Below, piece after piece: positions 1 through 64,000 of a stretch of 64,000 bases of DNA. Below the pieces are notes generated by a model. It saw only the letters and a list, made by a program, of their open reading frames with translations, made no database searches and was not told the origin of the DNA. This stretch comes from Curvularia clavata (Eukaryota). The stretch is from assembly GCA_023920165.1 (NCBI GenBank), contig CP089279.1, positions 2,046,001 to 2,110,000 of the forward strand, written 5' to 3'. Position 1 is the stretch's first letter, and the number at the start of each line of letters is the position of its first letter. The position numbers and the translations under genes were made by a program.

Positions 1-1365
1 TTTTACTCGATTATTGCACACGCGAGGACTGCCACTGGAACTCCTTATCCTAAAACCTAACTCTTCGTGACTAGACTGCCAAACTTGAGCATTCCCAGTA
101 TACTTCACTTTGGAGAGACTTCGCTAAAGACCTAATTAAGAAGACTCCAAACTCCCGTTTCTCATTACACAAAGGTTAGTGCTTAGATGCAAATTTGCGC
201 GTGGTCACATCATTGCCTCGGGATGTAGCGTGTTCTCACATCATCTCCTTCCGGGTAAATATCCTACAATTTCGCCCAAGAAGTGGAAAAGTACAACACC
301 ACCCCAATGACACAATTTTCTACACACATCATCCAATCATGCCGATGTACAGTATTACTCCCAGCCCTAGACTCCAAACTCTCTCACCCCATTCTAAACC
401 GAATAGCCAAATACCCAAACCAACCTCAGCGAGTGCCATCTCTTATTCACTACACGCTATTCACTCAATTCGATTCAGCAAAAGATAAAACTATGCTCAT
501 TTGAGCAACAGTATTCTGATTTTTTGATCTCCTGGTTGAAGTATTTTGAAAATGTTACTTATTTGATAGATATTTTGGTCCATATATCATACCTCCGGGT
601 GCTGTTACAGCACTCGAGTCAGAGAAACTCTATGCCAGTATATGCGGTTCAGGACTGAGCTCGCCCACTTCCATTACGTTCACTAGTCCGTGTTTGTGAC
701 GATGATGGAACAACCACTTCTCATGTCCAGTGGGAAAACTGCAGAAAGATATGAGCTTCCTCAAAGACACAGTTTCGTCAAATTACCTTTGGTACCAGAC
801 CGCGTATTTCCCTTGCTTTCACATAATCAGAAGTCCGGGAGAGATAGATATTAAGCCTTATCTGCTGTATTGAAATACATCTAAACACCCTGGATACCCG
901 AACGTTTCTCTACGCCACGACTGAGCTTCATAACTTGCGCTTGAGGACGATTTTGTGGAAAACCACATATCGCGGGAGAGTGTGAGGTGGGATGAAAAGT
1001 CGATGCTTGATTTAAGTGCCGTAGTAAAGGTGTTATTGGGATGGGTTTGAGACATCAGTGCATAATCATTGCAAGTAGGCAGAGTAGGATATGAGGATGA
1101 GAATGAGGAGAGTTGGGTAAGGTATAGAAATTACAGCTGCAGGAATGGTTGGATTAGAGTAAACATGTTTTGATAAACCCGGAAAGGAAAAGAGGATGGA
1201 GATGTTTATGACATTCCAGTGAAGAGTCCAAAGCAAAAGGTCAAGACGTATGAATGCACACCCAAGTTATATGAGCATTACTCCAACATTTGGAAATATT
1301 TGTCAAGGATAAAATACTTTTTCAGGTTCATGGCACGGAAACAGACTATCTACTGAACCATTCCA

Positions 1366-2580
1366 CTACGCTGCTCTCTGTAGTTTAGATAACGTCGCCT
1401 TTCCAGCCCTGCTCTCATTCGGTCTTCCCAGCTGCTCCGAAATCCACTGGCCCACTTCTGCCAGTTTCTCGATATCCACACCAGTATTTGCTCCCAAGCT
1501 ATGGAAGCAGTGAACAAGGTCCTCAGTAGCCACGTTTCCAGTTGCACCGGGGCTGTACGGACAACCTCCCAGGCCACCCACTGCCGCGTCAAATGTGCGA
1601 ATTCCATGCTCAAGAGCGACGACCGAATTGACCAGCGCTTGGCCGTATGTGTCGTGGAAGTGAAGTGCAAGGTCGTTTTTGTCAACACCAGCAGCTTGCA
1701 AGGTCTTCAGAAGCTCCCTTGTCTTGGGTGCAGTGCCCATACCCGTGGTGTCTCCGACGGAGATTTCATCAGCACCCATCTCCAGTAGACTCACAGCCAA
1801 CTCTGCCACTTTGTGAGGGTCAACATTTGGACCTTCATACGGGCAACCGAGCGCAACCGAGATGTACGCGCGCACATTGAGATTCATTTCCTTTGCTTTT
1901 GCCATGATTGGCTCAAAGCGCTTAAGGGATTCCGCTATTGAGCAGTTTGTGTTCTTTTGAGAGAATGACTCGGTCGCTGCCGTGAATATCGAGACTTCGT
2001 GTATAGGCGACGATGCTTCGGCGTCGGAGGAGGCGGATGGCATAGCATTGGGATCGTTCGAGGACGTGTTCGGCGCTGGTCCATTATCCGTGCCTGGAGA
2101 CGGCGGCGGCGTCGGGTATGCGTCTTGAGGTGGCTGCGACTTGGATTGCCATGTGGAGAGGAAGTTGTCGAGTCCTTTGACGTTAGGCAGGAGCCATTGG
2201 TAGGTGATTGGTCGCGGTGAGGGCGGCGGATGAGAGAGCAAATGCTCGAGTATCTCAGCCGAATTGGCCATCTGGCTTCACGGTTAGCAGAGATTGCATA
2301 GCTTTGAAGATGATGCTCTCACCTGTGGGACCCATTTTGGCGCAACAAAGGAGCCGGCTTCGATGGTTGTCAATCCCGTCTTTGCCAACCTCTCCACGAG
2401 GTCTATCTTTGTCCCCAGCGGAATCGTCTGCTTCTCATTTTGCAACCCATCGCGTGGGCCGACTTCTACTATGCGAACGTGGTCGGCGCGGCTAGAGGCG
2501 GCTGAAGCAAATGTCCGTCGAGGACACGGATGGCGCGCAGCGAGACGCGCAGAGCGAAGGCAAAGAAACTTGGAGGACAT
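1366..2580 (-). CDS. HMGCL: Hydroxymethylglutaryl-CoA lyase, mitochondrial; join(2580..2323, 2271..1366)
   Basis: Motifs [23 protein letters not shown] and [19 protein letters not shown]. Arg-rich N-terminal presequence (RRTFAS). 51-nt intron 2272-2322 GTGAG...GCTAAC...CAG joins KWVPQ to MANS. Confidence 0.93.
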
Positions 2581-4662
2581 TGCAATGACGGAGGGGTGTA
2601 TGGTACTTGGGTCGGATCAAACGAAAAGATACACAATGACGTGCATAGCTGTTAGACTGTTTGTGGGGTTGACGTTTGCGGGGATCTTTCATCGAGGTGG
2701 AGGCGAGCTTGCGCATGGACCACGTCTCCCACTATGCCGGCTTGGAGCTCCCAGCTGGAGAATTCGCACATGGCAAGAGCGTCTGCAAAGACCACGACTC
2801 TGCACAGCGTATGCAGTTTATCCTGGATTGCCGCTGTCAACCCCCTCTTGCCATGCAGCTTGGCAAGTGGACGGACTCTTATGGCCATGTCGAAATACGT
2901 CCCATGATTACGCATACATTTGTTATCGATTTTACGAGTACACTCGATTACAAATGCGTACTGATGTTTATGAGTCTACTGTCTATTCTGCTCGCAATCA
3001 TCTTCTTCTTCTTGATAAAGTGCATTGTTGAGACGCAAGAATCTCCTATAAAGGAATCGTCTGCGGAGCAAAGTGTCCATCTTGCCTTTGAATAAAGCAG
3101 AATGTTTGCAAGATTCATCTTGTCAAACAGTCTCCACCGCCTGCTGCTCCTCAGAATCCATAGTCGATGGCGACATTGTAGTGTCCACAAAATTTCATGG
3201 CGTTAACGCTTTGAAGTTGAAATTACCTGTGCATAGCATGCTGGACTAAGGCGTTTTGAGCTAGTCAGCCGAAACTTTGTGCAGCGCCGCCAGCCGTGTC
3301 CAATAGCTCTTTCACGTGCTATAAGCATCCATCTAGCAGATCTTCAAAGCTCGGTCAGACCCTGGCGAACAATACAAACGGCCCTTGTTTAGCAACGTCG
3401 GTTAGAGAAAAGCATCACATGTGCGCGTGCTCAACAGCCGAATGTATTCAGCCTTGAGGGGGAGAGCATTGACACTAGGGAGCCCTTGACCCAGTTGTAG
3501 TGGGTCCCATCGACGGTGCTGTCCGCTAGCGCAGGGTGGACGTGGACGAGGGAAACAGGGCGCTCCTCGGAGGACTGGAGTATTTTCTGTAGCCGCCGGT
3601 TGTTCAAGATCCTGCGCTTACCTAGATGCTAGCAAAGCGGTTCCCACAGAGGGGACCATTTGTGGTGATGATAATGATGATCCTCATCATTACTACACGA
3701 CGGAAACATGACTCGATTTAGTCGACCTCGGTCGCCGTGTGGCTATTTGAAGGGTCTGTTGTCGGACCGCGCCTGGTGGAAACCTGGCTCCGGGAAGCGA
3801 TGTCTGGACATTGTGGATGGCGCCGGGAGAATTGTTTCGGCGGAGATTAGGAGTGTAAATAGCAGTCGCAGACCGCTCGCTTGGAGCCAAGTCGCACGTT
3901 GTGTCAAAATTCGTCTAGTCGTAGGCAGCGGACACACTCCGACCCCCAAGCATTCTGAGTTTCAGAGTGTTAGTTTGGAAGCGTCGAGGGTAGCATAGTA
4001 ACCATGGCCTAGAAACAGCCATGTACAAGGCCGCAAATCTCCCCTTAGTGTCTTCGGGGTCTCACAAGTGCCGGGAGGTCGTCGTCCGGCGTTGAGATGG
4101 CCAGCATAGTTTATGTTTAGTATGCAGTATGCTGGCCACGGCCTGGAATGCATAGGCCCACTGGCTACGGCCAAAGGGCAAGGCGAGCAAAAGCGGCGTG
4201 GAAGGAGTGCAGCAGTGAGCAGATGCCAGACTGGCAAGGCGAAGTGGGCAAAGGCGTGCAGTCTGTTGTCTCGTATCCCCCCATATTCTACCCCGCGTGT
4301 GCAGATGCAAGCGCATTGACGAGGGACCTTTGGCTTCCCCAGGTACAGGCAGACGAAGGACTAGCGAGGGCGAGATGGGCTGGCCTAACAGGACGACAGC
4401 CGCCAGCTGACGGGAGTTTGGAGTTGCTTGTTACTTGAGACAAATCGTTGAGTGGTGGAGCGCTGGCAGCGTACCAAAGCAGCGCATGTCGCCGATGCAA
4501 GTGTGGCTTGGCGCTCACGTGCACACCTCTAGTCGCTCTAACCAAGGCCAGGCGGTGGTAATCGGTCAGGACGCAGTTCGCTGACGCGCTGCAGAGCCTG
4601 GCACACGGGTTTGACAACTGCCCACGCGCCCGCGCCGGCTCTCAGCAGCAACCACATGGACT

Positions 4663-4689
4663 ACTCGACTCGACTCGACTCGACTCGAC
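4663..4689. repeat. (ACTCG)5 pentanucleotide microsatellite
   Basis: actcgactcgactcgactcgactcgac read directly. Confidence 0.9.
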
Positions 4690-5016
4690 GCTTGTTCGCA
4701 GGTCACACTGGGCTGCCGGATCAGCGCTGCCGCGGCGACCTGAGGCTCTTTGCGAACGGTTCGGCGCGCAATCACGCTCGACTCTGGCCCAGAGGTCCGC
4801 TGTGGCGATGCTCTCTTTGAGCACTGCAGACGACTGCAAAGAAGGCTGTGGCCGTGGGGGTGCCAGGGCAGATGGCGATGGTCATATCGCTCTCTCATCA
4901 GGCCCGCATGGCTGTTATCACGGCGGTCCCACAAGAACGGTTTGTGCCAAGGCCATGCACGACCGGCAACCGACAGACAGGCAAGCTGGCAGACAACTAG
5001 CTAGCTAGCAGACAAG

Positions 5017-5044
5017 CACACAGACACACAGACACACACACACA
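5017..5044. repeat. Imperfect (CA)n microsatellite
   Basis: cacacagacacacagacacacacacaga. Confidence 0.8.
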
Positions 5045-6324
5045 GAAGAACCGCCAGCTGCTGTGGCTGTCGCCCGGGTTTCCAATGACGGCCCCCTGGC
5101 CATTTCGTGCAGCGCTGCATCATGCCATCATCCACACGAGTGCGCCGTGGTCCTCGATGTCATCGCAATATCCGTGCCCGCCGTTTGGACCTCTCGCCCT
5201 GTGCCGTTGCGTGCATCACGGCTGTAATTGCATCACCCTCGCGGCAGATCGGAGCGTGCTGCTGCTGCTCCTGTTGTTGTACATGCACACACATACATAT
5301 GCACCTTTCAGGCAGGACTGCTGCGCCATGGGCTTCTGCGGGGTCCCCCTCGTCAAGGGGAGAGCCGTTTCGTCGGACAGGCGCACTCGCATCCTTACGT
5401 ACTCGTTCACGCCCTGGCTTGGCACAAGGCTGCTGGCGTCGATGGCGACGGCGAAGGCGGCGGCGGGCTTCGATGCTTCTTCGTCTCGGTCGGCTCCGTG
5501 ATGCCGCTTGTGTGCCGTCATTCGCCCGGAAGCCTTCCCTGCCTCTGCAAGTGCTGGACCTGACGCTATCAGCAGCGCGCGCGCTGGCGGTGCAGCTCCC
5601 ATCACCCAACCAACGCCCATTGAACGCCTTTCCCTCCCCCCGGCCGCCCGTGACGTCCTCTGAGTGGCTGGTCTCCATTAGCTGCTCCGACCTTAGCGGC
5701 CGGTAGCAGATCGGGGTGCGCTGGCCCTCCCATTGGTGGACCTTCCGTGGCGTCCAGCCCTCTCCGTCGTGCAGCAGGCCACTGTCGCCATGCTCCGTTC
5801 AAGCTTCTTGCCGGGGTGCCACCATTTTTCCACGATGTAACCCGACCTGGCTGTTGCCCGACCCTGTAATTCGCCCTCCCGGTGTGGGGTGCTGGTAGGG
5901 GTTGCCACTGCCAAAGCCTTGCCCGCTGCCAGAACATGCGGGCACCAGGCCTGCTCCCTGCAGGCCACATCCTTCATGCACATCTCTCAAGATGACCACC
6001 TCTTGTCTTAATATCCCTAGCCTCTGCTATGCCGCGGCATTTTGCAGCCTTCCTCCCTTGGCATGCGAAGTTGCCCTTGTCCGCTAGGGCCCTGACCTTA
6101 TCAGACGGGGACCAAGCTTCCTTTACCCAGGCCTAGTCGAGGCCAAAATAATACTTACCCACCGTGACGCGCTTCTTCTATGCTCCATTGAGCATTGTCG
6201 CCTCCCTTCACTGTCTTGTCTATTCTATTTCCACAAACCTCGCCATACACGCTCCACATCCTGCAGATGCAACATTGCAGTGTACCCCAATAACAAACAC
6301 TCTACCTCTTTCAATCTCGTCCTT

Positions 6325-6352
6325 CCTCTCTCTTTCTCTCTCTCTCTCTCTC
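6325..6352. repeat. (CT)n microsatellite just upstream of the acr-2-like ATG
   Basis: ctctctctttctctctctctctctctct. Confidence 0.85.
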
Positions 6353-6361
6353 TTTCTCATC

Positions 6362-8998
6362 ATGGCCGTCTCACCCACCACTACCATCTCCCAACCTGTC
6401 GAGGCAGAGAAAGCCCAAGGCACAACTACCAACACCACCAACACTACCACCGCCGCTGTCACAGTCAACAACACCACCACCACCTCTGCCGCTGCTGCCC
6501 CAAGGAAACGAAGAAGAAGAGCCCCCGCTACTGGAGCCACCGAGGACTGCTTTTCATGCAAGAAGCGCCAAGTCAAATGTGACCGACGCCGTCCCTACTG
6601 TGGCCAATGTGTCGAGATTGGCAAAGAATGCTCGGGCTACCGCACTACTCTGACCTGGGGTGTGGGCGTGGCCAGCCGTGGAAAGCTTCGAGGCATGTCT
6701 TTGCCCGTTGCCAAATCCCCACCCTCAACCGCCACACAGGAACCAAAGACACAACGGATGAACTCCATTGCTTCAACCAGCACCTCATCTGTCTCCAGCT
6801 CCCACCAAGACCAACATTCCTTCAGCCACCGGGCCAGTATCGACTTTGGTGCTCACTCTCCAAGGAGTCCCACCAGTCCCGTTTACTCAACGCCACAGGA
6901 ATACCAGTACTTCAGCCCTACCAGCCCAATACCCATACCCAGCCCCTCGACTCCCATGGGCTTCCCCATGCAGCAACACAGGGACCAGTTCGAGTTCTTG
7001 CACCCACAGGCTTCCAAGTTCAGGCATCACCAACCCCACCGAGGCCCCCTCCAAAGGTTACAAACCACGCTCCACGTACCTTTCGAGGACAATGGCATGT
7101 CGGCTTCATCTGCATCTCTGGGCACCTACAGCGACAGCGACTTCCCCTCCCCAAGCGAGTTCCCAAACACACCCGTCGATGAGTTTCCGTTTGCAGACCC
7201 CTCCATGCCACGGTACCCATCATACGACCACGCACCCATGAACTCCTTGGACAGCTACTTCCTTAACGAAGCTCCCCGCTCATTGCCCATGGGCGATGAC
7301 ATGAGTTCGAGCGTAAGCTCGGACCAAAGTCTTCACGACTACGCTGAAGTCGGCACCGCCCCACAAAGCATGGGCCCCATCGTCTTTCAAGATGTTTTTA
7401 CAGAGGGAGAGATGAGCTCGAATTTCAACGGATTCCAGCCTGGTTTTTCCTTTCTCCCGTCGGAGGGTATGTCTTCCTATGGCTCTGGCCCCCTGTCTCA
7501 AGACGTACTGTCGCTCACCACTTCTATTCCTCAGAGTCTTACCCTCGCTTCGCCTCTTTCCCCGCGGATGCTATACCTGCTGGACTACTACGACAAATTT
7601 ATATGCCCGGTGTTGGTGGCTTTTGATAGCCCGCAAAACCCGTACCGGATGCACATCATACACTTGGCCATGCGGAACGAGGAGCTACAGAACGCCATTG
7701 GCGCCTTGGCTACGAACAACATGCGCATGCGCGGCGGTATTGAGGGGCGCCGCCTTAGCGCGCTCCATGACACACGGCTGATACCAGAGCACGCCTACTC
7801 ACAAATGACGACCAAAGAATTGCGCGAGATGCACGGCGAAGCCACTGACGAGGAGAAGCACTACAAGGCCAACTCGATTACTCTGCTTAATAAGAAGCTG
7901 GTTGACTACGATGGCTCGCAGGACGACTCTGTACTCGCCACGCTTCTTATTCTCTGCCTTTTCCACGTCTGCGACTCTGGCTTCACAAAGTTCAAAACGC
8001 AGCTCGCAGGGGTACAAAAACTGCTGAGCTTGCGCGACAGGAGCATTCAGTCGGAGTTTGTTGGGTGGATTGAGACCTTTTTCACTTGGTTCGATGTCAT
8101 GACCGCAGCTGTCAACGATCGCGAGATTGAAGTTCGTGGTGACTCGCTCGACATGATGAACCTGAGTGCCAATTTGGGCGCGCTAGAGCATCACTCTGGT
8201 TGCGAGGGACGACTCTTCAAGCTCATTGCACGGCTGGGAAGACTCAACCTGCTTAGTCAAAACCGGCCTGTACGCGACAACGACGACACGCCCACCTCAT
8301 CGCCGCGACCTAGAAAAGCCAAAGATTTCTATTCATTCAGTTTCGATAACATGGATGGCAACGGTTGGGGCACGCCTATCAACGACCAGGTTGATCCCTT
8401 TAGCTCGGCGCGCGATGATCCCCGCTCTGCCTTTTGGACAGAGTGGAATGATCTTCGAAGCCGACTGCAAGAGTGGGAGTTTCCGTCACCTGGCGAAGTG
8501 CATTCGACTTCCTGCGACGCAACATCGTCGATGCTCGTCATGTCTCCCGAGCAAGCGGCGCTTCTTCATATTAGTGAGAGTTTCCGCTATGCAGCGCTTC
8601 TCTACACTGAGCGCCTAGCCCAGCCAACGCTGCCTCCATCATCACTCAACTTCCAGAATCTGGTAGCTCAAGGTCTCTATCACATTTCGCAGATTGGCAT
8701 GACAAGTTGCGTCAACAAGTTTCTACTATGGCCACTCTTCATCATTGGTACAGAGTGCGTGGATCCTGAGCACCGTGCTGTTGTGCGACAGCGGTGTGTC
8801 GAGATCCAACGCGAGAGTGGTTTTTTCAACAATCTCAGCGGTCTGGAAGTGCTCGAGCGCGTCTGGCGGGAAGACGACGAATGGTCAGATGGTGATATGC
8901 ACGTGCCACGACAAAACGGGCCTTTTAGCACAGTGCAGCATCCGTTCCGATGGAGACGAGCAATGGATCGCGTGGACGGAGAGTATATTGTCATTTGA
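6362..8998 (+). CDS. acr-2: Zn(II)2Cys6 transcription factor with C-terminal Fungal_trans_2-type domain, Acr-2-like
   Basis: CFSCKKRQVKCDRRRPYCGQCVEIGKEC binuclear cluster, preceded by NLS RKRRRR and followed by LTWGVGVASRGKLRG as I recall for Acr-2 family proteins. C-terminal LLWPLFIIGTEC...WRRAM motif. First in-frame ATG is 6362 (the ORF track starts at GTG 6164). Confidence 0.85.
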   Translation: MAVSPTTTISQPVEAEKAQGTTTNTTNTTTAAVTVNNTTTTSAAAAPRKRRRRAPATGATEDCFSCKKRQVKCDRRRPYCGQCVEIGKECSGYRTTLTWGVGVASRGKLRGMSLPVAKSPPSTATQEPKTQRMNSIASTSTSSVSSSHQDQHSFSHRASIDFGAHSPRSPTSPVYSTPQEYQYFSPTSPIPIPSPSTPMGFPMQQHRDQFEFLHPQASKFRHHQPHRGPLQRLQTTLHVPFEDNGMSASSASLGTYSDSDFPSPSEFPNTPVDEFPFADPSMPRYPSYDHAPMNSLDSYFLNEAPRSLPMGDDMSSSVSSDQSLHDYAEVGTAPQSMGPIVFQDVFTEGEMSSNFNGFQPGFSFLPSEGMSSYGSGPLSQDVLSLTTSIPQSLTLASPLSPRMLYLLDYYDKFICPVLVAFDSPQNPYRMHIIHLAMRNEELQNAIGALATNNMRMRGGIEGRRLSALHDTRLIPEHAYSQMTTKELREMHGEATDEEKHYKANSITLLNKKLVDYDGSQDDSVLATLLILCLFHVCDSGFTKFKTQLAGVQKLLSLRDRSIQSEFVGWIETFFTWFDVMTAAVNDREIEVRGDSLDMMNLSANLGALEHHSGCEGRLFKLIARLGRLNLLSQNRPVRDNDDTPTSSPRPRKAKDFYSFSFDNMDGNGWGTPINDQVDPFSSARDDPRSAFWTEWNDLRSRLQEWEFPSPGEVHSTSCDATSSMLVMSPEQAALLHISESFRYAALLYTERLAQPTLPPSSLNFQNLVAQGLYHISQIGMTSCVNKFLLWPLFIIGTECVDPEHRAVVRQRCVEIQRESGFFNNLSGLEVLERVWREDDEWSDGDMHVPRQNGPFSTVQHPFRWRRAMDRVDGEYIVI

Positions 8999-11900
8999 TC
9001 TCCTTTGGGCTTGCTGGACTTCAAGCTACACAAAGGCTATGACGAAGAAACGTGCATGAAAATAACATTATGATGGGGGGTTTTGGGCATGGGGTGGGAT
9101 GGAAAAGGTAATGATGGTTTTTTTTCCTTTTGCGTAGCGATGTCACGAAGGCCGATATCCCTGGCTCTGTTGCAAGATGTAATGTACTCAGCAAAGAAAA
9201 GCCTTGCAAATGCATGCTTAGATGCACTGTAAATGAATTCAACAACTGTATTATTAGCCTGACTCAACGCTCTTACTCTTCCCTTCTGCCTGACAGTGAT
9301 GGCGAGCTGGCTGGCTGGCTATGTGTCCCGGTCTCGTCGGGAGCCGAGCTGCAAGATGGGCCCACACCGGAAGAGGGTTGAAGCTGATCATCCCCGGATC
9401 GTGATACTGCGCCCGCATCGCACATGCGTCCCCACGCCCCCTGCGAGGCTGTGCAAGTGACCATGACACCCCTCTTCCTCCATGGAGGCCGCACGCAATG
9501 GTTACAAATGCTGTTACACAGGATTTGCCGGTCAGCGATTACATATGGTGCATGGTGACGCAGATCCGTCGTGCTGCGGCATGCTCTGTGTGTTATGTGT
9601 GGACGTGGGCTAATGGCTGGGGCGTTCGATGGCGCCGTGTTGGAACTGGTAGCCGACGCCACATTGTAACGTCTGATGGCGAGCGAATCGCAGCAAACGG
9701 CAGCCGTCGCCCGCCATCGTCGTCGATTCTTGGCCCGGGTCCTTGAGATCGTCAATGAAGGGGAATGTGTGTGGGGCCAGTCACGATGCACAAAAGGGTA
9801 AGCTGGGCCGTTCCAGCTGATCCGGCTCGCATCATGTCAGCGACAAGGTGTTTGCGACCCCTTCCAGGGTTTGACAAGGGGGATCACACACCGGTCGTGA
9901 TCCTTTTTTTTGGCCTTCCTTTGGAGGCTGAGATTCAGGCAAAGTACGGGCTGTAGTAGGATCGTGATTAGTCGGGTATCCTTAGAGGGGAGAAGGAACC
10001 AAGGCGGGGCACGAGCTCTATCCGGAGCCGCCACAAAACGAACACATCCATCTCTTCCACGGAACTCAAATCCACCCGCGCGTAGGCATACTACGGCGCA
10101 AGAAGGGACCCACCCTATCTCGTGCCCTCGTCTACAAGGTCCATTCGGTCGTTTTTTGTTTCGGAATATGGTAGGTTTGCCGTACTCAACAATAATTTCC
10201 TTTGTGAGGCTGATAGAGAGATGAGAAGACGTGTGTGCCTGAAAGCAGGGAGATAGTGGCCTCGTACAGAGGCGCAGCACGCACTCTTACTCGCTCGCTG
10301 TCTCCGCGCGCTCAGCTCTGTTAACCGCCCGCCTCCCCACCTAGAAAAACAAAAGATCTACGGTGATCTCTGCCAGGTACCGAGACTCATCAACCACCCA
10401 TCTCTGGTACTTGCGCGGGCGCCATTGGAATCCAGGCACACGAACGGTGGGAGCCTCGGTAGCATGTGCAAGTTTCTTTGGTTCGCGCCCCATGTCTGGC
10501 CTCGTTTCTATATCGATGATCTCTTTAGCGACATATAGGCCCGCGATTCTTATTTTTGCGGGGGTGGAATGTATTAAGGACGTATGAGTACTAGTACTGG
10601 ATACCTTACCTAAACAAACATTACCAGGGGAAGAGAGAAAGTGGGGAGGGGGGTAAAGAGGGGGGAGCACTTCCTTTGATTCATGTGGAACGGGGCAAGG
10701 TACCAGAAAGAGAGAAGCGAGCTGATGGGCATACACACTGCTCACTCCTTCAATTGTCGGTTGCGTGCGTACCCCTCCACCCCCCCTACAGGCTTTCTAA
10801 GATTCAGGAGTGAAGACGAGCGAGGGGGCTCAGCATCATCGCATTGTTGAACTAAACCATCCAATCTCCGTAGCCGAAAAGGGGTTTCAGCCAACAAGCG
10901 AAACATACAGGGCCAAGATTGTTTCGGCAACAGCGCTGGCACTGGTAGACTTCGGTGAAGTGCGGGCATTTCATTTCCCAAACTAGGCGACCAATTGCCG
11001 ACGAGAACGTGCAAAGGCGTTTACGTTGCTTTCGAGGCGCGCCTTAAAATAGTTGGCATCGTGGCAAGTTTGTTTGACGGGAAGAAAAAGCACCGCGTTG
11101 CCGTAACGGAATGACCGAGTGGCTGGCTTGGGCTCGTTGATAGCCGTAAAGATCTTCAAAACTAAAAAAAGGGGGGCTGCGTGTGCAGTGGTGACCCGTA
11201 AACCAGTTACCTGCGTGTACAAGAGGGTTGTTTTGACGGATTACATTGGAGAGTACACACGCCAGACGACCACAGAAGGTTTCTTGGCAGACTCGGGCCG
11301 GCCGTCCAAGACCCCAATCATGCCATGGCTCTAGCGCACAAAAGGGTTCGTCTCTGTCCTTTCAATGTCTCGCATTTGTAGATCCGGGGAAGCAATCTCG
11401 TACGTAACACCAGGTAATTCGCTGTCATGTGGGGGACCAAGTGACATTGCCGCCAAAAACAGGCGTCCGTACATACAGTGCATGCTCGTACTGCTTTGTC
11501 CAAACATGCACGTTTGTTGTGCCAATTTCCATACTTTACTCTTACATACATGAAAAACGAGTCAGGGCTATTGCGAGTCAACATGGGGGGAGTAAGGCGC
11601 TTAGGACCAAGGCCTGTCTGCCTCATGACGAAGTAGCGTTTCGGGGCGGGCCATTCCAAAAAATCCGCAAAAAGGCCCGAAAAAGGCAGCGCGCTTCGGT
11701 AATTGTGAGCCTTAGGGAAGTAGACAGCCGTTGAACAAAGTGTTTATTTATTCCGCTGTTTGGCCGAATGACGCAATGAAGGAAGAAGAAAAAAATCAGA
11801 TAACGTGTCTGACAATGTTTCACGGCGAACGCCGAATGCATTATCGCAATGTCAATGTTGACCAGGAAGTTGCGTGTTTCCTTCTCGACATGTCATTATC

Positions 11901-14039
11901 GTCGGCAATGCGGCCGGGATTTACTCCGTTGCGCCGGAGAAGGCAAACCCCGAAATGCTAGAAAATGGGTCTTTTGCGTACTATGGTAGATGCTATGATC
12001 GCTAGTTTGTAGACAGTCTGACGGTAACATTACTCCGAGTCTATGTACCGACTCCTCGCGAATCAGTTCAACAAGAAAGACGCGAACCAAGTACTTGGAG
12101 AGGCTACTGGAAGCCTGTGTATTAGTTAAAGTGGGCGATGTTACCATACTTCGTGTTTCAAAGGGAAAAAAAGAGGGCACAATTGGATCGTCATTTTAGC
12201 ATATAGAGATATGGAGCACAGACTGTATTACCTAGCATGACATTTGGGATAACGAAATACCAAGCACGCGACATTGTCCCACCAGCATGTGTAAACTTTG
12301 GCATCGGTATCCTAGTTGTTAATCCTTTAACGGTTTTCTTAGGAGACCGGGGCTACACAATTGATTGTCCTTAGTCTCTCCGAGAAAACAACGGAGGTAC
12401 ATCCTCATACAACCACAAGTCGTATTACTCGAGATGTCGAATCTTTCCGGCTACGCTAGATCATATCAGTCTCAACACACATCGATAACAAGAAAAAAGT
12501 TTGTTCATGTTGGCCTGCGCTATGGCCTGCCGTTTTGCTACAGGGCTGCTGGGTGAAGCTCAGACCTCTCGCGTAGATATTCACGGTCCAACTTGTGTGA
12601 CATTCTTATCAGCGGTCTTCCTTGTTCTGACCAGTATCCTAACTTGACCACCAGACATGTGCATCTTCCGTGGAATACCCGGATCCTCCTACATACTACT
12701 TCGTATACGTGCATTATGTGCTATAGTGACGGCGTTTAAAACCAAGCTGGACCAACCCAACGGCCTTGCTCCCCCAATCCGGGTTGCCCATTTCAGAACA
12801 ACCATGACCTTGCGCGGCTCAAACCTCTTGGTAATCCTGCAATCCTTCGTTCGCGCCCCAACCGCCGGAGCCTTCATACGCCCGTAAAACCATTGCCGCA
12901 ACATCACGCCACACCGCTTCTTGTTGTTATGGATGGTTTTAGCAGGCCCCCACCTGCATCTTTGTTCGAAAAAAATAGTCGCGGCCTTACGGGCAGCCGG
13001 CGCATTAACTTTCCGTCCGAGCAACGTCGACTCGAACCCCCCCTGGTCTCTGATCACAGCCCCTCCAGCATAGCCCGCTAACGCCCTCGTCGACCAATAC
13101 ATCCCCCCCTTCACATCATCCGCGACGCAAGGGTAAGCCTGTGCACTAGTGCACCGAATATTCGATTCGAGAGTCCACAGACATGGTACGGGCGTGAAGC
13201 CTAGTCTGTACAAGGCTGTGCAGATAACGTGCAGATATGTAGCCGCGGGAGGTAAACTGCTTGTGGCTGGCTGCCAGACACTGTGCTTGGCTGAGAGAGG
13301 AAGAGCGTCTCTATCTGTCTTTCTCGCTGATGATCGGGGCCTAGATCTCTGCGAGCTCGATGATCGACGAATATGCACATTGATTCTAGATCAACAGGTC
13401 CAAGTATCGATGTTGGGGAGCCTCGAACGAAGAAGAGCGGAACAAACGGAAGACTATCAGTCACCATTCGAATTGGTACAGGCCTTCATCAGAACTCTGT
13501 ACCACGGTGACCAGAGTTTCGGGAGCCACATCTTGGAACTGATTGGCGGACATTAAACAGCAAAGCATTCAACTACCATGACGATTTCACTAACTACTAT
13601 GCGCGCAGCAGGATACGAGCAAAAGTCCACAGTAACCCCTATGCCATCTCCACAGATAACGGCTTTGCTACTCAAACCACTCTGTTGTTCCTGCCCACTA
13701 TGTCGCCATTCTGTTAACAGACCCCGTCATCTTACTTTGCGAGTCTCACCCACACCCCCTCCTTAGAACTTGTACCTGAGCCCATACCAATACGAGTAAC
13801 TTTCCAGACCATCTTGGTGTCCGGTCCCCACTGCCATCCTCACTCTTCTCACCTTCTCAGTTTCAACCATGTCCTCCGAACACACTGTCTCGAGAACATC
13901 CTTCCTTTCTCCCCCCACACGAAACTCAGTTACACAGCCACTCAGGTCCCACAGCACACCTACACCGGCACGGTCCTGCGTCTGCATCAATAGCTTAATC
14001 GATAGCTCCCTTTATGCACTGTGACTGTGCCTGCTTTCA

Positions 14040-15340
14040 CCCGCTCACACTTCACACACTGGAGAGCCGTAGTGTAATCTTGGCAAAAAGCCCCAACCTT
14101 TTTACCCCTCACCCACACCTCGCTTTTCAACACGTAGCGCAGGCCAACGCAAGAGCACATGCACGCACGCATCCCGTGGCGTCCTCTCTTTACCCCTCCC
14201 CTCACTGCCCAACCAACAGACGACCCCGCGTCTTCTCACACCTGCAGCAGCGAACCAGACAACCGCGCTTACGCACCCTTTTTTCTTTAAATCTTGTTGC
14301 ACGTCGGCAAGCGTGGGGTCCCCATGCAATCGAAGCTTCTCTAGAGAAAGATGACGGATGACGGAAGACGGAATGCTTCGGCAACAGGCGGTTAGCGCAG
14401 TCCAGCAACGGGATGTATCTTCGATGGCTGTTCTGGAATCATGATTTGCGTCAAGAGGCGTCAAGCCACAGTAAAAAAGTTTTTTTCTCTCGCCCTTCTC
14501 CCGTCGACGAGGGGAAGATGAGGATGAAGATGTGCAAGGCAGCAGAAAGAGGGAATTCTTGCATGTAACCCCATGCTTTGGGACTGGCACTTGCGTGTGG
14601 GACCATACCAGGTGGATACATTGGCATTACTCTCTTCCCGATCAAAACACTGCAATTGCACATGTCTGCAATCTCCCATCTCTCCGGTTCTTCATGCTAC
14701 ACTGCGGATTCGCACGGACTTGGAGGGTGAGGATGTGCGTGTCAAAGCCAAGTCCGACTCCCAGTCCCAGTCCAAGACTTCAAGCCGGCATTTCCCCTCT
14801 CTTTCTCTAGCCCTAACCCCCATGCTACTGTAAGTCAAGTCAGGGCCCTGGGACGTACCAGCTTAGACGAACGCAAACGCATGTTCGTCATTTCTTCTGT
14901 GCTTTTTTTTCCCTTCCACACCTTGCTGCGTTGGGAAGGTAAATAGATAGTGGGTGAGATAAGTAGGCCTAACCCACGTCCCGGCACACCCACGCTAAGA
15001 ACTTTCCATACCTACCATGCATGCGAGCGGCAGTGGAAGAATGTTTGGAAGCACGGCCAAGAAGCACGGACAGAGACAACCAAGAGTCTGGGATGACGAA
15101 AGATAAGGGCGCGTGGGCGCAAACCAGAAACAAGAAGAGTGAAAAAAAGCGAGCATACTTGGGCTATGTGGGAAGGTGCGTTGACAGTTGTGATAGTGGT
15201 GGTGGGCGGTTGTGTGTGAACAAGGGGCTGGGGCTGGGATGGCTGGGGGCGGCATAACGGCCTGAAGCGGGAAGGGAAGGATCGAGCAGGGAAGAGGGCC
15301 GTCTATTCGGAGGTTTTGTTACGTACGGACGTATGTGTGT
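14040..15340 (+). ncRNA. Candidate structured long non-coding RNA (identity unknown)
   Basis: No credible ORF. Several nested 8-9 bp complementary segments and a CCCTAACCC motif; see findings. Confidence 0.25.
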
Positions 15341-15512
15341 GTATTGCTCAACTTCACACACAGGCACCTCCCCTTTTCTTACATAAACGACCGTCGTATA
15401 ATCTGATAGTATTGTCTATTCGGAGCAAAGATTCCAAAAACAGCGATTCGGATATTGAATAGTACTATGTAGGAACGTATTTACGCAAGAAAAGCTTACA
15501 TACAACCTCCGC

Positions 15513-17921
15513 TTACAAGTCCATCATCTCGTCTGCCTCCTCTTCCTCCTTGTAGCTAACCCGAGCGGTAGCAGCTCTTGCAGACTTCTTCCGCGTCGAA
15601 GTAGGCCGTGCGTTTCGCTTGGGCACGGCAAGAGGAGCATCATCGTCCTCTGACCCTACGTCGCTAAGTGGGGGCGAGCTAAGTTGATCGCCGTCTTCGT
15701 TTTCAGAGGAAGCCGATGGTGTTGGCACAGACTTCGGTGCTGGTCTCTTTTTGGTAGACTTTGCTACTGCAGTCCGCTTAGCCCGCGTGGCTTGCTTGGC
15801 TGATGTTGTTGTGGTTGACTTTATGGGTGTCTTGATATCTTCGAGTGGAGCAATCTCACTCGTCACGGAGACCGCGTCACCTGCCGTCTTACGCTTCTTC
15901 TTTGCTGGTGTGATGGTGGCGTCGTCTTTCTTCTTGATGATGCGTTTTGGGGGTCTGAGCCAGTCCTCCATTCCTGGAGGCCAGTACACTCGTCCCTCTG
16001 GTCCTCCCATTCCGACTTCTTCGTCAGGAATGACGGGCGGAGGCTTTTCTTCTTCCTCTACGTCCTCAATCTTTGCGTCCAACTCGTCCAGTTCGTATGT
16101 CTTCTTTTTACTCTTCTTAGTGGCCTTCTTCGGTTTAGGTTTCCATGGCTTATTCTCGTCTTGCCGTGTGTGAGGTATAACGTCGTTGAACGTGTCGAAC
16201 CCTGGGAGCTTGAAAGTCCGCATCAGCTCAAAAACAGCCTGCTCTTTGTCCTTCGCCTCGATCATCAAGTCCATAGTATCAGGGCAAGGAGGCAAGGTCA
16301 TGACACGAGGCGAGTGCTTTCTCCGTGCTGTACGTGTGACCGCAGCGGGCGTAGGCTCAGAATAATGCATCTTGGGTGTGATACCCTTTTTGCGCCATGT
16401 CTCCAGAATGCGCGGATAAAGCTCCATAATGTCTTTTGTGCCCTCGCGAATCTGTGTCTCATCGAAAATGATGTTGTGATGGTGATAGTCGAGCACAAAT
16501 GGGATATTGAGCTCTTCACACAGTGGAAGCAGCTCATGAACTGACCAGACTACGTCGTCGTTCTCAAGCACCAGCCGGTTCTTGACACTTTGAGGAAGCT
16601 TTGCATAGTTCTCTTTGAACCTTTCGATAGCAGCCGGCTTGTCCCCATATGCTCCTCCAAGATGCAAAATCATGACCGCATCACGATCCTGCTGTTCTGG
16701 TAGCTTCAAGAGAGATAGCATCTCGTCGTGATACTCCAAATCTCGTACAGCATTCTCAATGACCTGCTTCCGTGGCGAGCCCAGTTGCGTGAATTGTCCC
16801 GGATGCGTAGTTACTCGATGGCCCAGCTCAGCAATTACTTTGCCCACTTCACGAAGCGTGTCGGCTGCAAAGGGCTCAAGCTTGTAGCCATACTCCTCGT
16901 GGCTCGCAAACGGAAACATCTCGCTGCTCAGTCGCATGAACTTGATACCATACTTGTCGTTCCAGCGCACCATCTTGATAATGTCTCGCGCGTTTGCAAG
17001 TCCTATCTCTTCGACATATCTCATTCCACGCGCAACATCCGCCGATTGCTCTCGATCAGGACGGTTCTTGGTGGCGTGTTCAGGCTGAGAGGGATCCTTC
17101 AGGGGATGGCGATGTTCGAGGATACTCGCAATGCGACAGGTCCTAGAACTGAAGACGGGAGGGTTCGAGCTTCGAAGATATGTGTTGAGACAAGCCTGTT
17201 CGTACTTCAGTTAGATGATATTGGGAATTGCTCGCAGGACACATACATATCCTAATCGCCCTTTCCATGGAAGAGGGAGATAGTCGGAATTCACCGGCGG
17301 AGGTCTTGATAAAGCTTCTTTTGCTTCTGCCTCGTCGCCTTCCTCAGCCTCTGCATCTTCAGGATCACCGGGGATCCCAGTATCCGCTGCAGGTACAGGG
17401 GCGTTTTCAACGACACCGTTAGAAGCCCCGATACTGGTGTCTTCTTCTTCCTCAGTCTTAATTTTCTTTGCACCACCCTTCTTCTGCTTGTTGATTTTAG
17501 CAGCAGCAGCTTCAGGTGCATCACCCGCAGAAGACTTCAGAATAGAGTCTACCGGAGCATCTTCATGCCCATCGGGCGATGCCCGCAACGCAGCAGCCCC
17601 ATCGAGAATCTCAGGGTTAACCGTAGGATCCATTTTTTCAGCTTTGGCACCACGATTCGACTGTCTACGCGTCAACGTCGACACATTCGATGGCAATGGC
17701 ACCTCCGTTTTGCGAAGTTGTGGTTGATCCGTCGACAACGCGGGACTGGCTGCAGTAGGCGTCGTACTTGCAACAGCAGACCTCTTCCTCTTAGACGGCA
17801 TGGCCATATAGCGACAGAAAACGACACTCGGGTTCTGTGAGTAGAGTGGCGCACAAGGCGGAGGTGTAGTTCGGCATGCGACAAGAAGACTGATGCTACT
17901 GCGGTGAAAAGAACGTAGCAT
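15513..17921 (-). CDS. uve1: UV-damage endonuclease UVDE; join(17921..17247, 17195..15513)
   Basis: Motifs LPWKGRLGY|ACLNTYLR, MRLSSEMFPFASH, HPGQFTQLGSP, LVLENDD, VLDYHHH and MIEAKDKEQ. 51-nt intron 17196-17246 GTATGT...CTAAC...CAG. Alternative ATGs at 17807 and 17801. Confidence 0.95.
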
Positions 17922-18090
17922 GTGCCCAAAAAAGCTCTTTGTTCGGCCTACTGCACTTTAAGCAAGCAGTAGATGCGAAAAGGAAGGGGCTGAGATGACC
18001 CATTCTGCGCGCTCCTTGGGCGAAACGCGTCGAGCTCGCCACGACGTCATTAAATTGATGTTCACAGTATGACGATGGTTGTACCTGCGG

Positions 18091-18129
18091 GATCGGCCTC
18101 GGCGCGATCTGCTGCGATTAGCGCGATCT
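18091..18129. promoter_or_regulatory. Putative light-response (White Collar-type GATN repeat) element of uve1
   Basis: GATC/CGATCT/CGATTA/CGATCT cluster within 39 nt, 170-210 nt upstream of the uve1 ATG. Confidence 0.4.
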
Positions 18130-18336
18130 CATCTGCATTCCGTTTCCGTCACCCTTGTCTCAACTCCACTCTACAACATGGCTATTTTGATCTCGATGTG
18201 CATGGTCTTTGTGAATGTGGATGCTTCTCTGCGATTCATTCTGCTAATAGCTTCCCGTAACCATAAGAGTCTTATGCAATGGCATACCATACAACAACCC
18301 AAACTCCGTACACAAAAGAGCTTCAAGCAGAAGCTA

Positions 18337-21300
18337 TCAAATACTAACGAAAAAGCTCTTCTCGCCCTCCTGAGGCTCCACCCATGCACGCTTCAAAATG
18401 GGGTCCGCACAGCTGGTCCTAATGCGTTCAGGTGTAGCAGGAGACACGAGGCGCAAAACAGAAGTTTCGCCAAACTCCGCGCGGGCAGATCGAAGAGCAT
18501 CGCGAATGGCGAAGAAGACACAGCTTCCCATGAAGAGCGGTGGTTCGCCTGAGTCGTTATGGTTAGCAATCATGTTCTTGAGAAAAAATAATACGTCAAA
18601 ACAGCGAAGTTCAGGAGAATAACTTACCAACACCCCTACTCCTCTGAATAGTCCTCAAATTCTCCCAGTTGACGTCTTTAAGCAGACTGACATTGAACTC
18701 CTGCGGAATATCCCTGAAACCCGGAATCTTGTAATTACCCGGCCCCTTTGTCGCAATACCACCAGTTCCTCTCAACCACAGAGACTCTTCCGTGGTAAAC
18801 AGACCCTGACCTTGGACGAAAGCACCTTCAATCTGGCCGTAATCGATAGCTGGGTTAATCGAGCGGCCAACATCCATCTTGATATCCGCGCGCCGACATG
18901 TCCAGTCACCAGTCAGCGTGTCGATTTCCACTTCGGCGGCAGCAACGCCCTGGGTAAAGTAGAAGAACATTTGTCCCGTGTTCTCGCCCCAGACGTAGCC
19001 GATGTCGGGTGTTTTGTAGAAGCCTTGAGCAGACAGATTTACGCGATCAAAGTACGCGGCATGAGCCAGATCTTTCATAGTCGCGTTTGGACCCAGCTTC
19101 TCCCTGAATGGAGCCAGGCGCTCGTTGAGTTGCACACACGCGTTGTGGATGGCGTACCCGTTCAGGTCGGAGGATGCCGACGCCGCGGTGGAAGAAGTAT
19201 TCGCAACAGTGTTCGTGGCTGTTTCGCTGATAAATACGCTTTCGAGGGGTACACCGAGTGTCTGAGCAGCGATTTGCGTCATCTTGGTATGGAGTCCTTG
19301 TCCCATCTCCGTACCACCATGCGCGACAAGAACACTTCCGTCGTGGTAGATGTGTACGAGTGCACCAGCTTGGTTGAGGAAAAGCGCGGTGAATGAGATA
19401 CCGAACTTGGTAGGAATTATAGCAAGACCACGCTTGTTCCACTTGTGTGTCTTGTTCCACTCTTCGATCTCTTTACGGCGCTGTGCGTAGTGCGATTCTT
19501 CCTGGACTTGCTTGTACATTAGTGGCACATACCAATCCTTGATCTCTTGGTTGAAGTGTGTAACCATGTTCGTTTCAGGTGTGTACATGTTGATCTCGCG
19601 GAGGCGCTCAACTGGTATCTTGAGATGGTCGGCAATCTCCTCCATGTACGTCTCAGCAATGAACATGCCCTGCGGGCCGCCGAAACCACGGAAAGCTGTG
19701 TTAGACACGGTGTTCGTCTTTGCGACACGACCGCGGACATAGACACTCGGTATTGAATAGACACCATCGATGTGCGATAGGGAGCGCTCAACAACTGCTC
19801 CAGAAAGATCTTGGCTCCAACCGCCGTTGCAAATGACATCTGCATCCAGCGCTTGTATCTTGCCGTCCTTGTTGACAGCAACTTTCCATCTACCGAGGAA
19901 GGGATGTCGTTGTCCGGAAGTCATAATGTCTTCATCTCGATTGAGCATACAGCGTACAGGTTTACGGACCTTATTCGCCGCACAAGCCACAATGCCAGCA
20001 AGCTGGATTGAGCGTGTCTCCTTGCCACCAAAACCACCGCCCATGCGCTTGACGCGAGTGACAATCTTGTTGGCAGCGACACCAACCACCTTGGACACGT
20101 ATGCTTGGGTCTCGGCGGGATTCTGGGTACTGCTGAAGATTTCCATCTCGCCATCCTCGGGCTTTGGAACGGCCAAACATGCCTGAGTCTCGAGGTAAAA
20201 ATGCTCTTGTCCTCCCATACGTGCAACGCCAGTGAAGACGTAGTCAGCCTCGGCAAATGCTTTTTCCGTGTCTCCCTTCTTGATGTGACGGAAGTGATTG
20301 AAGAAGCTTTCATGCTCAATAGCCTCCTCGATAGTGAAGATAGCTGGGAGTTCCTCGTACTCAATCTTCACTGCCCGCGCAGCTTGCTCGGCGTGTTTGG
20401 CTGTGTCTGCAACGATCATACCAATGGGCTGACCTGCAGTAAAGACCTCGTCGATGGCAAAGAACGTCTCGTCACAAGCCGGTGCGCCCCACCAGTTGGC
20501 CTCTGGCGAAGCCAGGTCTCTGTGGTCTACGTATGCAGCAACACCTGGTAATTCCAGTGCAGCCTCTACGTCTACCGACAACAGCTTTGCGTGCGCTTTT
20601 GTCGAAAGAACCAGGCAGCCGTAGAGCTCGTTTCGTTGCAACGGGATGTCATCGGTATATTGCGCTTCACCCGTGCACTGCTTCATGGCAGCAACGTGAT
20701 TCTTCGACTGGCCGACTTCATTTTGAATGTACGCCTCAGCAGCCTTTTCGTCCCTCTTGCCCTTGCTAATATCTCTTTCAATCTCGCCAATGGCCTGAGT
20801 GTCGACGTCAGCTTCCTCAGCATGTAGCTCAGCCAATACCTCATGGTAGAATTTGTAGAAGAAGCTAAGGGCTAGTGACTTTCTGTAAGTCGCCATACCG
20901 CCTGGCACTCCGAATCGCAGGTCAAAGTCTTGCTCAAGTTGATCCATGACGCCTTCAAGCGTCTTAAGGTCTGTCAGTTTTTTTCCTTGGAGGAACTCCA
21001 TTGCTTTTCGCGCATGTGTGGTTGTTGGCGCCATACCACCGTACACCAGATCCACACTCTCCACCGTATGTTGCTCATCCAGAGAGATCCTCAAAGCAGC
21101 GTTCACAATCGCAATGTCGTCATCCTTCCTCTTCGCCTGCTTGTATGCCCGGATGTACTCGCCCCTTTCCCTTGCAACCGGGATCTTCAAGCTAGCAATC
21201 ACTGCGTCCGGTGGTAACGCAGTCTGCCTGTAGCCCTTGAAGAAGGTCGACATGGGTATCTCTGTTGTCTTCTTGAGGCTCTTAGCAACAAGGGTTGCAT

Positions 21301-22576
21301 TCGTGGCGACGAATACTGGATTGAGATCCGAGATAGGACTTGCCGTGGCCAAATTGCCCGCCGGCGTACCCACATTCCTAATCTGCCTTCCAGCAAAGTA
21401 ACGAATCTGCTTCAGAATGGTTGCAAAGGGCTGGCCCCGTACTGGTCCGTAGTGCTCCAGTGCTTCTTTGCAGATCTCTTCAAGATCCGTTAAGACAACG
21501 TTTCCGCCAATCTCGAGGTGGTCGTCATGCAGCTTGAACTGACGCAGTTCTGGGATATCGCCCACAAAAACTGAAGAGTTGTAGTTCATGCCCTTGAACT
21601 TGATTTCGATTTGCGTCTCCGTCGAACCGCCAATGAGCTTCGCAGACGGATAAGCATCCTTGATCTCCAGTAATTGCTGAAGGGTTGTTGGCCTGTACCA
21701 CCTCTTCTTCTTGTTTCCGAATGCAAGCGGCTTGAATTCGTGTTTTCGTAGTTGAGGAGGGAATATCAATTCTGTGTCGGGCTTGTACTCGATGAATCCA
21801 GGTGGCGTGAACCTCTTGATGGGTTGCTCTTCTCCATCTACCCCATTACTCTTGCAGCAACCTCCGCCATTCGCATTGTTTTTCTCCATACAGCATCCGC
21901 TACCACCATTTGCTTTGGCCTTGCCACAGCCAGTCTGTACACTGAAGCTCTGCGCCGCGTCTAATATCGGCCTGTATCCCGTACATCTGCAGAGGTTGCC
22001 ATCGAAAGCCTCTTCCACTTCGAGCTCGGTCGGTTCGACATTGTTACGAAGCAGAGCATACAAGGACATGACAATACCCGGTGTACAGAAACCACACTGG
22101 CTGCCATTGCCCTTGGCTATCCGTTCCTGCGCTGGGTGTGGTCGCTTTACATTTCCAATTCCCTCGACAGTTATTACGTGCTTGCCATCTACGCTGACGA
22201 GAGGCGCAAGGCATGCGTTTACGGAAGCGTGGTATATCTTCTTCGTGGTTGGATTAATCTGTGACACGACCTGGCACACGGTCAGCCCGCTTGTTCAGAC
22301 TGCAGCCAGTTTCCTTTCCTCCCTTTTGGAAATCCCGAAACATACCACAGTACACGCGCCGCACCCTCCCTCGGCACAGCCCAACTTTGTTCCCGTCAAT
22401 CCGATTCCTCTCAGATACTCCAAGAGCGTAACCTCGGGGTCTGCGCTGTCCAGCACAACCTTTGTTCCATTCAGGTAGAACCGCAGCGTATCGTCATAAT
22501 CCGCCGTGACCTCGTTAAGCGATTTGACTGCCTCGCTTGAGACTGCGGGTTGTGGGGAGACGATTCCAGGTGCCAT
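18337..22576 (-). CDS. hxA: Xanthine dehydrogenase; join(22576..22346, 22270..18628, 18548..18337)
   Basis: 2Fe-2S motifs [22 protein letters not shown] and [12 protein letters not shown] domain [10 protein letters not shown]. Moco motifs [29 protein letters not shown] and SRGVG|EPPLF. Two canonical introns. Confidence 0.96.
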
Positions 22577-24021
22577 GTTTGCCACGCTGCTGCTCTATCG
22601 TGGCAAAGGGAAGATAGAGAGGCGAGACGAAAAGTCCAAGCGCACAGCTGAACGAAGCGAGAAAGAAAAAAAGAAAAGAAAGGGAGGAGAGGAGAAAGTG
22701 AACAAATGTAAAGGTATCGTGAAAAGTATCCCAAGCCTTCTTCCAGCTAGCTACTGTACTACTACTGCCCAGGGTCCTTCGTCCAGGCGCTGTGGGGAAC
22801 GAGCGGAGAGAGAGCAAGCTAGATAGAAATGACTGGTAGAAACTGTTGCTTCGGCGGGCGTACTACTATGTACATGTGCTTCTATCAAAAGCTAAAGCAG
22901 TCAATGGGTAATTTAGTACACAAACCGACAGGCAGACGCACGAATCAGCGTCCATGTGTTTGTGTCTTATCTTGGGACGCGTTCTGGCTGCAGAGGGGTC
23001 CACGCAGGAGCTCGCCGATGGCCGTCAATGGCGCTTCTGCCCCTCCATCCTAGCCCCACCCCGCGGCTCTGTGACATGCACGTGAGCCACAACTCGATTG
23101 GGCCTTGGTGCGATGTGCCGCGACCAGTGGCGAGGTCCGCCTTGGTGAAATAAGGGGAGATGACCGATCCGAGTGTCTATGTCACTTGAAGCATCACATT
23201 GGAAAGCATGGAGTACCTGATATGAATATGAGATATTTTTGTTCAGAGCCGCATGCAGTGCAAGAGCATCATTTTGGTAGTATACTGTACAGGATGGAGA
23301 GCAAGGAAAAGCCTACGCACCCACATAACCCAAGTGGATATGTGCCGTGCCGGCAAATACTAATAAAAACTCCAAGACCACACCCTGTGATCTGCAGAGG
23401 ACAACCGGATACAGTTTCGCATGTGAAGAGGTATTATAAGCATCAAAGCAACAAACGCTTTTGTTGAGAAGAAAGGCCTCGGGAATATTGCGAGATGTCC
23501 TTGGAGATGATGGGTGAACCGAGGGCGAGCTCATGGCAGACGCAGTCAGAGAGCAGACGTGTAGGTGAACAGTGGACTTTGCAAGATTTGCTCGGAAAGC
23601 GGCGATTGCGCCGTCCATGATCATGTGAAGATGGTAGCATGAACGCATAGCTATCGGCACAACCCGTAGGTTTAGAAGCTCAGTCATCCATACAGCAGGC
23701 ATAGATCAATCCATGATCGGCTCACGCAAAGTAGAGACGACGATGATATCCTTTTGTACGCACAGTCAAAAACCAGACTAGCGTGGACGGTATGGTTGAG
23801 GACAGCCAGTGGATGGAGGAGCATGAAGTGCAAATGGGTCATCCGCAAGTCATGAAAGCATCGGCTATGCGCAGATCAAGAAGTCGAAAAATAGGGTCCA
23901 GGGAAATCGGGTATAGTGGTCATGCCAGGCGGAGCAAAGATCCAAGCATGGGTCATGCAAACATGCAGCAATCGGCGAAGTTCAGCAAGATGTGCAGCGG
24001 TCACAGCGACTAGATGGCAAC

Positions 24022-25903
24022 TTATGCGCCTGGGGGTCCTTGGGCACCTTGGCCGCCTTGTTGCTGCTGAGCAATGGACGCATACCACATGGCTAGGTAG
24101 TTCTGGTAGCCGCCATAGACAGCATACGGGTCAGCAGCAGCACCGCCTGCAGCGGGTGCAGCGGCTTGTGGTGCCTGCGCAGGCGCAGCAGCCTGTCCAT
24201 AAGATGGAGTCTGTTGATGTGAGTAGCCATTCTCCTGGTTGCCGTTGTCACGACGACGCGAGTTGTTCTTCTCCCGCTGATTCCAATTAGCACTTGTACA
24301 CATGTAACAGACTTGGGAAAAAAAAACTCACCACTTGGTCCACCTTCTCCCAGATTGCACGCTTGGCGTCATCAATGGCTTGACGAGTGCCAACGAGGCC
24401 AATCTCGCGCTCAATGTCAGCGCCAGAAGCTTGTGACACGTTAATCTTGCAGCCAGTCTCTGACTGCATAGCTTTAATGGTTTCACCGCCTGAGATTGTT
24501 GTTAATGCAATTGTCACAAAATGGAAGTCAGCTCATGTTACCTTTACCAATAATCATGCCAACAGCGTCAGATGGGACATGAATGCTATCATTGATCTTA
24601 CCAGCGCCACCGGCACCGGCACCACTGTAGGGATCAAAGTTGTCACGCCTGTTGAACGGTTGCTGTGATGAAGGCTGCGGGCCGTTGCCGTCCATTTGCT
24701 TAGTGTCACTATCGACAATTTCCATAATGAGCTCCTTGGCATGGGCAGCAGCAGCAGGACTTCCAATGAGGTTCACAGGACGCAGGCCGTTCACGCTCTT
24801 GTTTTCACCAACGATGTTAACGTGGCAGCCACTGCGCTCTTGCAGATCACGGATCGTTTCACCACCACGACCAATGATGAGACCAACAGTTCGATCAGGC
24901 ACCATGATCTGCGAAGATTGTTCACCCTCTCTAAGGGCAGGCTGTTGCTGGCCAACCGTCTTGGCGGTAGGCCTAGCATTGCGGCCAGTCTCACGAGCAG
25001 GGTTGCCGCCATTCTCTTCGATGATACGGTTGATCTCGCGCTTAGCACTGATACGGGCACCAGGACTGCCGGTTATACGGCATTCGCGCTGAGGGCCGGA
25101 TTCGGGGCCGTTGATGAATTGAATACGTGTTTGAGATTCTTGTTCAATGCGGCGGAGACTCTCACCTTGACGTCCTATGACGAGGCCAACCAACGAAGAA
25201 TCAATGAGAATCACCTCAGAGTTGTCATTGGCAGGGGGCGAACGAGCCTGCCCGTACTGCTGCGAGGGGGAGAAGGTGTCACGTCTAGGGGGCGAGCGAT
25301 CACGATCACGGCCATAACCACCTCGGCGCTCATCACGGCGCTCATCGCGATATGGATTGTAGCTTTCACGCACGGGTTCTCGGCGCGCTGGAGAGCGCGA
25401 ACGCGACCGAGAACGTCTGTAGGGCTGGCGCCCGCTTAGTCGTGGGTCTTCTTGGTAAGCTGGAGGCGTGTAAGTTTGCGCTGGGACACCATAGCCAGAC
25501 CAAGGTTCAGGAATACCTGGGCGCGCTGCTTCATGGGCAAGGCCTTTCTGAGCGGCAAAACCGCGCGCCTTGGCCAGTGCATCTTGAATGCTTACGGAGC
25601 CAGAGCTCACGGGCTTGATGGCGCTGAGGTCAAGGCTACCAGTGTGTGTGGGTTGGGGGAAGCTGTAGCCAGGCATGGCTGGCGGGGTGGCAGTCGGCAT
25701 TGCGCCAGGAAAGCCCGGCGGAAGGCCTTGGGGCGGGGGATGTTGCGCAGGTGGAGGCTGCTGAGGCGTCTGCGATGGGGTGGTTGAAGGTCGCCCGGCA
25801 GCTGGGCGAAAAGTCAGTACATGGATGGGCCCAAGCGACTGAAGACTGTGAAAGACGTACCGAGGGCCGCCAGGATGGCGTTGAGGTCTGGAGGAGCAGC
25901 CAT
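24022..25903 (-). CDS. KH-domain RNA-binding protein, FUBP/KSRP/PSI-like (3 KH domains); exons 25903..25861, 25801..(25517, 25459)..24542, 24489..24332, 24276..24022
   Basis: Three GxxIGxxG motifs (VGLVIGRQGE, VGLIIGRGGE, VGMIIGK|GGE), an RS-rich segment and a C-terminal DPYAVYGGYQNYLAMWY motif. ATG at 25903 (MAAPPDLNAILAAL). Introns 25802-25860, 24490-24541, 24277-24331 and probably 25460-25516. Confidence 0.85.
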
Positions 25904-26691
25904 GGCGAGATGCGCGTAGCCAGAGGGTTAGTAGTAAAGTGAGCGACGATATGGGTAAGGAAAAGGAAGAAGAGGATGAAGGGTGAGGAGAGACGGGAAA
26001 ACGGCTGTTGGATTGATCGCGCCGTGGCTGTTCGTAGGAATCTTTGCGGCGAGGGCCAGAGGAGTTGGAAGCGGCCTTAGTACGCACTAGTGCCTAAATT
26101 AGCCGAGCCAAGTTTCTCGCGCGCTGCCCTCTCACGAGACACGTGAAGGCAAATCGGCGAAGAAACACGTGCACTTCTTTCACGGTAGAGTGATGGATGA
26201 CGTATTTGTGATTTTTGAATTTGTTTCCATTTTGCTAATAGGACCATGGACAATGCATGTGTCCCACGAAGATGCTGCAGGCAAACACAATAGTAAAGAA
26301 CGCCGTGCCGTCTACAAACGTAGACGTATGCTCCCCAAGTCACTTTGTAATGATTCCCAAACCCCTTCTGCTCCTATGCTCATGCAAACTATCCAAATCG
26401 CTCCATACTCAGGCTGCAAGTACCGTCTCCCTTCATATAACAAGCCTACGAGTGGTGTGGCACGCCCGACTGATGTGAATCCAAAATCGCCCAAGCAAGA
26501 CGAGCAACGTATAAAACCCTGGCCCATGCTACGTGGTGGGCAGGGCAAATGTGTTTATACAATACATTAGAAGCGAATCAAGGCGCAATCGACGTGACGG
26601 AATAGATCTGGTCTTCAGTTGGCGGCGCCTGCGTGCCATATGCACTTCCACCAGATATCTCCGATGCACGTGTAAAGCGCAAGCTCTAGGC

Positions 26692-29600
26692 TTACTTCTT
26701 CATCATCTGTTCAAGGTTGTTCCACTTCTTCTTGAGTGCCTCATGTTCTTCGTTAATCTAGTTTTTTGTTAGCTGTGCCTCTGACTCGAACTAGCCGCAG
26801 CGGCCTTACCGTAGCCCATTGCATCTTGACGTCCACCAGTTCTTTTTCCATCTCGGCCATCGCATCTTCCAGATTGCGGTTCTCGTTGTGAACAACAATG
26901 TTCTTCTGCATGACAGTCTCCATTTCATGCTTCAGCCGTTCCTCAACTTCTGCGGGCTGTGTATCGACAATCTTCTGAAGCTCCTGCACTTTTGTTTTCA
27001 ATGTCTCGTTCTCGTCCTCCAAATTCTCATTTTGGACCTTGGTCTTGATGAGCTCCGATGCGACCTGGACGTGCTCCATGTCGGATTGTTCGGCTCGGTG
27101 TTCCAGTGATCGCACTTTTTGCTCCAGGGACGCAACCTTTTCTTTGAGCCCCACAAGCTCGTTCTCGCGGTCCTTTTCTACTCGTTGTTGCTCCTTCCAC
27201 TCAGCAGTGTACTGCTTGAGTGTTTCAGGTGCAATCTTGATAGCAACCGCATCTTTGACCAGAGTATCGGCGCGGTAAATCTCCTTGTCGATGCCTGCTG
27301 TTGAGCCAAAGAAGCCATTCTCTAGGATCGAGTTTGCCGAAGGGGCCTTGTCAATGTAGACATCGAACAGTCGCTCCTTCAAAAAGGTTGTGAGTGTTGC
27401 CATGTCCCTCATGCCAAGTAGTGTTTCGGCGTTTTTCTGCATCAGTACAATGCCAAACTTCAAAATAGCCAACTCGAGGCCTTCGCTTAGTATCAAGTCG
27501 TAGATGCGCAGAACGAGCTGTAGTGGGAAACGGTATGCAAAGAGAGTAAGGAACCATTGCGTAGCGTAGAGCTGGGGCTTCACATCTCTGCGGCGAAGGT
27601 GACAGTAGAGGGCAGGCTCAAAGTCTTCCAAGAGGCGCTCAAACTGATAGAGATGCAAGTGGAGTCCAGGCATGTCATGCACGAACAAATCACGAAGACC
27701 GTATTTGTTCATTAGCGTCACAAAGAGGCTGAAAGCCTCCTCTTCGGGCATCTGGTAAAGTTAGCAATGTCCTAGAGGTAGCGTGTGCTCAGACTCACAT
27801 TGAAAAGAAGAGGCATAGCAATGAAATTCATGCCTTGGGCGTATCCAACGGCATCGTCATACAAAGCGTAAGCCTTGCAGATACCAAAGAGACCATCCTG
27901 CAAACCAGCCGCCATAACATACTTGGAGTAGCTGGTACGCGCACCCAGGTCACGCTTGATAACCTTTTCCAGTTTGGAGATGGCAGCAGCGTTTTGCTTC
28001 TTTTCCGTAGCTATTCTCGCCTGTATCTTTGCTGGGTCTTCGGGGTTTTCTGAAGTAAGCGGTGGCGAAGCCAAAGGTGCATTTGTACTTCCAGTTGTAG
28101 TGGCTGGACTCGAGTAGTCAGAGTGGACCGAGGAGGAAGAGGAAGCAACTGACTCCTTTCCGTTCACATTCGCTTGTCCATTGGTGAGGTTGGGCGTGCT
28201 GACACTCATGCGTTCTTTATCTGTGCCACGGGCTACGAGTTCCCTGTACGTAGCCTCGAGCTCCTCGTTCTTACTCTGCGCCAACACCTGCCAGATAACG
28301 CCACGAATGACTTGGGGGATTCCGTTTGCAATGGCATGATTGAGCTCTTCTGCGCTAGTACGGGCGATGGCGGCTGGTCCTTCATTGACCACAGACTGCC
28401 AGAGATCCCAATCCACAGGCTCAGCTGTATCTGCAGCTGGGCCAGCAGCGAATCCAGACGCAGTTCCCGGAGCCAGTTTTGGGTTGATGGTAGGTTGTCT
28501 TGTGAGTGCTTGTGGGCTTCCAGGCTCATCATCAGTGACGATGGGCGGACTCATGAGGCCAACGCTTGTTGGCCTGGCCGTTACAGCGGTTGGATCGCCA
28601 TTTAGGCCGGTCTCGTCGCCCATCGTTATGCCGGCTTCTTCCCTCATTCGCAAAAACTTGAAACGGTCTCTGAGATTTCCCTGACTCGTTCGGTTGTTTG
28701 TGCGAGCCTCGCCTTCGTCATCGATTTTGTTCAATGTCAGCTCAGGGTTGCTATTAATGGTCGCGATAGAAGCCCCTGTGTTTCGGCGTTCTGACATTGT
28801 GGATGTGGGTGGAGACTCTGGTTTCTTGCTAGAGCTATTTCTCGATAGCCAGGCAAAAGGACCTGTCAGTTTTCTGGGCGCAGGTGCCGGCTTTTCCTGT
28901 GCGGCCTTTTCCTGTGCAACTGGTGGGGCAGGCGGTGGAGGAAATTTGACAGGAGACATTCTTCCAGAGAGGCCTTGGACTGAGGCTGTAGAGTCTTGAG
29001 AGTCTCGCAGCGGTACTTTTGGCGGCGAGCTTGGGGATTTTGCACCTTCTGTAAGGGGTCAGCCTCAGAATCAAGACCCATGTACTCGCACATGTGTAAC
29101 AGCCACAGGGCTGGGGGGTGTTGTCAGGAGGTACAGACACTGCGGACATTGAAACGTAGGCATCTTAACGTCCACAAGGCACTATCGCTCACAAACACAT
29201 AGGGTATACGCACCGTCGTCCAAGGATACATCGTCCAAGTCTGATGTTACCGACACTCGGTTTATGGGCACCTTTTTGGCTGGTGCAGTCTCGCTGGGCT
29301 TTTCCGTTTCTTCAGCTTCGCTGCCGGTGTCGGAGTCGTCTGTTTCGTCGCTTTCATCGCTCTCTTCGGTTTCATCACTGTCGTCTTTGTCGTCGTCGTC
29401 GTCCTTGGGGGGTGCTGGTGCTGCACGTGCAGTCGAGTCTGCTTTGGTTTGCCTTATGGTTGGTGACGGAGCCTCTTGTTGTAGTAATGAGCGCGGCTTG
29501 GATTGGGGCTGTTCGGCGGGCGAGTCTGGGCGAAGGGAGGATTCGGATGCGTCTTCAAAACTGTCCTACACCGGGCACGCTGGTTAGCCAACTTGTACTA

Positions 29601-29699
29601 TAAGACGCCTATTCCAGACGGATAAATAAATAGAAGGGGCCAAACACTTACCCCATCCCTGTCGGAACTGTGCGAGCTCGTGGGCCGCTTTTCGGCCAT
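26692..29699 (-). CDS. GYP5: Rab GTPase-activating protein, TBC domain plus coiled coil (Gyp5-like); exons 29699..29652, 29565..29214, 29048..27799, 27751..26810, 26757..26692
   Basis: TBC motifs GIPQVIRGVIWQ, IKRDLGART, GYAQGMNF, YATQWFLTLF and LRIYD. Acidic N-terminus and C-terminal coiled coil. Four GT-AG introns restore the frame. Confidence 0.9.
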
Positions 29700-30735
29700 G
29701 TTTATGCTTGCAAGGGTCGGCGGTGTGGGCTATAGAGGGCGGGCGAACGGTATCTTGAAGGGCGGCTGCAGTCGATGCAGGATATGGCTTTGGGTGTATT
29801 TTGGCAAAGGGCTATAGAATAGAGATTAAAAGGTAGCTATGTTTGTGGATGCCAGTAAAAAGTCAGGGGGTCCGGTGGAGGGTTGTGGGAGCGGTGGTGT
29901 TTGTGGTTGCTGTGAGGATTGATGGGGGGTAGTCAACGGAGAAGAGTGGAGCGGCCCTGTCGGCGGCGGCCTAGAAGACCAGGACTCGAGGGAAGCCACT
30001 ACGACGACGAACGGCCACCGGACAGTTGCTTTTCGGACTTTGCGGTCACTGTGAATGGCACTAATTCCCTCTCGGATTTTTTTATGATGCTGTGAATATT
30101 ACGGTGCTGAGTGCGCCATCTGACTGCATATGCAGGTGCCCCTCAAGCCAGTTGTTCGAACGGCTGTCGCAGTGGTACAGCAGCGGTTAACCTGAAACGC
30201 GGCCGCCTGTTAGTCCGCCGCCGTGGCTGAGAATCCAAGCCTGACTTGGCAGATACACGCGGGTTCACACGCAATGCACTATAATAGACATAGGCTTACG
30301 ATGCGCTATCCGCGCAATACGGCTGCATTTGGATTTGCCAGACGTTGTTTCTACAATGCAGACGCGGCGCTTTGTTCCTCTCTGCCCAACAAGCACCCAC
30401 CGCCGCTCTTTGCTTTTGTTCTCAGCTTGGCGCGGAAATACATGTGCTTTTGTTCTTCTCTACCAAAGAGAAAGAAGAAAACAACCCACCATCGCCTTTT
30501 CTTTTCCTAAGCCCGGTGTCTGGGAACTGACTCACCTTTTTTTGTCGTGAAGCAACTCGGTCATCTTGTCACTCCGAATGAACATCAACTCAGTAACATG
30601 TTGTCAAGAACTGAAATTGCAAAATCTAAGTATAACTCTAACTAACTAGTAGTTTTCATATATGTACACGAACAACAAGTCTTTTCATACCCCACGTCTT
30701 CTCTCTTTCTGTTCAGCTTCTCACCCCTGACCACT

Positions 30736-31761
30736 CTAGTTAAGGCACTGAGAGTAGAAGTCGTTCTGCTTGACGCACTTGGCAGTGCCCTCGCACTGAG
30801 TAGGGCCGTTGTAGTTGACACCACCGCACTGGTAGTAGAGCTTGACGGTTCCAGCAGAGCCAGTGGGGACAGCACCGGTAGGGGCTGCAATGCCTGAAGA
30901 CGGACTGAGGAGCGTAGCGAATGTGGTAGGGATAGCTGACGCCGATGGAATGGTAGCGTTGCTAGGAGCGAGGGTCGGCGCGGGAGTGGGGATAGCGCCA
31001 GCATCCGTCTCGGCGGCAGCAGCAGACGTGGTGTTGGAGGCTGGGGGAGCAACAGGAGCCGCACCACCAGCACCGCAAGTAGCCACGTTGCCGCCAGGAG
31101 CCTTGTAGTCGGTAGCGACGTAGCCGTTGTAGTAGTTGGGGATGTAAATGTCGGCATCATCCGCCTTGTAAGCGCCTGGAAGCTCAATGGTAGGCGAGCA
31201 GGCACCCTTGCTGCCAGTGCCCTTGATCTTCAACTGCATGCAGCCAATGTAAAACTGTCCACCCCCAAGGGTTTGAGCAGCATGCAGCGCCAGCATCTCG
31301 GAACGGAGCAGGTACTCGCCTGAGGCAAGGCCGGTTGGAAGAGTGAATTCGTGCGTCATGTTGTTAGCGCCCATGATTTCAGATGCCCATTTTCCATCGA
31401 CATAGTCCAACTCGTCAATCTTGAACCATCCCGCGCCAATGCCAGTAGCCTGCGAGGCATCATCGACAGGTCCAAAGAGCATGTGAGTGATGGGGCCTGG
31501 GTGGCCGCTTTGATCCCATTGGACCTTGATCTTGTCACCCTCGTTGGCCTCAATCGTCTTGACACCAGATGGGACCTTGGTGCCGCCGACGTTGCAGACC
31601 ATGTCATCGCTCGTCACATCGGTGACAGGGCTGTTGTTAGGTGGCATCCGAATGCCGACCTGGTATCCAGGAGTTACATCGTTGACCCAGAGTTGGTGGA
31701 GGTTCTGGTGAGCCGAGACGGCAGAGAGGAGAGCGCTGGTGAAGATGGCCTTGGTGAGCAT
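30736..31761 (-). CDS. AA9 lytic polysaccharide monooxygenase with C-terminal CBM1
   Basis: Signal peptide ending AVSA|H (His1), second His in SGHPGP, YLLRSEMLALH...QFYIGC, Ser/Thr/Pro linker, CBM1 YYQCGGVNYNGPTQC...NDFYSQCL. Single exon. Confidence 0.95.
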   Translation of the reverse strand: MLTKAIFTSALLSAVSAHQNLHQLWVNDVTPGYQVGIRMPPNNSPVTDVTSDDMVCNVGGTKVPSGVKTIEANEGDKIKVQWDQSGHPGPITHMLFGPVDDASQATGIGAGWFKIDELDYVDGKWASEIMGANNMTHEFTLPTGLASGEYLLRSEMLALHAAQTLGGGQFYIGCMQLKIKGTGSKGACSPTIELPGAYKADDADIYIPNYYNGYVATDYKAPGGNVATCGAGGAAPVAPPASNTTSAAAAETDAGAIPTPAPTLAPSNATIPSASAIPTTFATLLSPSSGIAAPTGAVPTGSAGTVKLYYQCGGVNYNGPTQCEGTAKCVKQNDFYSQCLN

Positions 31762-32573
31762 GGTGAAGTATGTTGACTTGAAATGCGAATGCTTTTCGGT
31801 GATACCTGATCACGAGGATAGAATGCAAGGTAAAGAATGAATGTGATAGAAGACGAGAAGAAAAGAACTGAGTGAGTGTGTTCAAAGGACTGGCCCGTTA
31901 GAATGATGGGAAACTTCGAAGAGAAACGACAGACCAGCGCTTTTAAACCCCAACGCTGATCTCTTTACTTGAATTAAGCGCCTGAACAAGAACGTATGTC
32001 TCCGAAAACTAGGGCGAGCCGCCCTGGATCCTTCATGACAGTCGTTCACGCTATCCCAGCCGCTCGGTGCGGGAGCCACATTGCTTTGGCGAGAGCCAAG
32101 TCGCGACACGCCCACGGCTTTTCTAGAATAAGAAGCAATTTTGCTGCATGGGGCAAGGCCGGGATGCGCTATCATGCAAAAAGCTGTATCCGAGATTGAC
32201 TGTATATGACGGTGGAGAAGCGAGTGTTTCCACGTTCGCTGGAATAGGCTAGCCAGCCTTGTTTCGTGCTTGTTTCAAAACGAAACCTCCTGTAGCGAGT
32301 CGCCATCAACGTGCAGAATCCAGGTTCAGCCGCCTTCCTTCGTCAATTCCATACCAGGGCTGAAATAGACCAGAAGAATCGACAGGGAAATTCCACCAAA
32401 GGGGGCCGAACATGACAACAAATAGAGCGGTACATGGCTCCACATGCCACCACGTACCCTCTCCAATTCAAAAGCATGGTTACAATTTGCATCCTTTGAT
32501 GAGGCTGCGGTGCATGACGCGTACATGATTTCGGCACCTACAGTGGGGCAATTTTCAGCAAGAAGGTCTTTAT

Positions 32574-33305
32574 TTAAAATATTCCTCTCGTAGTTGTTAC
32601 GAAGCCGGTAGGCACCGGTGCTACCATGGTGCTCCCAGCACCCAAAGAAACTCTTCCGAGAAGATTGCCTACGTCAGGCGATTCATTTTTATCACTAGGC
32701 GGAGATGTCGTTGGGCTCGGCGCCTGCGAAACGATAGGTGTGGTGCTTGTCAGAGCGGCGAAGGATCTTGTGGATACTGACACAGTCCCCTGCACTAGTT
32801 CCCCGTGGATGTAGATGTTGATCTCCTGTGCAGCCAAATTCGATGGCACTGGTCGAATAATTGACAAGAACCGTGCACCAAACAAGATTGACGTATACCA
32901 GACGGTGATGAGGAAGAAGATGACAAACAGTGCCCAAGGAATAAGGATACGTTTTGCCGGTAGTCGCCTACGTTCGGGACGTGTCGTTACAAGTTCTGGC
33001 TGGGCCGATCTTGCATATTGAGGGTGATTTGAATCCAAGTAATCAGGCTTGACTCGAAGTCCTTCTCCGTCTTCCAATCGAATCTTATCCCACGACTCAA
33101 ACACTGGAGGTGGTTCTTGTTTGGTAGATTGATGGTACGTGTCCCATGGCGTATTGCTCTTTGACATGATAGAAAAGCTGTTGTGCCGAGGCATATCCGA
33201 AATGTCTTGAGAGTCAAACGTAGAGCTGTATGTTGGAGCTGGTGACAGCATATCGCCCAACTCGGGTGAAGTCATGTCTGATCCCGGGGAATTGAGAGGA
33301 CGCAT
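32574..33305 (-). CDS. Hypothetical single-pass membrane protein
   Basis: Open ~243-codon frame from MRPLNSPG. One hydrophobic helix ILIPWALFVIFFLITVWYTSILFG after RRR, then a Ser/Thr-rich tail. Start uncertain. Confidence 0.6.
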   Translation of the reverse strand: MRPLNSPGSDMTSPELGDMLSPAPTYSSTFDSQDISDMPRHNSFSIMSKSNTPWDTYHQSTKQEPPPVFESWDKIRLEDGEGLRVKPDYLDSNHPQYARSAQPELVTTRPERRRLPAKRILIPWALFVIFFLITVWYTSILFGARFLSIIRPVPSNLAAQEINIYIHGELVQGTVSVSTRSFAALTSTTPIVSQAPSPTTSPPSDKNESPDVGNLLGRVSLGAGSTMVAPVPTGFVTTTRGIF

Positions 33306-33863
33306 AATGAGGAAGTAAAAATTGCAGCTGTTGAGAGTGCCAGTTTCTCGGAATGTAATCTTTGGGGGAAAAAATGGCAACTCGGAAGTCGCTGACATTT
33401 GTACTGTACTCAAACATCAAAGCCCCCAAAGCCCACAACAGAATACAGCACCGTGTCATAGCGGAGGCATGTTTGTTGGCTACAATCATGCAATTCAAGA
33501 ATCATCGTGTTTGTCTGCATCTGTATGAGACTCGGTCATCGAATGGAGTGGTGGTCAAGAGTTGTGCCAGCTGACAGTTTGAAGATACTAGCTGTTCATC
33601 TAAACGATTGGTCCGTAGCCGCTCATCACGGTTACGGGGTGCAAGGGTCTGCGCTATTGGCTCATACCTAGACTTCATGACTGCAAACATATGATAGTTG
33701 AATCGACCAATCCATTAAGCACTCGTTATTCATCATGCAGGAGAGCTGCAGAGAGTAGCATTTGCGTCGTCCCATTTGTTTCGAAATATGCATGCGGGTA
33801 TCTAGCAAAACTCCTGAACGCCAAAGAAACACGCCTGAGATGCGGCCATGTGTGCAGACCTGA

Positions 33864-34386
33864 TCATGCCTTTGCTTTCCCTTTACCAGTGCCAGCAGGC
33901 CTTCCTCGCTTCTTTCCCGCAACAGCTGGCTGCGCGCGAGCAGCTGGCTGTCCATCAGCCCGTCTCCCCTCCGCAGCCCTGATTTCCTCTAGCTCCTTCT
34001 CCAGCATGGCTTGTAGCTGTTCATTGCGTCTGCCGAGGAGAAGAACATCGTCTGGGTTGATTGTCTTGCGGCCGCCATGCTTTGAGAACACTTCGAGGTC
34101 GCGGGCTGTGTTTGCTGGGGCTGCATCAGCGACCTTGTTACATACCAGCAAGGGCCGGCGAGGGCCAGAATTTACCAATCTGAGTATATACGAGTTCAGT
34201 CAAAGCACCAATGAATTGTGGAGTTGCGTTGAGGTCGCTTTCCAAAGACTTCTCGTCGACGAACTGGCCGATTGCGTACCAGAGGGCGGATTTGAGCCGC
34301 TAGACCCTCGTTAATACGTGCATGAGTGTAGTTGCTGGGCTGTTGCTGACCTCTTCGCGCTCTGCTGCGGCGTCGTTGGACGCCAT
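33864..34386 (-). CDS. MHF1: CENP-S / MHF histone-fold complex subunit 1; join(34386..34351, 34299..34176, 34114..33864)
   Basis: Spliced product ERLKSALWYAIGQFVDE...NATPQFIGALTELVYTQIANTARDLEVFSKHGGRKTINPDDVLLLGRRNE. Confidence 0.9.
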
Positions 34387-34690
34387 ATGCTAGATAGTGA
34401 GTGGATGGCAATGCGATGGCTAGGTACACGCGACGCGTTCACGGTTAGGGTGGGGCCTCGGTGGCAGAACCATCACCGCCCATGGTTCTCTTCCATCTGA
34501 TCCACGCTTTGAGTGATTTATTGTGCCCAACTTTTGCATTAACAGGAATTGCATTTCTCTCAGATCTAAGCTTTCCCATCGTCTTCCTATCGTCCCGACG
34601 CATCCGTACGACGGCGCCCACATCAATACACCGTCGCAAAGCATCCTCCAGCGCACACGTCGCATCTAAACATACGCCTACACACCAACA

Positions 34691-34981
34691 ATGGACTACA
34701 TACTCGACAATGTCGGCGAATGGAAGAACCGTCTCGTCAACAACTCGATCAAGTCATTCGAAGAAATGACTGCCCAGCGCTGGGTCCGCATCATCGCCAT
34801 CGTGGGAGGATACCTCCTTATTCGGCCGTATCTGCTCAATGCAGCCGCCAAGAAGCAGAAACAACAGCTGGACAGAGAAGCCGAGGAACTTGGATTGGGA
34901 AAGAGCGATGCGCCAGATGCCAATGACTTCCGTGGCAAAGGTGTCAAAGTTGCCAAGGGTGAGGTGAAGAAGAAAGAGTAG
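34691..34981 (+). CDS. PGA2: Pga2-like ER trafficking protein (DUF1531)
   Basis: WVRIIAIVGGYLLIRPYL transmembrane signature; divergent from MHF1. Confidence 0.75.
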   Translation: MDYILDNVGEWKNRLVNNSIKSFEEMTAQRWVRIIAIVGGYLLIRPYLLNAAAKKQKQQLDREAEELGLGKSDAPDANDFRGKGVKVAKGEVKKKE

Positions 34982-35238
34982 GGTTTACGAACAGAGGGAA
35001 CAGATATGGCATGGCAGAAGACGACAATGATGTGGAGGCCTTGTGCAGGAGCTTTGGATGCGAATATCATGCATCAGATGGCGTTCTATGTGTTACGTTT
35101 TGGGATACGCAACCCGTTATTGTTGATTTAATACCAGCAGCTGGAACGTTGAAATACACTTTCGCTATCTTCCATTCACCACCCCTCCTATTGCAAAAGA
35201 AAAGAAAAGAAATTCTGTCACAGCAGGGAAAAAAATGC

Positions 35239-35465
35239 AAAAAATCAATAAATCAACCCCGCCTCCCGCTTTTGTTACTCCAGCAACCGTCCGGGTTCGA
35301 ACGGCCGCCCTCCTAGCTTAGCAACCCATATCATTTCGTGTGGGACACTGAGTGGGTTGTTAGTTCCTATAAACCGTTAGCAGTCTAATGTTTGGTGTTG
35401 GGTACCCACCCCGTGTCCCGGCTAGGAGTCCACCCAACCACGGGAGTAGAGATTGATTGATCGAT
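35239..35465 (-). ncRNA. Unidentified structured small RNA gene, probably Pol III-transcribed
   Basis: TATATA ~25 nt upstream, A-box-like TGGTTGGGTGG, B box GTTCGAACC, T6/T7 runs directly after a ~24-bp 5'/3' terminal helix, 12-bp hairpin, 8-bp helix and pseudoknot; see findings. Confidence 0.7.
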
Positions 35466-35932
35466 GGAAGGAGGTAGAATATTGGAGTATATATGTGTGT
35501 TATGAATGTGTTTGGTGTGGAGGTATTTGCTGAGAGGAGTCACAACAAACGGCGGAGGGAATTGCATGTGTTTGCAAGTGAAAGTGGGCATGGCTTCACA
35601 CTGTTTGCTTGACGCCGGGGTCGGATCCGAGTAACCTATACTTCAATCCAAGCCGTTCAATTCTAGTGTACACCGCATCTTTGCTTGCGAGCTGGCCGTC
35701 TGTATAGCCCGGCAGTAGTTCCAGCTATCCCTTCAATGCCTCAAGACACGTTTTCAATGGAGCACCACTTCACATCGCCAGCATGTTAGACACTCAACAA
35801 CCTTCCGTTGGCAACCAACGCGCTACTCGCACTCCTCATTCACAACCTACCCTTCACATTTCTTGAGTCTATTATGATACCACTGTCCAGACTTCTGAGC
35901 GGATCTTGTCTTGATCACATCAGCAGCCCCCA

Positions 35933-37549
35933 ATGCCCGACAACGATCAGTATCGGCGAGCCGTGCAAGACAGAGTAGAGGAACTGCTTTCTAAACGCCA
36001 CAACACAAGTCCATCCCAGCTTCTTGTCGAAGCAATGGTTGGGGGTATGAAGCTTTATCTGAGTTACAAAGAGCAGGGGAAAGAGGAACAAAGGAAGAAA
36101 CAGGAGAGTGACGAGAAGAGGGGGCAGGGGCGACACAGGAAGGAGAGCCACATGGATGAGAAAGAGAAATACGGGCATCGGAGGCGACATAAACGCACAC
36201 ATGGTGAGAGAAGTGACGGGTCAAAGAATGGGCGCCGGCACCAGCATCGTGGCCGATCGCGTAATAGGGGCCATAGACGACAACGCGATGTTTCGCACGG
36301 CAGGCATTGTTCTAGCTCACAGGACAAGTACAATGGTGTGTCTTCGAGAGTGCATCACGACAGGTCCAGGTCCAGAGATGGCGGCTCGAATCATCGCCAA
36401 AGAGACGAAACCGACAACGTGCACGACTCGATAACAACATCCATAGAAGAGAGTGGCCTAATGAGTGGCGCAAATGGGTATCAAACCTTGGCAGAAGATC
36501 TGATTTCTCGGTCACACCCTCATTCTGTGTCGGATCAAGGAAGAGCCGTTTTGAATCCCAGGACAACTCCAGCACTTGATCAACTGGAAACAAATGCGCT
36601 CAGAATCCATTCCCGGGAGTATACTCGATCCCCTGAGCTTGACCGCGCTCCTGGGTTGAAAACCAGGAGGGTGATAAAGCCCCATAATACCCATCAGCGG
36701 GGTGGAGAGAAGAACCCACCGTCTCGCTATCAATCTTCAGCCCACCAAAGACATTCAGTTACTTGGGCTGAAAAGTCTGGTGCATCTCAATCTTCTGTGC
36801 AGCAACGAGATCCGGACGGTACCCCATTTGGCAGCCTACCCAGATACGAATCCAAAGCAGGTATAGCTCTCGGGCTCCATGATTATTTTGTGAACACTTA
36901 CAAACAGATCAAAGCTGAGCAAGACGCTGGCTACAGGACCAAAGGGTTGATCGAAAAAGTACTGGAGGGGACAAGGATGAAGTGGCCAGACGGAAAGACG
37001 AACAAAGGCAAGCCAGGTCCTGATCGAAAAGCGCCTCAGCAGTATCCAAGAGAAGGAGAGCATAGAGACAATAACGATAAAGTTAGACTCATGCACGCTC
37101 AACCAAACGCCGTTCACATTGATGATACAAGCGCTCCTCCTATGGAAGAGCCTCATTCTCCAGCGGAGCCAGAGATGAATTCTGGGACTTCATGTCCGAT
37201 CATGGCACATGCACCATTACCATTACCACGACCACTCCTAGCGAGAGATGCCAACAAGGCAAGAACTGCCCTTCTCGACTCCATCCAAGCGGGGGTCAGA
37301 CTCTGCAGGGTCGCCTCTCTGGACAAAAAGGACAAGTCTGCAAGCTCCAGCGCCGGGAAGGTCTTGTACAAAGCAACAGAACACAGCCAGGAGGTGGAAG
37401 AGCAAGAGCGAGCTCCAGCAGCTCAAGAAGCACAAGCAGAAGGCGAAACAGACCCAGGGCCGGAGCCGAATAGAGCATTCCGAGAAGACCTATTGAACGC
37501 GCTCGAGGGACGAAAGGCGAGACTAGGTGGTACCAGCCATGCTGCGTAA
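35933..37549 (+). CDS. Hypothetical, largely disordered Arg/His-rich protein with a C-terminal WH2-like actin-binding motif
   Basis: 538-codon uninterrupted ORF. ARTALLDSIQAGVRLCRV...DKS resembles the WH2 consensus RxxLLxxIxxGxxLKKV...DRS. Confidence 0.7.
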   Translation: MPDNDQYRRAVQDRVEELLSKRHNTSPSQLLVEAMVGGMKLYLSYKEQGKEEQRKKQESDEKRGQGRHRKESHMDEKEKYGHRRRHKRTHGERSDGSKNGRRHQHRGRSRNRGHRRQRDVSHGRHCSSSQDKYNGVSSRVHHDRSRSRDGGSNHRQRDETDNVHDSITTSIEESGLMSGANGYQTLAEDLISRSHPHSVSDQGRAVLNPRTTPALDQLETNALRIHSREYTRSPELDRAPGLKTRRVIKPHNTHQRGGEKNPPSRYQSSAHQRHSVTWAEKSGASQSSVQQRDPDGTPFGSLPRYESKAGIALGLHDYFVNTYKQIKAEQDAGYRTKGLIEKVLEGTRMKWPDGKTNKGKPGPDRKAPQQYPREGEHRDNNDKVRLMHAQPNAVHIDDTSAPPMEEPHSPAEPEMNSGTSCPIMAHAPLPLPRPLLARDANKARTALLDSIQAGVRLCRVASLDKKDKSASSSAGKVLYKATEHSQEVEEQERAPAAQEAQAEGETDPGPEPNRAFREDLLNALEGRKARLGGTSHAA

Positions 37550-38002
37550 CCAATCCACGTGTATGGGCTCGCTGAAGTGGCAGACGGATGAGGCCAGGGG
37601 CATACGGAGTACGTAGGAACGGGTGGATCGTGTGTACTGGTAGCCGAGCGGCCCATGCTCCATCACGTCGCGGCCAAGCTCTGGACCGCGCGAGGTGATG
37701 GCGTCCTTCATCCCTATTTCCCCGTGTCATTAGCTTTCTCACTGTTGTGCACATTGCTGTCCTTTTTGTTGTTTTGCTTCTGCCGTTCGTTTGCTTCTGG
37801 CGCCAGCCTTGTTCCCTGTTACGCGCAACTGCCTTGCATCTCCCCACATTGCTCCAATTGGACCCTGTGCTATCATCCAACCGCAAGCCCGCCCGCGCCC
37901 GCTTTACGCCCCCCAACGGCTTCCCCAGTCAACCACCACACGCTACCTCTTCTCCCCTCCCTCTTCCTCTCCCTCTCCTCCCACCCTCGCACAACAGGCA
38001 CA

Positions 38003-38944
38003 ATGCGCGTCTCATCAGGCCTCCTCCTCGCCCTCCCGGCTCTTGCCGCCGCTGAGGAGCAGCAAATCCCCATACTCGACAAGGTCAAGGGCTTCTTCAA
38101 CAAGGCCAGTGCTGCCGTGTCCTCTACCATCTCAGCCTCGATGCCCTCAGCGCCACTCGACACAGCAACCAGCGAGGCCGCCGCAAAGGTTGCAGACGTC
38201 ATCCAGTACCCGCTTACTCTGGAAAACTGGAAAGAGGTTCTGACAGTCGACCCGACTGCCAGCCCGCCCACGACCCAGGACTGGCTCGTCTTCTCCACCG
38301 GCGGTAACAACACATGCTTTGGCATGTGCGGAAACGTCACAAAGGCGTGGAATGTATGTAGACGCGCATTCGCGCCGCGGCGACAAGCGACAAACTAACA
38401 CGTTCTTTTAGGCCTCTCTGCCCTTCATCGCTGCCATGCCCAATGCGCCCAAGTTCGCCTATCTCGACTGCGAAACAGAGGGCGTCCTATGCAACTCGTG
38501 GTCCGTCCACGCCCCAGCGCTGTACTACTTCCAGATCCCCAAGCCGTTGCCCGACCAGTCGGCGCCGATCCCCGTTGCTCGCTACCAGACGTTGAACCGC
38601 ACTACCACGACCACCGAGACCATCAAGAAGCTCATCATCGACAACGACATTAGCAAGGTCGAGCCCTACTGGGGTCACTTCCACCCTTTCAACGGCACCA
38701 TGCAGCAGTACAACCTGGCTGTTCCTTACGGCTACGTCACTTATGGCTTCTCCAAGATGCCCTCGTGGATGCCCATGATTCTCATCTCCTTCCTCAGCAG
38801 GTCTTTCATGTGAGTCGTCGATCGATCCAATGGTGCATACACCAGTCTTAGTGCGCCTAGTGCTGACAATCTTGTAGGAGCAAGCGTATGGCCGGACCCA
38901 CCCCCGCTGAGGCGCGCGCCGCCGCCGCCCGGCGAACACAGTAA
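38003..38944 (+). CDS. Secretory-pathway thioredoxin-like membrane protein (TMX-like); join(38003..38353, 38412..38809, 38878..38944)
   Basis: Signal peptide, LTLENWKEVL, WLVFSTGGNNTCFGMC...WN, FAYLDCETEGVLCNSW, C-terminal hydrophobic segment. Two GT-AG introns with CTAAC/CTGAC branch points. Confidence 0.8.
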
Positions 38945-39514
38945 ATGGACAACTTTTGTCTTGTCATACCCTTGTTGACTGTTGGCTGTGAGTAAAGAGC
39001 AAGTGGGAGGTTTGATTGTTTGGTCCCGCAATGCTGGCACTCTTTGGAAAGAGTGTTCGGTGCGAATATCAATATACCTGCCTTATAATTGGGATGTCTC
39101 TCTTTCCTGGAAACGAATTATGCGTGTCGAGGAAAGGCCGTGTTGTGGTTGTTAGTCTGTTTAGAAGAAGATGAAGAACATAACAGACTGTATAGCAGTA
39201 AAAATGAACCAGACTTTTTTTTTTGGATGCCAATTTGTATTCCAAAAAGGGAAAGCGCATCAATCGCCCTATGATGAATAGTCAAAACAGTCTATGCTCG
39301 TGACATGTACGATTCAAAAACATTTTGTTGAAGTGGCAAAAGATGATGAATGGTTGAACAAAATGATAGTTAAATCCGTCATAGCATTTCGTGCCTCCGC
39401 TTGGTCATGATTGAATATAAAAGAAGAAGAAGAAGAAAGTAGATCCAACATAGCCCTATTTACATCCGTCGCTGACATGTACAAAAAAACACATATGGTC
39501 CAGTAGATAGGCGC

Positions 39515-41637
39515 TCAATTCCGCTGCTGGACACTACTCACAATCGTTGGACCATCGTCTTTTTTCTTCCATTTTTCTTCGTCGGGTTTGCGCTTAGGGT
39601 GGCGATCGGGTGCTGCTTGGTTACCGCGGTGGCTGCCTCGTCCGCGCCAGGGAATACCACCGCCGCTAGCACCACCACCACCACCACCACCACCACCAGC
39701 TCCACCAGCACCGCGTTTTGGTCTTCCCTCCTGCCCTCCGCGACCCCTTCCGACTTGGAATTGTATCCTGGTAAGCGGGTGTTCGACCCAGTCGATCCCC
39801 TTGAGTCCCAGATTACTTTTCTCCCAATCACTCAGTTTCCACGCCTGATACAGTCCCATCAGACGCTGCTGATCGATTTCCTCTTTGCCCGGTCCAATCG
39901 AACGCGTGAGCTTGAGGCCGCGCAGTTCAGGGACCCAAGCCTTGATGTACTCGCCATGCTTGTCGTAGTCAAGGGCCTGCTTGACGGGGTTGAAAATGCG
40001 ACCCTGGCGGGGGTCGTTGCCGACGCCTGCCACATACTGCCAGTTGCCCCAGTTGCTGGCGGGATCGTAGTCGACGAGAAAGCATTCGTACCATTCTGCG
40101 CCGGCGCGCCAGTCAATGTTGAGGTGTGATGAGAGAAAGGAAGCAACGTTTTGCCGCGCGCGGTTCGACGTGTAGCCTGTTACAAAGAGCTCGCGATTCG
40201 AGGCGTCGATGAGACCGACGCCGGTGCGGCCGGAGCGGAAGCGCTCAAAGGCTTCGAGGGTTTTGGCGGGATCGTCGCCAGCGCCTCTTGATTTCTGGAG
40301 TGATTTCCATTTCTTGTCGTGGGAGCCACCAGACTTCCATTTTGCGTCGTCACTTTGGATGCCGTAAATGCTGAACATTTTGTATCCAAACTTGCGCATG
40401 CAAAGACGCATGTAGTCTCGCCATAGCAGTTCGAATCGTACGGCGGCAGTGCCTTCGTTTTCGCCTTTGCCGTAGCCGGGTGCCTTTTCTCCTGGCCCCC
40501 GCCCTTCTTCAAAATCAAACATGGCCCAGTGAACTTGCCGAGCGGTGATGTGACCTTGTGCGAGGTAGGCCGAGATCTTTGTGCTAAAGTCGAGACCAAG
40601 CATGCCGTTTCGTGTTTGTTTGTACGTACTCATTGCTCCTGTTCTGACTAAGTATGCTACTCGCTCCAGACCCGCTGTTTCGCCTCCTGAAAAAGGATGT
40701 GCTGATTGGACGTCGGTCGGCCATATCGGTGGCACTTTGAGGGTATATGTTGGGTCTTTTAGTAATGGAGTGAGTAGAGCCTTCTTTAGTCCGTCCAATG
40801 AGGAAGGAATGGTAAAGGGTGCTTTTTGTGGTGGTATACTTGGGGGTAGGGGAGGGAGTTGTGTGGGGGTGGGTATAGTGTTTCGAGGCCGATCACGCAG
40901 TGGCTCCAAGCCCTTTCGATATGTGGTGTAGACATTAGGCAATTTGGAGATGTCCTCATAGGGCAAATCTCGGCTATTTTGAGTTAGAAAACAAATCATG
41001 GTTTGACGTCATTTTGGGAAGTTGGGTTGGCTTACTCGTCGACGAAATATTTCTCATCGACCCAAATCTTGTAGTCTATTCCACGCGCCTCTGTGAGTTT
41101 TCTCAGGCTGGCTTCGTCATCCTTCTCTTCGGTAGCCACCTCGTCAGTGATCCAAAGTCCGCTAATCTCACCCTCATTCTCGTCCTTGTCGTACCAGTCG
41201 AGTATGTCGGAAACAACATCGGGAATATTTCCGACGCGCATTTCCAAGCCAGTACCGCAATTCAACCCGGCAAGCCTGTCCTTGAGATCCCACACTCCAT
41301 CGGCTATGAAATTTGCGCGGTGAGGGCCGGTCCGCCATACTCGTGCCTGTTGGCTGCGTGCCTCTGGATATGGACAGCGGTCGGAGGGGGAGGAGAGAAA
41401 GCCCGAGACTTCGATCTGGTTGGCTGGAAAGACGAATACGGGTAAAAGGTGGGTGAAATTTGCGCGGCCGTGTTCCGAGGTCAGCGAATCATCGCGATAT
41501 CGCCGATCGGAACTCGACGAAGATTTTGAACTCGGGCGGCTCGTCTGGAGGGATGCAGCGTAGAAGACGGGGTTGTCTGAGAGGCGGACATCGCGGCGCA
41601 GTATGTAGAGAAGGATTCGTGGCACGCTGGGGGACAT
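39515..41637 (-). CDS. cry: Cryptochrome DASH; join(41637..41036, 40973..39515); possible N-terminal extension from ATG 41745
   Basis: RRDVRLSDNP, YKQTRNGMLGLDFSTKISAYLAQG, FELLWRDY, TGYTSNRARQNVASFL, DWRAGAEWYE, DYDPASNWGNWQYVAGVGNDPR, RGG/Gly-rich tail. 62-nt intron 40974-41035. Confidence 0.94.
39669..39698. repeat. (CAC)n trinucleotide repeat encoding poly-Gly in the Cry-DASH tail
   Basis: gcaccaccaccaccaccaccaccaccacca. Confidence 0.85.
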
Positions 41638-43407
41638 AATCGGGGGCGGCTGGCTGTAGGCACTGAATGTGCGTGTTGAGCAAAAGGAACAGAGGAACAA
41701 GTCGCAGGTGTTGCACGGCGGCCAGGAACAGCTACGTCGTAACATCAAGGTTACGATGCATGGAGCGTCGAGTCGAGGAGCAGGGCGAGACTGGCAGAGG
41801 CATGGCAGAGCCCGCGGGCTAGAGCAGAGAGAGGGAGAGGGTAGACAACTAGAGGATGAGCGTCGAGCTTCAGGGCCGGCGGGACGTCATGATCCTATGA
41901 TGGCGACGATTGGAGCTTCACATCGAAATTTCTAGGGCACGAGGCGGCTGGAGCACTAGAGGGAGCCCTAAATGTCATCTGTCAAGCACGCCCGGACAGA
42001 CCCCACTGCAAGGGGTGCAGATGGTCGAAACTGAGGAGATCCGGTTCGAGCTTGGTGATGCTTGCTGCAGCATCGCTGGCCAGGGTTATGACGTGAGGCC
42101 GAGCTAGCGTGCCCGCCACAATCCGCCATGCCTGCGCGCAGCCCTGCTGCAGGGACGCATATCGACCGACTTGGGGACGGGCCGAGCGTTCGTGGGCCTA
42201 CATCGACTGCGATGGGCGTGCTACAATCCAGCAATGGAGCGATCGCGAACCCGCCCGCGCCCACACTACCCAGCCTCTACACCATGTACGCCCATCAATC
42301 TCCAGGCCCGGTGCCACGCACCAGCAGGGGCCGCCAATCGTCCTCCGCCCGACCATCTTTGATCTGATCTCGATACACGTCGATTCGGAGCGGAAATCGT
42401 GTGCAAGGTACCGCGGCATACACACGTGCACCCTAGCCCTATTCGTGGCTGGATACGACATCTGCCTATGTTCCAAGCTTGCCACTTCTTCACCGCTACC
42501 CTTTCCGTCCTGGCTGCCCACGCATTTCCTGTCTAATGCCGCCCCAATATGCTGTCGGGCGCCGTTGCTGTGTGCCGGCGACGCAGCCATGGACTGATTC
42601 TCACCAGAGTCGATACGACACCCCAGTTCGGTATCGAGTGGCTTGGAGTACATATGTACCGAAACAGTGGCCTACCAAGATAACAGACACCACCCAAGCA
42701 AAACCATGGCTGCCACACCCTGGAAGATATCTAGAAAATATCCATCTGCAAAAAAGTCTCGGCGATACTAGTCACAAGATATGACAAGAGGCTCAGCGGG
42801 TCCATTGTTCCATTTTGCTACCCGCGACAGGGCTCTGCTTCCATGGATGACGACTCTCCTGGTGACTCAACCAAACCAACGGTCCGAGACACGGCCTACC
42901 AAACTTGCATATAACGTGTTTTCTTGCAGTAGCCTCTCTGTTCAATACCGTCACCTGTCTGAAAAATGCATGTCTCTCCACAACAGGGCTTCTACAACGG
43001 CCTCGAAATCCGTTTCTTCAACCCGCAACTGACCTCACCCCAACCCCGGTACTCCTAAAGCCTGGACAAGTGGGTACCATCGTACATGCAGGAAAATGGA
43101 ATAATTTCTTATCTTCATCTCCAAGATTTGCCCTAGTCATGAAGGATTCATAAAGGATCACATAAAGTTAAGGATTCAAGCATATGCATGATCTGACCAG
43201 CGGTGAAAGTGCAGACAAGCCTGAATTAGGGAGTGTTTTTTTCTCTGATCGACTTTCTTAATACCCTAGACAACAGATCCCCCCCAATGACGCCATACCC
43301 ATCCTCTTTTAACAAACCCAACATCGGCTCACAGCTGCCGTGCAGATCATAAAACTAAACAAACGGGGAAGCATAACATGTTTGCACCCCTTGTTCCCCG
43401 TCGCCAA

Positions 43408-45208
43408 CTAACACACAGTTCGATACACTCCATCGCTCGTTGGCCGCTGTGCCTTGTGCTTGTGCTCCCTCCTCAAGCCCTTGCTGGCGTGCTGCTTCTC
43501 GACGCTCGGGTTGGCGCCAGGCTGGAAACCCGCAAGGTCGACGGCATCTGTCCTCATAAGCATCTCGGTTATGTTGCAGATATCCGTGACCAGCCTGTCG
43601 ATCATGTCGATTGAGAGACTCTCTCGCACGACTACTCGCAAAATCTCCGTCTTTTCTTCATTCGGTGGGAGCGGGTAGTCTGTTCTGAGTCAGTCTCAGC
43701 TACACACCTACGTACCAGTTTTGATGGTAACTAGTCATGCTGGGGCTAGGGACCCTTACTGGGAATAATGTATTGCTTAGCGCGAAGCAGATTACTGACA
43801 GCTTCTTGCTTGACGTGTGGGAACTCCTTGTGGAACTCATCGGTGAGGGTAAATGCTACGACAGGCAAGCCAGGATTGTAAACCTCACTTGTCGCGCCCT
43901 CTTCGTATTGCTCCTTGCCCTTTGCATACTTGAAATCACCCTTTTTGCGGTGAATGTCGCTAACGCATCGAAACCATCCCTGCGTGTCATGATATCAGCG
44001 GGGGGGTCTGCTTGCTTTGCCTATGTACAATGACGCCGAAGGATTCTTACCGTGTGCTCCAGCGCCCGACTCAGTAAACGGGCATTCGCCAGGGCGTTCT
44101 CCATGATGCTGCGGTATCCTGAGAAGCCAAGATGAATCAGGTTGTAGTACTGCGCAATGACTTGGGCTCCTGGCCGCGAGAAGTTTAGCGTATACGACTC
44201 TTCTGTTCCGCCGAGGTAGTGAAGCTCAAAGATGAGGTGCTTGGGCAGATAGCTCTCATCTCGCCAAATGATCCATCCAACACCGGCGTACACGAGTCCA
44301 AACTTGTGTCCACTTGTGTTTATGGACTTCACACGCGGTAACTCAAAATTCCATTTCTTGCCTGCTTTAGCATGCGTAAAGGGAGCAATGAAACCTCCTG
44401 ATGCTGCATCGACGTGGATCGGAATATCGACACCGGTCTTCTTCTCAAACTCGTCAAGGATATCTGAGATTTCTTCCACAGGCTCGTAGTGTCCGGTGTA
44501 AGTAGAACCCAGGATGACAAAAACACCAATGGTATTCTCGTCGATGTTCTCCTTGACTAACTTGGGATCAAGGCGGTAGGAAGAAGCCTCGGAGACGGGA
44601 AGAATACGCGCCTCGACTTCAAAGTACCTCGCAAACTTCTCCAATGCTACCTGCGCATTGGCGCCCATAATGATGTTGGGCTTGGAAGTATCTTTGCCTT
44701 CGGCCATCCTCTTCTCTTGCCAGCGACGCTTCATGGCGAGACCCCCCAAGTGGATAGCTTCACTAGAGCCAGTGGTGGCGGATCCAATGGCCTTTTCGCC
44801 CTTTTGCACGCCCCATAGGTGGGCAATGATGGATACACAGCGGGCATGCATGTCCATCATTGCTGGGTACTCATCAGCGTCTGACATGTTCTTGGATAGG
44901 TTTTCAATCATGAGCTGCTCAGCTTCTTTCTCCATGAAGGTGCCGACAAAGGAAGCGAGGTTGAGACTCGGCCGTCCATCCAGGTCTAGCTCGTCCTTGA
45001 GGAGCTGGTGAACCACATCCGCAGGAGCTCCATCTTGGGGAATTTTGAACTTGGATAGCTCGGTACCGGCAGCGTATCGACTGGAGTAGGGTGTGACGTG
45101 CGAGGTTGCTCGGTTTGCAGCATGGCGTCCACCGGCCTTGTGTAGCGGGTGGTCTTTGAGCGTCTGCAAGAGCTCTTCCGTGTCAACGTGTCTTGCTAAA
45201 CCGGCCAT
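43408..45208 (-). CDS. GAD1: Glutamate decarboxylase; join(45208..44051, 43979..43760, 43679..43408)
   Basis: LDGRPSLNLASFV, TTGSSEAI, IHVDAASGGF, PLP-lysine motif SINTSGHKFG, LNFSRPG. Introns 43980-44050 and 43680-43759. Confidence 0.95.
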
Positions 45209-46520
45209 ACTGGAGGTTGTGGAGGTGATGTGTAGGTCTTACAGAGGTTCAGGGTGGTTGTACGATTTATATCAGTCAAGCAGAGTTATGGTTTGTCATG
45301 TTTACAACAATGGAGCACACGTATTCAGCACGTGTAGGCATGACGACACAAGCATCCGCTTTTCCATAGTTACACCGGCCACAATGTAGAACGGCCAACA
45401 CGATTGGGCCTCGAAAAGCTTGTCAATGCTTGGTAAAAGCCTGTTTTTAGTTTTCCACGGAGACTACTACTAAGAAAAAAGCCTCATAGCCAATTGCAGT
45501 GTGGTTTCTGAGTTCCACCGCGTGTGGGTTCTGGTAGTAGCGTAGAACAGCAACGTGGAGAGCGTTATTTTTGACATTTCGGCACGCCTAGAGCCGTACC
45601 TTGGAGTGACAGTATCTTGAATTGGATAGACGAATGCATGGTGACGAACGTGCCTAATTCCTGAATAAAAACAACGTCATCACGAATATTTATTCTTCAA
45701 AGATCTGCCCTCGTAACACGGCAGTGACAATATTGACGGTTCCTGGAACTGTTTCCATGCTGTGCACGAATAGGAGTTAAGATCTCCGCAAGGATGTAAG
45801 CCGTACACTGATTATTATGTGCTGACGATGCTTAGAGCTGCGAGTATATTCTTTGGTCAACAAGTTTGACGTCGGCATCGTCGGAAGCACTAGTGCGGGG
45901 AAGCATCTAGCCGACCAAGAGCGTGCAATCACGTGATACCGTCTCTAACCCTCCTCCATTCGGTACATTGCTATGCGAGAATGGATAAGACAAAACGTTT
46001 TTGAAAGCCTCAAACGCCCATTTCAAGTGCCACTGTCTGCTTATGCCTTTTACTAGGAATTGGCGCAATCGGGCACTGCGTGCCGGGGATTGATAGTGGT
46101 GACGTAACGTCAGCGAATCGTCAGCGCGTCGTCGTATGTCTCGTACGCCACCTTGCGGAACGCGGGGAAACAACATGTAGACTGACGCGTCCATTGTTGC
46201 AGCCTGGAAGCGGCGCGCATTCAACTGTCTTCGTAGTACCTCAACGAAGACCTTGGTTCTTGTTGCTGTTTTGTCTGGGACTCTGGTGTTTGACAGTCAC
46301 TGCTCTTTTGTTTCAGCCTTTCGCCAGTACGCCCATCAATTGAATTCCGATTGATTTCGTCCGATTAGGCTGCCGAATACTGTATCTGCCTCAGCGCCAT
46401 CGCTGCGCAGTGGTGTTGTAATCGACTTGTCTATCTCCTAGCTTGTTTCGAAGCTACTTCCAACCTCCCTCCATCTATCCGCCCTCCACCCTTCATCCGC
46501 TATCCTCCAATTAACCCAAC

Positions 46521-47849
46521 ATGCGCTTTTCAAGAGTCGCACCGCTTTTGCCATTGGCATCTGCTTTTGTCCTTCCTGAACCAGAAATCTTCTCCAAGAT
46601 CGAGAAGTCTGGAAAGCAGCTTGCCGACAACACACAGAATATCCTTGGTGATACATTCCGCAGCCTGAAGGACGGTGCAAAGGATGCTTATAGCAAGGTT
46701 GAGCAAGCTGGGTTCGATGTTACGGCATGGTTGGAGAGCGCAGAGTTTGACGGTCCTCACCACGGCAAGCCCCATCATGGCAAACCTCACCACGGCGAAC
46801 CTCATCATGACGAACCTCCTTGCCCACCCAATCGAACAGTGTACGAGCTTATCAACGAGAGCAAGTACACAACGAAGCTGGCCGAGCTGATCAACGAGTA
46901 TGATGATCTCGTTGAATTGCTGAATGGCACCTCGGCAAACTATACGGTCTTTGCACCAACCGATAAGGCCTTTGAGAAGATTCCCGAACATGCCCCCAAA
47001 CCACCCAAGGATTTTTTGAAGAACTTGCTGCTTTACCACGTCACAAACGACCTCTACCCTGCTGGTCGTGTTCTGAAGAGCTACACCATCCCGACTCTAT
47101 ATGAGACCAGCAAGAACCTAGGACATGCTCAGCGCCTGGCTCCCAAAGTCACACTCAAGGGCCCAACACTCAACTACTACAGCCGCATTGTATCTGTAAA
47201 CCACCTTGGAACCAATGGTATCGTCCACGGCGTTGACAACATCCTCGTTCCTCCTCCCAACGTCGCAAGAATCATCACCATGTTCCCTGGTGAATTCAGC
47301 ACTCTGGAGCTTGCTCTCATCCAAACGGGCATCTTCGAAAAGATGAACAACACCGACTACGAGCACAACGGCGGTACCTTTTTCGCTCCAAGCAACTACG
47401 CCTTCAAGAAGCTCGGTCCCCGTGCCAATGCCTTCCTCTTCTCAAAGTACGGCGGAAAGTATCTCAAGGCTCTGCTAGAGTACCACATCGTTGTTGATCA
47501 GACTCTCTACTCTGACGCATTCATCGATGGAACCAAAGATGGTGACGACAAGGCTACCGACATTCACTCATCCCAGTTCCACTATGATCTCCCCACCCTC
47601 TTGTCAGACAAGTACCTTTCTGTCGACGTGGGTCGCTGGGGACCTTTTGTCGAGATCCGAATCAACGGTTTCTCGCGCGTCACTGCTTCCGATGGCGTTG
47701 CATCCGACGGCGTTATTCATGTCGTCTCCAATGTCCTGATCCCACCCAGGAACCCTGGTGGTGACCAAGTCTTCTGGAATGGCGAGGAACTGGAGGTTGA
47801 AGATCTCAAGGAGCGTCTTCAGCCTTTTGTTGACAATATGGAGTTGTAA
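46521..47849 (+). CDS. Secreted fasciclin (two FAS1 domains) protein
   Basis: Signal peptide. FAS1 H1/H2 motifs twice: YTVFAPTDKAF...NGIVHGVDNILVP and TFFAPSNYAF...DGVIHVVSNVLIP. Confidence 0.92.
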   Translation: MRFSRVAPLLPLASAFVLPEPEIFSKIEKSGKQLADNTQNILGDTFRSLKDGAKDAYSKVEQAGFDVTAWLESAEFDGPHHGKPHHGKPHHGEPHHDEPPCPPNRTVYELINESKYTTKLAELINEYDDLVELLNGTSANYTVFAPTDKAFEKIPEHAPKPPKDFLKNLLLYHVTNDLYPAGRVLKSYTIPTLYETSKNLGHAQRLAPKVTLKGPTLNYYSRIVSVNHLGTNGIVHGVDNILVPPPNVARIITMFPGEFSTLELALIQTGIFEKMNNTDYEHNGGTFFAPSNYAFKKLGPRANAFLFSKYGGKYLKALLEYHIVVDQTLYSDAFIDGTKDGDDKATDIHSSQFHYDLPTLLSDKYLSVDVGRWGPFVEIRINGFSRVTASDGVASDGVIHVVSNVLIPPRNPGGDQVFWNGEELEVEDLKERLQPFVDNMEL

Positions 47850-48363
47850 GTATGCACTATTGGTGTCAGATAGTACGGAACAGTTTGTTCTGTAGTCATT
47901 GTGGCGCTGGACGATTGCAGAAGATATATTTGTTGTGCAGTGTGCTGTAGTTAGACGTCACGTAGTTGGATATGCACGATATAGCTGATGGAGTTTCGGG
48001 GATAAAGAAAGCTTCTTTTCTCAAGTCCACTTCAGCGATTGCTCTCATTAAGTTTCTTTTACAGTTTGCCTATAGGAGTACAGTTGGAACCGGTGCATTC
48101 TGCTGCTCGACAATTTATCGTGTAACCACATCAAGCGTGGTTTCGCCCGAAGCAGGTACTTCACACTCGCACGTGTACATGAATTTCAAGTAGCCAAATA
48201 ATTAAGATTGCTTCAAAGCAGCCCTTATTATGTGCGGATAGCACGTCACGTGAATATGACAATCATCATATAGGAGTTGGTTGAGATATGCATTTATACC
48301 ACATACCGAAGCCTCACAGTAAGCCAACACGAGAACGAACGTAAGATAGCCCCGGCCCCTATT

Positions 48364-49652
48364 CTAAGAAAAGTCCTCGCCACCCTCCTCAATTGTGTTC
48401 TTGATCCGCAACAGAAGCGTAGTCTTCCACTTATCCAGCTTGCTCAACTGATCAAATTGGAATAGCTGTACCACACATCAGCACTTCCCGACGCAAGCCA
48501 CTTTAGAGCACAGCGATCACGTACCTTGTCAGAAAACATTTCCTGGTCGCCATCCTGCACAGCCGCCGTAAGATCCATAAGCAGCGCGTACTCCCTCTGC
48601 TGCTGGAAGCTGGGGTCGAGCTCCCTGTACCTCTCAAGCGCAGTGTTGACGCCAACCTGGTCGCCTGTGCACAGTTGGCAGATACCGGCCTTGAGTAGGT
48701 ACTCCTTGACGGACCAGCGCATGAGGTTGTTAGCTATCGAGGCCTTTGCGACCTTCTCGTAAAGCTCAATGGCCTTGTAGTAGTCTTTGCCTTCTAGAGC
48801 GATGAGGTCGGCTGTCTTGAGCCAGAGCTTGTTAGCAAGTGCCTGAGAAGCGGCGTTAGTTTTAGCAAAAAAGGCAAAATGGTGTTGGAGTGGTAATTAC
48901 TTCGGCGTTGTCCTATGTGCATGTCAGCTCTGGGGTTTTCAACAGGTAAATATATCCACACTTACGCTCTCATACCAACCAGCTGCCTCTTCATAGGCAG
49001 CTGCTGCACGCATGTTGTCGCCAAGCTCGACTTCGTAGAGCTCGCCGAGATTCTGCTTGTGGGTAGCTGCCCGGCGGAAGTTACCCTTGCTGCAGTAGTG
49101 TGCAATGGCCTTATCTAGACACCTTGCTGCTGCCTCTGGGTCGTCTTTTCGGTAGGCCTCTGATTCATGATCAGTCACGTGAAAACGAAAAAGGCTCTTC
49201 GTGGACCATACTGAAGGCATCTGTAAGGGTGTTTGCCTCGTCATCGGGCTCGTTCAGATGTTGGCGTTGAACTGATGCTGCTTTCTCGAAAGCCTCACCG
49301 GCTTCCTTGCCTGGGATCAATCAGTATCTCTAAATGAACAGAAACAATGCTTATTTTGTCTCGGTGGAGGCTTTCTTCCTACCCATCTTCTGCACGCGGA
49401 ACGCGTTTGCTGCGGCAATGAACTGCTCTGCGGCTGCCTCATCTGTCACGTGCGTCAGGACTTCAGCACTCATATCCCACCATTCAGACCTTACACTTCT
49501 CCTGCTTTCCTCCGAAGAAACTGAAGCCACCAGAAGCCTTCTGCAATGAAGTTTCTGCCTAATGAACACCCAAATATCAGCTATCCGCCTGGTGGCTGAG
49601 TCCGGAAAGAAGGCCCCACCTGTCGCAGTAGTGCTCTCGGGTCACCGGCCAT
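48364..49652 (-). CDS. SEC17: Alpha-SNAP (vesicular fusion protein Sec17), 8 exons: 49652..49620, 49558..49495, 49442..49383, 49310..49212, 49159..48966, 48912..48901, 48842..48525, 48465..48364
   Basis: Spliced product [28 protein letters not shown]...GNFRRAATH...[17 protein letters not shown]...[13 protein letters not shown]...[13 protein letters not shown]. Confidence 0.92.
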
Positions 49653-50011
49653 GTTTGCTGGATGTGTGGTATATGAAGACTCTGGTATGTGGAAAGGTGT
49701 GAATAGAAGAGGAAACTGTGTAGAAAGATGTTGGTATCAGGACTGGGGTCGAGACAGGTGGCTGCGCTCGCTGTCTCAATGGGCGATGACGACCCACGTT
49801 GGTCCATGCGAGACCCTCGCCTCGGCGGGGGCATCGCCAAACCCGCGCTAGTGCTTTGCAGCCGCTTCAGCCCCGACGACACTGCCCGCGTTTCGCCTTG
49901 GCCTGATTATTTATCTTAGGGTTCGCGCAAGAGAGGAAAGTGTACGCGGCTGGCGAAGGACAAGATCGTACCATCGTTACAAAAATACCTCGAACCGGTT
50001 CAGAAAGCATC

Positions 50012-50632
50012 ATGGCATGTCGTTACACCTTTGCAGCTGTGAAGCTGTGCAGGCCGACACACTGCTTGCAAATACGGTCCTTTACACGTTCGGCCTTACA
50101 GCTAGACAAAAGCCGCAAAGAAGCTGTACATCCACAGAGAAACGCCGGTATTCATCCCGATGAGCTCGAACAGCTTCTCGCAGAGCCCACCTGGTCTGTC
50201 GAATCTCTCCTCCCACCCAAGACAAGCGCACCCGACGCCCCGCAAATCACTTCGCAGCAATTACACCACCTACTGCGACTATCAGCTCTTCCGCCTCCAG
50301 AGACACCCGAACAAGAGAGAAAGATGCTGGAGACGTTGGCAGCACAGTTGCACTTTGTGGGCAAGATACAAGAGGTAGACACCACGGGCGTAAAGCCACT
50401 GCGGGCTATACGCGATGAGACTGCAGCTGCAGAAGAGGAACAGACGATTACGTTAGAGACACTCAAGGAAGCACTGAGCAAAGAGAAGGTCATTGGACAT
50501 CATCACATACGCATACAACGAGATACTGCCCCTGTCGATGCAAAAGATGTTGAAGACTGGGATGTCCTAGGCTCAGCTGAACGCAAGTCGGGCAAATATT
50601 TCGTTGTCGAAAGCGAGCGACCACAGGAATAA
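50012..50632 (+). CDS. Mitochondrial Glu-tRNA(Gln) amidotransferase small subunit (GatF/GatC-like)
   Basis: Presequence-like N-terminus (IRSFTRS), PTWSVESLLP, LHHLLRLSALP, QLHFVGKIQEVDTTGVKPLRAIRDE, YFVV. Divergent from SEC17. Confidence 0.75.
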   Translation: MACRYTFAAVKLCRPTHCLQIRSFTRSALQLDKSRKEAVHPQRNAGIHPDELEQLLAEPTWSVESLLPPKTSAPDAPQITSQQLHHLLRLSALPPPETPEQERKMLETLAAQLHFVGKIQEVDTTGVKPLRAIRDETAAAEEEQTITLETLKEALSKEKVIGHHHIRIQRDTAPVDAKDVEDWDVLGSAERKSGKYFVVESERPQE

Positions 50633-50977
50633 GGCAGCCGGTATCGGCTTTCCATCATGATCGAAGACCGGCGCCAACGCCATGTATTACACAAGCTCAC
50701 AATATGTCGAGCAAGTTGAGTACCTGACTAGATCCAAGACAGCATATACATACACCAAACGCCTCAAGATATTTACAACAACATGGGGTTGGCTGAACCA
50801 AAAAGAAAACGCCAAGAGAAACGGAGACGAAGATGAAAAGAAGGATCATGCCCATCCTACCCGAGCTTCCAGACCTGCTTCGTTGCTCGAAAAGTGGACT
50901 TGAATCGCCACGCAGCCGCATCGGAGAATCAGAATCCGAGATATTATGCAAGAAACTCCATATACTTCTCACACCGA

Positions 50978-51535
50978 TCAAAGATCAACTTCCTTGCTGC
51001 ATGTTCTACAGCGCTTCACAACATGGCCTCTGATACCGCAATTGCAAAAAGGTGCTTCTTTGAGATCAGGAAGCTCTGGTGTCGGCAAGCGAAGCATACG
51101 AGGTGTTGGAGGAGGTGTGGGTTCTCCAGAGAAATAAGAGGACATTTTTTCTCCACTAGGCAGCATTCTTCTTGACTCTGAGGTCCTTTGGATGATTGCT
51201 GGCTTTGGTCTGCTTCTGGACGAATCCTTGGCGGAAGTCACGTGAGGTTTGGAGGACTCGCCCAACTTCATGTCCGGTAAAGCACGACGAGAGTAGTCGT
51301 GTATGTGAGCTTTGGAAGATGAATCGATGCTACTTTCTGGATACAAGATGAAGTCGACATATGTCTGAGTTGACGGCTCGACTTTACGGGTGACGCCAGC
51401 GCGACGACGACATTCTGCAATCTGAACACCGGCCTTATCATGATACATCGTCTGACGGTAGTCATGAACCTCTGCCTGGTGTGATGAAGACATCGGTTTA
51501 TACTGGAACGATTGCATTGGCGACGGCGACGGCAT
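50978..51535 (-). CDS. Hypothetical protein with Cys-rich C-terminus
   Basis: 185-codon ORF with good Kozak context (CACCATG) and pyrimidine-rich leader; ends RLPTPELPDLKEAPFCNC...CRTC. Confidence 0.55.
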   Translation of the reverse strand: MPSPSPMQSFQYKPMSSSHQAEVHDYRQTMYHDKAGVQIAECRRRAGVTRKVEPSTQTYVDFILYPESSIDSSSKAHIHDYSRRALPDMKLGESSKPHVTSAKDSSRSRPKPAIIQRTSESRRMLPSGEKMSSYFSGEPTPPPTPRMLRLPTPELPDLKEAPFCNCGIRGHVVKRCRTCSKEVDL

Positions 51536-52973
51536 GGTGGTAGCTCGGACTAACCACCGGTATTGAATATCAGAAAAGAGTTGGAAGTGTTAGTGCAAGA
51601 ATGAGGAAGAAGCTTGGAACAATCCTCAGTCCAAACCAGGGTGGCTTGTGAAGGAGGGTGGGAAGTGAGTAGTGGGGAGAAAGGGAGTAAGAGGTGGGAG
51701 GTGGGCGGAGCGAGATATATGTGCAAAGCTGCGCTTGCCAAGCCTCCGCCTGACACTCACCTAGTCACTACCCCCCTACCCTACCCTCTGCCCCTCGCTC
51801 GCTCTATCCTACCCTATTCACCAGCTCTCCAGCTCCCAAATAGTTTCTAGACGTCAGAATCACTTCTCAGTGGCCATGGCTGCATGAGGGTGATACGTCT
51901 CGGCACTTTTGCACATTTCCGAATTGGGAAGTCTGAGTGTATATGATAGTTACTACGAATCATCCACTATCAGGATAATGCGAGATATCTAAGCTTGTCA
52001 TATCAATCATAAGACCAATACTACTCGATGCATCAGGTTTTGGGTGTCGGTCATCTATCAACCTCGTCGTCGCCGGCTGCCCTTCTCCCCACCCTTTCAT
52101 GTCCTATTCAACAGTGCCAAATCAACCTCCTTTCACTGCCCTCCATCGTCTCCTCACCTTCTCACGTTGTCTAGAAACTATTTCCAATGCTAGGGGGTTG
52201 TGTGGCATATTCCACCGCAGTCGGTGGTGGGTGATGTAGAAGGTGACTGTGGAATTAGCCCCCAACCAATCACGCGCTTTGTACATTTATTAAGGCAACC
52301 TTTGACCTACGCACGTACACGCTCTGTACATATATCAGCTAGCAACCCTCTTTTTTCTTAGGCCTACTAAACAAGATACCTTTGCCTACTTCTTGAGCAC
52401 CTCTAGGGCGATGAAAAACAACAATCTAGAAGCACCTAGGTAGTCATAATGAAAATAAAGAAGGTCTTGGTGAATTCTTATTCGCCTTAGTACACAAAGA
52501 ACGAAGTCTGACTTGTACACAACATGGGTTGCCGCGACAACACTCTAGATTCACTTTGTCCCTGTCCCTATCCTTCTTATTGTTAAATAAAAGCACATCA
52601 ACTTGTCACATCGTCATTTTGCGGTTTTGTAGATTGCGGTTGAAACAAAGATGAGTTATATAGCTATGTATATGCCACAAATGATCTCTCGGACGTTCAA
52701 CATTCACATTTAGTAACATGTGGGGACTTTGCTTTCAACAAAGACAAGCACACATCACAAAATACATAGATACAACATAGAATACGCATGGAATTGGATA
52801 TATCTACAAGTTCCAATGAAGAACCCTGTCTAATAACACGAATGCGCCCTGTCAATCCACACTCTCTTTTCCTCTGTAGAATCACACGAAACCTCCATCC
52901 TCTTGTCAACACCTTTCTCCTATTTTCCAACCAAACAAGGGTGTATCCCAATCGTCTGGAAGAAAAGGGGAAA

Positions 52974-55797
52974 CTAGTAAGGAATACCCTCATACTCGCC
53001 GTATCCGAGTGCAAGGTTCATATTCTGCAAGCACTGGGTTGCGGCGCCCTTGAGAAGGTTGTCAATGGTGGCGTTGACGACGACACGCTTTCCTGAGCTG
53101 TGGACAGCGAAACCGCCAATTTCGACGCCGTGCTTGCCAGAGATGTTCTTGACAAGGGGCGATTCGCCGACAATCTTGACCAGCTTCTCGCCGGCGTAGC
53201 GGTCCTGGTACAAGTTGCGGATGTCTCGGGAGGTCATGGTGCGGTTGAGAGGGATAGAGATGGTGTGCTAGGAAAACGTCAGCAAGGCCAAGCAGTGTGA
53301 ATGAAGAGAACAAAGCCTTGAGATGGCAAAGCAACGGCTCCATCTCACGGACTGGTAATTAAGTACTTACGTGAATACCCTGGAACCAAGAAGCAACATG
53401 GGGAATGAAGGCTACCTCGAGACCCAGTTGCCGCGAGATTTCCTTCTCGTGAATGTGATCTGTCAAGCTGTACGGGATAAGGTTGTTCTCGAGGTTCTTG
53501 ACATCGTTCTTAGGGCTAGGCTTAGTGCCTGCTCCTGAGTATCCAGAAACACCGAAGACGGTGGGTTGGCCACCGATGAACTCCAGGAGAGGCGCAATGC
53601 CAAGCTGGGCAGCTGTGGCATAGCATCCGGGGTTCGCTATCCGCCTAGCATCTGAGAGCTGAGAGCGGTTGACGGTTTCTGGCAGTCCATAGATCCAGTT
53701 GTTGTCGAATCGGTAGTCAGCACTCAAGTCAACAATGACAGTGTCTTTGCCGCTCTCGTTGATTGCGTCAACAAAAGGCTTGCAAACACCGTTAGGAAGG
53801 GCCATGACCCAGCAATCCACCTCTCCATTCTCAGCCATCTTCTTGACATCCTCAGCGGACAGGTTCTCATAGGTGATCTGTCGCTTCGTGTAGCCTTCTA
53901 GCTTCTTGCCAGCAAGTTCACGGGACGAGACATGGCGCAGATCCATGTTGGGGTGCTTGTTAAATAGCTCAATAAGCGCTTGACCTGTGTAGCCTCGTGC
54001 ACCAATCAGCGCGACCTTGGCGGGATAGTCCCTGCTCTTGTGTTTAATTCCGTAAGGAGGGTTAGGGTTGGTGGTCTCCACTGATCGCTTTGTAGTAGTA
54101 GAAAAGCCCCGGATTGATGCCTGTGCAAATCTGTTTTGCCTAGGGCTGCTCAATGGGTTAGCATCAAAGCATGGTGACAAATCGAATGGTTTCACGTACC
54201 TCAGGACAGACCTTGTGGATGACAAGCCAGTCATGGTAGAGTAGGCGCGCGTCTGCTGGCCTTGCTTCAAGCTAGCTACAAAGTCGGCAGCCCTTCGGAA
54301 CTGGGCGTCCAGGCTATCCTTCAGCATGCTGCGGCCCTCCTTCTGGTAGCTCTCTAGCAGGGAGAAGATCTCTGAAGATTCAGCCGCTCCCCACCAGCAG
54401 AAGATTTCCTTGTCACGGCGGAGGAAGCCATCTGCCTTCTCAAGGTGCCACTTGACGGTGTTTTGCGATTGATCATCCACGATCCAGTACAGCTTTGGGT
54501 ACTTTTGCTTCATACGCTGGAAGACGAGGTCATTCAAGTTGTTCAAAAAGGCATCCTTTGTCATGCTAAAGTGGGAGAGTTGAGCAAATTCTCCCTCGGC
54601 CGTAGGGGGGTACACGACAGCGACAACGCCCATTGAGTCATCGTGGAAGACCTCAAACGGACGGTTCTTCAGGTTCTGGATGTATCGGTTGACGGAATCA
54701 CTTGCTTCCGCTCCTCGGCTCTTGGTAATGCCCTCGGTAAGAGCAGCGACATCCAAATCCTCAAACTTGCTGATTTCTTTGACGCTGCCACCGTTGCGGA
54801 TGAGGGTTCCACTTCCAGTGTGGGTGAAAAGCTCCTTTCCAAGGTTGGAAGGGTGCGTAATGGCCACACTAGAGGTGCGCGGGAGACCATCCAGGAGCTT
54901 CTTTGCCTCTACGATCTTTAGCTTGGTACCGTACTTGACCCACGATTGCTTCATGTAGGTGTCGTATTCGCCCTCGAGGTTGATGTGGGGGATGAGCTTA
55001 GATTCTGCGTTGAAGAGTCCTCCCTTCTCCGAAAGGTAAATGACCTTCAGAGGCTGGAATTCTCGTGCCAAAGCCGCAGCAGCTACGTCGGCGTTGATGT
55101 TGAGGATCTGGCCGTCAATTGTCTCACCCATGGAACACAGAATGGGAAGCTCCTTGTTCTCGAGAGCGTCCATAATCTGCCTCCTGTTGACGTTGGTAAT
55201 GTTGCCAACGTACTTCCACTTGTCCTTGTCCAGGTAGTCGGCCTGCAGTGCACCGGCGGTGATAGGCCGGGCCGGAACACCCCAATCCCTCTTAAGGGTC
55301 ATGACCAAGTCCATGTTTGCCTCGAGGAAGAGTTTGCGGGCAATGCCCAGAGTCTTCTTGTCCGTGACGCGTATGCCATCAATGAAGTCTGGCTCAACAC
55401 CTCCCTCCAGCAGCAGCTGGTTCATCTGAGGGCCGGCGCCATGGACAATGATGGGGTAGAGGCCAATTGCATGCAGCTGCTGGAGAGCGAAGCAAAGCTC
55501 TTCGAGGTGGTCGGTAAGAATGGCGCCTCCGACCTTGACGACGGCGAATTGGTGCGGCGAGACGGAGCGGAACTGGCCCAGGTACTGGTCGACTTCGCGG
55601 CGGGAGCTGGAGCTGGCCAGCAGGTTGAGGAAGGCGGCGTAGATGGACGAGTTGCGGCCATCCTTGGACGAGGATGTGTAGAGACGAGCAGGAGTCGCAG
55701 TCGCGACGAGGGCTCGCGGGAGGGCTCGTCGTGCTTGTGGTGCAAGAGCGCGGGAAGATCGTGCTGCCACACGGCCAGCTCGTACAATGGTCTGCAT
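52974..55797 (-). CDS. ARG5,6: Arg5,6 (arg-6) polyprotein: acetylglutamate kinase plus N-acetyl-gamma-glutamyl-phosphate reductase; join(55797..54200, 54139..53371, 53267..52974)
   Basis: Kinase FAVVKVGGA, IVHGAGPQ, NINADVAA. Reductase VALIGARGYTG, DLSADYRF, IANPGCYAT, SGYSGAG, IDNLLKGAATQCLQNMN. Mitochondrial presequence from MQTIVRAGR. Confidence 0.95.
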
Positions 55798-56621
55798 GGT
55801 GACTGTTGGGGCTCCCAAGAAGCAGAGGCTGCTCAGGCCCTGGCCGACAATTGAATCAGACACAAATTGACTATTCTGTACCGTGACTAGACGGTGGAGA
55901 CTGGAAGGAGCGGGGGCCCAGGATGCCGTCTGATATGGCGCCGTGCTGGTATGACGCCGAAGCAACAAATTTCGCTCTGCGGGTCGCCGTTATCGCAGCT
56001 TCCCCAGACAATCGGGGCAACATGGCGACTTGCGCTCCTCTCGCAGCCGGGGCGTGCGTAATGGCTATTGGTCATGTCAACACGCCCGCATGCAGCCCGC
56101 AAAATGCCTACTTGTACATTGTCGGTTCGAATTAGGCGGCGAACCGACTTGTGGCCATGCATATATACGGTTGGTTGGGCAGCATACGCAAATGAAGACT
56201 GCAGCATACATCATCACACATGACACCACACTCGACAGGAACCAGCAAGCAAGGGTCAAAGAAGGATTTGCGCTATGGACAACAAGACAACTATCCAGAA
56301 TGTAAAACTCCATTTGCTCGTTTGGCCATGATGCGTGGAACTAGCCTCATCAGATTTCGTAGCAGCGGCGGCCGGTTCCATGCAAAAGACAAAGCCCTTT
56401 CCAGGCTTACGGCCCAACCGTGCAGGTGCAAACAAAGACAAGAAAGAAGACATTGGACTCATCGCTCCCCAATTCGCCGTGAAGACAGGTCCTACAGAGA
56501 CTGCCGTCGTTGATCGTGGTGCATCTCATAGCCACTCGTCCCCGTCACCAGTGGCTCCGCAGCTCGCCTCCGCGCCATTATTAATGTGTGTAATTCGTGG
56601 TATCTCATGTAGGGAGGGTGT

Positions 56622-57302
56622 TTAGTTCTTTTTCGTGGCATAGACTGCGAGTGTGTTAGCACTGGGCAGCGGACCGCGGGCGGATCGCACGGGGCAGCTT
56701 ACCAGAAGGGACGATGATGATGATGAGCAGGATGATGATGCCGACAATGAGGCATATGCGCATCTTCATGTCCTTCCACCACATCTGCTTGCGCACACGG
56801 TTGGCACCCCTTCGGAAGCCCTGGGCGGACACGGCTAGGTTGTCCGTCTTGTCCTGCAGCGAGTCTAGACGAGCTCCGCGCTCAGAGACCTTGTTGATGT
56901 TGTCGCGCATGATGCCGACGGTGCTGTCGATTTCCTGGCCTGCGAGTCAGCAAATACATTCCTAGACACTCATAGACACACTGTTTGCAGCCAGCGAGTT
57001 GCAGCCGTGCGACCCGCTTGTGCGCAAAGCAGCCAAGACACCGCCCGAGAGCGCAGACAAGCCGAGTTGCTATCGCATCGTTGTCGAAAGCGGGTGAGGC
57101 TGTCTGAGCAGCTTTTTTCTTCTCTTCAGATAAGGCGGCATGGACGCACAGCTGCGTTGGGCTGGTCTGGCAGGATGTGAGGGTGACGACGTACAGCTTG
57201 AAGGGCGGCAGTGCGGTGGTTGCCGTTCTGGCCTTGGCCCTGCTGGCGTTCGCCGCCGCTGGGGATGTAAGGATCATATGGGGCATCGTCACGGTTGGCC
57301 AT
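56622..57302 (-). CDS. SNC1: Synaptobrevin/VAMP v-SNARE; join(57302..57195, 56934..56703, 56644..56622)
   Basis: PYDPYIP...[40 protein letters not shown]...MWWKDMK followed by a TM helix. Confidence 0.95.
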
Positions 57303-58743
57303 GTTTGCAGATGGAATGCGATGGAGTAGCTGGGTAGGGTGCGATGGTGGTGGGGTTCAGACGAGGTGGTGGTGGGTGCGAGTGAGGAGGGTGGGTGAGG
57401 GTAAGTGATGTCGGCAGGAGAGATGGTGTGTGAAAGAACCAAGCCCACCCGCTCAGCCCGGATGGGAACGAGCGCAATGTAATGTGTCAGCTCGGTTTGA
57501 GGGCTCGGGCGCATGTCTGCGTCCAACTTGGCGCAACAAGACCAGCCACAGAGGCAACGGCTACGGGAGCGGCTTTGGGAGGTTGTTGCGAGCAGCTCAT
57601 CTGACCGATGGCTACGGGCCATTTACGCTGGTGACGGCATTCCTACTGAGCTTCATGCAACTCAGACTGCCGGTACAACGGTGGCTCCAGTCCGCTTCAG
57701 GCCGCATGCGCCACAATCACGTGACCTGGATGGCATCAGCCCCACCACGACGCCTCAGCTCCATGACTGAAGCCGCCGGTGCAGCAGCGCCTCTCCCTCG
57801 ACCTGGACAGCTAATTATGGCAGAAGACAAGGCCGGCCAACGACAGTCACGTGAGCGCACCCTTTGGTAGTTTCAGAGAGCACAGCCTTGTGTTGCTGCC
57901 GCTGCATGGGAAAGCCGGCACCCGAGCCGCGACTCAGCCTCAGGGCATACGACATGACGCTGCTGGCGTGGCAACAGGAACGGAATACGAACAGGGCAGC
58001 GGCAGGGCGGCGCGGGCGATGACGAGGTCATTTTGCTTGTGTGCCAAAAGCAGCGCACTAAGCGGCGCAGGTTGCGCCGAGTAAAGACAAAAGCTTGGGA
58101 AGCTTTTTGCATGCCCTGGGGCGCCATCACCGTCACGACGCCCGGCGCCTCCCTCAGCGACGACGGCTTCGAGACGCTCTGTGCAGCAGGACGCTGGCTG
58201 GTGCGCAGCGGCCTGCCTATCAAAGCGCCGCAGGTGGAGTGCCATAGAGGGCGCCAAAGCCCGCACACGCCTGGGCTGGCCGTGGGGCCTCCCTGATCGC
58301 CAAGCCGCGCGTACTAGACCAAGTCTTGAATCTCCGGGGCGCCGCTACTTGCTTGTCGCTCGCCTTCAGGAGTCTCGTCTTCGCAACCACCGCCCCTCTG
58401 CTGCTGATCTCGCTCCGTCTCCCATTTCCTTTTTGCTCTGTGAACAACGCTCGCTGAACCATCCGTCTCCGCACCCCTACCCAAGCGCCACCTCCCGCCC
58501 GTGTCCTCCTTGACGCCCTGCGCTTGCTCTCCCTGAACCCGTCGTTCGTTCCATCCTCAACGCCAACCCAGCCAGCGCCCGTCCTTCTGCGATACCCCAC
58601 GTCCCTCTGATCTTGGCTCCATCTTGGCCGTATTGGCATCACTGCACGCCGTCTTCTATCCTCAAGCCTGGTGCTTGATCTCCTTCGGCTGTGTCCGCTA
58701 AGCGACTGCGACACAAAGTCGCATCGTCTTTCCACTACTTAAT

Positions 58744-60193
58744 ATGAAGCTGACGTCCGCCCTCGGCGCCGTCGGGGCCTCGACCCTGCTGCTCTCTGGC
58801 GTGGGAGCAGTCGAACTCGACATCACTTCTCCAGGTGGGACTGATTGCTTTGAGCTCACTGTCTGCCAGCACTAATCTCCATAGACTCCATCAAGCAGGC
58901 TGCCAAGGCCCTCGCTGTAAACTTGCGCTCTTACTACACTGGCGACCGACCAGGAGATGTCCCCGGTAACCTTCCGGATCCTTATTACTGGTGGGAGTGT
59001 GGTGCCATGTTCAACGCCTTCATTGACTACTGGTACTATACTGGCGACGACACTTATAACAGCATCACCACCCAGGCCCTGCAGCACCAGATGGGAGACG
59101 ACGGTACCTTTATGCCTTCGAATCAGTCAAAGACGCTAGGAAACGATGACCAGGCTTTCTGGGGAATGGCCGCTCTATCTGCTGCAGAAAACAAGCTCCC
59201 AGATCTTCCAGGCGACCAGCCCTCTTGGCTCTCGCTAGCACAAGCCGTCTTCAACACCCAGTACAAGCGCTGGGAGACGAGTACTTGCGGTGGAGGTCTG
59301 CGATGGCAAATCTATACCTTCAACAATGGTTACAACTATAAAAACACTATTTCCAACGGCTGCTTCTTTAATATTGCCGCAAGACTGTACAAATACGTTG
59401 GAAACCAAACCTATGCCGATTGGGCCGAGAAGGTCTGGGACTGGGAGCTGGCTATTGGACTCATGAGCCCCGACTTCCATTTCTACGACGGAACCGATGA
59501 TACCCAGAACTGTTCTTCCATCAATCATATTCAGTGGACTTACAATGCCGGCATTCACATGGCCGGTGCTGCCGCCATGTGGAACGTGGTAAGTACAACG
59601 TGAATTGGTAGACATGGCCATATACTAACAAGAATCAGACGCAAAACGACAAATGGCGTGCTCGCGTCAAGGGTGTCATGGATGGAATTGGTGTCTTTTT
59701 CAAGGACAACGTCATGACCGAGGTTGCCTGCGAGAACAACGGCAAATGCGACGTGGACCAGCGTTCTTTCAAAGCCTACCTCTCTCGCTTCATCGCATAC
59801 ACAGCTGCCGTTGCCCCCTGGACCCGTGACCAACTCAATCCCCTCATGCAGGCCTCTGCCCAAGCTGCTGCCAAGCAATGCACTGGAGGTGTCAACCAGA
59901 CATCTTGCGGTCTTCGATGGATCGACAATGGTGTCAATGACGGCAGCTTTGGTGTTGGCGAGGAGATGTCTGCCATGGAGATTATTCAGTCGTTGCTCTA
60001 CACTACCAAGGCTGGCCCGGTCACCTTGGAAAAGGGCGGTACCTCTAAGAGCAACCCCAATGCTGGAGATGATTCGACCGATGCCCCAATCACATTCAAT
60101 GCTGTCACTACGGCTGACAAGGCTGGTGCTGGTATTCTGACCATCATCGTCCTCGTTTTGATCCTTGTTGGTGCTTGGTGGATGGTGTCATAA
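58744..60193 (+). CDS. DFG5: GH76 mannan endo-1,6-alpha-mannosidase, GPI-anchored (Dfg5/Dcw1); join(58744..58834, 58885..59588, 59639..60193)
   Basis: Signal peptide, [50 protein letters not shown]-terminal [13 protein letters not shown] signal. DFG5 versus DCW1 paralogue not resolvable by eye. Confidence 0.92.
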
Positions 60194-60586
60194 ATTTTGA
60201 AGCGCATTCAATTTGTTTGTAGACTACAGGGTTCCTGTGTCCTCATGCTCCAGCATGTTTCTTTTTTTTTCCTTGAGGACTGTTGTACATGATTTGGATC
60301 GTCTCGCCATGCTGTTCTTTAGAGATGTAGTCGGGTGTTTTGCTCTGGGAGCCAGATTTATCCTTGGTGTAAGAAGCACAAAGTATTTCATTGTTAAACC
60401 CTAGTTCTTAAATTGGATATTCCTTGGGCCCTTAGTAGGGTTCACTAAGACTCAGCTTGCCTAAATAGGCAATTAGAGTGAAGCATCGGTGTTCGCTTAT
60501 CTTATCGCAATCCCTGCAAAAAAGTTCAACCCCACAGTCGTTTCTTCGCCGTTTGGACGCAAAGACTCGAATAGCCATACACCAAG

Positions 60587-61891
60587 ATGGCCGAACAAGC
60601 AACCGAGGAAGATATTCTGCTCGCTAAACGCATCATCTCTGCGGCTGAGCGACATGATGTTCCAGCGTTGAACATCCTGCTCAAGGATGGCTCAGCAAAT
60701 GTTCAAGACCCCACCGCAACAGTAGCAACATCACCACTTCACGCGGCCATTGCGTCGTGCGGAAAAGCAGAGGAAGGCAAAGAGGCAGGCGAAGAGGCAA
60801 TCCAAACTGTGGAAACACTCCTTCAAAATGGCGCCATCTGGAACGATCTCAACAAGGAAGACGAAACCCCTGGATGCATTGCCCTCCGCCTAGGCCAGAA
60901 GAAGATCTATGATATGATGGTCGACGCTGGTGTGCGCGCAGAGCTTCTCTTTGCCCGCATGGAAGCTCTCGGCATGGGCGACAGCGCTGATGAAGTCGAA
61001 GATGACGAGGAGACACGTGACGAGAAGCCTGCAGCCAAGAAGCAAAAGATTTCTGAAGAAGACGCCAAAGCCGTCGAGCAAGTCGTTGAAGAGAAAGTCC
61101 TCGATGACGTATCGCTCGACAACAAGACCTATCTCAAGAGCCAGCTGAGATACAGGCCCGGTATCCTCCTTGACGAGAGCGACAATGCAGTCATGATGGA
61201 CTGGGAGACGCAAATCATGCAGCGCCACGCCGAGACGCTGATTCCCAAGCCAGGACTCCGCACAATGAGTAAGATACTACAATTTAACTTATTTTCAAAC
61301 AGAACTAACTATATCATAAAGACGTCGGTCACGGTATGGGTATCGTGGATACCGCTATTCTAACCCATGACCCCGCGGAACACCACATCATCGAGGCTCA
61401 TCCACAGGTACACCAGCGCCTCCGCGAGCAGGGCTGGTACGACAAGCCCAACGTCAAGATCCACGAGGGCAGATGGCAAGACATCCTTCCTAAGCTAATC
61501 GAACAGGGCGTCGTTCTCGACGCAATCTATTACGACACTTTTGCCGAGGACTACAAGGCGCTCAAGGACTTTTTCTCAGAGTATGTGGTTGCGCTTCTGG
61601 CAAAGGACGGAAAGTTTGGTTGGTACAATGGCCTTGGCGCTGATAGGCAGATTTGCTACGATGTTTACACAAAGGTATGTGTTTGTTGTGACTTCTGACT
61701 AGTTCGCCAAGCCATGTGCTGATGAAACATAGGTTGCGGAGATGGACCTGTACGAGGCCGGCTTCGATACAGAGTGGGAGGATATCAATGTCCCGGCGGG
61801 CTTGCATGGAAGTGACCAGTGGGAAGGCACAAGGAGGCCATACTGGACCATTGATGTGTACAGGCTGCCGGTTAATACGTTTGTTAAGTAG
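60587..61891 (+). CDS. RMT2: Protein arginine N-methyltransferase 2; join(60587..61268, 61322..61674, 61733..61891)
   Basis: Ankyrin-like N-terminus (LLQNGAIWNDL, ETPGC, DAGVRAEL), VMMDWE, NVGHGMGIVD, HHIIEAHP, IYYDTFAEDY, NGLGADRQICYDVY. Confidence 0.93.
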
Positions 61892-62386
61892 ATTGAGCAT
61901 GTGTGTGTTTGAATTGTCTTGGACATGAATAAGAGAGCTGAGCTACTGCCAGTAAATTCGTGGTTTAGATGAAAACACAGGTATCCAGTAGCCTTGACAT
62001 GCTTGAGTGAGACGTTTCTGACTTCTGCGTTGTTGATTTCCATCTTATCCGCACAAACTTTCAAGTCCTCTTTCTTCTTGTCCGCAATTCAAGACATCCA
62101 CAATGTGGTATTTGCACTGCTGGGCACAGTTTTTCATGGACATATGCATTGTCGTGTAGCCGCGTAGTCTTCTAGTGAGGCTGGCACAGTTGCGTGCGCT
62201 CTGTAGCGGCACCGCCTTTATTCTCACCTTCACCTTCACTCTCATCTCAACTGACGTCAAGCTCACTAACGCCATCCGAGCGTTTGCCAGACATAAAGAT
62301 CTGCTCTATCACACTCAATCCTTCTTCCTTCAACTCCAACACAACTCCATATGCGCATGCCGGCGCTTACGAAGACGATATCAGCC

Positions 62387-64000
62387 ATGACCAACACCAC
62401 CAGCAATACCGATTATCAGGACGCTGGTGCCCATGTCACGCCAACACACGTGGATCCAGATGGCGTTACAAAAAACTCTCTGCAGTCTCTGCAATCGGCA
62501 GACCAGCGTAAGGTTATGGACATTGTCGACAAGCTTCGCCGCACTGGCTTGAGTGGTGTGGTCGAACTGCCTCAGCTTATTGTCTGCGGTGACCAGTCAT
62601 CCGGCAAGAGCTCTGTGCTGGAGGCGATCACTGAGATTCCATTCCCTCGCAAGGAAAACCTCTGCACACGCTTTGCTACCGAGGTAAGACCCGCAACACT
62701 TTTGAGTTTGCACTTTTTAACATGAGACAGATCATTCTACGTCGCTCTCCTACTGCGACGAGCACTGTTACGATCACACCCGACAAACAGCGCTCTCAAT
62801 CTGAACAGGCTAAGCTCAAGGAATTCAAGAAGTCGATTCACGATTTCGGCCAACTTCCAGATGTCATTGAAGAAGCCACGCTCGCTATGGGCCTGGGCGC
62901 CGTTGGTACTACCAATTCAAGGGCGTTCTCTCGCGATGTGCTCTCTGTCGAGATCATCGGTCCTGATAGGCCTCAGCTGTAGGTTCCGCTTTCCAAAGCA
63001 TACATATTTGTAGACTGACGTGGTCTAGGACTCTTGTCGATCTCCCTGGTCTCATTCATGCAACCAACAAGGCTCAGACGGAAACAGACAAAGAGTTGAT
63101 CCTTAACCTTGTCACTCAGTACATGAAGAATCCCCGTACCATCATCCTAGCCGTCGTCAGTGCTAAGAACGATTTTGCCAACCAGATCATTCTCGATCAC
63201 TGCCGCAAGATCGATGAGCAAGGCCGTCGCACGCTCGGTATCATCACCAAACCGGACTTCCTTCGAGGGAACCGCGAACGAGCTAAGCTGGATCGAGCTC
63301 GCTCAGAACAAGGGCATATACCTGGAACGCGGCTGGCATATGCTTAAAAACCGTGCTGAAGACCAAATGGATTTCTCTTTTGACGAGCGTAACGAAGACG
63401 AGGCTCTCTTCTTCAGCAAAGGTAGATATGCCGACCTACCTCGTGAGTGTGTGGGTGTCAGATCGCTGCGAGAGCGTCTCAGCAAGGTGCTACTGAATCA
63501 TCTGATCAAAGAGCTGCCTGCGCTTAAGCAAGAGATGATATGCAAACTCCAAACCACAGAGATTGAGATCGCGAAGCTAGGCGAGAAACGCAACACCACC
63601 CATGAGCAGCGCGTTGTCCTCATGAAGATCAGCACGCAAGCCAATGATATCCTAAAGTCTGCCACGAAGGGATACTATGAATCACCTTTCTTTGGTTCCA
63701 TCAATATGAACGCAGCTGTTGACTCTTCTGAGAACATTCGTCGTTTCCGAGTCGTCATCCAGCACCTCAATATGAAGTTTGCCAAAGACATGCGGCTCAG
63801 AGGCCACAAGTACTTGTTAGGGGCAGCCGACGATGATGAGGCAGCAAAGGAGTTGAAGAAGCTGAAGGAGCAAGAAGAATCCGACGATCTGACAGGTCTT
63901 CCAGTGCCCAAAAAGCTTACTCGAGACGAAGCTATTCAGTGGGTCAAGAAGACACTCGAGCGCTCCCGTGGCTACGAACTCCCGGGTACATTCCAGCCTT
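62387..64000 (+). pseudogene. Mx-like dynamin-related GTPase, 5' part, frameshifted at ~63267 (pseudogene or assembly error); exons 62387..62683, 62731..62978, 63029..>64000
   Basis: G1 LPQLIVCGDQSSGKSSVLE, CTRFATE, G3 LTLVDLPG, G4 TLGIITKPD. The conserved GTANELSWIELAQNK...GWHMLKNR...SRGYELPG continues only in the +1 frame, which stays open to the window end. Confidence 0.8.

Follow-up and report, generated by a model that had tools for sequence, protein, structure and literature searches.

A strand-specific structured RNA unit with Pol III-type signals, predicted in a filamentous ascomycete, belongs to a dispersed low-copy family

The unit and its predicted fold

The stretch of DNA analysed here, 64,000 nucleotides in all and referred to as the window, contains on its minus strand a predicted RNA unit of approximately 225 nt (35239-35465; predicted ends). 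This unit combines a strong, strand-biased folding signal with a layout of Pol III-type signals, is matched by no Rfam or tRNA model, and shares its centre with copies dispersed in the genomes of close relatives. The explanation favoured here, to which we give a somewhat better than even chance, is that a low-copy family of tRNA-gene-derived Pol III units is dispersed in the genome of a filamentous ascomycete and that the locus belongs to it. The locus would encode a three-way-junction RNA, a stable La-type, oligo-U-ended structured small RNA acting via its conserved core.

The unit lies between PGA2, an identification borne out by Pfam (6.2e-17), and a gene that the preliminary description of this DNA had called a WH2 gene. 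The latter encodes a 538-aa protein without a Pfam family, so that name is unconfirmed. The intervening gap had been taken to be free of ORFs; it is overlapped by ORFs of 101 aa (plus strand) and 68 aa (minus strand), for neither of which a Pfam family was found. When the minus strand was read, every motif and every helix of the earlier description was present at its position. The features are as follows, with the basis of each in parentheses.

35488-35493, minus strand: TATA-like box TATATA, 28 nt 5′ of the predicted start at 35465 (sequence; its co-occurrence with a B box and T-run is unique in the window)
35239-35465, minus strand: predicted Pol III transcript of about 225 nt (begins where the closing helix does, runs to the first T-run; fold)
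35440-35465, minus strand: closing helix, 5′ strand, 6 + 10 + 7 bp (pair probabilities 0.92-0.99; duplex energy)
35244-35269, minus strand: closing helix, 3′ strand, ending at the T-run (duplex energy; MFE)
35430-35440, minus strand: A-box-like TGGTTGGGTGG in the 11-nt junction strand (sequence)
35421-35428, minus strand: helix A, 5′ strand CUCCUAGC, partner 35310-35317 (pair probability 0.66)
35342-35419, minus strand: long arm, made up of helix B, helix C and the apical hairpin (probabilities 0.88-1.00)
35413-35419 with 35342-35348, minus strand: helix B (part of the long arm)
35404-35411 with 35350-35357, minus strand: helix C (part of the long arm)
35370-35387, minus strand: apical hairpin, loop CUAA (tip of the long arm)
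35310-35341, minus strand: single-stranded linker ACACGAAAUGAUAUGGGUUGCUAA, then the 3′ strand of helix A (MFE; weak tRNA form; copy comparison)
35282-35309, minus strand: 12-bp hairpin with four G.U pairs, loop AACC and the B box inside (pair probability 0.99)
35294-35302, minus strand: B box GTTCGAACC (sequence)
35266-35390, minus strand: family-conserved core (alignment at 80% or more to other contigs in relatives' genomes; depth profile)
35229-35244, minus strand: terminator, T6 (35239-35244), GCA and T7 (35229-35235) (sequence; T-runs in paralogue 3′ arms)

The minus strand of 35239-35465 has an MFE of about -96.3 to -96.8 kcal/mol (z = -5.15), and none of 200 shuffled sequences folded as well. 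For the plus strand of the unit, z was -1.08 and 28 of 200 shuffles were as good. In a scan of the whole 64 kb with 230-nt sliding windows on both strands, the one starting at 35241 (minus strand) was the top outlier among 3190, with a residual of -4.11 sd after regression on base composition. The MFE structure comprises 73 pairs, 12 of them G.U, and contains no A.C 1x1 mismatch. Mirrored on the plus strand, it loses 12 pairs and reaches -50.8, the plus strand's own MFE being -66.3. The claim that the element is structured in a strand-specific manner and has a layout of the Pol III type is supported in silico.

The closing-arm duplex has an energy of -30.2 kcal/mol, the fifth best of the 25,512 arm pairs with this geometry that the window contains, and the end of the closing helix coincides exactly with the start of the T-run. 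Strong arm duplexes elsewhere in the window, at 4856 and 5251 (plus strand), are not repeats. Helix pair probabilities across the unit range from 0.66 to 1.00. The inner 5 bp of helix A form an anticodon-stem-like CUAGC/GCUAG, and an anticodon-loop-like heptamer, UUGCUAA, is situated in 35310-35341. Neither hairpin loop of the unit (CUAA and AACC) belongs to the stable GNRA or UNCG types, which speaks against the favoured reading.

A pseudoknotted core had also been proposed. The strands of both knots are present, but the knots are not needed for the fold and one of the two is disfavoured: for CAACCCA/UGGGUUG there is a better, nested competitor, the helix GGGUGGGU/ACCCACUC, and freeing the strands of the knot costs 13.2 kcal/mol while the knot helix returns 9.3. 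In the case of GUUGGGU/ACCCAAC, the strands are free in the MFE structure, so that this second pairing is possible in the model.

Pol III-type signals and relation to tRNA genes

The B-box word GTTCGANNC by itself occurs in the window at chance frequency (8 found, 7.8 expected). The combination of a B box, a run of five or more T within 100 nt and TATAWA within 260 nt upstream is found only once in the window, at the unit; 0.04 occurrences are expected, and at least one was reached in 7 of 200 shuffles. The A-box consensus is TRGCNNAGTGG, which the A-box-like sequence matches at nine of 11 positions, two N being counted as matches. This box begins 26 nt past the predicted start, and some 130 nt separate it from the B box; both distances are usually shorter in tRNA genes, a point against the favoured reading. 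A second B box with a T-run, at 13037 on the minus strand, bears no resemblance to the unit.

ARAGORN found no tRNA gene in the window, whether or not an intron in the anticodon loop was allowed, and the tRNA model of Rfam gave none either, in agreement with the earlier statement that the unit has no canonical cloverleaf. At 80% of its threshold, ARAGORN reports within the unit a weak tRNA-Ser(GCU)-like cloverleaf, with a perfect 5-bp anticodon stem (CUAGC/GCUAG), the loop UUGCUAA and an insert of 96 nt; its acceptor pairs at only four of seven positions and its T stem is poor. These remnants of an anticodon arm favour the suggestion, made previously with reserve, that the unit is tRNA-derived. 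A tRNA gene split by mRNA-type introns (GT/GC-AG) was rejected as a candidate: removal of one or two introns (482 combinations) or of one to three (6108), followed by ARAGORN at default settings with and without the anticodon-loop intron, restored no tRNA.

In common with tRNA genes, whose type 2 Pol III promoter is accompanied in fungi by a TATA element, the unit has an internal A-box-like sequence and B box, an oligo-T terminator and a TATA-like box near -30. It also keeps anticodon stem-loop remnants (CUAGC / UUGCUAA / GCUAG) and a 7-bp acceptor-like inner helix, CUCCCGU/GCGGGAG. Unlike a tRNA, it lacks a D stem, and its T stem is unpaired in the T-loop register. The hairpin is separated from the acceptor-like strand by 12 nt, the anticodon arm carries the 96-nt insert, and a 16-bp extension continues past the acceptor-like helix.

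Comparison with catalogued RNA families

The preliminary description had recognised no known RNA family in the unit, and the Rfam check bears this out: no match anywhere in the window reached the gathering threshold, and none of 4227 families matched 35225-35475 at E values up to 10. The sole match in 35000-35700, 24 nt of ctRNA (E = 1.1), falls outside the unit and is due to chance. No description of such a family was found in the literature searched (Repbase, Dfam and supplements were outside its scope), and three strings from the core, together with a U-for-T copy of one of them, were absent from the paper texts searched.

It is scarcely probable that the unit is a housekeeping RNA of a known type, whether RNase P, MRP, SRP, Y or vault RNA, that has diverged past the Rfam models. 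A terminal helix formed from both ends, the Pol III layout and the possible long-range pairings would suit such an RNA. Against it, in addition to the Rfam result, are the dozen or so diverged copies per genome, unlike RNase P, MRP and SRP RNA genes, which are single-copy, and the order of the helices, which in the MFE structure does not follow the P1-P2-P3-P4 plan of the consensus structures. In YrlA-type bacterial Y RNAs, a tRNA-like module is joined to a long stem made from both ends, which binds Ro60; their general shape resembles that of the RNA predicted here. The terminal stem is conserved in Y RNAs, however, whereas it is the variable part of this family, and the unit has no Rfam Y RNA match. 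YrlA-type RNAs are described as noncoding RNAs that mimic tRNA (PMC4201824).

A dispersed family of copies

The unit had been presented as a lone gene. It is apparent from the depth and contigs of sequencing runs that it is not single-copy, since its central part lies on many contigs of relatives. In X3, a DNA run from a near-identical relative, the central 100-125 nt or so (35266-35390) are found on at least seven other long contigs; the matches listed include seven such contigs of 6-130 kb, which align within 35266-35389, and 13 of the 15 matching pieces lie only partly on the stretch compared. The orthologous contig of X3 is 43.7 kb long with a depth of 122; coverage rises to 1428.8 over 35272-35315 and to 866 over 35316-35359. 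The 12-bp hairpin is thus the most widely common part of the family, at approximately 11.7-fold (about 12-fold) depth. Paralogue pieces also occur in runs X14 (three of four pieces) and X15. Judged from these runs of close relatives, rather than from the window's own assembly, the family would number about a dozen copies per genome. Within the 64-kb window itself, no second copy was found with blastn (word size 7) or with a 23-mer allowing three mismatches.

Core identity among the dispersed copies is 80-95%. Unlike the centre, the first 60 nt or so of the unit and the last 25 or so give no alignment to paralogues that reaches 80%; the arms that flank the core differ between copies, and the linker in 35310-35341 bears indels and substitutions that tell the paralogues apart. 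Six distinct paralogue 3′ arms, seen at loose contig ends, extend 30 nt past the core. On the RNA strand, a run of at least five T is present in all six of these readable arms. In five of them 22-25 nt separate the core from the start of this run, and in the sixth 15 nt, the distance in the window's unit being 23 nt. An outer motif of the UUGAUU type is kept in four of the six arms, while the inner part differs; on the favoured reading, the arms of each paralogue would pair with one another. Since the centre is kept, the inner closing arms differ, and arm length and T-run are retained, the pattern reads, on comparison of the copies, as that of a gene family under constraint, in the manner of tRNA isoacceptors, and not as that of retroposed copies.

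At 35250, the window has U and the orthologues of all four runs have G, so that the sole C.U mismatch of the outer helix becomes a C-G pair. In the X14 orthologue, a change from G to C at 35265 breaks a pair of the closing helix, and the four differences listed include no compensation. C replaces U at 35301 at approximately 43% of core depth, on five X3 contigs, which gives a C.A mismatch in the hairpin; no change in the partner is listed. What is conserved there may be the promoter in the DNA and not the fold of the RNA. The changes at 35265 and 35301 both weigh against the favoured reading.

When metagenomes were scanned with a degenerate pattern of 20 nt from the core, 118 loci were obtained, none matching beyond about 32 nt around the pattern; these are chance or bacterial sequence. 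The same search gave no locus in genome contigs and one chance match in viral contigs, likewise confined to about 32 nt. None of the collections searched yielded a relative.

Comparison with mobile elements

Dispersed copies flanked by target-site duplications had been named beforehand as the mark of a SINE. Dispersed copies were indeed found, in the relatives' runs, which by that criterion points in the direction of a SINE, but no duplication was seen at the window's copy. There, no flanking direct repeat of at least 6 bp (or at least 9 bp with one mismatch) was detected, nor was a 5-bp target-site duplication at any boundary pair within 35195-35254 and 35440-35504, nor were TG..CA ends or a TA duplication. 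The 3′ end of the unit consists of a helix strand and then its own T-run, without a poly(A), A-rich or LINE-like tail. The ends of a SINE are its promoter head and a tail recognised by reverse transcriptase; neither a conserved 5′ tRNA-like head nor a shared 3′ tail is present in this family. Having neither a target-site duplication nor a tail, and being most diverged at its ends, the locus does not qualify as a SINE, MITE or solo LTR of the classical kind.

A broader reading is unlikely, although it carries appreciable weight: that this is a tRNA-related SINE-like or other mobile repeat, spread by retroposition or another route, the copies of which are decaying and give RNA without a cellular function. 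The presence of copies on many contigs at the above core identity and an A/B-box promoter with tRNA-Ser-like remnants are in keeping with it, and the C.A mismatch in the hairpin and the uncompensated X14 change fit neutral drift. There is also a precedent: Aspergillus fumigatus has tRNA-related SINEs, low in copy number and 140-493 bp long, in which features of Pol III promoters are described (PMC5063351). Of these, AfuSINE2 is like the unit in its tRNA-related Pol III promoter, tRNA-unrelated part, size range, low copy number and dispersal; its copies carry target-site duplications of 4-14 bp (PMC5063351). The unit differs from AfuSINE2 in that no duplication was found, its ends are complementary and variable, its centre is conserved and it has its own terminator. 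Retention of the T-run in all six arms and the complementarity of the ends over 23 bp, for which a SINE has no need, also argue against a SINE-like origin, as do the missing direct repeat, the missing tail and the divergence of both ends around a kept centre.

Solo LTRs have TG..CA ends. It is very improbable that the unit is only a DNA-level inverted repeat, be it a MITE or a solo LTR from a TRIM that bears a tRNA, or that its structure arose by chance in the 3′ UTR of PGA2 or the neighbour's promoter. A 23-bp terminal inverted repeat with a multicopy core would be expected of such a repeat, and contigs from an RNA library cross the borders of the unit. The fold is one-sided, however, with 12 G.U pairs becoming C.A on the plus strand, so that the two strands are not alike. 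In a MITE the terminal inverted repeats are conserved; in this family it is they that vary, and no TA or longer (5 bp or more) duplication accompanies them. Fungal TRIMs with tRNA-like LTRs do exist. Those named Helenus (TRIMp3) are non-autonomous LTR retrotransposons, and their LTRs occur paired or solo with 5-bp duplications (PMC10886601). Helenus is reported only from Pucciniales and a few Agaricomycetes, whereas the unit resides in an ascomycete and has neither the 5-bp duplication nor the TG..CA ends of a Helenus solo LTR.

RNA-library coverage and microRNA-like RNAs

The sole run recorded as RNA is X19 (an RNA origin of X15 is only a guess). Three low-depth contigs of X19, for which strand is not given, cover 34700-34888, 35107-35266 and 35282-35449. 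The second reaches 120 nt past the terminator, and depth is similarly low there and over the unit (2.5-4.3). As coverage is found beyond the terminator as well, these contigs may be DNA carry-over or the 3′ UTR of PGA2 mRNA, from the opposite strand.

It is improbable that the unit is a Pol III-made precursor of microRNA-like small RNAs, in which the closing helix or long arm would be diced, the tRNA-like core would recruit processing enzymes, and the variable arms would give a different small RNA from each paralogue. In Neurospora crassa, Pol III makes the stem-loop precursors of milR-1 to milR-4; TATA-like elements, poly-T and putative A and B boxes are indicated in the sequences of these loci, and RNase Z cuts milR-4 from a tRNA-containing transcript (PMC3547838). 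The unit has the same layout, being an intergenic stem-loop with a TATA-like box, A- and B-like boxes, a T-run and, as in the case of milR-4, a tRNA link. Its near-perfect 23-bp end duplex is of suitable length, and variable arms around a kept core fit a scaffold-plus-guide design. The outer part of the arm is semi-conserved, however, and not free to vary. The unit also differs from the milR loci in belonging to a multicopy family with a conserved non-helical core; the likeness is one of layout, and nothing ties the sequence of the unit to the Neurospora loci. Moreover, most milRNA loci of fungi are specific to a lineage and show poor conservation (PMC9757828).

Discussion

Under the favoured reading, that of a tRNA-derived Pol III gene family, the gene would be laid out with a TATA-like box at -28, an internal A-box-like sequence and consensus B box, and a T6/T7 terminator right after the last base pair. 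The RNA of about 225 nt would form a three-way junction closed by a 23-bp helix of its 5′ and 3′ ends. Its long arm, three helices stacked on one another, would be a relic of the anticodon arm swollen by the insert of about 96 nt. The 12-bp G.U-rich hairpin that carries the B box would abut helix A, and in the model the two probably stack, as no linker lies between them. The conserved core would be the acting part, for example as a tRNA-elbow-like protein-binding scaffold, and the closing helix would mainly protect the RNA ends.

A bolder version of this proposal must be considered rather doubtful. It holds that these units are an undescribed class of Pol III small-RNA genes in filamentous ascomycetes, built on gutted tRNA genes, in which a protein that processes or binds the RNA takes hold of the conserved tRNA-elbow-like core. 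The closing helix, specific to each paralogue, would then be programmable, each copy yielding or presenting a different guide or microRNA-like sequence of about 22 nt.

The RNAs that Pol III makes in fungi are taken to be few in kind, namely tRNAs, 5S, U6, SRP, RNase P and some more. If real, a family of about a dozen structured 225-nt genes with a conserved core would be a new kind among them, and it may bear on the Pol III origin of fungal microRNA-like RNAs. If the family is instead a decaying tRNA-derived repeat, the finding is an ordinary one. For annotation, it is relevant that such units sit among ordinary genes, escape tRNA finders and Rfam, and can be confused with SINEs or with sequence of promoters or UTRs. 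Helenus is likewise a source, in fungal genomes, of dispersed tRNA-like Pol III-promoter sequences that tRNA finders misjudge (PMC10886601).

Putative gene layout

The element at 35239-35465 on the minus strand, a putative Pol III-type RNA gene (the unit) with a predicted transcript of approximately 225 nt, is real and strand-specific, and is a member of a dispersed, tRNA-derived family of Pol III type that has no name in the catalogues searched. All of the motifs and helices reported in the preliminary description were located as it placed them when the minus strand was read.

Features of the unit and its neighbour
35493-35488, minus strand, TATA-like box TATATA (from sequence)
35440-35430, minus strand, A-box-like TGGTTGGGTGG (from sequence)
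35302-35294, minus strand, B box GTTCGAACC (from sequence)
35244-35239 (T6) and 35235-35229 (T7), minus strand, terminator (from sequence)
34691-34981, plus strand, PGA2 gene (from Pfam)

The B-box word alone occurs in the window at chance level (8 found, 7.8 expected). Its combination with a T-run of at least 5 within 100 nt and TATAWA no more than 260 nt upstream was found once, at the unit (expected 0.04), and was reached once in 7 of 200 shuffles. The sole other B-box-like word with a T-run (GTTCGAGTC at 13037, within 12960-13045, minus strand, T-run 53 nt downstream) had no TATA box, tRNA call or likeness to the unit. The identity of PGA2 as upstream neighbour was borne out by Pfam (6.2e-17). 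The supposed WH2 gene proved to be a 538-aa neighbour without any Pfam family, and the gap described as ORF-less contains two ORFs overlapping the unit (101 aa, plus strand; 68 aa, minus strand), for neither of which Pfam gave a family.

Folding of the minus strand

It is apparent that the fold of the unit is far from chance. Region 35229-35470 (minus) folds at -96.8 kcal/mol (z -5.15), equalled by none of 200 dinucleotide shuffles; its plus strand gave a z of -1.08, with 28 of 200 shuffles as good. When the whole window was scanned in 230-nt segments on both strands, with energy regressed on base composition, the segment starting at 35241 (minus) was the top outlier among 3190 (-4.11 sd). The minimum free energy (MFE) structure of 35239-35465 (minus) contains 73 pairs (12 G.U) and two 1x1 mismatches, G.A and C.U, with no A.C; mirrored onto the plus strand, it loses 12 pairs. 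Pair probabilities of the eight helices were 0.66-1.00. Pairing between the first 26 nt and the last 26 gives -30.2 kcal/mol, a value that ranked fifth among 25,512 arm pairs with matching geometry in the window.

The runner-up folder after composition correction, 58001-58230 (minus; -110.4 kcal/mol, z -3.40, 0 of 200 shuffles, GC 0.65), is probably coding sequence, since minus-strand ORFs (57940-58245 and 58220-58639) cover it. At 4856, 5251, 55226 and 40006 (plus), arms separated by 170 nt form duplexes of -31 to -34.5 kcal/mol, which match or exceed the closing helix of the unit in strength; a search of 4600-5700, around the first two, gave no repeat.

The pseudoknot CAACCCA/UGGGUUG, previously proposed for the core, uses the same C-strand as the nested helix GGGUGGGU/ACCCACUC. 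Freeing its strands costs 13.2 kcal/mol, of which the knot helix gives back 9.3; the knot is therefore an alternative to that helix and does not add to it. The pairing GUUGGGU/ACCCAAC (-9.4), with both strands free in the MFE structure, is conceivable, and would need to reach approximately 23 bp up the long arm (35342-35419).

A multicopy family in relatives

No second copy of the unit was found within the window. Public sequencing runs of relatives were compared over 34700-36000. Run X3 (DNA) is a near-identical relative, because one 43.7-kb contig covers the full region at depth 122 and shows 4 differences over its 1301 nt. Its depth is 154.9 at 35228-35271, 1428.8 at 35272-35315, 866 at 35316-35359 and 276.5 at 35360-35403, and then 122 again. 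Fifteen X3 pieces matched this region, 13 of them only in part, and at least seven further contigs (6.4-130 kb) showed alignments confined to 35266-35389, with 1-16 mismatches and 0-7 gaps. Paralogue pieces were likewise present in X14 (3 of 4 pieces) and X15 (three contig records). On these depths and contigs, about a dozen loci per genome share a common central core in the relatives' runs.

Similarity among the paralogues stops sharply at 35266-35273, the exact start of the closing helix's 3′ strand. Six distinct 3′ continuations were long enough to judge in loose ends of 30 nt. All six carry a T-run of at least 5 on the RNA strand, beginning 22-25 nt past the core in five of them but 15 nt past it in the sixth (23 nt in the window), and all are G+U-rich, as would be expected if they formed the 3′ strand of a helix containing G.U pairs. 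Four keep a UUGAUU-type motif beside the T-run; the 7-14 nt adjacent to the core differ. The variable arms of each paralogue are predicted to pair with one another. Indels and substitutions cluster at 35330-35340 and 35356-35373, the linker and loop regions of the model.

G at 35250, in all four runs, closes the outer helix's only C.U mismatch and fits the closing helix, although there is no compensatory pair of changes. Two changes count against the structured-RNA reading. In the X14 orthologue, position 35265 of that helix is altered with no compensating change. C at 35301, carried by five X3 contigs that account for approximately 43% of the depth over the core, produces a C.A mismatch in the B-box hairpin (35282-35309); no change at its partner, 35290, is listed in the X3 contigs.

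Two X15 contigs, 10-16% diverged from the window over the 3′ part of PGA2 (34838-35135; one has 31 differences across 298 nt, the other 28 across 178 nt), represent more distant relatives and end before the unit.

Mobile element or gene family

In a SINE the promoter head has to be preserved, together with the tail that reverse transcriptase uses, and in a MITE the terminal repeats. In the unit these ends (promoter head, tail, terminal repeats) are the most diverged parts; what is conserved is the centre, and every copy carries a terminator of its own at a constant distance. The pattern is for these reasons closer to that of a small family of genes, for example tRNA isoacceptors, than to that of copies made by retroposition. 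Searches around this copy found neither flanking direct repeats (6 bp or more) nor an A-rich tail; the boundary pairs tried showed no 5-bp repeat, and TG..CA ends accompanied by a 4-bp repeat were likewise absent. That the unit is a SINE-like element is rather unlikely, but the reading is retained because Aspergillus has tRNA-related SINEs of low copy number (PMC5063351) and the hairpin mismatches look neutral.

Relationship to tRNA and other RNAs

Across the whole window Rfam 15 gave no match at gathering score, nor was there one at E up to 10 in 35225-35475; in 35000-35700 the sole match at E up to 10 was a 24-nt chance likeness to ctRNA outside the unit. Of the known classes compared, tRNAs, tRNA-related SINEs, MITEs, Helenus solo LTRs and the Y, vault, RNase P, MRP and SRP RNAs each differ from the unit in at least one defining feature; with Pol III milRNA precursors the unit shares Pol III signals and a stem-loop. 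No description of such a family was found in the literature, Repbase and Dfam lying outside the search.

ARAGORN called no tRNA in the window, by default or with anticodon-loop introns allowed. At 80% of threshold it returned a weak tRNA-Ser(GCU)-like cloverleaf (35447-35282) whose 5-bp anticodon stem, CUAGC/GCUAG, is fully paired and whose loop, UUGCUAA, has the textbook form; this supports descent of the unit from a tRNA gene. A working tRNA was rejected on the weak cloverleaf, in which only 4 of 7 acceptor pairs form, the T stem is poor and a 96-nt insert occupies a non-canonical place. CUAAC branch-site-like words are present; a tRNA split by mRNA-type introns was likewise rejected, as ARAGORN still found none once GT/GC-AG introns had been taken out in every combination of up to three (482 and 6108 sets). 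Two minus-strand UGCUAA words, ACUGCUAAC in 35370-35390 and GGUUGCUAAGC in 35316-35326, each resemble a tRNA-Ser(GCU) anticodon loop as well as a branch site of fungal introns, and the loose end of one paralogue retains the first.

Proposed RNA

Pol III would start approximately 28 nt past the TATA-like box and stop in T6, and the RNA would close on itself through a 6+10+7-bp helix. Helix A (35421-35428 with 35310-35317) and the B-box hairpin would abut without a linker, probably stacked, at a junction lined by the 11-nt A-box strand and a 12-nt GGAGUAACAAAA strand. The reading adopted here is a stable, oligo-U-ended structured RNA predicted to act through its core. As a sub-case, the unit might be a microRNA-like precursor, a quite improbable reading modelled on the Neurospora milR loci, described in PMC3547838 as Pol III genes whose sequences carry TATA-like elements, putative A and B boxes and poly-T.

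The closest known systems are tRNA genes, alike in promoter and in the unit's tRNA remnants, fungal tRNA-related SINEs, those milR loci, bacterial tRNA-mimicking Y RNAs (PMC4201824) and Helenus TRIMs (PMC10886601).

X19, the sole run recorded as RNA, gave contigs at 35282-35449 and 35107-35266 (depth 2.5-4.3), the latter extending 120 nt beyond the terminator. In X15, which may be an RNA run, coverage is continuous over 34700-35770 and passes uninterrupted through the borders of the unit. None of these contigs carries strand information, and they may derive from DNA or from the PGA2 3′ UTR of the opposite strand. RNA-type contigs run from the PGA2 coding region through DNA antisense to the unit, to about 35450, and the PGA2 3′ UTR may therefore overlap the unit on the opposite strand.
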